A stretch of 64,000 nt of DNA. Origin: Guillardia theta CCMP2712 (taxonomy: Eukaryota; Protista; Cryptophyta). The stretch lies in assembly GCF_000315625.1 (NCBI RefSeq), contig NW_005434618.1, forward strand, positions 17,607 through 81,606. The letters run 5' to 3'. Position numbers and translations under genes: made by a program. The notes under the pieces were generated by a model. That model worked only from the letters and a program-made list of their open reading frames with translations, was not told the origin of the DNA and ran no database searches. Below are positions 1 through 64,000 of the stretch, piece after piece (position 1 is the stretch's first letter; the number at the start of each line of letters is the position of its first letter).

Positions 1-2794
1 GAGAGGAGGAGAGGAGGAGAGGAGGAGAGGAAAAGATGAAGAGAGGGGAGCATAGCAGAGCATTTACGAGCAAGATAACTAGGTAAAGAAACTGAAAGCA
101 GGCAGAGACAAGTTGAGCAGGCGGAGCAGGAAGAAGCGAGAAGACGAGAGGAGAGGACACAAGGGTTGTCAGGGAGATCAATCTCACCTGCCTCCCAGCT
201 TGTCATGTTGAACGTCAAGTTACGTTGGGCATTCGAAGGGTTTCCTGAATGTCAGGTGAGAACTGCCACGTCAGCAGCAAGGGCTTTGACCGTAGACGCC
301 GAGGAGGAGGAGGAGGGAGAGGAGGGAGAGGAGCCTTGGGCAGGTTGCAGCGAGCTGACGGTGACGATACATGGAAGCGAGGAAAGGTATCCTGCTGCCT
401 GTTCTGCTCGACCCCTGACACCTGCCATGGCTGAAACAAGTCCAGACCGCATAGCGCCAACAAATCCTCCTCCTGCTCGGAACATCAGGGAACATGATAA
501 GAGAAGGAGGGAAGGAGAGGAGGGAGCGGCAATGAGGGAGTAAGAGAGGGAGGGAGGGAGGTTGTTACATCTCTTGGAACATCCTTGTCCTCGCTCCTTC
601 TCCCATCAGTCTGTTCTCAACAAACTGCAGAAAGATGTCAGAGTAGACGAGGAGAAGCTTACATGGTTCTGCTCACGTTGTTGACGATGTTGCTCTTGTT
701 CATTTCAATGTACTCTTCGATCTGTTGATCAGTGTAGAAACGCACAACTCGAATCATGTTGCCTTGCCGAACTGCAATCGATCTGTAGGCCACGATCAGC
801 ACAAGCAGTGGACAAACACACCAACTTGGTCTTCTTGTTCATCATCATCTCCATCATCATCATCATCATCATACCTGATATTTCTGGTCGATACATCAAC
901 ATGATCCTTTTCTCTCCTCATGTTGAGATGGTCAACAACATCCTCCATAGCAACGTGCGCCCGAACAAGATCCTGACTATGCTCGTCGAGAACTCCTGCT
1001 CCTGCTCCTGCTCGCTCCCTCGCTTCCTCCCACATTCTCCAGCTCGCAGAGAAATATCCAGCAACGTGTTCCACAGACACAGCTAGCATGTGATCAAACT
1101 CCTGCTGCCAATCTGCTTCCTCCCTTCCCCTCCCCACCATCCCCCGCATCTCCAGCGCGCATGCAACGATCCTGTACACGTCGTCCCGAGCTCCCAGCAG
1201 CCTCTCCCTCCTCCTCCTTCCTCCCTCCTCCTCCCTGCAGAGGAGGGATAGTAAGACGACGTGCTCCATCAGCATTGGCAGCGCATTCTTCCGCAGCAGA
1301 CACCCGCGAGCTCCCAGGGACAAGCTCAGCAGCATGTTGCAGATGGCCCGGGAGGCGTGATGGAGGCAGAGGAAGAGGTACCCCTCATCAGCCCTGTGCG
1401 AGGCCCCAACGTACCCCAGGAGGGTCAGGAGGAGATCGATTATCTTTTCGAGCACAGAGCTCTTCCCCTCCCTCCTCGTGAACACCCCGATGATTCCTTC
1501 CTCTCCGCCTTCACATAAGCTGCCAGCGAGACGGAGGAGGAGGAGGAGACAACTTTGTTTCCCCAGCGCGGCGTCGATCCTGTCCCTCGCCAACATGCTC
1601 CGACCGCCCTGCCCCAGCATCTTCCTCCTCGAGTCGCCGATGGAGCCTCTCTCCGGACGATCCGCAGGAGGAGGAGGAGAGGAAGAGAGGCGTTGGCAAG
1701 CATCCTCGTAGTCCTCCAGCATGGCGATGGCGCGGTCGAGGATCCTCAAGAACGACATGGCAACACCAGCAGCCGCTTCTCCTCCCTCTCCCTCCATCGC
1801 TCTCAGCACACGCGCCCTGCTCCTCCCGTTGCGCGTGGTGATCGCGAACATCATCATCATCCCCACCCTGTTCGCTTCCTCGGCCAGACAAGAGACCAGC
1901 CTGACTGCAAGGACGGCAAACCCGCAGGCGACAAACTTCTCCTGCACCTCCTCTAGAGTCTCGTGGGACGGGGAGGTCTTAGGGAGGACTTCCATGCTGA
2001 GCATGCTGCTCCAGACTGTCTCCACGTGCTCCCTCCTCCTCCTGTCGAACCCTCGCACTTGCTCCGCATACGGCATGAAGCAAAGAGCACCTGCCAGCTC
2101 TGCCAGACTCCTCGACGTCGTCAAGGACGTCTGACATTCATCGCTTCCGTGGACGAGCATGAAGATTGCATGCTCGGCGAGTTTCTTGACGAGGTCGAGG
2201 GAGTTGACGGTGCTCGCTATGACAGCAGCTGCTCCCTCCTGTACGTACATGCGATCTTTGTACAAGCTGATCTCCTTGCTCCTTGACAGCATCATTGCAA
2301 CATTGCAAGCTCCGCTGTTGGACGGTCTTGCCGAGTCGATCTCAACTTGGAGGGATCTGACCGGCAACGTGAACAGTCAGCAGAGAGAGGAGACAGTGGG
2401 ACCAGGTACGAAGATTGAAGGAGACAACGAAAGATGTCAGAAGGAGAGATTGGTAGAGCGAGAAGAAGAACATCTCGATGTCTCGTATGAAGTATTTCTT
2501 CAGGTAGAACAAACATGACACAATTTTGGACAGTCATCAACATCAGCAACAGCAGCAACAGCATCTTTACCTTGACAGTTGTGCATGGAAGAAAGAGAAT
2601 CCGGTCTGCAGCAGCCTGTTCAAGTCGACAGTCTCGTCTTCCTCCTCGTTTGCCTCGTCGATATCTTTGAAGAAACTCATCATCTTCCTTTGCGCCACGT
2701 TGTTGGGAGTGAGCTCCTCCAGGCGATGAAACAACTTCCAGACAACCTGCAAGGTAGATTGATATGATGGATCGCTCTTCCTCATCGACGCTAT

Positions 2795-2847
<53 letters not shown>

Positions 2848-2934
2848 CCACCACCACCACCACCACCACCACCACCACCACCACCACCACCATCATCATC
2901 GTCATCGTCATCGTCGTCGTCGTCATCATCATCG

Positions 2935-3013
<79 letters not shown>

Positions 3014-5770
3014 ACCTTCCCATCTTTCAGTCGCAGTCTCGACGTCTTCAGTATCCTATGAACATCCTCTGTGAGATGTTCAATCAAGTGCTTGTCCACC
3101 AGGTCTGCATGGTAGCTACTGCTGGAGAGCAGCATCTGAAGGAACACAAACACGTTGTCAACCATGTACTCTTTCAGCTCCCTGAACGTCTTCTTCCCTT
3201 CTAGCTCATGGTCCTGCCAGTATTTCTCAGCTCGTCACCTCCGTCGGTCAGCTGGACTTGTCCTCACCTCCCTGCTGTGCTCTAGCACAGTGCAGAACTC
3301 TGAGACGTCTCGAGCAAGCAGCCCGATCAGCCCAGCTGCCTCCTCCCCATCCCCGTCCTCTCCCTCCTCCTCCCTCCTCTCTAGCTGGGGGATCTGCCGG
3401 GTGCTGCGGGAGGGGACGAAGCTCCAGAGCTTGTGCTGCTGCTTCTCCAGCTCCGCCACCAGCTTCGCCTGCTGGGTTCGCAGGTGGAGGACGGTGAGCA
3501 GGCGGAGGAAGGCAGCTCGGAGCTTCCTGGATACTGTAAGGGGGACCCGCGGGTCGACCCTGCCATTTCTCCAGCTCCCCCTCAGCAGAGTGTCCATGAT
3601 GTAGTCGCAGGGCACGAAGGAGGAGACGCGGAGCTGGTTGATCTGGTTGTCAAGCGCGCAGTCCGCCAGCAGCTGGACCAGGGAGATGTGCGCGGCAAGT
3701 TTACCGCCGCCCCCGTCGCCGCTTCCCAGCTCGCCCTCCTCCCTCGCCGCCACCATCAGGTCGATCCTCTCCTCCCACTCCACGTCGCTCGACCCCAGCA
3801 GAGGCGCCACGTGCTGCATCCTTAGCAGCGTGTCCAGTACCCGGTCCTGCATCCTCCTGACCGGCTCCCCAGCTACGACCAGCAGGTGCCGAGCTGCCTC
3901 CAACCAGGATGCCTTCCTGTACCCGAACCTCTGCAGCAGCCCCAGCACGGCCCCTAGCACACGCTCCCCCTCCCTCTCCACTACTTCCGCATGCTCCCCA
4001 CAGATAGCAGCGAGCGAGGAAGGTGCGTCGATCCCAGCGAGGCCGATGTGGCTGAGGACGAGATGGAGGTGGTCAGCGAAGAACTCCTGGGCTAGAGGGA
4101 AACCCCAGCAGAGCCCCTGCAGGAAGAGATGCGAGCGCCGGAGGAGCTCTCGAAGGTCTGGGTCAGAGCAGGTGTCCAGCTCGAGCGGATCGTTGGAGCG
4201 GATGCGGCGGAAGGGGAGGGAGAGGAGGAGGAGGAGAAGCCGATGGGTGTCGGTCTTGAAGAAGAGGAGCTGGAGGAGGCGGACTTCCTCCTCCAGCTGG
4301 GGCCCACCATGACGATGGACAGAGAGCATGACGGTCCAGTCCTCGAGGATGCGCTTGCAGGTAGTGGTGGCGTCGAGGCGGAGGAGGGGAACGTCGGAGG
4401 AGAGGAAGGGAGCGGCTCTGCGGAAGTGAAAGATGCTGCTCCTGACGTCGAAGAACCTCCTGGCGAGCTTGAGGTCGACGATGAAGAAGGTGGAGGCAAG
4501 AGCTGTGGGGCAGTGAGAAGGGGAGGAAGTCAAGGAGGGAACAGAGCGAATGAGGAGGAGGAGGAGGAGGAGGAGGAGGAGGAGAGGCAAGGACACGGAG
4601 GGGGAGGGAGAAGAGGAGGGAGGGAGGGCGAGGACAGAGGAGGAGGAGAACGACTCACCCCGTGAGAAGCTCTCTCTCATGCTCTCAAACTTGAGGAGGA
4701 GGCGGAGCGAGCAGTCGACGAGGATGCCATCCTGATACCTGAGAAGGTCGAGGAGGATGCTCGTGTAGCGACCATGCAGGCTCGCTGAAACCTGAGGGAC
4801 AAGTGAGGAGCAGGACGAGCTTGAGGAGAAGGAGGAGGAGGAGGAGGAGGAGAAGCAAGATGCAAATTAGTTCTCACCTGTTCCGCCACCTCCTCCACTT
4901 CACTAGCCCCCCACAGAGGACTCTCCTCCCACGCTCGCATGTCCCGCGCGTACCTCAGCTGCACATTCATTTCTTCCTTCCCCGACACGGCCTTCAACGC
5001 CTTGGAGGAGGGAGGAGGAGCGGGAGGAGCGCGCGGGACCACCGACTCGAAGTCTCCCTCCCCCAGCACAGGCGCGTCAGGCCCCAGCTGGAACAGAGCA
5101 GGAGCGATGCGAGCTTGAACGAGATCCTGAGTAGAGGTCAGTCGCCGCCTTCTGCTACTTGAAAGTCACCTCCCAGGTCCTGAAGGCCGAGCTGAGGAGC
5201 AGCTGGAGTCTGCAGTCGAGGAGGAAGGAGAGGATCTCGCAGCAGACGATCTTGAGGTCCCAGCAGGGGAAGTTGTTAGAGGAGGGGAACAGCCTCGCTG
5301 CCTCCAAGAGCTGCTGAGTGGCTTGCTCCTGCTGCTCTAGACCGTCAGCCCCCAGCCCAACTCACCTTCTCCCATTCCTGAGCCATCGACCCTGCTGCTC
5401 TGCCAATCCCTCCTGTTCTTCTCTTGCTCTTCCATCTTCTTTCTCTCTTGCTCGACTACCTCCTTCCTCATAACCTTCCTAATCCTCACAAGCACTTTCT
5501 CTTGACTCCAACTCCTTGTCTCCTCTGCGTCTCCGAACCGACTCCTTCCTCCTTCCTCCTCGCCATTTTCACCTCAGCTGGTAGCTCGAATGGCAGCTGG
5601 TCTGTCCTGCCGTCCAGAAGGTCAAGTGTGATGCTCTCGAGCTGCACGAGCTTCGCCTCCTCCATCTCCTCCCTCCTCCCCGACTCCTCGTATTTGTGAA
5701 AGCAGCCGACGGTGAGCATGCGCAGACAGAGGTCGGCCAATCTGATGAGGCATGTAAGAGAGGAAACGTG

Positions 5771-5803
<33 letters not shown>

Positions 5804-8800
5804 AAGACGAACAACGAAGAACGCAATGAAAAGGACTGAAAGGAGGAAAATGAGGAGCCAGAGATTGCTGGAGGCAACATGAGGAAAAGAGGGCTGGTAG
5901 ACAGGAAACCATCGCAAGTACCTCCTCCCCCTCCCCCTTCACCTCCTCCCCCTCCCCCTCCCCTTCTCCCCCGCCCCCTCCTCCTCCTCCTCCTCTTTCA
6001 CCTCTGGGTGTAGATAGTCTTCCCGCTCAGCTCTATCTGGACGTTGGAGCACTTCTTCATCGTTGTGACCACGTGCTCCCGCAGCTCCCGCAGGTTCGAC
6101 GGGAGGTTGTGATCGATCTGGTTTGACACCCTCCAGTCAACGGCTGTCAAACTTTCCAACGCCTCTCACCGCGTCCTCCTTCCTCGCTCGGAACTTCTCC
6201 TCGTTGGCAAGAGTCTCGTGGAGCTGCAGGTGAAGGTCAGGCCCAGCTCGCTCCCAGCTCGCAGCTATCACCCTCGTCCAGGTCCGGACCAGCTGGACTG
6301 AGTCGACGGGGTGGTGAGGGTGCTTGTCTACGTAGAGGGAGCAGAGGAGGTTGGACGCGAGGGCACGGAGGATCCAGGGGAAGGCCTCATGCTTGACCAC
6401 GAACAGCAGGTCGTTGTAGGAGCACGCGAAGTGCTCTTGCTCCTGCTCGAAAAAGTCTGCGGCGAGTTTGTGGCGGCCGTAGACGACAGCAGCCATGAGC
6501 TCAAGCATGCAGAGGTAGTACTGGAAGGACTTGACCTGCGCGGGGTGAGAGAGGTGGGAGAAGGGAAGAGGGGTTGACCTGTTCGTCCTGGGAAGCTTTG
6601 TAGTCCTGGAGTGAAGGTGAGCGGAAGAAAAGAAGGAATGTGGAGGAGAGGAAGAGGAAGAGGAAGACCAGGTGGGTAAGGGAGATGGACGTCGAAAGCG
6701 AAGAGTCCCAAAGTTAAGACTTGAGATGACAGCTGGTTGGGGCAGGGGAGAAGGGAAGAGAAGGAAGGAGAAGATGAGGTAGAACTCAAGGAGAGGAGCT
6801 GAGGAGGAAGGAGAAGTGTCTCACATGTAGGAGATCGTCGTGATGGGAGAACATGGACAGACAGGACACGCTCTGCCTTTCTCCTCCTCCTCCCTCCAGC
6901 TGGACTATCAGGTCGGCTGTGAACGGGTCGCTCTCTAGAGTCGGGAGGACGTGCCGCGAGCTACAGGTCAGCTCTCTCCCGGCCTGGAACACGAGCCGCA
7001 GCACCCGCTCCTGGTTCCTCCTGATAGGCTGCCCGCTGCCTGACAGGCAAGAGGCCGATAGAAGCATCAGGATCCCTGGGGACCTCTCCTGTTTCAACAT
7101 TGAGACGCAGGAGGAGAAGAAATCGTCCCGCAGCTCGCCCACCACCTCCTCTCCCCCCCGGCAGAACTCCAGCAGGCACTCGAGCGCGAAGATGTCGTAG
7201 TTGCAGGTCATGAGGGCAGTATGGGCATGACGGATCATGGCCTTTCTAGTCCCATCGTTACCCCGCATTATCATCATCACAACCTCATAGCTTCTCCTCC
7301 CGTACTCCATCAGCGTCTTCCCTATGTGCGTGCTCTCCATCACCTCGACTGGGAACCTGAGCCGCGTGAAGATGGACTGTAGCATGCCGAAGCATACCTC
7401 CAGGAACCCCATCCTCCTCAGCACGTTCTGCAACCGTACAAACGCCACTGGAGGGACAGTGCGGACGACCCCAGCTCCGCTCGCTGCCCCCCTCCGAAGA
7501 GACCCCCGTCCTCCTCCTACTCCTCCACGAAACGCTGTTCCCCCCTCCACCTCGTTCCAGTACTCCTCCCTGTCGTGCATGCGCGCATAGTCAAACGAGC
7601 CCAGGGAGGCACGCAAGCGGTTCAGCAGCTCCTGCACCAGCAGCGAGTTCCAGGGGAGCAGGTCATACAATGCTTCCGTCACGGCATGGTGTTGAATCGA
7701 GCTCGCCGTTGACTGCCTGTCGCTCCCCCGCGTGCCGATCCTCCCGAAGTCGTACGGGCTGACCTGGAGGAGCTTCTTTGACGACTCTTCCACCGCAAGC
7801 ACGATCCCCGCCATGTCCATCACGTCACGGCTGAATCGCTCGTCCACCACCCGCACCTTCAAGGCGTCTTGGAGCTGCGACGTGCCCACTGTTCCGGTAA
7901 GAAGGGACTTGCTCTGACTCTCCTCGGACCTCTCGCGGCTGCTGAGGAAGAGGAGAGGAGGAGGGTCTGTCGCCCCCCCGCCCGGCACGGGCCAGCTAGA
8001 TAGGCAAAGGAGATCGCGCAGATCCAAGGGCTCACTGTTGTCGAACGCCTGCCCTGTGTATCGGCTCATTGTCCGCAGCAGGAACAGGCAGCTGGGATCC
8101 AGGTGGCCCTCCCTGACGACCTCGCGGGCCCCGGAGACGCAGGCACGGTCGAGGTCCCAGCGGAGGAAGAGGCCGTTGCAGGCGTCGCGAAGGAGGACGG
8201 GGCCGGAGTGATTGGTGAGGTGGAGCCGGCAGTCTAGCAAGTGCACAGGAAGGACCTGGAACATGCCCCGGCCTGCGGAAGGAAGTCAGGGGAGGCAAGG
8301 AAAGTCAGGGGAGGCAAGGAGAGACTTGGCAACACCCTCACCTGCATCGTTCATCTCCCCCCTGCCTGCTGCCCAGCTCGCTGTCCCTCCGGGAGACTTT
8401 TGAGGCTCATCTTGGGTGTGCTCGATCACAAGGGTCAAGTCGTCTTGGTTGCGAGCTAGCTCCACCACATCCCAGGCATACAGGAAGTTGGGCTGAAAGC
8501 TCTTGTCCTCCATGGATGCCCGAGACATCCGCTCCTTCCTCGTATGAGACAGCTGCAGTACTGTCACCCGCATCGCTTCCTGCGGCTCCGGCCCCAGGAA
8601 CACATGCTCGATCTCGTCGAACAGCTCGGTCAGCTCGTACTCCTCCTCCCCATGCCTGAGGCTGTCGAGGATCTTGGAGTGAGGCTGTCCAGCATTGATG
8701 AAGTACTTGGGGATGGTAACACTCTGGAAGACGAGCACGCTATCGTGCACCAGGACGTCTCCTCGCCTCATGTTCTTGCCATGTGGGCACACCACAAAGC

Positions 8801-9272
8801 AGGACGCCGTGCTCGGGTCCTGCTGGAGCCGGATGCATATCCCCTTTCCATCCTTGGTCGGCTCCTTGGTTGCAGATAGAAAGCCCTGAGACCAGCTGTT
8901 GTACAACTGAACTTGGTCGCCATACCTCACTGCTGACCCGAACCATAACTCGTTCTTCACATCTGCCAGGCGCCTCCTCGTTTCAATCTGTGTGGGATCG
9001 AGCGCAGTTCTCTCCTCCTTTTCCTCCTCCTTCGTCCCGTGAGCGAGCTGCTTCGGGCAAACGAGAAACACACACTCGTGCACCCCGGGATAGCAAACAG
9101 GCCAATCCGCTGCCCTTCCTCCCTCAGCAAACACATCGTGCCCGATGGACATGGAGCATCGCAGCCGAGACGATGACGTAGCAAACTGTAGGAGGATCTC
9201 GTCCCCATAGTGCACAGACGTCGCTCCTTGCTCTCCTCCTCCTCCTCCCTCCCGAACGCCTTCAGCTGCCAT
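1..9272 (-). CDS. Inositol 1,4,5-trisphosphate receptor-like Ca2+ channel, multi-exon; 3' part including the pore lies beyond the window start
   Basis: Exon ORFs match IP3R motifs in the right order. N-terminal beta-trefoil: VHYGDEILLQF...VRYGDQVQLYNSWSQGFL...FVVCPHGKNMRRGDVL (8286-9296). LRALASNLLCSLYVDKHPHHPVDSVQLVRTW (6137-6508), cf. IP3R [20 protein letters not shown]...YARLW. RIH-like HISLVQLLADCALDNQINQ...LRAAFLRLL (3235-4680). ATG at 9272 is inferred. Confidence 0.82.
2795..3011. repeat. Compound (CAT)n/(CAC)n microsatellite, probably intronic in the IP3R-like gene
   Basis: About 215 bp of trinucleotide repeats seen directly; they generate the poly-D/M/G ORFs in the track. Confidence 0.9.
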
Positions 9273-9334
9273 ACAAGCTTCCAACCGTCCAGTCAACAGG
9301 CTGAAAATCTACAAAGCTAATTCAATTTCAACTG

Positions 9335-10075
9335 CTGAGGCCCGCCCGCACCCGGCCCGGGCCGTCGTGACGCCCGGCCTCAGCGGCGGGCCAACCGTTG
9401 AACTTACTAAGTTAGTTGGGGGGGGGCGGGGCCGCGCAGCACGGGCCCGGGCCGGCGGGCCGGCGCCTGACCCGGCCGCGGGCGCCCGGTGGGCGGGCCG
9501 GGGAAGCCCGGGCTGACCGTACTCTCCGGGCCGAGGCTCGGATCGGCCGGGCCGTAACCGTGACCGACCGGCGGTGGCCGCAGCAGTCCGGGTCGTGGCG
9601 GCGGCCCGATACCGGGGGACCGGCGATCAGTGAGTCATGAGCCCGGCGTCGGATGGCGGCGGCACCGGGCGCGGCGCCGCCCGGGCCCGGCCGCAGTAAT
9701 ACGGTATGGCAGTGCGGCCCGCCGCCCGCATAGCCAGGCTGATCATGCGGCCGGCAGTGCCCGGCCCGGGGGGCGCCCGCGTGCCCGAGCGGCATCCGAG
9801 GAGCCCGTGCAACTGAACTTCGGAAAACTGTAGGCGGCCCTCCCCGCCCGGTCCGTCGCCGGAGTCGTCACTCAGGTGGGCCCGACCGTCCATGAGCGCG
9901 GCGGCTTCCGAAGTTTGGAATTACTAAGTTTAATTAAGGAATTAAGTTTTTGGCCAGTTGTGTTTACTCAAAGTTAAGTTAAAAATCAGTACGAGGACAA
10001 TCAGGATCTTCACTTACTAATAATTTCGCGCAGGACCATCGGAGAGTCCCGGGGGGCCCCGGCGCCATGCCACCA
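9335..10075. promoter_or_regulatory. GC-rich, palindrome-rich intergenic island ending in an AT-rich conserved motif
   Basis: Very GC-rich with CCGGGCCCGG-type motifs and TGAGTCA (9631). TTTACTCAAAGTTAAGTTAAAAATCAGTAC at 9963-9992 recurs elsewhere. Lies upstream of the IP3R-like gene; a regulatory role is inferred. Confidence 0.45.
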
Positions 10076-10826
10076 CAGCAAGCGCAACGGTGGTGACTAG
10101 TTACAGTGACCACCCCCCCGCACCCTCAAACTTCGCCTTCACGGGACCCCTCCGAGCGCCTTCTTGACTACCTGACAGTCAGCTAACCCCGCGAATTTCT
10201 TTTTACCGACTCGGTTGGGACGTAGCAGCAACAGTACCGGTACTACCACCAGATAGCCCCCTGCTAGTACCCCCACTACCCCCCGCCAAGACTTACGACC
10301 CTCCCCCTGATTTACTGCTGAGGACGGATGCGACCCTTCCATGCCAGAGGTGAACAATCGACATCCGGCGGCTGACCCCTGGGGGTCTTGAGAAGGAGGA
10401 CAGGGGGGTGGGGTCGACCAGGGTCTGGGTCCGTATTGAAGTTACTCTTAAAAGGGGGGTAGGGGTAGGGGGTGTACATTGTACGGCAGCAAACGCGGTA
10501 AAAGTTTCTTCTCCCTTCCGCCTATGTCCGTCCCTACCCCCCATTCTTACCATGACCACCCACCCTTTGCAGTGCGTATGTACTTATTTGCATTCCCCCA
10601 ACTGCGTTTCGCATCTGTAGTAGTACTTCACCCGTGCTGGCCCTGCTTCGCCCGTGCTTGCCGCTCCTGCCCTCCTCTTCCTCCCTCGAACATCTTGCAA
10701 TCCTTCTCTCCCATAGACTCTCTCGCTCGCTCTCTCCGATTCTTCCCTTGCTCCTGACCCTGCCCTGCTCCCACGAAAAAAACAACATCTTGAACACTTT
10801 TCACTCCCACAAGGCACTCTGTAGAC

Positions 10827-11459
10827 ATGGAGAGTTTCAGCCGCCTTTCGAGCACTGAGAACCTTTCCTCATGGATGCTCCCGATAAATTGTCAAGAGTT
10901 TCAGGATTTGTCTGGTGCACTGAACAAGCCCGACGACGTTCCTGTCCCCGACAACGAACAAGAACAAGAACTAGATACGAACCTGCCAACCTGCCAGATG
11001 GACGGGGATAGCTCTTCTACGGAGGAACAAGAGGACACGTCTGAGAGGAAACAAACCTCCAAGCTCACCCTCGCTGAAAAATTGAGCATCATTCGCTCCC
11101 ATGAGAGCCCCGACTGCCTTTACAAAACTCACGAAAGTCTCGCCCGCGCCTTCGGCAAGAGCCGCTCAGCCATCTCCAAACTTCTCCGACCCGAAAACGT
11201 GTACAAGCTGAAGCTGATGGAGGCGTCGGGCGTGAAGCTGACAGTGAAGCGAGCGGTGAGGCAGATTCCACAGTTCGAGGTGGCTGTCAGAACCTTCGTG
11301 CTGGGACTTGAAGGCAAGGCGCAGCGGCGACTGCGGGTGCAAGCGTTTGCGAAAGAGCTGGCGGGGAGGCTTGGGATTGACAACTTCAGCGGGGGGAGGG
11401 GGTGGTACAACGGGTTCATGAAGCGACATGGGCTTGGGGTCGGAAACCACGAGGGATGA
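10827..11459 (+). CDS. CENP-B/pogo(Tigger)-type DNA-binding protein (HTH-psq-like plus HTH_Tnp_Tc5), no DDE domain
   Basis: KLTLAEKLSII...ESLARAFGKSRSAISKLLR resembles the CENP-B N-terminal HTH. VQAFAKELAGRLGIDNFSGGRGWYNGFMKRHGL resembles the Tc5/CENP-B second HTH. Stop follows immediately. Confidence 0.8.
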   Translation: MESFSRLSSTENLSSWMLPINCQEFQDLSGALNKPDDVPVPDNEQEQELDTNLPTCQMDGDSSSTEEQEDTSERKQTSKLTLAEKLSIIRSHESPDCLYKTHESLARAFGKSRSAISKLLRPENVYKLKLMEASGVKLTVKRAVRQIPQFEVAVRTFVLGLEGKAQRRLRVQAFAKELAGRLGIDNFSGGRGWYNGFMKRHGLGVGNHEG

Positions 11460-14059
11460 GACAAGGTACAGAGTGCGTTCGACGGGAACGTAGGAACATG
11501 ATATTGCTTGCGGCGCTGAATTTTCCCTCATGGGAAGGCTGACATGGCAGCGCATGGCTGCCTGCTGTTTGAGCCCGTTGAATGCGGAGTCAGGCCCGAA
11601 GGCTGACGAGACTCTGTCGGGACTTGAAGACTGTCAGGGGGTCTTCTGAAGTTTGCAAGGAGAGGCAAACCCCCGCTTGCTGTTGTCGGTCATGGCTGTG
11701 CTAGAGCTGCAGGCCTGAAGGTTTTAACGTACTTACATCTTGAGGTGAATCAACTTGAACTTACTAACACTATCATATGTGAGGCTTGAAGTGAATGAGA
11801 ATCAATCAAATAGATCTTGCTTTTCAAACGCCTCCGGGTCATTCGCATTGCTGCACTAATAATGACACGTTGAAAGGGTCCTGGAACACCGTCACCCTCG
11901 TCAAAACAAACGGATCAACCGAGCTCGTCATCGTCCGGCTGTGAGACTCGGCGACGGCACTGAGCCAGTCAATCTCGGACAGCTGGCAGTAGTACAAAAC
12001 GCGCCGTTGTCCTGCCTGAGTCTGCCGGCCCTAATTTTTAACTCTCCGAGGCTCGAATGCTCTCGAGGTAGCCTGCCCTTGCCACCGTGACTTGTCACGA
12101 GTCACCGCTCAGTGACGGTCACGGTGGCGACATCAGCCGCAGTGACGCGGCCGCGATCGCGGGCGGCACCAGAATTTGTCAGATAGGTCACGAATGGTCA
12201 CGAAGACAGTTTACTAAGAGCTGACCGGACCGTCCGAGTCCGCGGGGCATGATGACCGTGAACATTGGCGACGGGCCGCCGCTGCCACGGTGCGTGCGAT
12301 CCACTGCGGCCTAGCAGCCGGGACCACGACTCAGAGTCGCGCTGAGGACCGTCACAGAATCACGTACCTGGACTCAGGCTCACTGGCGGCCGCGGCGAAG
12401 ACGAGCTGACAGTCACCGGACCGTACAGGCTATTCGATCACAGCCTGGCACGCATCATGCCAGGGCACGCCGTGATGGTACTAAGTACATATCCTGACAC
12501 TGCCAGGCTGTCGCACAGGCCATCGTCACCCGACGGCGTCAAGAAGAGAAAAGACAGTGAGAGTTGAAATCTTATCCGACAGCGGCCGCCACTTCCTGAG
12601 GCTGTCCTCCCAACTTCTGAGGCTTCAACACTGAGGCTGATATCTTCACTTAAGTGCGCGCAGGCCCATCAAGTTCCCCCGCGGCGCCATAGATAGCGGC
12701 GAGAAGAATCGAGGGGGAGGATCACATCAGCGCTATCAGGGAGCACGAGACTTTCAAAAACTCCTTCAAGCACCTGTCTTACTTCCTCTTCGACAAGCTC
12801 GCCAGGGCCCGGCTGCACGCGACGCAGTCACGAGTGTCAAGATCAAGTCTACAACCATTCGCTGCCGCCGGCTGGCGGACTCTGTCGTTTTCCAAGGCTT
12901 GCTGGACGGAGCCTCCGCGGCAGAGAGTTCAAGGTTACCTGAAGGCGAGGCTGTCACGATGCTCCTCTTGCTTTCCGAGCGGCAGTGATCGGCCTCCAAG
13001 CCTGGACCGGATGCGTTTGCGAGTCGAATGCTACCGCAACCTTGTTCGCCGAGCGATCGTGCCCGGCGGCGGCGTTGCCGGCCGCGGGCCCACTCGTCGG
13101 ACCGGCCCAGCGCTGGGCCGGTGACCATCGGACCCCGCGGCGGCGTCCGACGGTCACACTGTGACCCGGGCGGCCACTGAGGACACGCCGCGCGGCCCGG
13201 CCGGGGCGGCGTGACTGAGGACGCGGCCTGGGACCGCTCTGGGGACCGCTGCACTGCGGCAGGGACCGCCGCGCCGCGTGCAGGGACCGGGCAGTGGAGG
13301 ACTGCCAGTCAGCGCGGGGAAGAGGGTGCCAAACCCGCGCCAGGACATCGCGGCCGTTCAGGGAAATGCAGCGATTGTACCAAACGACGAACAGCAGCAA
13401 CGTAAGAGAAGCCAAGGATGAGATAACGAGGGATGAAGACGATGATAAAGAAGGAATGCGATGATAAATCATGAATGCGATGATGAGAGATGCACGTAAC
13501 CAATGGTTGGATGGAAATGAAGATGACAACATGTGAAACTGAGGAAAGAACATTAGAAATGTGTGCCTTTTTTTCACGACGAAATTGCATCATACTTTTT
13601 ATTTCAGTATTGTGAATGTGAGCTTTTAGAGATAGAATCTAGCAAATATTGTGTTGGTATCCATTGCGGGGGCATGCGTGTGTATTTGTGGCGGAAATGG
13701 TGGGGGCTTGATCTATCTGGCATTGTGTTTTGTATTCTGTTATTGTCTTCCTGTCGTGCCGAGTTTCGAGGAGGCAGAAACTCCTTGAACTCTGAAGAAC
13801 ATATCATAGAACATTGGAGACGGCTTGAAGCTTTGAGATGACTGCTGCTGACATTGGAACAGATTCAATTTGGAAATTATATTTGTACGATAGACAACCA
13901 TACCTTCTCGCCGGTTTGTGCTTTCTTTAACCTCTTTGGATCCACTTTCTCATCTCTTCCCCTTCCTCACCCCTCGTCTCTGCCTTCCTCCCACCACACT
14001 CTCCTTTGTCCCCCCGTCCTGTCTCAACCCTTCGTTTCCCACTTCTTTCTCATACCCCC

Positions 14060-15520
14060 TCCCTACCCCTTTTCCCAACTGGCTGGTTCGCATGGGCTGA
14101 GAGAGATTGCTATCAGACGAGAGTCTGCACGAATGTCAAGACTGGCGTGTCGACGGTGAAGCAAACATCCCAAGGCGCGTTCCACGTCGAGTCACAAGAG
14201 TTGCCCTTGATCGATCATTGGCCGGGGATAGCGCAGTGTTTGGGTAAGGACCACGGGGACAAGTGCTGGGAGCGATGGGATGTATAATAAAGTCAGAAAT
14301 CGTATGGTCGAAAGTCCGAGAACCTGCTGTCGCTGCAACAGCACTGTCGGTGATACCTTAAAAGGGCATGATTGCAGACGAGAAACGTGCATTCTGACCA
14401 CTCTAGAACAGACCTCTTCAGGATGAGGGCAGCAGATCACAAAACTACTCATCGGCCAAGGATTGAATGCAAGTCGAGAAGTTGAAAAGGAACATGATAT
14501 ATTTTCGCTCAAACTCCCAAGTACCCATGGCAGTGTCTGCAACGGAAAATCGAACAATAAAAAAATCTACCGTTCAAACCAGCTCGCGCCTCCAATGATA
14601 TTGCCACTCAGTATTGGCGCTCTCCAGCCTCTATCGGAGCCTCGGAGTTGAGGGTGCACAGTACATTCAGGCAGTAACTCAAGCATCGGCTGTCCGCACA
14701 ACCCCAGGGGCACAAGAGTCCATTCCAACCGCTGAAGGGCAGGCAAGGTTCGGATCGAAATCTTGATCATGAAGAAGTGTTCCCACCAGGGCCAACCCGC
14801 CGCCTACTGCTACCACTCCACCCAAGATAGGCCCCCATACCCCCGCACCGCTTGTTACGGCGTCCCTAAAGCTCGTCGCAGGACCCTCGTCAATGTCATC
14901 TCCATCTCCGACTGAGCCGTCTTTGACCTTCTCTTCAAGAATGGACCTGATCACCCTTCGAACAAGTGCTTCAGTGACATGTAACAGTGTGACCGGTGGG
15001 CGAACAAGGGACACATTAGCGGTTGGGCCGAGCCCATTTCAGGACACGCTGCACCGATGAATTCATAACTACAACACATAGCATCATCAAGACGTGTCAT
15101 TTGATCTCGTCAAAATAGATCGGGTAATTTCCACATAAACCCTTGGAACGATGTTGCATCGGAACCAAACTGAACGGGCAACACGAAAAGTTGAGTCGTG
15201 GAAAAGGAGAAGTAGCAAGGGCAAACAGAACAAAAAGACAACGGTATTCAGATACATATCAAAATTTAAACACCTCATCATAACCATACTACCATCAGGC
15301 TCACACAGTACAACCCAGGAGCACCAGCGACAGGCAGTGAAGATCAATGCGGTGCATCCGAGGGGGCGCTAGGGCAAGAGGTGGGGGTGGGGATCAGAGG
15401 ACACAAGAGAGATGATAGAGAGATGAGAGCATTCAGGTCGGCATATCCTTACCTCGACTTCCTCCCTCCGCCTCCTCCGCTCTCCCTCAAGAGCAGTAGC
15501 TCCCGAAGGTCGCCGAACAT
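14060..15520 (-). CDS. Possible multi-exon hypothetical protein, divergent from the phycoerythrin alpha gene
   Basis: ATG at ~15520 followed by a GTAAGG donor. Protein-like exon 14679-15014 has a hydrophobic stretch (GVWGPILGGVVAVGGGLALVGTLL). No recognisable family and the gene structure is unresolved. Confidence 0.3.
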
Positions 15521-16480
15521 GTCGGCTCCCACCCTAAATCGGGAAGTCGTTACTGAACCGTTACAACCAACCACCCAAAAAACTGTTTTTCGGAGCCCGG
15601 CGCCGTCCGATCGGGGCCCGACTCGGGCCGGACACGAGGAACTGAGATGGTCCGGGCCCCTAGCTAGGGCTCATGCACATCACCGAGCCTTCAGGTAGCA
15701 GGACCGTGACCTCTGACTTCGAAACCTGTCACATCTTAAAAGTGACCACCCAACCTCCATATCCATTATATATATTTTCAGTCATATTTTTAATTTTCAT
15801 ATAATTATTTACTTAACTTATTTAAGTCCCTAGGGCGCGCACCCTACCCCTGCATGCCTACCCCCATGAATCCTGTCTGCTCCTTCACCCCACTTTCCCA
15901 TACCACATTCTACCCCTACAAATCCCTCAATTTTCACCGGTACTTACCCGGATAAATGCTTACCACCCCTTACATCACCCCCCCATGTGAGTACGACCGC
16001 TCCGAAGGTGATCGGAGTACCCCTCATATCACCTGGCCCCGAATTCAATCAAAGGGGTGGGGTGGGGTGAGGTAAACCTGCAACATTTCCTCCCTCTATA
16101 GCATCAGGAGCAGCAACTATCCATCGTTGACCATGGTGAGAGCACGCGTTGATGTGCTTGTGTGAAGGGCGATGAGATGATGGCTGCATGTTGAGATGAA
16201 GATGTTTCAACCCTTGCTCTGCACATCTGATTCTTCAGAGCTTCCAGCATACTTGCTACATTCCCTTCATGCATAATGAGGGCTGTTTTTTGTAGCCGAC
16301 TGTTTCTGTTGAGTGTTTCGTCGATGTTTGAGCCTGCTCGCAACTTACTTGAGTTCTTGGCATGCTGACAATCCTGTTCATTGATGAATTTCCAATCTTG
16401 AGTTGAATATCATGTCGTGGTCCTCTAACAATCATGCACAGCAGAAGTAGCAGCATGCTGACTATCAGGCGCAGGTCTCT

Positions 16481-17073
16481 ATGTCTCTCAAGGCTGCTAT
16501 TGCCGCGTCCGCTATCGCCGCCGCGTCCGCTTTCTCCACTCCTGCTCTTAGTGTGAGTTTCTCCTCCTCTCCCTGTCTCCCTCCTCCTCACTGTCTACCT
16601 CCTCCTCACTGTATCTCTCCCCCCGTCATTCTTCCCCTTTCTTTCTCTCACCTGCTCCGCTCTAGGGTCTCCACATGAGCGTCGAGCGCCGTGACGTCGT
16701 CAAGACCATCGGAGCTGGAGTTGCTGCTGCTCCCTTCCTTGTGGGAGCTGCTGCCAACGCCGAGAGCACTGTCTTCCCCCGTGTCCAGACCCAGAGCAGC
16801 TTCGGAGTCATCAACGACAACATGGGCAAGGGAGCTATGCCAGTGATCACCGTCTTCGATCACCGCGGATGCAGCCGATCCCCCAAGGAGTACGTCGGAG
16901 ATAAGAGCGGGGACCAGGATGACGAGATGTGCGTCAAGGTCCAGATGAAGACTCCTTACACGTACCCCCAGTACACTCGCCAGGCCACTGCCCTGCTGAA
17001 CGAGATCATTGGAGTAACGTACACTAAGGGAAACCCCTCCGGCAGACACGGAACCCCCGACCTTGTAAACTAA
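16481..17073 (+). CDS. cpeA: Cryptophyte phycoerythrin alpha subunit precursor (exons 16481-16552 and 16666-17073)
   Basis: Signal peptide ending ASA-F. Intron GTGAGT(16553)...CTAG(16665) joins in frame. Twin-arginine lumenal signal VERRDVVK...AAANA. Mature signature PVITVFDHRGCSRSPKEYVGDKSGDQDDEMCVKV with the bilin-binding Cys. Confidence 0.95.
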
Positions 17074-17199
17074 ATAAAGAAGATTCATTGGGTGAAATGA
17101 GCTGTTGTGTGGGTGAGAGGAGGGGGGAGGGGAGTAGAACAAGGGGACCTCCCGTGACAGAGTTGAGCGTACGATGGTTGACAACGAGATTGAAACACA

Positions 17200-19701
<2,502 letters not shown>

Positions 19702-20222
19702 GACCCCTGTACCCCCTGGGGATCCTTGGCTTAACACGTACTGATTTTATTTGTCCCTTTTTAAAATTAGTACCAGCCAGTACTACCGGATTACGTGACA
19801 CGTTCCGACCCGGCGTGCGGTACTAATAAGTAGTTCTGACTCAGCCCGCCTCAGCGCCGGAGCCTCCGTCACTTTGCCAGTCACTGAGTCGGACCGTGAG
19901 GCCGCTCAACTTGCTGGAACTTGAACCAGCCCGGCCCAGTCCTCCAATGCGGGCCCCGGGCCGGCCGATCGGGCCGACGATCGGATCTTTGGACGGTTTT
20001 TGCAGGGCAGTGGAGTGAGTGAGAATCATTCTCAACACTGAGTGAGAATCACGGCCGAGCCGGCCGGGTGTCGGACGGTCGGAGGGCACGGCCCTCCGAG
20101 CTCAGTCAAATCTACTGCCCTCCTCACTGAGGAGGGCAGTCAGTCCCGGCCGGGCCGGCCGGGAGGGCAGTCAGTCAAATCTATGCACTGCAGGCTTTGA
20201 AACTTGCGTGACTCAGCAGTGT

Positions 20223-23200
20223 TCACTGACTCGGACCGGTACTACTAGTAACCTTGATGATACGCCCGGACGGCGCGGGCTTCAGTGGCTTCTCAGGATG
20301 ATGTAAAGTTGAAGTCACAGGCCGCTGGGAGGGCTCAGGCTTGCACGCGGCCATGACTGGCGAGCGAACGGCGGGCCGTGCGCCTGACCGGGTCAAGATC
20401 TTATCGAAGTCGGAGGAGCAGCACAAGGCCCCGGGCTTCGCCTTCTTCTGCATCTCGAGTGCCTCGTTCATCGCCTCTCCCAGCGCATGGAACCTCGGCT
20501 GCAGCTTCCCCATCGTCCCCGCCACACAACTTCCTGCTGCGATCCCGATGCGACACGCGATCTGCTTCCCATCCTTGCACCTGAGCCCTTCGATGATCGC
20601 CAGCATCGACTCTGCTATGCCGAGCATCGTCGCACACAACTCTCCGTCCTCTCTGCCTTGCAGCCACCCCGCACAGATGTACTCGTCGCCGATGGTGTCT
20701 AGCTTGAAGATCCTGCTGTCAGCCAGGCACTGGTCGAACTTCCTGTACACCTCATGGATCAGCTTCGCCACCTCCATCGGCTGCAGCCTCCCCGTCAGCT
20801 CCGTGTAGTCGCACAGATCCAGTCGGAGGACGGCAGCCTTCCTGTAGGAGGAGGCGACTTGCCCTTGGCTCAGCGCCTCCTCCACCACATCCCGGGGGAA
20901 CAGGTCGTTGAGTACGCGCACGATCGCTCTTCGCTCCGTCTTGTTCCTGTGTTGCGAGACCCACATGGAGCGCTCGGACTTGTGCTGGTGCTTGAGGATC
21001 AGGTAGCTACAGCGTCCACCGAAGACGAGGACGAAGACTTCACCGACGAAGACTCGGGGGAGGAGGAGGTACATGTTGAGGACGACTAGCGGCAGCATCG
21101 CCTTCACGACCCACGCGTGCCATCGCGCGGGGACGTTGGCCTGCTGCAGGTTGATCCAAGAGATAACGGGCCCGAAGAGCAGCAGCCAGCCCGTCGCCCG
21201 CGTCCACCACACGCTGTAAAACATGATGGCAAACTGGACGAGGTGGCCGCAGACATACAAGGCCTGCCATGTCCTGAAGCGCTCGACCGCGCAGACTCGT
21301 GCAGCACGGTCATTCTGTTGCATCCTCGTAGAGGTGAAGGAGATGTAGAGGAGAGAGGAGGCGAGGAGGAGGAAGAGGACGCAAGCAAGCGTTTGAGCGA
21401 CGAGGACATGCCCTCGCATCCGGCTCGCCTCTTCCTCACGGAAGAAGCTGAGCCTAGTGATCCGGAGGAAGGAGACGAAGAGAGCGACGTTGTAAGAGAT
21501 GCTTCCAACGAGGGCCTGTCGGAGGTGGTTCGGATAGTGCTTTCGCAAGAACTTCTCCTCCAGAGCCTCATCCGAGAACACGGCTCCAACCTCACAGATC
21601 GCGTGCTCCTGCCCTTCAGTCTCCTCGATCTCCAGCCATCTCGAGATGGGGTCGTCCATCATGATCATGCCCCCGGCCTTGGGTGAGTCCACCTGAACGC
21701 ATTCCTGAGACGCTTTCCGCAACGCCATGGCAGAGGCCACCCACGAAGCTCGCCTGCCGCTGGTGGCGGTGCCGCTGCTGCCGCTGCTGCTAATGGTGGT
21801 GGTGGTGGTGGTGTTGCTGCAGCTGCTGCTTTCCCTGACCTCTATGAAGTAGGTCGCCATAAACCCCTTCCCCTTGATGTGCATCTCTGGTCTCCGTGTG
21901 AAACTCATTCCCGCGCTCTCCTCCTCCTCCTCCCCCAGCTGCTTCCGGAACTCCTCCGTGCACAGAATCTTGTCCTTCTCCGAGTAGTGGCACATGCGCG
22001 CGCTGGTGTTGATCGCATCCCCGAACAAGCAGTAGAACCTCCGATGCGCTCCCACGATCGCTCCTGCCAGCGACCCGCACGCGATCCCGACCTTGGCCCA
22101 TAGCGGCTCCCCGCTGAGAGCACGAAAATCCTTCACCTCCCTCATGATCCTGGCAGCGAGGAGAACCATCTCCCTTGCTGCTGTGCGCCTGTACCTGGCG
22201 GGGCTGTCGGGAGCATGGAAAGGGCGCGAGGTCCTCTGACAGCAGATCACGTATGTATCCTGAACGTGGTGGTACTTGAAGCACCCGAACTCGTCCACGA
22301 TCGAGTCAAGGCGGGTAAAGACGTCATCAAGGAGCTGGAAAGTTGCCAGGGTCATGGAGGAGGACAGCTCGGTCGCGCAGGGCGAGAGGCTGATGAACAT
22401 GATGGTACAGTGCTCCATGTTGCCAGCGATCAGCCTGCTGCTCTGAGACCGGAGTCGGCAGTGCAGCGGCTTCGGGATCAGAGTCCCCAAGAAGTCGCTC
22501 AGCTTGTCTGCGTCAGCACGCAGCCTCCGCTCCCGCTTGAACTCAAGCTGAGCAGACGAATATCGTTCCCCGCATATGAAGACGCTTGCTAATGTGACTT
22601 GCAGGTGGAACAGCGCGGAGGGGATCCAGATCCTCGCGTCCAGCCCCGTCGCCCATCCCGTGGCGAGCATGACAGTCACTTGAGTGAGGGAGAGGGCGAG
22701 GGCCGTGCTGCCCTTGCTTCCCACGACAAAAGGAAACATGGAGCCGATGATGGCGTAGACAACCAACGTGCCGGGAGAGAAGACTCTATCTGTACACCCC
22801 GCATCCTCGCTGCCATACTCGGTGGAAAAGTTGAGCATGGTCGCTACGGGCTTCGCGTCGTGACAGGTCCAGGTCCACGGGAAGCCTTTGGACCTGTCAA
22901 TGGTCAGGTTGACATAGGGCGACATGTAGCCAACGCTTGAAGCACGGCAGATGTCTGCTGTGACGCGCCTGAAGACTTCAAGTTGGAAGAGGAAAGAGAT
23001 CAGCGTGAAGGTGACAATCTCTTTGTCAAGATGCCCTCGGATCCAAGGGACCCATGTGATGAGTTGGAACATTAGAGCGGTAAAGGAGCACATAGCTGCT
23101 GAGAGTGCAAACATGAGACACATGAATGTCTTGAGGTTCGAGTCCCAGCTGCACAAGTTGCTCCTATAGTGGCCAATCCCGTACAAAATGTACACCAACG

Positions 23201-23420
23201 AGCCAGCGAAGAAGACAAACCGGACTGACCTCGAGTAGAGTAGGAGATGATGATTGTTGAAGTCTTGATCGCTCCGTTTAGCCTCCTCCTGCTCCTCCTC
23301 ATCCTCCTGCTCCTCCTCATCCTCCTGCTCCTCCTTCTCCTCCTCACGTGTGTGATCCTCTGCATTCTCCTCATCAGAATCCTCCTCCTCCTGGCCCTCA
23401 TTCTCTCCCCTGTACTTCAT
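20223..23420 (-). CDS. Membrane class III nucleotide cyclase with two TM blocks and two catalytic domains (probably guanylyl cyclase), apparently intronless
   Basis: 1083-aa ORF (first ATG 23420). Domain 1: KVGIACGSLAGAIVG...FYCLFGDAINTSARM...IKGKG. Domain 2: VLRLDLCDYT...FKLDTIGDEY...RIGIAAG...PRFHALG. Each is preceded by about 6 hydrophobic segments. Confidence 0.9.
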   Translation of the reverse strand: MKYRGENEGQEEEDSDEENAEDHTREEEKEEQEDEEEQEDEEEQEEAKRSDQDFNNHHLLLYSRSVRFVFFAGSLVYILYGIGHYRSNLCSWDSNLKTFMCLMFALSAAMCSFTALMFQLITWVPWIRGHLDKEIVTFTLISFLFQLEVFRRVTADICRASSVGYMSPYVNLTIDRSKGFPWTWTCHDAKPVATMLNFSTEYGSEDAGCTDRVFSPGTLVVYAIIGSMFPFVVGSKGSTALALSLTQVTVMLATGWATGLDARIWIPSALFHLQVTLASVFICGERYSSAQLEFKRERRLRADADKLSDFLGTLIPKPLHCRLRSQSSRLIAGNMEHCTIMFISLSPCATELSSSMTLATFQLLDDVFTRLDSIVDEFGCFKYHHVQDTYVICCQRTSRPFHAPDSPARYRRTAAREMVLLAARIMREVKDFRALSGEPLWAKVGIACGSLAGAIVGAHRRFYCLFGDAINTSARMCHYSEKDKILCTEEFRKQLGEEEEESAGMSFTRRPEMHIKGKGFMATYFIEVRESSSCSNTTTTTTISSSGSSGTATSGRRASWVASAMALRKASQECVQVDSPKAGGMIMMDDPISRWLEIEETEGQEHAICEVGAVFSDEALEEKFLRKHYPNHLRQALVGSISYNVALFVSFLRITRLSFFREEEASRMRGHVLVAQTLACVLFLLLASSLLYISFTSTRMQQNDRAARVCAVERFRTWQALYVCGHLVQFAIMFYSVWWTRATGWLLLFGPVISWINLQQANVPARWHAWVVKAMLPLVVLNMYLLLPRVFVGEVFVLVFGGRCSYLILKHQHKSERSMWVSQHRNKTERRAIVRVLNDLFPRDVVEEALSQGQVASSYRKAAVLRLDLCDYTELTGRLQPMEVAKLIHEVYRKFDQCLADSRIFKLDTIGDEYICAGWLQGREDGELCATMLGIAESMLAIIEGLRCKDGKQIACRIGIAAGSCVAGTMGKLQPRFHALGEAMNEALEMQKKAKPGALCCSSDFDKILTRSGARPAVRSPVMAACKPEPSQRPVTSTLHHPEKPLKPAPSGRIIKVTSSTGPSQ

Positions 23421-25126
23421 GCACAGCCTCCGCAAGATATCTGTGGACGAGATACAACAGATATAAACTATCACAGACCCGGGTAGACCAATTTTTTCAA
23501 TTTACTCAAAGTTAAGTTAAAATTAGTACCAATTTTTGAACTCAGTGTTCTGCACCCCCTTCGGAAGTTCCTCCGGAGTCCCGGGCCCGGCCGCTTTCAA
23601 GTTTGCCGGCCACTAGTACCCGGCGGGTGACCCTCTCCCCGTTCAACGGTTACTCCGAGGCAAAGTTACTGAGTTGAAAATCAGTACCCGGCGTACGAGG
23701 ACTGAGTCAGGAGGCCCTTGACCCGCCCTGACCGTACGGTACTTTCAGCTGGACCCGGTGCGCCCCCCGGGCCCCGGGCCCGCCGAGAGTCCGAGGCTTC
23801 AACCGTCAGTACTGTGACACTGACCGTCCGACAGTGACTCGGATGCAGTTTACTAGTGACTAGGCCGCGGACCGTCATTGAAGCCGGGCTCCCGCGGCGG
23901 CCACTGACTCACTTCGATGGGCCGCAGTGCCACCGTGACCGTACCGGGCGGAGAGTCGGTCACTTACTGGTGAGTCGGGGATGCCTCGAGTCGCCGCACG
24001 GCCACTGAAGGCGCGGCCCGGGCGCCCGGCACGGCCAGCTTTGCCAAGGCCCGGCCGGGCGCCCGGGGCGACTCGTCCCGGAGTCCGACGCCGGTCACCC
24101 GGTCACGGCCGCACAGGCCCGGCCCGGGCGGCTCGACGGCCGCGCACTGCCCAGTGGCACCTTGGTCGCTGCCGGGCCCGCCCCACTGAGACGGCGGCGC
24201 CGAGGAAAGCCGTAAGGGAAAGATATATGGCGTTGATTTGCTAGTGCTACACCGTAAAATATACGCCAACGTTGTCTGGAACACACAGCAAAGTGGCCAT
24301 GGGTAACTTTGGGTTCCTTGAGAGCAAGGGTTAGATCTGATGATTTCATAAGTGAAGCAATATGAAAAGAAAGGATAGTAGGGAGCCTAGCTGGTTTAGA
24401 GACCTTGTGAGGATCTCTACAAAGTTGGGTGCTGAATTCTAATAATTTGATATAATTTCTCTTCTAGATTTAAAATATACAGATGCCTGTCAAACTGCTT
24501 GTGGGACCAGAGTTCGGCGGCGCGAGAAATATCGTTTGGGGCTTCTCCGTTGAGTACCCACTACCCCTTCATATTAGCAAGATATGACTCAAATACCACG
24601 GGTGATTTACACACCCTACCCCTTGTTGAACCCTCGCTAGCAACCTCCAATTCCAACCCTTTGCTACCCGATTACATCACCCCACCCCCTTTTTCCTCTT
24701 ATTGATGTAGTCAAAGTCACCCCTCTGTTAGTTCATCACCCCACCTTAGACCTACCCTATGAAATCAACTCTGAAGTACCGGTCAATCCTCCTCTTGCTG
24801 TCTTCCCCCACCCCTGCGGATCCTGGCTCTTCCGCGACTATCTTGCGTTAGCCCCGTCGGTCCTCAACTTGTGCCCTGCCTCCTCCGCATCCCTGCTTGA
24901 GCACCTCCTCTTGACGGGGGTTTCAAACCTCCTTCTCCCTCTTCGTCCAGGATCGGATCACAGGTAAGCTTGACCTCTGTTTGGCATCTGCAGTCCTATT
25001 TCTGCTGTTGTCATACTTGTATCCTTGCTTTAGCCGTTTCAATGCGATCTCGGCACAATCATGGCACTGATGTTTATTATCCTAGGCAGATTACCATCAA
25101 TCTCTCGAGTTTTCCTCAAGTACAAC

Positions 25127-25543
25127 ATGGGTGTGAAATGGGTTGTCGCTATGTGCGCAGTCCTGGCATGGATCCCCGTGTCTCAGGGCTTCACAAACGG
25201 TGCTATCAGGTTCGGCACAAGTTTGGATACAGCAGGGAGACGTGGAAGCTGTGCCGTGCAGCGTTCTCCCATGCCGCTGAGAATGGCGGAGAATGATCCC
25301 CTCGTTGGCGATTTCAAGGTTGGAGACAAGGTCAAGCTCGTGAACGACCTCACGGTCTACCACGTCCTTGCACAGCAGTATCCGGACGGATACGTCGTTG
25401 CCAAGGGGACAGAGGGAGAGGTGAAGGCAATCGTGACGGAGAAGTACAAGCAGTCGACCGCAAACCGCCCGATCCAAGTTGCGTTCAAAGAACCCAAACC
25501 GTTTGTTATCCACTTTGAAGCGGATGAAATTACGAAAGCTTGA
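25127..25543 (+). CDS. ftrV: Ferredoxin-thioredoxin reductase variable (alpha) chain, plastid-targeted
   Basis: Signal peptide MGVKWVVAMCAVLAWIPVSQG-F plus transit peptide. Mature FKVGDKVKLVNDLTVYHV...GTEGEVKAIV...TANRPIQVAF...HFEADEI matches the FeThRed_A pattern. Confidence 0.85.
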   Translation: MGVKWVVAMCAVLAWIPVSQGFTNGAIRFGTSLDTAGRRGSCAVQRSPMPLRMAENDPLVGDFKVGDKVKLVNDLTVYHVLAQQYPDGYVVAKGTEGEVKAIVTEKYKQSTANRPIQVAFKEPKPFVIHFEADEITKA

Positions 25544-26502
25544 ATGGCACGGGAAATTCAACTTTGTCCTGACGTCTTGTTATTGATTGCTGCTTCAAAT
25601 ACATCTCTCCTCCTCCTTCATGCCGTGATCCCTTGTTCCGGATAGAATCTGCTCGCTTGGGTGTTCCCATCCTTCCGTTCTCGCGTTGTTGTTTCATCGT
25701 GATCACAGTGCCGGCATGCTTATCTCTTCACAGCATCCTCTCAGCTACCAACAAGATGCTCTTGTGACCCCTGGCCGCCGTGGCCCTGGTCAGTGACGAA
25801 ACTTGAAGTTCCTCTCAGTGATCGGCACCTCAGAGGAGTCCTGCGTGCCGCTGAGTGCAGTTTTAAGTGAAGACAACAGTCGGCAGCCGGGATGAGGGTT
25901 GGTTCTCACTGTCTTTTCTCTTCTCGCTGTTTGGCATGTGCGACAGTCACTGATGCCGGGCACAGCCCGAAGCCTGCCGCTCCGAACCTCAGGGGCCTGA
26001 TTTTTTAACGGAAGTTAAGCATGGTAACAAGTTTGAGCGGTGTCCGTACCGTAGTACTACGGTGGGGGGGCCGAATGCCATCCCGGCCGGGCCCGCCTGT
26101 CCGGCGGCCCCACCGTGACTGCCACGGTGGCAGTGACTCCGGGCCGCCCGGCCCGGCCCCCGCCGCCGCCCGCCGCGCGAGACGCCGCCGTGACCGTATA
26201 TGATTCCGGGGAAACTCATTTATAGCGTTTATTACTATGATTCATGGTTCTATGAGGGAGGAGAGGGGAAGGACGTGAGAAGATGGCGAGTGGGTGAGGA
26301 GGAAGGATTTGACTCGGGAAAGAGATCGAGAGATTGAGAGAAGGTGAAAGGGAAATCACGACCACGGCTCTGCTTGTAATGTACACCCAATATCACTGTC
26401 ACCGACAGCAAAGAAGAGAAGGTTGAGGGAGCAGATCTGAGTTAACCTTCAGAGTCAGCAGCCAGCACTTTGACATTCCTTTGACATTCCTTCTTCCAGT
26501 TG

Positions 26503-28037
26503 ATGGAAGACCATTCACGTCATGTCCCTGCTGGACAAATCGCGTCGGCTCCAGCATGCTGGCGACCATTCGAAGAAGCCAGGGCACATGTCCGCTCCTT
26601 CAAGATCCAAGACCAGAAGGCCTGGCGAGCATGGAGCAAGAGCGGCAGGTAGCATGCCTGCTGCCTCCTGCTCCTTCCCTCACTGCTGCTGCTCCAGAAG
26701 GCCTCACGACATCCCATCGCATCCTGATGATGCGTACGCGGACAGCGGGTGAGGCATGGAGGGACGAGAGAAGAGGAGGCGGAGGAAGGAGAGGGGAGGG
26801 GGCACAGGGAGGGGGCACAGGGAGGGGGTGAGGGAGGGAGAGGAGCAGAGAGGGGGGTAGCAGAGACACTGAGAGTGGAAGCAGGTGGATATCATGGCGA
26901 GATTGGTTGGGAACATCCGATGGGTTGAGACCTCCTCCCCCCTCCTCCCTCCTACTCTACTGTCTCTTCCTTCTTCACCCCCTCTCCCTCTCCATCCCCT
27001 CTCCCTTTGACCCTCTCGTCCTTCTCAGTCATCAGCACATCCTCTCCCCGTTCCATCGCTCCTGTATCCCTTCTCCTCCACCCCCTGACCTTTCACAGGA
27101 GACCTCCGAGGTCCACCAAGAGCAAGTGGAAGCGGTTTGAAGAAGGTAGCAAAGCGAAGACGAGGAGGAGGGAGGCTGACACAAGTAACAGCTCGTTCCT
27201 TCGTTCACTCGTTGGGTTTGGAAAACCAGAGGGAGTGGAGGAGGTGAGGAAAATTGATCCTCCCGCTTCCTCCTCCTCCTCCTCCTCCTCCTCCTCCTCC
27301 TCCTCCTCCTCCTCCTCCTCCTTTTCTTCCTCCTCCTTCTGCTTGTCCTCCTCCTCCTTCTTTTCTTCCTCCTCCTCCGCCTCCTCCACTTTCCTTCCCC
27401 TTCTTCCCTCCCAGCCGGATGAAGAGGTGGAGAGTCAAAGCAAGAACGGGAAGGGAGAGGGGAAAGTGCTGAGAGCTCTGTAGGATGAAGAGGAAGGGAG
27501 AGGGACAGAGGACAGGGAGAAGAGGAGAGAGACGGGAGACGGGAGGAGGCAACAGTCATTCTCACGCAGGTGGAGTTGTGCTGACAGACCGGAGGACATC
27601 CCGTCGCATCCTCACTTGGCGGTGAGAGCACGCGCATGTCCTGACCTCCTCTTACTCTGCAACGACAGTACAAGCATGCGGGATGGCTGTCATGGCGCGA
27701 CTGGCTGGGGACAGCGGAGGGAATGGTGCGAAGAGGAGAAGGAGGAGGAGGAGGAGGAGGAGGAGGAGGAGGAAGAGGAGGAGTGACTCGAATGCAGCCA
27801 CCGAAGAAGAGCAGGAGCGTGACAGGGAAGAGGCAGAGAGTTGCAGGAGGTCCAGCGGAAGAAGGAGGAGATAGAAAGCAGGAGGACGGGGAGGATGGGG
27901 AAGAGGAGGACTGTGATCTGCTGGGAGTGGTGGATCGCTACTTTGCTAAGTTCCTTCCTGGTGAGCATGTGGTGGAGGGGAGGAGGAACGTGCTGACGTA
28001 CAAGGCAGAGGGAGAAAGCGAGCATGCGGGGCTGTGA
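26503..28037 (+). CDS. Multi-exon protein with two Trp-rich ~55-aa repeats (integrase-repeat-unit-like); 5' exon may start at ~26283
   Basis: Manual splicing of GT-AG introns gives WRPFEEARAHVRSFKIQDQKAWRAWSKSGRRPHDIPSHPDDAYADSGWISWRDWLG and WKRFEEARSFVHSLGLENQREWRRWSCADRPEDIPSHPHLAYKHAGWLSWRDWLG, followed by a Gly/basic/acidic tail. Confidence 0.75.
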
Positions 28038-28130
28038 GGAAGGGGATAGGAAGAGCGGGAAAGGACGACGATGGAGGAGGAGAAGGAGGAGGGGGAGGAA
28101 GGGGGAGGAGGAGGAGGAACAGGGGGATTT

Positions 28131-31775
<3,645 letters not shown>

Positions 31776-32692
31776 CTTCTGGTCCACTGTGACGAGACCT
31801 GCAGAGAAAACATGAGCGGAGTCACGCGGCATGTTGGTGATCGGAAGACATGTTGGTGTTTAGAGCGTCTCGTCAAGAACGTATCATGAGTGCATTTTGA
31901 GATCTCAGTGCATATCAACACTGATATGAAAGCAACAGAATGCCTCTCATCTCCTCTTCTATCTCATCCTGCTGCATCATCCCAGAGTCATCCCCAGAGT
32001 CACGGGACAGGTGCAGGTTTGTCCTACGGCCGAATCCCTCATCTATTCCACGAGGACACTCCTCTATGCAACCTCTCAACCTTCACGACAACTTTCATCT
32101 TTCTCGTCGTGAATCATGTGTCAGACTTCACTCGTGCTCACAACCCCATCAATCTCCCTCTCTCACTCATTCACTTCCCACCGAGCGACCATCCTTGCTT
32201 GACTTTGATTTACATCCAGTTCAGCAGCAAACCTTTCCTATCCGTTTCATGTCTTCCTTCTCCTCCTCATCGTTCCTGCCTTTGCTTCTCTTCCTTCCTC
32301 CTCTCCTTCTCTCTCCTTCTCCCTCTCCCTCCACTCTCTCCGTTCACTACCCATCTCCAGGCGGCCTAAGGGAGACATTGGAATTATGATTACCGGGTAC
32401 TTTTCCTGGTTTGAAGGGGGTAGTAGCTCCAAGGGGGTGGTGGATATAAATGTCACCCTAGGTTCCCTGGGTTGGGTACTAGACTTCAGGGGGTAGTACA
32501 AGGGAAAAGGTGGGGTAGGGGTGTAAAATTCTTTTTTCGAGTAGGGTGGGTATTCTGTAATTGTAGGTAGGGTCATGTTGAACGGGGGGGTTCAATGTCT
32601 CCCTGTGTCAGTCGAAAGACGGGTGGGTGGTGGTTGGGAGGGGGTAGGGGGTGTGGGTGTGACCCAAACTTTTCTCGTACTACAAGATCTGT

Positions 32693-32788
32693 CACTCATC
32701 CCCCTCATTTCTCACTCATCCCCCTCATTTCTCACTCATCCCCCTCATTTCTCACTCATCCCCTCATTTCTCACTCATCCCCCTCATT
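32693..32788. repeat. Minisatellite, 20-bp unit CACTCATCCCCCTCATTTCT, about 5 copies
   Basis: Tandem copies seen directly, in the divergent region between the ABC1 kinase and transporter genes. Confidence 0.9.
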
Positions 32789-33013
32789 CGCATCTTGGCA
32801 TCTCCCCTCATCCCCACACCATACCTTCCCGATGAGTCATTGCACCATGGAGGGCGGGCTTGGATTTGTAAGTGGGTAGGGTAGTGAAAATACCTGGGTG
32901 GGGGTATTGTGACTACCATCTTTATACTTGAAAAAATAGGGGTATTTGCCAATTTTGAATGGTGGGGTTTAAAAGCTGGGGTAGGGGGTGGGTTATCGAT
33001 TCGCCGGTTTTAG

Positions 33014-35815
33014 ATGGCGGATCCGAGTGATTATGACGCCCTCGATGGTGAGGAGGAGGAGGAGGAGGGGAGAAGATGAGGATGAAGACATTCAATCTCA
33101 TGATCTTTGATGATGATACTTTTATCTACGATCGTCGTTCTGATCTTTTGTTGGTTTCTGCATTAAATTCTTGCATCTTGTTCGCGATAGGTTGCGACTG
33201 AACGTTGATGTGAAGTCGCGATCAAACAGCTGCACTTGATCATCTCGTGGATGATTTGTCATTTCTTTATGTGAAACGAATTGCTAAGAAGTATTCGTGC
33301 TGATGCTGTTGTTGTTGTGAACTTGATCGTGATCAGACTCGTGATCACGATCATCACGGGTGGGATGATGCTTCGTAGGAGATAGGGAGGAAGAGGCAGA
33401 TGCCTCGTGCTGTTGAGCTGACTCAGACCTCTCGCAGATGACAACAACCAGTACAAGTTGCCTGAGAACCCGACGATAACAGACTACGTTCTACACCCTT
33501 ACAGGTAGTCCGACCCCTGATCAGGAGCTGTTTGACTCGGGTATGGCAGGGGGTTGAAGAGTTTCAAAGACACTCTGCTGCACAATTTCGGATGGAAATT
33601 CACCACACAGATCGGCGTCATGTACCTGTTCGTCAAAGGTCTCCTCAACTCCATCATGGGCCTAATCAAGCTCTCCTACTGCAAGAAGTCCCTCCAGATC
33701 GATGGGAACCAGTGCCAGACGATGGTGAGAAGCACGGGCACGAGCATGAGCACGATCATGACGAGCAGTAACATAAGAAGGAGGAGGAGGAGGAGGAGGA
33801 GGAGGAGGAGGAGACGGGAGGAGGGAGGAGGGAAGGAGGAGTGTTAGTGGTAGGTTTGACAGTGCAGTGTCGGTGATGATCTTGTAGGATGCAGGAAGGA
33901 CCAGGGAGAGGGAAGGAGAAGGAGGGAGAGGGAAGGAAGAGGATGGTGATGGGGGGGCATGAGAGGAGTAGGACGAAGGAGAACGGGGATCAGGAGGAGG
34001 GGCTGGTAGACTGACTGGGCTGGTAGATGTCCATAGCCATGACACCCTGGGCGATCAAGGGAGCTATGGGGGTGGTCTCGGACGCTTACCCTCTGCTCGG
34101 CTATCACAAGAAGAGCTACATCATCGCCTCCGCGTTCCTGGGCACCTTCGCATTCTTCATGCTCGCGTCGACCCCTATCCACGTGGCCTGGCTGGCAGCG
34201 ATCTTTCTGTTCCTTGCCAACTTCCAGATCGCCACCTGCGACCTCCTGTGCGAGGGCAAGTACGCTGAGAGGATGCAGGCGAAGCCCAAGACCGGGTCGA
34301 CGATGGTGTCGTTCGTGTGGGGATGCTTCCAGCTCGGGAGCTTCATCGCCTCCGTCTTCGTGGGCCCGATCGCCGACAACTATGACCCTCAGATCATCTT
34401 CTGGGTTTGCATCCCCCTTGCCGCCAGCATCCTTATCCCCACAGTCATGGACTACCTCGGGGACGAGAAGGTGGAGGAGGAGAAGCGGGGGATCGACTGG
34501 TCGCTGCTCAAGGAGCACACGTACATGATCCTCTTCTGCCTGATCATGGCGGCGGTGGCCATGGGCAATGCCATCATCGACCTCCTCCTCTTCCAGTACC
34601 ACCAGGTGCAGGCTCTGTACGCCGTCGTCTGCTCCGTCATCCTCTGTATCCTCGCGTTCCGATGGCTCCCCCCGCAGCTGGCAAGGTGCAACCTGTACAT
34701 GTTCATCTCGTGCGTGCTCTATATCAACATCAGCGGTGCCCAAGACTTCTGGTTCACCGCTGATGACAAGTGCGTCCCCGGAGGCCCGGCGTTCGACTAC
34801 ACCTACTACAACACGTACGCGTCTCTGGTGGGGTCAGTGACTGGATGGATTGGCATCGTTCTCTTCCAGGCGACCATGAGCGACTGGAACTTCCGCACGC
34901 TCTTCTGGGTGACGACGCTGATCCAGATCGTAGCTGCCAGCTTCGACATGCTCATCATAGCGCGAGTGAACATCGCGTGGGGTATCAGCGACAAGGCCTT
35001 CTACATGTTCGGCGATGCCGTGATCGGCAACGTCGTCGGCATGTTCGGCCTCATGCCGATGCTCGTCCTGACCTCGAAGCTCGTGCCCAAGGGCCTGGAG
35101 GCCACCACGTACGCCCTCCTAGCCGGCTTCCAGAACTTCGGGGGTGTCGTGTCGAGCCAGATCGGAGTGTACGCGACGCAGGCGGCAGGGATCAAGACCA
35201 AGGACCCGTGCGACTTCGAGAACCTGAACATGCTCGTGCTCGTGTGCCACTGCTTGCTGCCACTCATCGCCATCCCCCTCACCTTCCTCCTCATCCCGAA
35301 CAAGGTCAGTGAAGGGGAGCTGAGGGGAGGAGGGGAGGGGGGGAGGAGGGGAGGAGGAAGCAGTGGCACACGAGCACGAGCATGTTCAGGTTCTCGAAGT
35401 CGCACGGGTCCTTGGTCTTGATCCCTGCCGCCTGCGGGGAGTAGCAGCACCAGCACCAGCAGGAGCAGGAGAAGAGAAGGAGAAGGAGAAGGAGAAGGAG
35501 AAGGAGAAGGGGAAGGGTGTCTGATGAATTTTGTTTCGCAGAGAATGACGGACAAGCTTATCGACGACGAGGGAAGAGAAATCGAAGACGATCAGGTACA
35601 CTTGTTCGCAAACCGTCTCCCGCCTGCTTTCTTCCTCGTACTCTCCTCCGTCCACCGTGACCCTTGTTCATCCTCATCCCCCTCTTTCTCCCTCCTCATC
35701 CTACTGTTTCCACTTCTCCTCCTCCTCCTCCTCCTGCTCCTCTCCCTCCTCCTCCCTCCTCCTCCTCACCCTGTAGCAGGAGGACTCGCTGCTACAGAAC
35801 CCAGCGAGGAGCTGA
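33014..35815 (+). CDS. Folate-biopterin transporter (BT1/FBT, MFS), multi-exon
   Basis: Motifs PWAIKGAMGVVSDAYPLLGYHKKSY, DLLCEGKYAE and LVPKGLEATTYALLAGFQNFG, with many TM helices. Small 5' exons from ATG 33014 and 3' exons to TGA 35815 were spliced manually. Confidence 0.9.
35177..35436. repeat. Perfect 79-bp inverted repeat (exon 35177-35255; intron 35358-35436)
   Basis: The intronic sequence aagcagtggcacacg...gccgcctgcg is the exact reverse complement of the exonic cgcaggcggc...gccactgctt. Confidence 0.95.
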
Positions 35816-36014
35816 AGGTGAGGCCGACGGCCGACGTGTATCATAGGTTATTCATCCTCGACTCATCACTCAATTAAATCAAGACAACGAATTCAGCATG
35901 ACATGATTTATCAAACTCCTCCTCCTCCTCCTCCTCCTCCTCCTCCTCCTCCTCTCCCTCCTTCTCTTCTTCCTCCTCCCTTATACCTCTCCCCCAACTC
36001 CCTCTTACACCCAC

Positions 36015-39000
36015 CTACTTCACTCCGATGATCTTCTTCGCTACGTCCACGTCGCTCATCCCCTTCCTCGACTCCTCGATCACCGCCATGCTGATCTCGC
36101 TGTATCCCATCTTCCTCGCGTGCTCTTCCGCCTGCTTCTTCGCCGGCCCCCGCACGAAGAACGGCGCTCTCTCCAGCTCCTTCCGGGCTTCCTCCGTCCA
36201 CCTCGGCTCTCTGCCCAGCTGGTGAGCCACCCCTCCACCCCCTCCATCCCTCGCATCACTCACTTGGGTACGGCTGCTCCGTCCCCCGGCAGCGCCGCCA
36301 CTGCCAGCGGCGTCATCTGCTCCTGGGCTCCAGCTGGGGTCGGGGCTGCTGCCAGCCGGTCAGCCGCAAAGTCGTTGAGGGCCGCGTCGAGGCTGTCGAG
36401 GGCCGAGACGCAGCTGGAGACAAACTGGGAGGATACTGGGGAGAACCTGCCGCCATGCAGCGCGACTCGCTCCTCGAGCCGGCAGGCCGTGCGCTGGAGC
36501 AGGATGGAGGACAGGCGGGTCGCGACTGACAGCATGCCGGGCTGCAGCCTCTGCACCCGCTCAACCACCTCCCTCAGCTCCTCCGCACTCTGCGGGAGCC
36601 TCGGCCCCCCGGCACCCAGCAGAGAGCTGAGCTGGGGGAGCTGAGGGGCAGGTGGGACGTCGGCAAGATCGTCGGCGTCGGGGGAGGAGGGCCGAGGGGA
36701 AGAGAAGGACTGCAGGAAGTTCCAGAGCTTCGCCGCCGTCTGCAGAGACGCCTCGTCCTCCTCGTCCGCCGAGATCAGCTCGATGGCGTCGAGGGTGAGC
36801 TCGGCGGGGAGGAAGACTGGGCGGACGAGGTTCTGGAGAGGAGCTGGGAGCTGCTGGGCAAGGGCCTTCTGCTGCTTCAGTGCCTCCACCGCCGCGCTCC
36901 CGATCGGGTTCAGCGTCGCCTGCTTGAGCAAGCTCCTGCCTCCCGCGTCCACGATCGCTGCCAGCTCCTCCAGCAGCACCTGCTGCACGAAGTTGCCCTG
37001 CGGGGAGAGGAGGAGCTCTATGACCTGGTCGGTGGCCCGGTCGAGCCCAGCTGACTTCTCAACTGAGCTCGTGCTGGCGGTGTAGCTCTGGAAGCCCGAG
37101 GAGAGCTCCTTGAGGCGGGCCACGTTGAGCGCTCCTGCTCCCTCCTGCCCCGCCTGAGCCCCGTAGAGCATCTGCCGCAGGGCCTCCTGGGCCCGGGGGG
37201 AGCTGTCGGAGAAGAGCCTCTTGGCGAGGTAGGGGTAGCACTCCTGCGCGATGGAGTAGTCCTCGTCCTGCTGCAGGCCGATACCCTCGAGGACGGAGAA
37301 GGTTCGGAGGATGTAGGCCATCCAAGGGGGGATCTGGAAGTAGTTATTGTCGTCCTCCTGCAGCTGCTCCATCTTCCTTGCCACGTCCCCCACGTTCACT
37401 CGCTCCTCCGTCACCAGCCCCTGCTCGTTCATCTCCTTGAACTTGGCCCGCATCCTCTCCCTGATCTCCTCCCTCGGCAGGTCCCCGAACTCCTCCCTGA
37501 TCTGCTTGATCATCCTCTCCTGCACCTTCTTGGGCCCTCCCCCCATCGCCAGCTGCCGCAAGATCACCGAGAGCGCCTCCACCACCCCAGCTCGCTGGAT
37601 CAGCGCCTCCTTCCCGGCAGGAACGAACCCGAGCTTGATCAGGTCGCGAGGGATCTGCTTGTAGTCCTCGGACATGAGGTGGGCGATGTACTCGATCAAC
37701 GCGTACTGCAGGTCCTTCTCGACCTCGATGCACATCCCAAAGTCGAGGATGCAGAGCTTCCCGTCCTCCGTCCTCAGCAGGTTCCCAGGGTGCGGGTCGC
37801 AGTGCAGCAGCCCGGTGTCCAGCAGCATCGTCAGGTACGCGTTCAGCGCCACCCCGCAAAGTCTTCCCACGTCGTCCTCAGAGCTCTTCTCCAGCCTCTC
37901 CCCGACCACCCAGCGAGTCGTCAGGACCCGCTCAGTCGACAGATCCTCCACAACTTCAGCCGTTGTCACTGCGTCGAGGCCCCGGGCCCTCATGGCGGCG
38001 AGGAAGCGCTGAGAGTTGACGGCCTCTCGCTCGTAGTCGAGCTCGTTGACAAAGCCAGCACCCCTGCCGCAGCGTCACGGGGAGGAAGGAGGGGAGGGGA
38101 TGGAGGATGCGATACACGACTTGTTTGTGGTAGTGGAGCAGGAGCAGGAGCAGGGGCAGGAGCAGGGGCAGGGGCAGGGGCAGGGGCAGGGGCAGGGGCA
38201 GAAGCAGGGGCAGGGGCAGGAGCAGGGGCAGGAGCAGGGGCAGGGGCAGGGGCAGGAACAGCAGGAGCAGGAGCAGGAGCCTAACAATATGAAAGAGTAG
38301 GACGAGGTGGTGGAGCAGTGGAGTGAGACGGGAGATGCAAGGGGAGTTGGGGATGAGGGAGGGGCAGGGACAAGACGGGAGGGTCGTCACCATTCATCGA
38401 TGAGGCCGACGAGGTCGCTGTTGAGCTTGAAGAACTTCTTCCAGAGGGGGGCGATGGTCCTGCAGACGTAGAGGTCGAGCGCGATGTCCTTGATGACGTC
38501 AGGGCGCTGGACTTTGATCGCAACCTCCTGCCCGTCCATGAGCTCCCCCTTGTACACCTGCCCGATGGAGGCGGCGGCGACGGGGGCGCTGGAGACGGTG
38601 CGGAAGATGCCCTTCAGGCTCTTGCCTCCTGTGGAACTGCGGAGTTCCTCCTCTATGATCTCCATGGCGATGTGATTGGGGAAGGGCTTCACTCGGTCCT
38701 GTAGCTCGCTCAGCTCCTTCACGTAGGGAGCAGGGAGGATGTCGCCGCGGATGGAGAGAGCCTGGAAGGTGTCAGGAGGAAACAACAGGCAAGGTAGAGG
38801 AGGGTGAGGACGGCGATACATGGGACAGGGGTACCAGGAGCGGGAGCGGGAGCAGGAGGGAGGAGGGAGGAGGGAGGAGGGGGCATACCTGTCCAATCTT
38901 GATAGCTGTGGTGCCCAAGCGCTGGGTCAGGCCCAGGAGCTGCTTGGCTCTCATCGGCATGTTCTTCTCCCACTTGTTTCCTCGTCCTCCGATCCCCCCA

Positions 39001-39908
39001 TACTCGTACCGATCTCTCAACAACCCGATCCCCCATCCTCCCAGGATATAGGCCAGCTGCACTGCCCTCCCGTACTTGAGAACCCAACGCTTGTTGAAGT
39101 ACCTGTCTGCTGCCGCAGGGTCGTACGTCTTGCCGGGGTAAGGAAGCTCCTCCTCTCTCCTCACCACGGAGGAGAAGGAGACAACAGAGGCGAACCAGAG
39201 GCCAAGGGCCTTGGCGTTGAAGGGATAGCCGTTGAACAAATCGTTGTCACTGTCCCTCGAAACCTCGTGGATAGCAGCGGCAAGCTTGCTGTACAGGATG
39301 GACACAAAGGAGGACAGCTCCTGCTCTGCCAGCTGCACGGGCTTCGGGAGAGCAGCGTTGAGCTCTCTCAGGGCCTTGAGGAGCTGGTCCGCCTTCACCT
39401 CCGCCATGAGCTTCTGCAAATTGCTCTCTATCCCCTTGAGGGGAACCTGAACGCCGCCGACGTACTTGGAGGAGGAGGCCTTCGCTGCGGACAGCAGGGC
39501 CTCCATCTGCTTCAGCACTTGTGCTCCAGCATGGATCACCTGGTCCTTCACTCCCTGCACGCCAGCGGGTCCCGCAGAGGCAGTCGCGTCTGCGAGCAAG
39601 TTGCTGGCGTGCTGGTCGCCAAGATGACGTTGCGCAGGCTCAACGCTCTCTTGGAGCAGCGACAGTCCGTTCATCACCTCGTGAAACCCGTCCATGGCCA
39701 TCAAGCTCAAAGGCCCGACGCCGGGAGCAGCAGAAGGAACCTGGCCGACTCTCCCCTTTCTCTCCAACTTGGTTCTCAGCCCCAAGGTAAACCTGTGATG
39801 CGTGCGAGCTGAGAATTGTGCGGCAAGCGGGGATGATGTGAAGCAGAAAGCTTCGTTCAGACATGCGAGCAGGAGGGCGAGGGCGCATACTCTGCTCGCG
39901 CATAGCAT
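36015..39908 (-). CDS. ABC1/UbiB atypical kinase, plastid-targeted, with a probable C-terminal PCP_red (ChlB/BchB C-terminal) domain
   Basis: Signal peptide ...LNEAFC-F. Motifs LGTTAIKIGQ/ALSIRGDIL, PVAAASIGQVYKG..VAIKVQRP, LLHCDPHPGNLL..ILDFGM. Intron 36263-36211 (GTGAGT...GGCAG) joins AVPK in frame to EPRWTEEARKELERAPFFVRGPAKKQAEEHARKMG. Confidence 0.88.
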
Positions 39909-40490
39909 GCGATCCACCAATCTCCTGCATGTTGCCTTGTACGGAGTTTTGCTGCTCAACGACCTCGTCGTACTGCTGTCTCCCCATGTCGTTCCATGCA
40001 TGCTGGCTACTTCTCCTGCTCTTCCTCGTCCTTCCTCACTTGCTCCTTCCTCCCTCCTCCCTCTTCCTCCTCTTCCTCCTCTTCCTCCCTCGTGACTGCT
40101 GAACATGCGCCTTGTATGCATGCCTCCCTGTCTCTTGTTTGGGTCGCCGTTACTCTTATAACCGACCAACAAACTGCCCCTTATATCTGGCCGGGCCCCC
40201 GGTCGGGGCGGCGGCCGGGCCTCCGGGTCACCGTTGGCACTGACACAGGCTGCGGCCAGACTCAGAGCACTGACTACTGCGGCAGCAGTGACTACTTACA
40301 TCGTGAACTTCGGAACTGGAAGGCTGAACTTGCAATCCGCGGCCGGGGTGGGAGAGGGGGCGCCGGGCCGCCCGGTGGACCGTTTCAGGGCCTGCCATTT
40401 CCGGGAGTGCGGTCAGTGACTCATCCCGGCCGGGTCCGGAGCCGGCTGAGTCAGCGGCTGAGTCACCAGCTGAGTCACCCGGGAGTCCGA

Positions 40491-40655
40491 TCCGGACTCA
40501 CCGTGACAGGGCAGTTTCTCACCGCTGACGGTGCCCCTTTCGTGTAGGATGAATGCGGTAACTCACCGTGACAGGGCAGTTTCTCCGGACTCACCGTGAC
40601 AGGGCAGTTTCTCACCGCTGACGGTGCCCCTTTCGTGTAGGATGAAAAGCGGTAA
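40491..40655. repeat. Nested direct repeats (25-bp unit x3, ~40-bp unit x2) in a divergent promoter region
   Basis: ACTCACCGTGACAGGGCAGTTTCTC occurs three times and ACCGCTGACGGTGCCCCTTTCGTGTAGGATGAA twice. Confidence 0.85.
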
Positions 40656-40799
40656 TCAGTAATCCTGGAATTTCATATACCGGTGCAGCCCCCTGAATCC
40701 CAATATTGGCATCATCCGCGGATCCCCACAACCTCGAACGTGCCGGCCCCCATTCTTGAGTGCCCGACAGCGTTGAGGAAGAGAAAGAGAGGAAGAGGG

Positions 40800-42597
40800 A
40801 TGGGGGCGAGCGATCATGCTGGAGAAACATGGCGGGGGAGAAGAGGAGGTCCTGTTCTTCGTCACCTGCAGCTGTTCTTCTTGCAGAGTCTGTTAACATC
40901 AGCAGGGTGTCGAGTCTCTTGCTTCCAAAGTCCCCCATTGTTCCCCCCTCCTCTCAAGCCCTCCTCTGCTCCCCTTCAGCTCTCCTCTCCTCCTCTCCAT
41001 CTCCCTTGTCATCCTTCTCGGTGCAGACGCCCAATCACAGCATGCCATGCTCAATTCCAGGGAGCGATCTCGCAGTTTCTGAACCGAGAGGAGCGGCAGT
41101 GGAGCGATGTTGTGTCGTATGCCGGGGAGTGGGATCAGGACGAGCTCGAGAGCTTTCCTATGCGAGCATCCTGCATCAAACCATCGACAAAGATCGAGAA
41201 CCTAAACATGTGAGAGTGTTATGCTCCTTGTGACATCTGTGGGAGCTCGTGTTGACTTTTTGTTGCTCCTTCGGCAGAACCTTACGGGTCAGGCTCCTCC
41301 GCTACATCTTCGACTCGCTGCCGGAGTTCGAGGAGGCAGTGGAGGCGTTTGACCGCGCGCATCTGCTGGAGCCCAAGGTCTGCCGGGTGAAGGAGATTAT
41401 AGAGAGCATAGAGATGTACAAGTTCGTCCGAGACTTCTTGCTGTCTCTGCAGCACAGGAAGCACATCGACCGCGTCCTCGACGTCGCATGCGGCCATGGG
41501 CTCGTTGGCATCCTGCTGGCTCGCCGCTTTCCGTCCTTGCAGGTCACGTCGCTAGATCTCGTCGCTCGTCCCGCGTTCGACGTCTTCAGGGATGGATGGG
41601 ACGCGAGCATGCGCGAGAGGGGCCAGAGGTCGCTGGGCAACGTAGAGAAGCTGGAGGGGGACTTCCGAGACCACTTGGAGCTCGTGACGGAGACGACGCT
41701 GGTGCTGTCGGTGCATGGCTGCAACGAGGTAAACAACCTGGTCATCGAGACTGCCAGAAGTCGATCAGCAGCATGGGCGGCGCTGCCATGCTGCATACGG
41801 GACTCGCTCTTCCTCCCGTCCTCCAAGGTCCACCTGATGGACGGGTGTGCAGCGAAGGCGTCCAAGTACTTCAGGGAGTTCCAGGGAGTGCGGCATGCTT
41901 TCTTCTGCGGCTGCATGATGGAAAAGTACGAGGCCGAGGTGAGTGATCATGAAGAAGATGATGATACAGATGACTCTCTTCCTCCTGCCTCTCCTTCTCC
42001 TCCTCCTCCTCCCCCTCCTCCTCCTCCTCCTCCTCCTCCTCCTCCTCCTCCTCCTCCTCCTTCTCCTCCTTCTCCTCCTCCTCCTCCTCCTCCTCGTCCT
42101 CTTCTGCTGCTGCTGCTACTGCCCCATTTCCTCCTCCTTTGTCACCCACCCTTTCTCCCTCCTTCACTCCTCACCATCTCCCTCTTCCGGCACCCTCTCT
42201 CCTCCTCCTCCCCTTCTCCCTCTCTTTCCCCCGTCCCTCCCTCCCTCCTCATTCTTTTCCTCCACTCCTCCTGCAATGCATCCGCGTGAAACATCCTTGT
42301 TGCCTTGATTGTGCTCCTTGTGTTCTTACCCAGCGGTTGTCCATGTACGGAGGTCGTGCTCACAACTATCTTCAGATTCTTCGATCCATGGACTCTAGAA
42401 TCACTGACAAGGGAATCTTCCTGGCGGGGGTATCATGTGGATCAAGAGATGATAATGATGGTGATGGTGATGGTGATGGTGATGGTGATGGTGACGGTGA
42501 TGGTGATAGTGATATTGGTAATGAGTTTGTGAGCCTGAAAGCTGCAAGGAGAGACGCGGGTGGCAGCGTCTTGTCCACAGTGATGACCGTCGCCTGA
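40800..42597 (+). CDS. Class I SAM-dependent methyltransferase (Methyltransf_32-like), multi-exon
   Basis: Motif I RVLDVACGHGLVGILLA, then VLSVHGCN and LPCC. Last exon ...SMDSRITDKGIFLAG with a DG repeat. Start is inferred. Confidence 0.78.
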
Positions 42598-43075
42598 GGC
42601 CTTCACGACGGCAGGGCCGTTACATCAGTGTCTGTGGCCCGCTGAGCCTCCGGAGGGCCCTCCGTGGCAAGATGAAACTGGGAACGCCGTACACCGTAGA
42701 ATGGAACATAAAGAGACTCGCAGCATGATCTAGTACCGTCCCGCCCGGCTTGGCCGCTCCCTGCCCAGCCTTCAAGAGTCACTGAGTGAATCGGGACTGT
42801 TACCGAGGCTCCGGCATCGGACTGAGTTACAGCTCTGAGTCACTGTCCGCCTCAGCCTCGCCGGGCATGTCACAGTGCCGCAAGCCCCGGGCCCCGGGCC
42901 CCGGGCGGCCCGCGGCAGTTGTCGGAAGTGTTGACAGCGCCGTGGACATCTGGACTGAGAAATTCAAGATCTTCAGGCTAAAAAAAAGGGTCAAACGAGC
43001 GAACGTTTTTTTATTCCTCATATTCCACATTCGAGTCGAGAGCAGCTGAGCTGAGGAGGGACGAGGAGGACGAGG

Positions 43076-45052
43076 ATGAGGAGAATCCGCTTCTTCCTTC
43101 TCCTCTCCTCTGCTCTCCTCCTCCTGTCGATACCTGCTGCTGCCTCCCCGACGCACCTTGCCGATGAGCTCAGATGTCAAGTGACCGGTGATGAAGGAGG
43201 CAGCGAGGGTGGCGGTTCCTACGATGAGACGCTCTCTACCCAACTGTCTCAACACGAGGACCATGGGAAAAGGCAGGAGGAGGCAAGGCCATGGGCCGTG
43301 CCAGGAGGCAGGGAGGAGCAGGAGGAGCAGGAGGAGGGTGCGCTGTTCTTCTGGGATGTACATGACGGGCATGCGGTCCATCCTTGGAGGTTTCACTTGT
43401 CGCATCCCTGGCTGAGGGCGAACAGAGGAGCCTGTCTCATCTTCACTGTAAACCTGATCCTCGACGAGTTGATCCCTGCGGCCTACAAGAGCGATACCTG
43501 CGCAGACAACAACATGTCGGCTCCCTTCCTCTTCACGGCTGACTGCGGGAACTACTCGGGGGTCCTCGAGATGCGAGTGGAGAGCACGGGGGAGCTGCTG
43601 CTGCGCTCAGACGTCTACCAGGTCCTCGTGCTTGACGGCTCCTGTAGGCCATGCAGCCCCGTACTCCGCATCCAGCAAGGGTCTCTGGCGCCGTTTGTGT
43701 ACACGGGGACGGAGAACAGCCTGCTGTCGCTGGAGGTGTCATGGCCGTACGGAGGCAACTGCACGAGCTGGGACGAGAGGGCGAGAGGCTACGTGGTGAG
43801 GGTGTACGTTGAGGGAGAGGAGGTGGGTTCAGCGGCGCTACGGCGAGACGAGGTGTTGAAAAAGGCGTGTGTGTCAGTGACGATGCCGGGAGAGCTGGAG
43901 GGAGGTCAGGAGGTGACGGTGGAGCTGGAGGATGCGAGCTCGGCGGTGCTGGCGAGGACAGAGGAGACGGTGATCTTCCATCGGAGCGAGGTGAGGAGGG
44001 AGCAGGGAGGATGCGGGGAGAGCGAGCGTGTGCTGTCTATCTCGTTCTTTGACGGGCGTGTGGGGAACGCGTTTGTTACGCTGGCGATCGCTCATGATGT
44101 GGCGCTCAAGTACAACGCGACGTCGATCCGCCTGCCGGAGCATCGGAGGTACACTCGCGACTATGACTGCGGAGTCGTGCAAGAGAACCAGATGGTGACG
44201 ATGCTGGAGGCGCTGGGAGGATGCATACGTGTGGAGGGGCAGGGGGGTGGGAGCGGGGGAGGGGAGGGGTGGGTGAGAGACTGCACGAGCCTCGTAGACT
44301 GTCATGCTCACCGCAACGGGCTGGACCAGGCGATTGAGCTGGACCGAGGAGCGACGTTGCGGTTCTTCCGGAGGGAGGTGTCGAGGGTCCTGATCCACTT
44401 CGACACTTCAGCGAGAGGAGACGATCTTTGCGTCCACCTGAGGTCAGGCGACGTGTTTGGGCGAGCATCTTCGCCACATCTGATCGGGAAGGGGCAGTGG
44501 CAGCCGCCGCTGGCGTTCTACGTCGCAGCCATCGCGGTGCACCGGAAGCTGTATCCTCAGTCCCGGGTCGTGCTGGTGTCGCAGCCGTCGTCAGAGCTTC
44601 TCAACCCGAGCATCAAGGTGATCCAGGAGCTGTTTGCGAGGGTAGAGCTTCAGACGAGGTCGGCCATGCAGGACCTGTACGAGCTGGTGCAGGCGAGGCA
44701 CCTGGTGCTGTCTCGCTCGACGTTCTCATGGACTGCAACCTTCTTCTCTGAGTCCCTCCGGAGCCTGGTGTCTCCCCAGCTGGTGCTGGCCCGGTGGGCT
44801 GAGGCCCCTTATGACCTGGTGGAGTACAGCTTCCCGGGGTACCAGGCCTTGCTGGAGAAGTACGCGGGGTCTGGGAACTGGAGGAGGACGCCGGAGGTGC
44901 CCGTGCACGGGCTAGAGCCGAACATGAAGGAGCAGATGATGGTGTATGCTCCTCAGAGGCTGCGGTGCGAGGAGGTAGTGCGGGTGGAGGGAGCGACTCG
45001 ATGCCTGGAGGAGGGGGAGGCAGAGGAGATCGTGGAGGCACTAGGGATGTGA
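43076..45052 (+). CDS. GT11-like (alpha-1,2-fucosyltransferase-like) glycosyltransferase, copy 1, with signal peptide
   Basis: Motifs GRVGNAF, CVHLRSGD, FY..AI and DLYELVQARHLVLSRSTFSW parallel the GT11 motifs GxLGNQ, HxRRGD and D...SxSTFSWW. Intronless, 658 aa. Confidence 0.72.
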   Translation: MRRIRFFLLLSSALLLLSIPAAASPTHLADELRCQVTGDEGGSEGGGSYDETLSTQLSQHEDHGKRQEEARPWAVPGGREEQEEQEEGALFFWDVHDGHAVHPWRFHLSHPWLRANRGACLIFTVNLILDELIPAAYKSDTCADNNMSAPFLFTADCGNYSGVLEMRVESTGELLLRSDVYQVLVLDGSCRPCSPVLRIQQGSLAPFVYTGTENSLLSLEVSWPYGGNCTSWDERARGYVVRVYVEGEEVGSAALRRDEVLKKACVSVTMPGELEGGQEVTVELEDASSAVLARTEETVIFHRSEVRREQGGCGESERVLSISFFDGRVGNAFVTLAIAHDVALKYNATSIRLPEHRRYTRDYDCGVVQENQMVTMLEALGGCIRVEGQGGGSGGGEGWVRDCTSLVDCHAHRNGLDQAIELDRGATLRFFRREVSRVLIHFDTSARGDDLCVHLRSGDVFGRASSPHLIGKGQWQPPLAFYVAAIAVHRKLYPQSRVVLVSQPSSELLNPSIKVIQELFARVELQTRSAMQDLYELVQARHLVLSRSTFSWTATFFSESLRSLVSPQLVLARWAEAPYDLVEYSFPGYQALLEKYAGSGNWRRTPEVPVHGLEPNMKEQMMVYAPQRLRCEEVVRVEGATRCLEEGEAEEIVEALGM

Positions 45053-45240
45053 GAGGGAGTCTGAAAGGGTCCAAGACAAAGCTCTTCGAAGCATGTTCGA
45101 GAGATCTTCAATCTCTCCAGGATGAACGCTGGTTCAAGACTGAGAGGAGATAGTGTCTCAGTAAGCATCCGGGTATCTTGATAGATTTCATAACAACATA
45201 CATTCGATTTGACCAATCAACAAACATGTCGTCCTCCCTC

Positions 45241-47160
45241 TCACATCCCTAGTGCCTCCACGATCTCCTCTGCCTCCCCCTCCTCCAGGCATCGAGTCGC
45301 TCCCTCCACCCGCACTACCTCCTCGCACTGCAGCCTCTGAGGAGCATACACCATCATCTGCTCCTTCACGTTCGGCTCTAGCCCGTGCACGGGCACCTCC
45401 GGCGTCCTCCTCCAGTTCCCAGACCCCGCGTACTTCTCCAGCAAGGCCTGGTACCCCGGGAAGCTGTACTCCACCAGGTCATAAGGGGCCTCAGCCCACC
45501 GGGCCAGCACCAGCTGGGGAGACACCAGGCTCCGGAGGGACTCAGAGAAGAAGGTTGCAGTCCATGAGAACGTCGAGCGAGACAGCACCAGGTGCCTCGC
45601 CTGCACCAGCTCGTACAGGTCCTGCATGGCCGACCTCGTCTGAAGCTCTACCCTCGCAAACAGCTCCTGGATCACCCTGATGCTCGGGTTGAGAAGCTCT
45701 GACGACGGCTGCGACACCAGCACGACCCGGGACTGAGGATACAGCTTCCGGTGCACCGCGATGGCTGCGACGTAGAACGCCAGCGGCGGCTGCCACTGCC
45801 CCTTCCCGATGTGATGAGACATTGATACTCGCTCGAGCACGTCGCCTGACCTCAGGTGGACGCAAAGATCGTCTCCTCTCGCTGAAGTGTCGAAGTGGAT
45901 CAGGACCCTCGACACCTCCCTCCGGAAGAACCGCAACGTCGCTCCTCGGTCCAGCTCAATCGCCTGGTCCAGCCCGTTGCGGTGAGCATGACAGTCTACG
46001 AGGCTCGTGCAGTCTCTCACCCACCCCTCCCCTCCCCCGCTCCCACCCCCCTGCCCCTCCACACGTATGCATCCTCCCAGCGCCTCCAGCATCGTCACCA
46101 TCTGGTTCTCTCGCAGAAGTCTACAGTCATAGTCGCGAGTGTACCTCCGATGCTCCGGCAGGCGGATCGACGTCGCGTTGTACTTGAGCGCCACATCATG
46201 AGCGATCGCCAGCGTAACAAACGCGTTCCCCACACGCCCGTCAAAGAACGAGATAGACAGCACACGCTCGCTCTCCCCGCATCCTCCCTGCTCCCTCCTC
46301 ACCTCGCTCCGATGGAAGATCACCGTCTCCTCTGTCCTCGCCAGCACCGCCGAGCTCGCATCCTCCAGCTCCACCGTCACCTCCTGACCTCCCTCCAGCT
46401 CTCCCGGCATCGTCACTGACACACACGCCTTTTTCAACACCTCGTCTCGCCGTAGCGCCGCTGAACCCACCTCCTCTCCCTCAACGTACACCCTCACCAC
46501 GTAGCCTCTCGCCCTCTCGTCCCAGCTCGTGCAGTTGCCTCCGTACGGCCATGACACCTCCAGCGACAGCAGGCTGTCCTCCGTCCCCGTGTACACAAAC
46601 GGCGCCAGAGACCCTTGCTGGATGCGGAGTACGGGGCTGCATGGCCTACAGGAGCCGTCAAGCACGAGGACCTGGTAGACGTCTGAGCGCAGCAGCAGCT
46701 CCCCCGTGCTCTCCACTCGCATCTCGAGGACCCCCGAGTAGTTCCCGCAGCCAACCTCGAGTAGGAAGGGAGCCGACATGTTGTTGTCTGCGCAGGTGTT
46801 GGACCTGTAGACCGCAGACATGGCGTCGTCAAGGATCAGGTTTACAGTGAAGATAAGACAGGCTCCTCTGTTCGCCCTCAGCCAGGCATGCGACAAGTGA
46901 AACCTCCAAGGATGGACCGCATGCCCGTCATGCACATCCCAGAAGAACAGCGCACCCTCCTCCTGCTCCTCCTGCTCCTCCTGCTCCTCCCTGCCTCCTG
47001 GCACGGCCCATGGCCTTGCCTCCTCCTTACCTGTCACCTCACATCTGAGCTCATCGGCAAGGTGCGACGGAGAGGCAGCAGCAGGTATCGACAGGAGGAG
47101 GAGAGCAGAGCAGGTGAAGCAGAAGAACCTCCTAGATGCTCTTCTTCTCATCCTCTTCAT
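45241..47160 (-). CDS. GT11-like glycosyltransferase, copy 2 (inverted, near-identical paralogue)
   Basis: Translation is nearly identical to 43076-45052; tail-to-tail arrangement. Confidence 0.72.
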   Translation of the reverse strand: MKRMRRRASRRFFCFTCSALLLLSIPAAASPSHLADELRCEVTGKEEARPWAVPGGREEQEEQEEQEEGALFFWDVHDGHAVHPWRFHLSHAWLRANRGACLIFTVNLILDDAMSAVYRSNTCADNNMSAPFLLEVGCGNYSGVLEMRVESTGELLLRSDVYQVLVLDGSCRPCSPVLRIQQGSLAPFVYTGTEDSLLSLEVSWPYGGNCTSWDERARGYVVRVYVEGEEVGSAALRRDEVLKKACVSVTMPGELEGGQEVTVELEDASSAVLARTEETVIFHRSEVRREQGGCGESERVLSISFFDGRVGNAFVTLAIAHDVALKYNATSIRLPEHRRYTRDYDCRLLRENQMVTMLEALGGCIRVEGQGGGSGGGEGWVRDCTSLVDCHAHRNGLDQAIELDRGATLRFFRREVSRVLIHFDTSARGDDLCVHLRSGDVLERVSMSHHIGKGQWQPPLAFYVAAIAVHRKLYPQSRVVLVSQPSSELLNPSIRVIQELFARVELQTRSAMQDLYELVQARHLVLSRSTFSWTATFFSESLRSLVSPQLVLARWAEAPYDLVEYSFPGYQALLEKYAGSGNWRRTPEVPVHGLEPNVKEQMMVYAPQRLQCEEVVRVEGATRCLEEGEAEEIVEALGM

Positions 47161-47277
47161 CTTCGCACTTTCATCATGGTGCTTGTAGGATCTTATCCTC
47201 GTACTGATTTTTAACTTAACCTGCCATGAGCTGGTCACTTTTTTGTTAACTTCAAATCAGTTTTTATGGCTCGGCAC

Positions 47278-48490
47278 AATCGTCGGCGGTAAGAGGCGAT
47301 GGTGCAGCATTCCAAAGGGCTCCTCACGGGAAGGGATCAACAGAATGCTGGAAGATTGGCAGGACTACAAGAAGGGTTTTGTGGTCCTGGACGGGTACTT
47401 GAGGCATGAGTCACATCACCGTGACTTCTTGGACGCATGTAGGAAATGGCTGCTAGCTGATCGAGAGAATCGACGGGTTGTAGTAGCGACATCGATGTCT
47501 CCTCGAGGAAAGATAAACGATGAAGCTGACAATCGGGTGAATCTCCAACAACACACCGTTGTATCTTGGACGGAGAGTGAGTACCTGGAAGCAGTGGAAT
47601 GGGACGTTTTCTATCAGCGTGTAGCATGCATGCTGGAGGAGGATGAAAGTGCGGGGAGCATTGGCTTGAAGACATGGAAGAGGAACAGGTCTAGACGAGA
47701 GAAGATCAAGCTGAAATACTACCTGGCTGGCGGCTCATGTCGGTACATGTTCGAGACGCCCGCATCATTGGTGAAACCGAGGCTGGATACGGCTTTGAGG
47801 TTGTGTTCAAACCTAGAAATCATCTTCAGTGGCAACATGGGCGACTCATCACCGCAGACTGTAAACCACTTGATTGCGTGCTTCGAGTACAACGGGGAAT
47901 CGAACTGGATGCCTGTCAGCAAGTATGTCGCGACGAAGCTTGCAGAAGCGGTAGAACTAGACACGTTGACGAGGCTGTTCTCAAAGTACGGGGTACGCAA
48001 TCCGACTACAAGGGGCTTGCTTTTCGAGCTTTTCTTTTTCAAGAAGGTGCAGTACGGGCTGAGCCTTAGGTATCGGGGATCACAAGAGCTCACGCAATGG
48101 GAGGGATGTCCAGTCATAACCTTTGATGCAAAGGGAGGCATGCGAACGCTTCCTGCAGAGAGAGCTTGCTTGAAGCCCGTCAACCCCCTTCAAGGAGGCT
48201 ACGACGCTATCATAGTAGAGCCTCGTCGGAAGCAAGTAGAGTTTGTGCAGGTGACAGAGGCAGACGTCCACTCTTTCAAGCTGGCTTTCTTCGCAAAGGC
48301 TCTCACGGGGCTAGGCATCCCAGCAGCTGGATGGGAGGTGAGGGTGGTGTTCATGGTGCTGCCAGAAAGGCTCGAGGACTTTCGGATAGGCAAAATCACG
48401 GGCTGCGGTGCGCTGGAGGAGTACGGATGGAAGCGAGGGCACGAAGGGAGGAAGGCAGAGATAGCGAGTATTGATATCGGAGGCGTGTAG
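47278..48490 (+). pseudogene. C-terminal half of a Crinkler-like NTPase plus PD-(D/E)XK nuclease gene (5'-truncated at this position)
   Basis: Walker B-like FVVLDG, then YYLAGGSCRYMF, GLLFELFF and LKPVNPLQGGYDAII..VEFVQVTEADVHSFKL (REase fold). No Walker A or clear ATG upstream. Confidence 0.78.
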
Positions 48491-48983
48491 CAGGCGAGGC
48501 AAAGATCCGACAAGAAGCGGCGGCTGGTCGCAAAGGGGCTGGGAAGATGATCAGCCTGATATCTGCAAGATGAGATCGACAGGCAGATGTAGTGTGTAGA
48601 GGTTGAAAGACAACTTACTTGATCACTTTCATGTTGTACTTGATCAAAAGTGTCACCATGGAGGTGCAATACAAGCACTTGTGCTTTTGCTGATGGTTCC
48701 TCTTACTTGATTTCGAAGTCTTTCCATCTCCATGTGCAACTGGAAGTCATCATGATGCAATTTCACCTGATCTCCTTGTACAAACAAGGAGAAGTAATGA
48801 AGAGAACATGTTTTTCTTGAAGCTTTCTGCTGTGTGCAAAAAGGTTGCCTAGAACTATTTACCTGTCTCATTCCTCAGAAAAGGGGATTGTGTGTGTGAG
48901 GGCTCAGTTTCAAATACTTGGCAGCAACCTGAAGCAACCTGTTACTCGGTTGCTTGCCCATAATTTTGAAGGAGATGTAGCAG

Positions 48984-49386
48984 CTTCAAAACCAGTCCAT
49001 CATCTTCAAAACCAGTCCATCATCTTCAAAACCAGTCCATCATCTTCAAAACCAGTCCATCATCTTCAAAACCAGTCCATCATCTTCAACACCAGTCCAT
49101 CATCTTCAACACCAGTCCATCATCTTCAAAACCAGTCCATCATCTTCAACACCAGTCCATCATCTTCAACACCAGTCCATCATCTTCAAAACCAGTCCAT
49201 CATCTTCAAAACCAGTCCATCATCTTCAAAACCAGTCCATCATCTTCAACACCAGTCCATCATCTTCAACACCAGTCCATCATCTTCAAAACCAGTCCAT
49301 CATCTTCAAAACCAGTCCATCATCTTCAAAACCAGTCCATCATCTTCAAAACCAGTCCATCATCTTCACAACTAGTCCATCATCTT
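48984..49386. repeat. Minisatellite, 20-bp unit CTTCAA(A/C)ACCAGTCCATCAT, 20 copies
   Basis: Head-to-tail array with no spacers and essentially one variable position. Confidence 0.97.
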
Positions 49387-50281
49387 GAAAACCGCTGCAT
49401 CGGATTTGCTGCATTCTCATGGTGTCTGGTGCATCCTGGCACAGTGTTCCTTGAGATGGCGTGAGCAACTACAGGAGGGGAAGATTGACGACCACAACGT
49501 TGCATGTCATCATCGAACACTGCAACAATCTGTCTTCATCTGCCCCTCAAGATCAGATGCGGGGCTAAACAGTGCACAGTGAGATCATGTAGCTTACAGG
49601 TTACATGGGTCTCCTCCTTGCATCATATCAGAACTGAGAGCGACTTATGAATGTTGGCTGCACCCCGTCGCCATCACAACCCACCATGTCTGAAGTCCAG
49701 CAACAAGCGGCTCATGCACATGCCATGATCTTGTCAGCGATGAAAGTCATCAACGATGACGCATGAGGGACGTGAACAGTAAAAGTATCAAGCTCATCAG
49801 CTTGCAAGGTGGCCTAGCTCGACTGGTAAGGATCTGTAAGCTGTCTTGTTACACGTTCTGATCATGCGGACATTCGTCTCTCATCTCCTTGTAACATACA
49901 TGTTGCTACCCAGCTCCAAGTCCACAACCTCCATCGACCCTCGCGGCGCGCCATTCCCTTGGGTGTTCTCAGTACCCCCTCTGACGACCCCCTAGCGAGT
50001 ACCGTATATCCCTTTGTGCTGGGCGCGGCAGAGCAGGTCGGCAAGGCGGACAAGGACCCGCTTGCTGAGGTCAAGATGCGCAGCCCGCAGAGAGAAGCAC
50101 GGGGGAGAGGGGCGAGGGCTATGGGCAGGGCTGGTGGCTTGACATGCTTGAGCTCCATCATCATCTCGAGCGCGGTGGTGAGGAGCGACCTGAGGGTTGG
50201 AGGGAAGGTTTTTCTGAGATGTGCTTGTAACAGGGAGCGTCATGTCCATGTCCTGGGCGTTGTGTTGACTACAATCTGAGG

Positions 50282-51211
50282 ATGGCTTGGGGCGGATGCC
50301 ACTTGCGCATACGAGGAGGGGATGCTAGGGAGGCGAGCAAGAGGCAGCGGGTGTGCTACTCTGGAATGAATGTGAGTAACCAGTCTGCCGAGACTAAAGT
50401 AGGAGGAGAGGTCAAGCCTGTAGGAAGAGCTATCAAGGAGGTAGAAGAAAAGATGAGGGTTGTGGAACGAAACATCCAGGCTGTACTGCTTCAGATCAAA
50501 CATGAACAGGATCCCACGATGAAGGCCGCCCTTTACAAGAGACTCGAGCAGCTTGGAGAACGTCAGAAGCAGCTTGGAGAACGTCAGAAGCAGCTTGGAG
50601 AAGAAAAACTTATCCTTTTGAGACAGAGCACCGGATCCCATGTGCCACCGATTGCTTGGAACGAGTCAGATGCAAGACTGGATTGGATGGGCTTTTGCAA
50701 CGACAACAAGTACTTTCGTCTCGATGCATCCTACCTACAAAGAGACGGAGAGCTCCTTCTCTACTGCCGGGAAGCTTTCACGCACCTGCATTGTTTCTTG
50801 AGGGAGAGGGTGGTAGAGAAGCAGGCTTTGGGCTGGATCCAAGGCCCGCCGGGAACGGGGAAGACGATGACGACGCTAGCCTTCTGCTTGTCTCTTGACA
50901 TGAGGGAATGGAGCGTAACGCTCATCAGGCTGCAAGCATCCGACGACGCTGATTGCATCCAAATCGTCGGCGGTAAGAGGAGATGGTGCAGCATTCCAAA
51001 GGGCTCCTCACGGGAAGGGATCAACAGAATGCTGGAAGATTGGCAGGACTACAAGAAGGGTTTTGTGGTCCTGGACGGGTACTTGAGGCATGAGTCACAT
51101 CACCGTGACTTCTTGGACGCATGTAGGAAATGGCTGCTAGCTGATCGAGAGAATCGACGGGTTGTAGGGAGGGGAAGGGGTGGGAGCAGCCACTGGGGAA
51201 GGAATGGCTGA
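50282..51211 (+). pseudogene. N-terminal half of a Crinkler-like NTPase gene (coiled-coil header plus Walker A), 3'-truncated at 51167
   Basis: Header ...EQLGERQKQLGERQKQLGEEKLILL, then LLLYCRE, WIQGPPGTGKT and FVVLDG. Runs into GA-rich low-complexity DNA after ENRRVV. Confidence 0.78.
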
Positions 51212-51601
51212 AGGGAGAGAGCAAGGGAGGGAGAGAGAGGATTGAATGTTTGTGGGTGAAGGAGAGGACAAGAAGGAAGGGAGGAAGTAGGTAATGAGTG
51301 AGGGATTGAGTGAGGGATTGAGTGAGTGAGTGAGGGAGGGAGGGAGGGAGGGAGGGAGGGAGGGAGGTTGCGGTGTTCGAAGAAGGGAGGGTGGAAGGGC
51401 ATGGTGCAGATGGATGGCGAGTTATATGACTGGGTCACGTAGCTAAGATCACTTTGTTTCTATCTACTCACACTCATTGTGTCTGAACTCTTGTTTTTGC
51501 TCAGTGAACGAGGATGGAGGTTGAGAGTGCAATCTCGAAATTTGCAGAGACGCTGCGATGAGAGGTGGAAAGGAACTTCAAGAAGGGATAAACTAACCAA
51601 G

Positions 51602-53395
51602 ATGCATCGAACAACGAGCGGAGGTAGGAGCTGCAGAAGTCTTTCTAAGGCGGTTCTAGTGCTGGGCGTTGCATGCTCCTTCCTAGGGACTGCATACTTC
51701 ATGTACGTCAGTCCCTCCGGCAAGGATGCAGCTCCTGTGCGCTGGGGGATCTTTGCTAGTGCCGAAAGCACGTCCACAAACAGACAGGCGAGCGGGGAAG
51801 CGAACAAGGTTCAAGGGGCCGATCATGGCGAACTGGGAGGAAGGGATGCAGGGATCTCGCAGCAGAGTCGAACCCTGATGGGACGGAACGTCGATGAGGC
51901 CCGAGCGAGGCATGAAGAGCAAGGAGCGTCTCATCATGATCGGTGGACGGCTGACCATCTCAAGAACCAGCGCCCGACGTCTCCATCTTCCCATGACGCC
52001 GGGCGTCCATCCCAGCAACCTGAGGATGCAGCAGGAGGGTCGAGGGAGCATGTTGCACCCGTCGAACCTGCTCGTCACCGTGATGAAGAGCTAGCTGCGA
52101 CAAGGCACGGACAACATCCCCAACATCCCCAGGAGCCTCCTACTGCTGGAGAAGGAGAGGAGGGGAAGTGTGCTAGTCGGGGAGAAGAGAAGCGCTTTTT
52201 GCAGGAGGGAGAGGTGAACGAGCTGGGGGGAAAGGTCGCGCTAGCGAGCTTCCCCCGCTCGGGGAACTCGATGACAAGGGGCCTGCTGGAGGAGTTCTCC
52301 GGGATCAGGTCAGGGAGTGACTTCGTGGACATGTCACTGGCCATGGCTTACAACGTGATGGGGGAGGGAAGGGTAGACGACAGCGTTTGGTTCATCAAGA
52401 CGCACTGGCCCAACAAGCCAGGCCCTCCGATCCACATCAGCCGCGCAGTCGTCATCGTCCGCAACCCGCTGGACGTCTTGGTCTCCTGGTTCAACATGAT
52501 GGCTACCAACGTCCACAACTACACCCTGCCCGACGAGACTTTCCAGACCTTCAGCGACCTCTGGGAGAATTTCGTGGAGCACGAGGTTGAGATGTGGTCA
52601 GGCTTTCACGACTACTGGATGGCAGTCGACCTGCCAGTCCTCATCGTGCGGTACGAGGACCTCGCTGGGCCTGCCTCCATGGATGTAGTGGAGCAGATCT
52701 TCTCCTTCACTGGGAGGAAGGGCTGCGAGGTGTACAAGAAGCGGGGAGAGTGCGCGATTAAGGAGAGAGCTTCAGTCTACACCCCAAGGAAGAAGCGGAG
52801 CTCCATCGAGTACTTCCCTCCTGCACTGCTAGAGCTGGTCAAGGTCAAGGCTAGAAGGTGGATCTGCTTGTACGGCTATGGCGAGAAGATTCTTGGCGAC
52901 AAGTGGCAGGAGGAATGCGCGTCCATCTCTTCCACCTCCAAGGCCTTCTTTGCAGAGGCAGGCGAAGGTCGAGCGTGCGACAAGGAAATGGCGTGGGACT
53001 CATCGAGGATCAACTCCTCCGGCATGATGCTCAACGAGCCTGACTCCAACATCCTCCGCAAGTACATGGCAAGGGGAGCCGGAGCTGGCCAGAATGGAGT
53101 GAAGATGCCCGAGGCATCCGCTCCGTTTCTGCATCAAGCCATGATAAGGAGGGGATATCGTCTTCCTCCCCCAGCTTTCATGCATGAAGATCCAGATCGG
53201 TTCAGACCCATGCCTGACATGCCCACACATCAGCCCCCGGGAGCGGGAGCTGGAGCTGGGCACAACATGCAGCACGTGCGTCATGGGGTTCATCACATGC
53301 CGGAGGTTCGTCACGATCGCCCTCCCAGCCGCTGGACTAGACAACATTATGACGAGCACAGACCAGCTGCCAGATACAGAGAACCTCTGCACTGA
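51602..53395 (+). CDS. Sulfotransferase-domain type II membrane protein
   Basis: N-terminal TM AVLVLGVACSFLGTAYFMYV. PAPS loop LASFPRSGNS, then IKTHWP, VIVRNPLDVLVSWF and VRYEDL. Confidence 0.88.
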   Translation: MHRTTSGGRSCRSLSKAVLVLGVACSFLGTAYFMYVSPSGKDAAPVRWGIFASAESTSTNRQASGEANKVQGADHGELGGRDAGISQQSRTLMGRNVDEARARHEEQGASHHDRWTADHLKNQRPTSPSSHDAGRPSQQPEDAAGGSREHVAPVEPARHRDEELAATRHGQHPQHPQEPPTAGEGEEGKCASRGEEKRFLQEGEVNELGGKVALASFPRSGNSMTRGLLEEFSGIRSGSDFVDMSLAMAYNVMGEGRVDDSVWFIKTHWPNKPGPPIHISRAVVIVRNPLDVLVSWFNMMATNVHNYTLPDETFQTFSDLWENFVEHEVEMWSGFHDYWMAVDLPVLIVRYEDLAGPASMDVVEQIFSFTGRKGCEVYKKRGECAIKERASVYTPRKKRSSIEYFPPALLELVKVKARRWICLYGYGEKILGDKWQEECASISSTSKAFFAEAGEGRACDKEMAWDSSRINSSGMMLNEPDSNILRKYMARGAGAGQNGVKMPEASAPFLHQAMIRRGYRLPPPAFMHEDPDRFRPMPDMPTHQPPGAGAGAGHNMQHVRHGVHHMPEVRHDRPPSRWTRQHYDEHRPAARYREPLH

Positions 53396-53547
53396 GAGTG
53401 ACAACCACAACTGATCTCTATGTATGTGAAAGAAAATAGCAATGTTTATGCATTTGATGAGAGACAACTTGAGAACCATGTGAGATTCAAGTACATCATT
53501 CATTGCATGTTTGTGGATTTTATATTTTTTCAAACTATATTTCTAAA

Positions 53548-54343
53548 TTACTGGATAGCCTTGAAGTTGAGGAGCTGCTCGATGGTTCCCTGCTTGGTGA
53601 GGAGCTGCTGGTGGATCATGCCTCCGAAGGCGATCATGGCAAGGCGGCCGTTCTTGACCTCGACGAGGCGGCGGCGGGCGAGGGCCTCAGGGTTCTTGCC
53701 GCAGCCGAGGGGATCAAATCCAAGGTCACCAGCCTCACGGCCCTCAGAGAACATGTCTCCGGGGGTAAGCTTGAAGCCGTTGGTGAAGAACTCGATGGCT
53801 CCGATGGTGAAGAACACCTGCCAGAGACCGGCAGCGGGGACGACGAAGAAGTCATCAACGGGGGTCTTGCCGTTCTGGAACATGGGGAGGTTGACAAACT
53901 CCTGGGCGATGAGGCCAGTGACGCCGAGCATGCAGACACGTCCGTGCTTGAGCTCAGCCTCCCTCAACCACCTGATGTCGATGTAGTTGGAGAATCCAAC
54001 CGGGTCAAAGCCAACGTCTCCAGCGAGGGTTCCGTCAAGAGCAGGAGGGCGCTGAAGGAAGGGAACAGCGTTGATGGAGAGGCCCTGAGCGGTTCCGTCA
54101 CCCCAGAGCTGCATGGAGGGTCCCTTGGAGGCAGCAACTGTACAAGGAAACCAGTCAGCATCTCTTCAGCGATTTCATGGGATCCTCTTCTCTCCGAACT
54201 GAAGAGAGGGTGGAACAACAACAACAAGGAACAGGGATCAATCTGCTACACTTACCACGGGCTCCAGCGCGGGGGAGGACGGCGGAGGGAGCGAAGGCAG
54301 CGGCGGAGGCCGCGCATGCCGCAACGAGGAGAGCTCTGAACAT
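53548..54343 (-). CDS. Chlorophyll a/c light-harvesting protein (Lhcr-type); exons 54343-54256 and 54137-53548
   Basis: Signal peptide ...ASAAA-FAP. Motifs [34 protein letters not shown] and [11 protein letters not shown]. Intron GTAAGT...CAG is in frame. Confidence 0.96.
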
Positions 54344-54376
54344 GGCGAAGACTGCCGATTCTCCTGCCTCCTCCTC

Positions 54377-54384
54377 TTTATATA
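54377..54384 (-). promoter_or_regulatory. Putative TATA box of the LHC gene
   Basis: TATATAAA on the minus strand, 34 bp upstream of the ATG. Confidence 0.55.
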
Positions 54385-55480
54385 CCCCTGGAAACCCGTA
54401 ACACCACCACCCCCTCACTTGCACCCCCTTTTCTCCACGAGAACCCCACCCTCACCCCCTCTATCCCTCCTCTCGCACATATGGAGACCACCCCTCCCTT
54501 GAATATTTCACACCACCACCCGCTGATGCCTCCAGACTTCTCATTTGGGGATACTGGGGGGTACTAGTGTACCTATGACCCTTGTTTTACTGAGATAAAT
54601 TTGTAGAATTGTACCGGTAGTCAATGTACCCCACCCTTTCAATCGTGGGTTTCCATCCGATCCTGTCCCACCACATTTTTATGTACCCCCCTGATTCACT
54701 CCAATACTACCCCCCTTTACTCTTTTTTTGGGGAGTACCGTACCCTAAAGAGACCACCTCTTTTCCATGGGTGGGTACTGGGTCCACAGGTGGGTGATTG
54801 AAGTAGAAATTGGGGGTAGTGAGGTGGGTTTTTGTGACGGAGGAAATCCTTTCAGGTTTCTAGGGGGTAGGGGTACTATGGAGTTCTACGAGATGGTGGG
54901 GTATCGGAAGACAACAGCTAGGGTGGGGTTCGATTTGATAAATCGAAGGGGTGGGTCCAAGCGGTCAGAGAGGAGATGAGGGAATATTGGACTAGCAAAA
55001 TCAAAGTTGGGCCGGCAGGCCCCGGCGGACAGCCGGCGTCCATAACCGGGCCCTGCACCGATCGGATCAGTAGCGTGGTGCCTGCCCGCCGAACGGATGA
55101 GTTCTGGACAGCTTCATCATATCTCGGATGAGGTCCTTGGGGCAATGAGAAGTTGACCGCCGCGTGACTGCGGCAGTCACACGGCGGAGTGCCAGTGACG
55201 GTCAGGCTCAGCGGCGGGCCGCCCGGCCGGGCCGCCGACGAAACTCGGCGTCCGATTCGCCGAAGTTCGGACAGGCCGCCCCCGGGCCGAGCCGCCGCTG
55301 ACTTGCCGTGGCAGGAGTTGAACAGGGCGGACTATCGGACACGGTGGCAATTTTACTTCCTGCACCATAAAAATCCTGCCGGTTCCCAAGGAAATAAGCA
55401 ACAATGGCTTGACTCTGTACTGAGAGCGTTTCGTGAAAACTTGCAGAGGCATCCCTCAGTAGCCTGCCGGAGCCACTGGT

Positions 55481-58278
55481 TTAAGCCTGAAACAACATGA
55501 ATAAACGAAGAAGTCTGAAGGAATTGCCAAATACCTTCTTCAATGGGGGCTTTTCCACCACCACGTTCTTAAAAGCAGTGCCCGACTCGTAAGACTCAAC
55601 ATACTTGTCGACAGCCTCTTGTCCCAAGCGATGGATGAAGTCACCGAACCTTTCGGCCTGAACACCTTGTCAGCTCAACAATGTTCAATTTTGTGTTTGT
55701 TAACCTGTCCGTTGCGCTGACTCTTCCACATGTACAGAAGTGGTTCGATGGTGCCCTCAACATCTTCATTCTTGACTCTGTCCTTCCATCTCCATGCAGT
55801 GCGGCCATCCTGGTTTGGCGATCCGCCCAACCAAATCTGGTAGGAATCTCCTCCCATTCCAACGAAAGCCATTTCTGCCATGTAAGGGCGAGCGCAACCG
55901 TTGGGACATCCAGTCATGCGCATGACAAAGGACTCTCCAGGCAGTCCCATCTTCTCCATGAGGTTGTTGATCCTATTGATGTACTGAGGCATCACTCTCT
56001 CGGCTTCCGATTGAGCAAGTCCGCAAAGGGGAAATGCAGGGCACGCAATGCCCTTACGAGTCATGTCGTCAATCTCCTGAATGGATTTGACTCCATGCTC
56101 CTTGAGAATAGCATCAATCTTGGCTTTTTCCTTCTCCTCAATTCCACAAATCTCGATGTTCTGATGAGGGGTCAATCGGATGTCACACCCGTAGGTGTCA
56201 ACAATCTTGCGAAGAGCAGTCTTGAGCTTGAAGCTTCCCTCATTCTTGATACGGCCCTGTTCAACATTCACGCCCAAGAACCACTTGCCATCGCCCTGAG
56301 GATGCCATCCAAGCCAATCGACCATCTGCCATTCTGGAAGCGGGACCCATGGTTGAATCTTCTTGCCAAAGTATGACTCAACCAACTTGCGGAAGTTGTC
56401 AACACCGAGGGTATGAACAAGGTATTTGAGCCTTGCGTTTGCACGAATCTCTCTGTTTCCATGGTCTCTCTGCGCCGCCAAGATCGACTTCATGCACTCA
56501 GTGAGATCTTCCTTAGCAATGTAACCAAGATGGTCTGCTGTTCTGGCGAAGGTGGTCTCCTTGTTATGTGTACGACCCATTCCACCACCAACCATAATGT
56601 TGTAGCCCTTCAAATTCTTGCCGGACTCATCCATGATAACAACGAGACAGACGTCGTGAGTGTAAGCATCGATGGAATTATCCCCCGGCACCGTCACAGC
56701 AACTTTGAACTTCCTCGGCAAATATGTCCTGGTTTAACACTAAGATATTCATTTCGACCGTCGATCTTTCCATACCTGCCATACAGAGGTTCCAATTCAT
56801 CTCCTGTGATGATTCCAGTTCCCTATCGCCGTCTCCTCAATTTTAAGCAAAAATAATTGATTATTTGCTTACTGCGTCATGCATTCTGGCGTCATGCATC
56901 TTCTTGTCGAGCTCCTCTGTATCCAATCTGTGAGATTCTTTGTAGCAAATAGAAAGAAGTTGCGCACCGATTGTGCTAGCAACAGGAGGGATGTGGTTGG
57001 TTCCAGTGCTTCCCTGAACGAGATCCTTCTTCCAATACCTGCGCAAAGACTGGTAAACGAAAGGAAGGCATAAAAAAGAAGCTTACTCAACTTCCGCCGC
57101 TTTTTCACCATCGAGCCAAAGCTCAGCAAAAGAAGGGCTGGAAGGCTTAAACCTACAAACTATAAGATGTAAATTCACATAGGAACATCATATCGCACAG
57201 TTCTGCGATGTAGTTGGCAGTCTGGAATGCATTCTGATACGCTAAAGCATGGTCAGAAATCTGAATTACAAGACAAAATGTTATATGCTGCACACCAGGA
57301 TCTGAAACCGGTGCTGGAGGAGTCATGACGTTTCTGTTGATATCACCACAGCCTCCGAGTGTAGATCCTTTGCAATGAAATAAACACAACTGCGAACTAG
57401 CCAAGGAACAATAGAAACCTCCTGCATTGGCAATCGAAGCAATGACAGTCTTAAGGTCCTTCTTCCTGATGCCATGGATCTGGAAGACTTTGAGCATACG
57501 AGCTATGAAATAAGAAGCATGAATTGCAGTGAACCTGAAAGGCCATGCGGGTGGTTGCACGAAGATCCTTCTGTCCATATTTTTCAGAGAGATCATCGAT
57601 GCACTGCGCAACCAGTCACGTCATGTCCCTTAAAATTGCGGACTCCAGGTCGGCATACCTGATACGTTTTGGCGTCAACTTTTCCGCACGGATTCTTGAG
57701 CCTCAACATGAACTTTTGGAGGACAAAGAGTTAGGGACCAAAGGGGCAAAGCACGTCGCAACCTGGTAGGAATCAGCATATCCCTTCTTGTCACTCTTCT
57801 GGAGGTCACGATTCTGTTGTTGGTAGCTTCCGTGATGCTTCAGAATCACAACAGCCTCATCAGAGATATCGATGGATTCCAAATCCGCCATTTCCTGCTT
57901 TCATGATCACGACGAGTTCCTAAATCCAAACACCCTGACCTGCTGAAGCGGACTCTTCAAATGGTCGCCACTGACTTTGATCGCTTCCACTTTGTTTTTG
58001 TCCAGCTTGTTGTTGTCATAAGGCAACTGAGTTGGAGCCGGCTGGCCAGGATTCTGAGGCCCATACTTTTGTCCAGGCGCGAACCACGCAGACAGGTCGG
58101 GCTTCGGCGAGGCCACCATTCGAGGCCCAACCCTTCCTCGCTGACCAGCACGCAAGGAAAACACTGGTCTAACAGAGGGAGCGAAGTAGTTCAGACTGAC
58201 TGAGTGATATGCATGGGCGCCCAGGAAGAGGGAGGCTGCCACGAGCAGTGCTACTGCAGAGGTGATTTTGGCGGCCAT
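55481..58278 (-). CDS. sir: Ferredoxin-dependent sulfite reductase, plastid-targeted, multi-exon
   Basis: Motifs [63 protein letters not shown], siroheme/FeS motifs [10 protein letters not shown] and [12 protein letters not shown], and ERFGDF. Signal peptide present. Confidence 0.95.
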
Positions 58279-60296
58279 GGTAAAGAGAACCTGAAAACGA
58301 AGCGAAGAGAGATCAGTGGTATGCCAGATTGAAGTTCATGACTCAATAATTCATCTCAACGGGATTGCCGAACTATCGAGCTCCTCTTACAGTCAGGAAT
58401 GGCAGAGGCGTAAAACCAATCAAGAGCCGTAACGTGCTAACGAGAAGAAAAACTACAAAATTTAGGATAGAACAAGTACTGGGAGGCATACCATGAACTT
58501 TCAATCTATGTCTTGAATGTACTTATCTTATTCTAAGCTCATGAACTGCCCCCAAATGATGGTTCTGAAGAAAATCCAAATACACTCAGTCCTCTAACCC
58601 AACAAGGATCCTCCTGCTACATTGTGAACACTTCAAACTGTACATAATGGACAAGAAATAGTTGCAAGAATCGAAGACATATACAGTCAGGCGAGATGCA
58701 TGGTTCTGCTGCCATTGCAAATGGCAACATCCAACGTTCTGCATAGTTCAACATTGCCTCGAGCCATTTTTTGCAGTGCAGGTTGTGTTTCAACACATGG
58801 GGTGGGTATTATACATCGGTCATGAAACCCCTATGAATATCGGGGTGGGGTACTAAAGAACAGGGTGGATAATCATACATAACTCTGGCACCGGTTTCTC
58901 AGCCACATCTTTGGTCTAGAATGTACGGGTACTAAGAGAGATTGTGAAAGTTTACACAGGTGGGGTCCTTAAAATCTGCATTCGAAAGGGGTTGAGGAGG
59001 AATGCTAGGGTGGGGTGGGTAGGGTCGGAAGAGGGGGCGCATGCACCAGATTCCTTACATCGAGAGGGGTGGTGGGGGAATGACAATGAGGGGAAAGTGC
59101 TCTGTGTGGGGGTGGGGGTAGGAGGAGACAGGTTGGCTACTGAAGCATGGGTGGGTGGGTCGACAAAGGTGGTGGGTATATAAAGCAATTGTAAGGTAGG
59201 TGGTTATGGCAATGTGATGGTGGGGTAGTGGTTTCCGAAGTGTAAGTAGGACTATATCATTCTTTGTATTGAGGTGCCAATTGAAGAAACTCATACCTTA
59301 GAGAATCAATGAAGAAGCCATCATTTCATCACACGGGAAGGGTCCTTTATGGAAGGGGTAGTATCAACGTGGCAGCCTCCTTTTCACAGAATGCTGAAAA
59401 CCTACCCACGCAAACTACCCCCACCTGTTCTAATTGTGAAATTGTTACCGGTGGTATTTTAGGTCATTGAAATCAGGGGGTGGGGTACATCGAAATTTGA
59501 AGGGTGGGGTGGGATGAAGTGGTCAGTACCCGTACGGCTCATGTCCCCCAGAGACTCCGGTGAGCGAGGTGGTAGGGGTTGCCCTCTGCAAATATCATTG
59601 CGTTACGATTTCAGGGGGTGGGGGTACTATCAATCTTCGACATCGCACTATGGGAGCATAGCACCATCTCTGGAGCATTGTCTGCAGCTTATGAAATTGG
59701 CGGGAGAAAAGGAGGCCAAGGCGAAATTCGGCTCCATGTGGGTAGGGGTGGTACAAAAACATTGTTGTTGGGCAATTTTCCAGATTAATAAAGAAAGCGT
59801 CTCAAATGAAGTAATTTTGGATGTGAAGGGCCTTACGGTGATCCAAAAATAACATTTTAAAATATTAGTAGATGCGGAGATGTCGCGAGATGCAGCCACC
59901 TTGCTGCCCTGGACAACTCGTATCTGCGCACCCACATCTTCAGAAAAGCATTTACTGTCCTCAATGAGGCAGGCTTGCAATGAAAGCCCTCATCCCCCCT
60001 CTGACTCACTGAAGATCAACAGGTCAAGGCGGCGGCTCTTCATTGAACCTTCGTCATGGCGACCTGTAAGTGCAGCTCAGGGCAGGACGATGACGACGAT
60101 GGCGGCGACGCGTAGAGAGGGAGAGAGGAAGGGATTTGTCACCTTGGACGATCCCGTCACTTGATGCCGCTTCATGTTGATCGTACTACCGGGTAGTTAG
60201 TACCGTTCTGCTTCCGGATGGACGATGTCGCGGATGGACGATGTTGCGATACACTCATTTGATTCATTGTGGTCAATACTATGCTGACGCCATGTT

Positions 60297-61189
60297 GTCT
60301 TGACAGATGGATTGATCCATGACGAGGAAGAAGCGGTGCTGCGGTGTAATCCTACAAACGCAGAGCTGCAGTCTGATGCGGACAGGTCTCGGAGGGTGAA
60401 GCTGTTCGGAGCAGCTTCTGCTGCCGTTCTCCTCTCCGTTGCTGTTCTTCTGGTTGCTCTTCGTTCAGAAACTTCCAAAGAAGTCGTCATGCCGCAATAT
60501 CAGGTCTACTCTGCTTGAAACACACACACACACCATCCATCTGAGTCGGAGCGGCTTGATTGCAGTACACAACCACCACGACAACTGTTTGCGGTTGCTG
60601 CCAAGTCATCGGGTGCTACTGCTCTCAGCAGTGCGCCCCTGGCACTCTAGCCAACGTCCCGAGCATGTCGACTCAACCAGGTTAGCTCTCATCGGCGGAG
60701 TGTCAAACTTGTGCTGTCAGATGACCGCCAAGATGCAGCCATCACTCCCGACTGGACAGACGTGATGACGGCTCTAACGAGGGAGGTATCTGAGGATACA
60801 GCAGAGATAGCGGGACTTAAGGCCACGGTCAGTGAGCCTGCGATTCCTCCTCCCTGATCAGCTCTTGTTGCACGTGAAGCTGACGTTCGACATTCGGTCC
60901 TGCAGGTCATGCGTCTGCAGAACTGGAAGAGGAACGCTGAGCCTCGCATCCGCTACCTCACCCACGTCCAGCGTTGGATGCGCCATCAGTATGCTGACCA
61001 CTTCTACGCGCACACCCCCCCGGTGAGATCCAGTCGCCGCCCTCGTGCTCGTACTTCCTGCTGGTTTCCGAGTGATCAGTGTGCTGATGTTTCCACCGCA
61101 TTGTGATACTGATATGTGTACATGATGCGATTCTTTCCTTCGGTCCTGACCTCTCCGGTTACCCGATCACTCCCCTGTGTGAAAGATGA
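60297..61189 (+). CDS. Hypothetical single-pass membrane protein with Cys-rich and coiled-coil segments, multi-exon; start unresolved
   Basis: Spliced exons give ...KLFGAASAAVLLSVAVLLVALR...YQ/YTTTTTTVCGCCQVIGCYCSQQCAPG.../...EVSEDTAEIAGLKAT/VMRLQNWKR... Confidence 0.5.
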
Positions 61190-62496
61190 ACTGTCGTTTA
61201 TCCTTGATTCATCTCGCTGCTGAAACTTGATGACATGATTGATGGGTCTTGTGAAGTTCATTGCATGTCTCGATGACAGTTTGTAGTGCCTCCTCCTCTT
61301 CCTGGTGGTGGTGCTGACATCTCTGCACCTTTTTGATGATCTCTGCTCCCCTGAGACATCTGCTCGATCTCAGTCTTGCCAACATAACTGCATTCTCATC
61401 CGATGTTCTTCCACAGGTCGAACCTCCAGAGCCTGCAGGTCTCCCGGACGATGTTGCCGTGACCTCGAACAAGAAGGGGGTCAAATAAAAACAGTTGCAA
61501 GCTGAGCTTGAAGTATTCTAGGCTCCTGGGTCCGTGTACTATACTCCGTCAACAGTTTGAAATGATGACCCGGCGTACGGCGTACCGTAACCGTTCAACG
61601 GTTAGTCTGGGCGGCCCACCGTGTCAGTGTGGCCAGCCCCTCACCGGCGTGCCACGGTCACCCAGTACCGTACAACTGGCAAGGCCGGGTGACGGTAAGC
61701 CCACCGGTCACCGCCCGTGGATTCTTGTACCGGCAGCGTCCGATCTGCCAGGCTGGCTACTGCCAGGATCGGACGGTCGTTCAGCCGGCGGCAGTGCAAG
61801 TGTGCCCCCCCCGGTCCCACTGAGCCCGGGCCAGGCTCCGAGTCCGAACGAGCCTCGCCGGACGGAGGCCGCCGCGCCGGGCCGGGCGGCCGGGCCCCGG
61901 GCCCAGCCCGGCGGGGCCCGGGCCCGGCCGGAGAGTCTGGTCCGTAATTGCTAGCTGGCCCAAGACAGCGATTTATTGGAGCAGACGCAATGAAGCGAGA
62001 GGACTACTATCCAAAGATTCGAGGAGGGGGGGAGGGGGAGGCGGAAGAGGAGGGCAAGGAGGAGGAAGAGATCGGAAGGAAGGAGAGCGATGGAACGTAT
62101 CAGCAACAGCCAGCAAGAGTGGAGAAGTAGAAGGGGAAAGAGACAGGAAGGAATGAAGGGATTTTCACTGTGATCGGTTAGTGATCTTAGGAGAGGGAGA
62201 CTGGGGCAGGGAAGTTATGTCTATCAGACAACAAAAGCAGCAGATCAACAAGGAACAATTCAAGTTGAACAGCAACTGTAGGTCCATGTGGAAGGAAGGG
62301 AACGATGACTGCGGGCAACTCGCGCTTGGAGGGAGGCAGGAAGTGACAAATGAGTCAGGCTGCACAGCTCCACATCCGGAGGCTCCACGAGGCTCCTCAG
62401 AGCTTCACCGCGTCCTTGAACAGCATCGGGCAACCCAGTCCTACACGCTCCCCATATCTCAGCATGAGGGGGTACAGGGGAGGCAGCCAGTTCAGG

Positions 62497-64000
62497 ATGA
62501 CATTGCTCGATTACCTCTTCTTGTCCCTCGCACCATCGGCGTCCTCCTTCGTCCTGCCCTCTGTCCTCTCCCCCACCAGACATCACATGCTCCTGCAGGC
62601 GGGAGCAGGTCGCCCGAGGGCAGGGACGGGAGGTTGCTGCATGCGGCGACTACTCGCTCATAGATTGCGGCGACCTGAAGAGGTTGGAGAAGTTCGGCGA
62701 GTTGACAGTCTGCCGTCCTTGTCCTTCTGCCATCTGGCAGCCTCGCAAGGGAGACTTGTGGAAGAGCATCGACCTTGAGTTTTCGACCAGGAGTGCAGGT
62801 AGGAGGACGACGAAGATTGCAGGGAGGGGAGAGAAGGAGAGGGGAGCGGAGGGGAGACGGGGGAGCGGAGGAGGGGAAGCGAGAATGAGAACGGAGGAGG
62901 GGAGGAGAGGGGGGGAGAGAAGAGCAGGAGGAAGAGGAGGGGGGAGGAGGGGCAAGGAGGGGAGCTGAAGGAGGAGCTGAAGAAGGCAGCAGACGCGAGC
63001 AAACGAGGATCGTGGGAAGGGATGGAGCAGGTTCCTGCGGACTGGTCCATCTCTTTCGAGGAGGTTGACATCAGGTTTTCTCTCGCTCCTTCCGATCAGG
63101 GCCAGGTAGATCTTGACTTGTTGGGAGAGAGGAAGCTGACTGACCTTTCCCTCTCTCGCCCTCCCTTCCTTTCCTCCCCCTTTCCTCCCTCCCCCCCCTT
63201 TCTCCCTTCCCCTCCCCTCTTCCCTCTCCTCTCCTCTCTTCTCTTCTTCCTCCTCTCTTCCTCCTCCCCTCCCCTCCTCGCGCAGATCGGGATCTTTCCT
63301 GAGCAAAAGAGCAACTGGAAGTGGATCAGGGAGACGATGAGGAGAAGGGGGTCACACGATGAGGTGAGGGAGATGTTTATAGAAGGGAGAGTTCTGCTAA
63401 AGTTGCTTCTTCTCTATCCTCCTCGTGCCTTCACATCTCTTGCTCCATGGCCTCCACGAATCCTTTTTCCTCTCTCCCCTTCCTCCCACTGCAGCAGCAG
63501 CAGCAGCAACTCCTTCTCATTCTCCTGTTCTAAATAGGATGGTCTACTCCGCGTGCTCAACGGCTTCGCGTATACAGGAGGATCTACGCTTGCAGCTGCA
63601 AAATCGCTTCCCTCCTCCTCCTCCTCCTCATTGAGTGTTGTTCACCTCGACGGCTCAAAGTCAGCCATCCAGTGGGCAAAAAGAAATGCAGAGGTCACAA
63701 TCTCCGCCAAGATCCGTTCATCCTGCCCATTCCTCCTCCCTCCTCCCTCCTCCCTCCTCCCTCCTCCCTCCTCCCTCCTTTCTCTCCTCCCTTCCAACTC
63801 CTCTTCTTCTCCCCTCTACTTCCTCCTTCCTCCCTCCCTTCCTCCCTCTCGCTTCTCCCCCTCCTCCTTGTGGCATCCCTCAGGGGTTTGCAGGTGTCAG
63901 CAGTAGACAGCGAGACCATCCGATGGATCTCCGAGGACGTCATGACCTTTGTGGAGAGGTGACGACGTGGAAGGAGGAGAGCCCAAAGAAGCAGCCTGTG
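62497..64000 (+). CDS. RlmI/YwbD-like SAM-dependent (rRNA) methyltransferase, probably plastid-targeted; runs off the right end
   Basis: Motifs DCGDLKRLEKFG..RPCPSAIW, IGIFPEQKSNW, VLNGFAYTGGSTLAA, VVHLDGSKSAIQWAKRN and IRWISEDVMTFV. Presequence ...APSASS-F. Confidence 0.85.

Follow-up and report, generated by a model that had tools for sequence, protein, structure and literature searches.

A four-exon nuclear gene of Guillardia theta (minus strand, 40038..35982 of the window, the whole 64,000-nucleotide stretch of DNA analyzed here) has as its product a protein of 1159 codons, in which a UbiB/ABC1-family protein continues, across a spliced 53-nt intron, into a PCP_red domain. Single transcript contigs run through the four exons at uniform depth in three independent RNA runs from three studies (X1, with a contig of 3611 nt at a depth of 64; X2, with one of 3504 nt; and X3). 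The span 36015-37993, to which the initial annotation had assigned the fusion, takes in the final exon and most of exon 3; the gene itself is considerably longer. The reference protein model of Guillardia theta CCMP2712 that maps to this locus (P0011) is partial and stops short of the C-terminal half, so the structure given here corrects the reference annotation by extending that model with its missing half.

Gene structure and domain content

Profile and sequence searches were run exon by exon, and the frames across the joints were checked by arithmetic. The features are as follows:

Exon 1, 38889..40038, minus strand: 5' UTR, start of the coding sequence and a long N-terminal region; the contigs reach 40038
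Putative signal peptide, 39843..39908, minus strand: M-L-C-A-S-R-V-C-A-L-A-L-L-L-A-C-L-N-E-A-F-C, read by eye from the translation
Intron 1, 38762..38888, minus strand: 127 nt, GTATGC...TTCCAG; seen from contig pieces, the exact cut being set by the splice dinucleotides
Exon 2, 38391..38761, minus strand: first half of the ABC1 domain, including AAASIGQV (Ala-rich loop) and VAIKVQRP (with the Lys)
Intron 2, 38064..38390, minus strand: 327 nt, GTGACG...GCGGCAG; joint seen in three runs
Exon 3, 36264..38063, minus strand: second half of the ABC1 domain, with ELDYEREAVN, HCDPHPGN and LDFG
Intron 3, 36211..36263, minus strand: 53 nt, GTGAGT...GGGCAG; joint 36210/36264 seen in X1, X2 and X3
Exon 4, 35982..36210, minus strand: coding sequence 36018-36210 (64 codons plus the split Lys), stop codon 36017-36015
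PCP_red domain (PF08369), 36072..36200, minus strand: residues 4-46 of the exon-4 piece, Pfam score 59.3 bits

A (CCTGCC/CCTGCT)n microsatellite lies within intron 2, around 38122-38289, and the 3' UTR of exon 4 is short and runs into a (GGA)n repeat.

The coding sequence would open with an ATG at 40001 or, alternatively, with one at 39908; exon 1 ends, in phase 0, in the KxGQ motif. The UbiB/ABC1 signature consists of that motif, an Ala-rich loop replacing the Gly-rich one, a catalytic Lys and Glu, HxDxHPGN and DFG: in the translation AIKIGQ, AAASIGQV, VAIKVQRP, ELDYEREAVN, HCDPHPGN and LDFG are all intact. The Pfam ABC1 profile (PF03109; cut-off 22.9 bits) matches exon 2 at 84.2 bits (E 1e-23, profile positions 1-97) and exon 3 at 79.9 bits (E 2.1e-22, profile positions 128-240), and the gap at 98-127 is the stretch that intron 2 splits. 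As read from its translation, then, the gene encodes an atypical kinase of the UbiB/ABC1 family with all family motifs present. Beyond the ABC1 domain, exon 3 encodes some 460 residues of conserved C-terminal extension and then an Ala/Pro-rich linker; homologue alignments reach approximately residue 530-573 of its 599-residue piece.

The protein shares PF03109 and these motifs with the plastid ABC1K/UbiB family (plant ABC1K1/PGR6 and ABC1K3, with COQ8 and UbiB more distant). Its homologues are ABC1Ks of about 900 residues from complex-plastid algae, one of which, from a diatom (P0117), is labeled 'ABC1K3, chloroplastic' by its source; plant sequences are absent from the 120 homologues listed. 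The Guillardia protein differs from plastid ABC1Ks in its great length and in its C-terminal PCP_red, and it has in common with them what looks like a plastid-type leader. When translation is begun at the ATG at 39908, a hydrophobic putative signal peptide is followed by Phe and then by a Ser/Thr/Arg-rich stretch. A signal peptide with such a Phe is the typical leader for complex red-type plastids, those of cryptophytes included, and the leader seen here looks like a bipartite targeting signal of that kind.

The exon-4 piece is a genuine PF08369 domain, as the initial annotation had proposed from its conserved residues. It matches profile positions 1-43 of 45 with an E-value of 3.9e-16 and a score far above the cut-off (59.3 versus 32.5 bits), and it is the single PF08369 match in a scan of the G. 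theta genome (58.8 bits). A sequence search of the PDB with exon 4 retrieved BchB residues 473-520 (E 7e-6), 2KRU and 2L09. Its AlphaFold2 (AF2) model (pLDDT 88.1) returned solved PCP_red structures as the three top Foldseek matches (2L09, 2KRU and 2YNM_D; TM 0.66-0.73, rmsd 1.0-1.6 Å, probability 1.00); the modest E-values (0.02-0.08) reflect how short the domain is. A fourth helix (SDVDVAKKII) lies C-terminal to PCP_red and recurs in fragment P0138.

PCP_red outside DPOR

In ChlB/BchB, subunit B of dark-operative protochlorophyllide reductase (DPOR; PDB 3AEK, 2YNM, 2XDQ), the domain forms the last ~48 residues, with an rmsd of 1.0 Å between ours and that of 2YNM_D, and the motif W..EA...L...PFFVRG..A....E..A...G is common to both. 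In the stand-alone proteins (Nostoc Asr4154, 2L09; the bacterial 'PCP reductase family protein') the same helical fold of ~45 residues recurs, with TM 0.66 and rmsd 1.6 Å to Asr4154 and ~45-50% identity to the best of these small proteins; they are free polypeptides of 56-110 residues, whereas the Guillardia domain is attached to a kinase and has the extra C-terminal helix.

The chlB status of the plastid, a point raised in the initial annotation, is covered by a published account: chlB/L/N have been completely lost from the plastid of G. theta (PMC5534331). PF00148 (Oxidored_nitro) gave zero matches in the G. theta nuclear assembly, and Pfam placed no PF00148 body beside PCP_red in any exon of the gene. 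Unlike ChlB/BchB, the protein has neither the nitrogenase-like Oxidored_nitro body nor the NB-cluster ligands, and its identity as a DPOR subunit is ruled out on these grounds together with the plastid gene loss.

PCP_red is also found in non-phototrophic bacteria (Methylomirabilis, Nitrospinota), and its bacterial partners are Usp, radical-SAM/SPASM, rubredoxin-like and RAMA domains. Prokaryotic proteins with multiple copies (Usp with two to six PCP_red and a rubredoxin-like domain; radical SAM/SPASM with PCP_red) resemble the Guillardia protein in that PCP_red is added on, as a module, to a catalytic or nucleotide-binding domain of an unrelated kind; they differ in their tandem repeats, their other partners and a per-domain identity of ~35-40%, below that of the small stand-alone proteins. 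Since G. theta is without DPOR and PCP_red is mobile beside unrelated domains, the domain would not be acting within DPOR here.

We hypothesize that PCP_red serves as a flexibly tethered module for docking or capping. The kinase with its PCP_red tail would enter the complex plastid, an import to be expected from the putative signal peptide and the Phe behind it. There, PCP_red would serve to recruit the ABC1K to a partner protein or hydrophobic ligand (docking), or else it would fold back on the kinase and gate it (capping). In the DPOR structure (3AEK), the C-terminal domain of ChlB reportedly helps to close the pigment pocket, and by analogy a docking or capping role that parallels this lid appears the more likely one. 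Taken as a whole, an expressed fused gene whose product is imported into the plastid and carries a non-DPOR docking or capping module is the explanation that we favor, at somewhat better than even odds.

A relic of chlB or of another plastid PCP_red might instead bind protochlorophyllide or a related compound, such that the ABC1K would respond to chlorophyll precursors. ChlB/BchB is the best-known home of the domain and matches it in sequence and fold, and plant plastid ABC1Ks act in prenyl-lipid and pigment homeostasis. Furthermore, DPOR is being lost across cryptophytes (PMC5534331), a process that offers a source of freed domains. We nevertheless regard this reading as unlikely: the domain alone has no known pigment binding, it occurs in the non-phototrophs and beside the bacterial partners named above, and full-length ChlB ranks low among its matches, the best single-domain ones (~50% identity) being short proteins (P0184, P0191, P0194) and fused ones (P0138, P0219, P0224). 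At 45 residues, moreover, the domain is too short for its origin to be resolved. The link to tetrapyrrole metabolism that the initial annotation had drawn thus stays conjectural, given the loss of DPOR (PMC5534331) and the promiscuity of a domain that non-phototrophs have as well.

A further reading is offered with similarly low confidence. A gene model of the green alga Cymbomonas (CYMTET_16429) joins PCP_red to fibrillin, and ABC1K and fibrillin are hallmark families of plastoglobules. Algal PCP_red may, on this tentative proposal, target or load proteins of plastid lipid-pigment particles (plastoglobules, eyespot-like bodies): it would have been fused independently to ABC1K, in cryptophytes and a pavlovophyte-like alga, and to fibrillin, in Cymbomonas. 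In either protein it would recognize a common partner or planar hydrophobic ligand, a role that would have survived the disappearance of DPOR from Guillardia.

Transcripts across intron 3

On the minus strand the frame of exon 3 reads ...CCC AAG TGA, and the TGA overlaps the donor AA|GTGAGT at 36263, as initially described. The acceptor, GGGCAG|, lies at 36211; the AA that ends exon 3 and the A at 36210 form a Lys codon, after which EPRWTEE... follows in frame. The proposed 53-nt intron with its in-frame join is borne out by the contigs of X1, X2 and X3, each of which skips exactly 36211-36263 and joins 36264 to 36210, the shorter of the two flanks measuring 185-229 nt. The same contigs also lack two further GT..AG introns, which identifies spliced RNA as their source. 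None of them ends before 36210 or uses an out-of-frame acceptor. A raw-read RNA run (X19) has zero reads on the gene; this appears to be a 3'-end library, in which the repeat in the gene's 3' UTR was skipped.

Because the donor of intron 3 overlaps an in-frame TGA, translation of unspliced RNA would stop after ...AVPK. Intron 3 could accordingly be a switch, with retention giving a cleanly truncated kinase-only protein beside the fused form, and a kinase-only isoform made in this way had in fact been suggested in the initial annotation. A related cryptophyte also makes a protein of this type: the full transcripts of P0004, which groups with Rhodomonas, a close cryptophyte relative, end without PCP_red, from which it follows that the domain would be dispensable for the core function of the kinase. 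The G. theta transcripts tell against a switch: only the spliced form is present in the three assemblies, and the depth of X1 in the bin that holds intron 3 drops from 64 to 44.5, exactly as predicted for zero coverage of the intron. Neither retention of intron 3 nor an alternative acceptor was found among the transcript contigs of these assemblies, in which rare forms can be hidden. We find a switch improbable, even more so than the sensing of chlorophyll precursors, and the isoform proposal is not upheld.

The fusion in other algae

The architecture, an ABC1 kinase with a tethered PCP_red, recurs outside G. theta. The initial annotation knew of no such fusion, and no description of one was found in the literature searched; it is not unique to G. 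theta, however, since other algae share it and one protein, P0056 (ABC1, 15-251; PCP_red, 610-653), is already listed under both Pfam domains in a public collection. Three fragments (P0224, P0251, P0138) hold an ABC1K tail and PCP_red in one uninterrupted frame. On two genomic contigs (L005, L004) the ABC1K-tail exon runs on into the start of PCP_red, closing with ...LQWSKEAQ, and after a GT..AG intron the next exon begins AELDRAPFFVKG; intron positions in both differ from those of the G. theta gene. Judged by sequence, cryptophyte-like algae have kept the fusion, and one more distant, pavlovophyte-like sequence has it as well. No further full-length fusions emerged from a word search with the PCP_red end of P0056, which matched P0056 only, and a search of the Atlas for look-alikes of P0056 (clusters of at least 50 members) returned ordinary ABC1K clusters, none with PF08369. 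One more sequence, P0001, has a tail that reads ...VWSKGAQ with the contig end 29 nt further on and no donor site recognized: this hints at the same fusion and is suggestive only.

Five of 96 bases distinguish the PCP_red exons of L005 and L004, every one a synonymous change at a third position, a pattern that shows PCP_red in the fused relatives to be under purifying selection. This bears on a neutral origin, in which a stray piece of PCP_red became a functionless terminal exon by chance. Such a capture would suit the position of the domain, at the very end and behind a flexible linker, and also its rarity: of the 120 best ABC1K homologues, 119 lack it, and these include complete proteins of chlorarachniophytes, haptophytes and diatoms. 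We consider it very unlikely, however, in view of the uniformly synonymous substitutions, the retention of the Pfam core residues and the persistence of the fusion across lineages with 45-65% kinase identity and differing intron positions. An artefactual join (of two distinct genes, or through a chimeric assembly), which the stop codon at the donor and a reference model without the gene's end might suggest, is refuted for practical purposes by the single four-exon contigs of three independent runs, and uninterrupted natural reading frames in other organisms hold both parts, leaving a negligible chance of artefact.

ABC1K-PCP_red is therefore a new architecture assembled from known parts. To our knowledge, PCP_red has solved structures and no assigned function outside DPOR, and neither its stand-alone nor its fused forms have been the subject of study; for the free proteins (Asr4154, 'PCP reductase family protein'), no description of function was found in the literature searched. 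That the domain appears to be kept under purifying selection on a plastid ABC1 kinase, in an alga lacking DPOR, argues for a role independent of DPOR. The Guillardia gene offers a tractable handle on that role (a single domain on a single enzyme, in a model cryptophyte with a sequenced genome), and it bears on the binding partner of PCP_red and on how plastid ABC1Ks may be recruited or gated.

Gene structure and transcripts

The long ABC1 frame runs on the minus strand; its last codons, GCC GTA CCC AAG, are followed by an apparent stop, TGA, which shares bases with a consensus splice donor (AA/GTGAGT; donor G at 36263). An acceptor, GGGCAG, terminates at 36211, 53 bases beyond the donor; across this intron the leftover AA joins the A at 36210 to encode Lys, and the codons that follow, EPRWTEEARKELERAPFFVRG..., stay open to a stop at 36017-36015. 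The gene is arranged as follows, the exact cuts of the 327-nt and 127-nt introns being set by splice dinucleotides:

40038..38889, minus strand, exon 1
38762-38888, minus strand, intron 1 (127 nt), skipped in the X1, X2 and X3 contigs
38761..38391, minus strand, exon 2
38064-38390, minus strand, intron 2 (327 nt), skipped in the X1, X2 and X3 contigs
38063..36264, minus strand, exon 3
36263..36211, minus strand, intron 3 (53 nt, GT..AG), skipped in the X1, X2 and X3 contigs
36210..35982 or beyond, minus strand, exon 4

The four exons sum to 3477 nt, that is, 1159 codons with no remainder. Half of intron 2 is occupied by a long imperfect (CCTGCC/CCTGCT)n microsatellite (38122-38289).

Four RNA runs were compared with positions 35500-40700. 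Assembled contigs from three of them, each from a different study (X1, contig 3611 nt, depth 64; X2, contig 3504 nt; and X3), join 36264 directly to 36210 and skip the 53 nt. The shorter flank of this joint spans 185-229 nt, and the skipped stretch reads CT..AC on the plus strand, GT..AG on the minus strand. Since these contigs lack all three GT..AG introns, their source must be spliced RNA. Furthermore, X1 depth falls from 64 to 44.5 in the bin that holds the 53-nt intron, which matches the prediction for zero intron coverage, and none of the contigs listed for X1, X2 and X3 retains this intron or uses an alternative acceptor. The initial annotation had proposed the overlap of stop and GTGAGT donor and the in-frame 53-nt intron, and had looked to reads across 36264/36210: sequence, frame arithmetic and three RNA runs bear it out.

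In this region the reads of the fourth run, X19 (raw reads), fall solely on the 3' end of a plus-strand neighbour (ORF 34027..35421), whose poly(A) site they mark with an untemplated A-run after 35891. The two 3' ends are convergent: this site and position 35982, where the ABC1K transcript contig ends, are just ~90 nt apart, with a (GGA)n/(CCT)n repeat (35908-35981) filling the gap. The first 25 residues (MAHEHEHVQVLEVARVLGLDPCRLR) are identical in the minus-strand ORF 35119-35250 and the plus-strand ORF 35363-35524, which indicates an inverted duplicate within the neighbouring gene. A second, distinct ABC1K gene lies ~4 kb downstream on the same, minus strand (30600-31832; ORF 31056..31832, further ABC1 pieces at 30601-30833), with a plus-strand transporter-like gene between and a run of N close by, near 29500-29600.

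Putative leader, kinase core and C-terminal domain

The first in-frame ATG of the transcript is at 40001 and the second at 39908; the latter begins a hydrophobic stretch ending ...NEAFC, after which come Phe and a segment rich in Ser, Thr and Arg. Judged by the features of cryptophyte leaders, this has the look of a putative bipartite leader of the kind used for complex red-type plastids. The ABC1 profile (Pfam PF03109) matches exon 2 at profile positions 1-97 (84.2 bits) and exon 3 at positions 128-240 (79.9 bits), and the family motifs are complete: AIKIGQ, AAASIGQV, VAIKVQRP, ELDYEREAVN, HCDPHPGN and LDFG. The public model of this locus, P0011 ('GUITHDRAFT_51468, partial [Guillardia theta CCMP2712]', 449 aa), maps to 39128..37166 in two blocks of 100% identity and a third, exon-3 block of 81% with alignment gaps, a likely sign that parts of exon 3 were skipped in this model. 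It begins inside exon 1, stops in mid exon 3, and is missing both the PCP_red exon and the C-terminal half.

Against Pfam PCP_red (PF08369; cut-off 32.5, E 3.9e-16), the exon-4 piece reaches 59.3 bits, as the initial annotation anticipated. Among PDB sequences it matches BchB residues 473-520 (E 7e-6), and also 2KRU (an isolated PCP_red domain) and 2L09 (the stand-alone Nostoc Asr4154). An AlphaFold2 model, built from an alignment of 43 rows, has four helices and a mean pLDDT of 88.1; its top three Foldseek matches are 2L09, 2KRU and ChlB in 2YNM (rmsd 1.0-1.6 Å, probability 1.00), with E-values of just 0.02-0.08 owing to the short length of the domain. The RNA contigs, Pfam and fold matches together show that an ABC1 kinase is indeed spliced to PCP_red, as first claimed: the fusion is confirmed as real and expressed.

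Distribution of the fusion

The initial annotation knew of no such fusion; none is described in the papers searched, but the G. theta gene is not unique. Among the best 120 relatives of exon 3, the PCP_red piece matches only P0056, a full-length natural fusion of 656 aa (Pfam: ABC1 at 15-251, PCP_red at 610-653, 46.6 bits). Searched exhaustively with HMMER, the 64-aa exon-4 piece also yielded three fragments (P0224, P0251, P0138) in which the conserved ABC1K tail (...ALDSLD.AL.DF...) and PCP_red share one open frame, and a 93%-identical copy, P0121, that includes the intron end and is apparently a genomic ORF of some close G. theta relative. The ABC1Ks encoded on two metagenomic contigs, L005 and L004, share 65% identity with exon 3, and in both contigs a PCP_red segment follows ~690 nt further downstream in the same orientation. 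In L005, the ABC1K-tail exon terminates in ...LQWSKEAQ, already the start of PCP_red, before GTAGCC, and the next exon, after ...GCGCAG, reads AELDRAPFFVKG...; these intron positions differ from those in Guillardia, which argues for an old fusion and not a recent accident. The five base differences between L005 and L004 in the 96-nt PCP_red exon are all third-position and synonymous.

In a quick tree, one group (SH-aLRT 98) unites the cryptophyte sequences with a set of chlorarachniophytes and with the long-branched pair of P0056 and Pavlova lutheri; within the cryptophyte clade, G. theta joins the protein matches P0001-P0003 with just 80. PCP_red was not found in complete proteins of chlorarachniophytes, Prymnesium or diatoms compared with the PCP_red piece, nor in 24 transcript-like contigs of P0004, which groups with Rhodomonas; these contigs end in a stop plus ~300 nt more. 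The fusion is thus patchily distributed, and PCP_red is therefore not essential to the kinase.

Another pairing is seen in the green alga Cymbomonas tetramitiformis: the model P0219 ('CYMTET_16429, partial'; LGRX02007225.1, 4801-5915) carries the C-terminal end of PAP_fibrillin (27.7 bits, cut-off 22) and a PCP_red of the 'DRAPFFVKD' subtype (55.8 bits), as in the ABC1K fusions, across a predicted splice (exons 4801-4869 and 5153-5269). In plants, the core proteins of plastoglobules include both fibrillins and ABC1Ks.

Possible roles of the tethered domain

A part in dark-operative protochlorophyllide reductase (DPOR) can be dismissed: chlB, whose status the initial annotation had flagged, is completely lost in G. 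theta with chlL and chlN (PMC5534331), and the nuclear assembly (87.1 Mb, 669 contigs) has no match to Oxidored_nitro and a single one to PCP_red, the exon studied here. The tetrapyrrole link initially proposed is one hypothesis among several. The strongest HMMER matches to the 64-aa piece are large prokaryotic proteins (P0122, P0124, P0132, P0136 and P0257 among them) that carry two to six tandem PCP_red copies beside Usp plus rubredoxin-like, radical-SAM/SPASM or RAMA partners, architectures not found in the papers searched. Free 'PCP reductase family' proteins are present in Methylomirabilis and Nitrospinota. PCP_red is a mobile module, and a specific tetrapyrrole link is therefore not established.

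Our best reading is that PCP_red would serve the ABC1K as a docking or capping module on a flexible tether. In the work on 3AEK, the C-terminal PCP_red of BchB reportedly helps to shut the pigment pocket of the adjacent enzyme half; this motivates, but does not prove, a lid or docking role. The ABC1K-PCP_red fusion, which is conserved in a few algal lineages, represents a new architecture from two known families.
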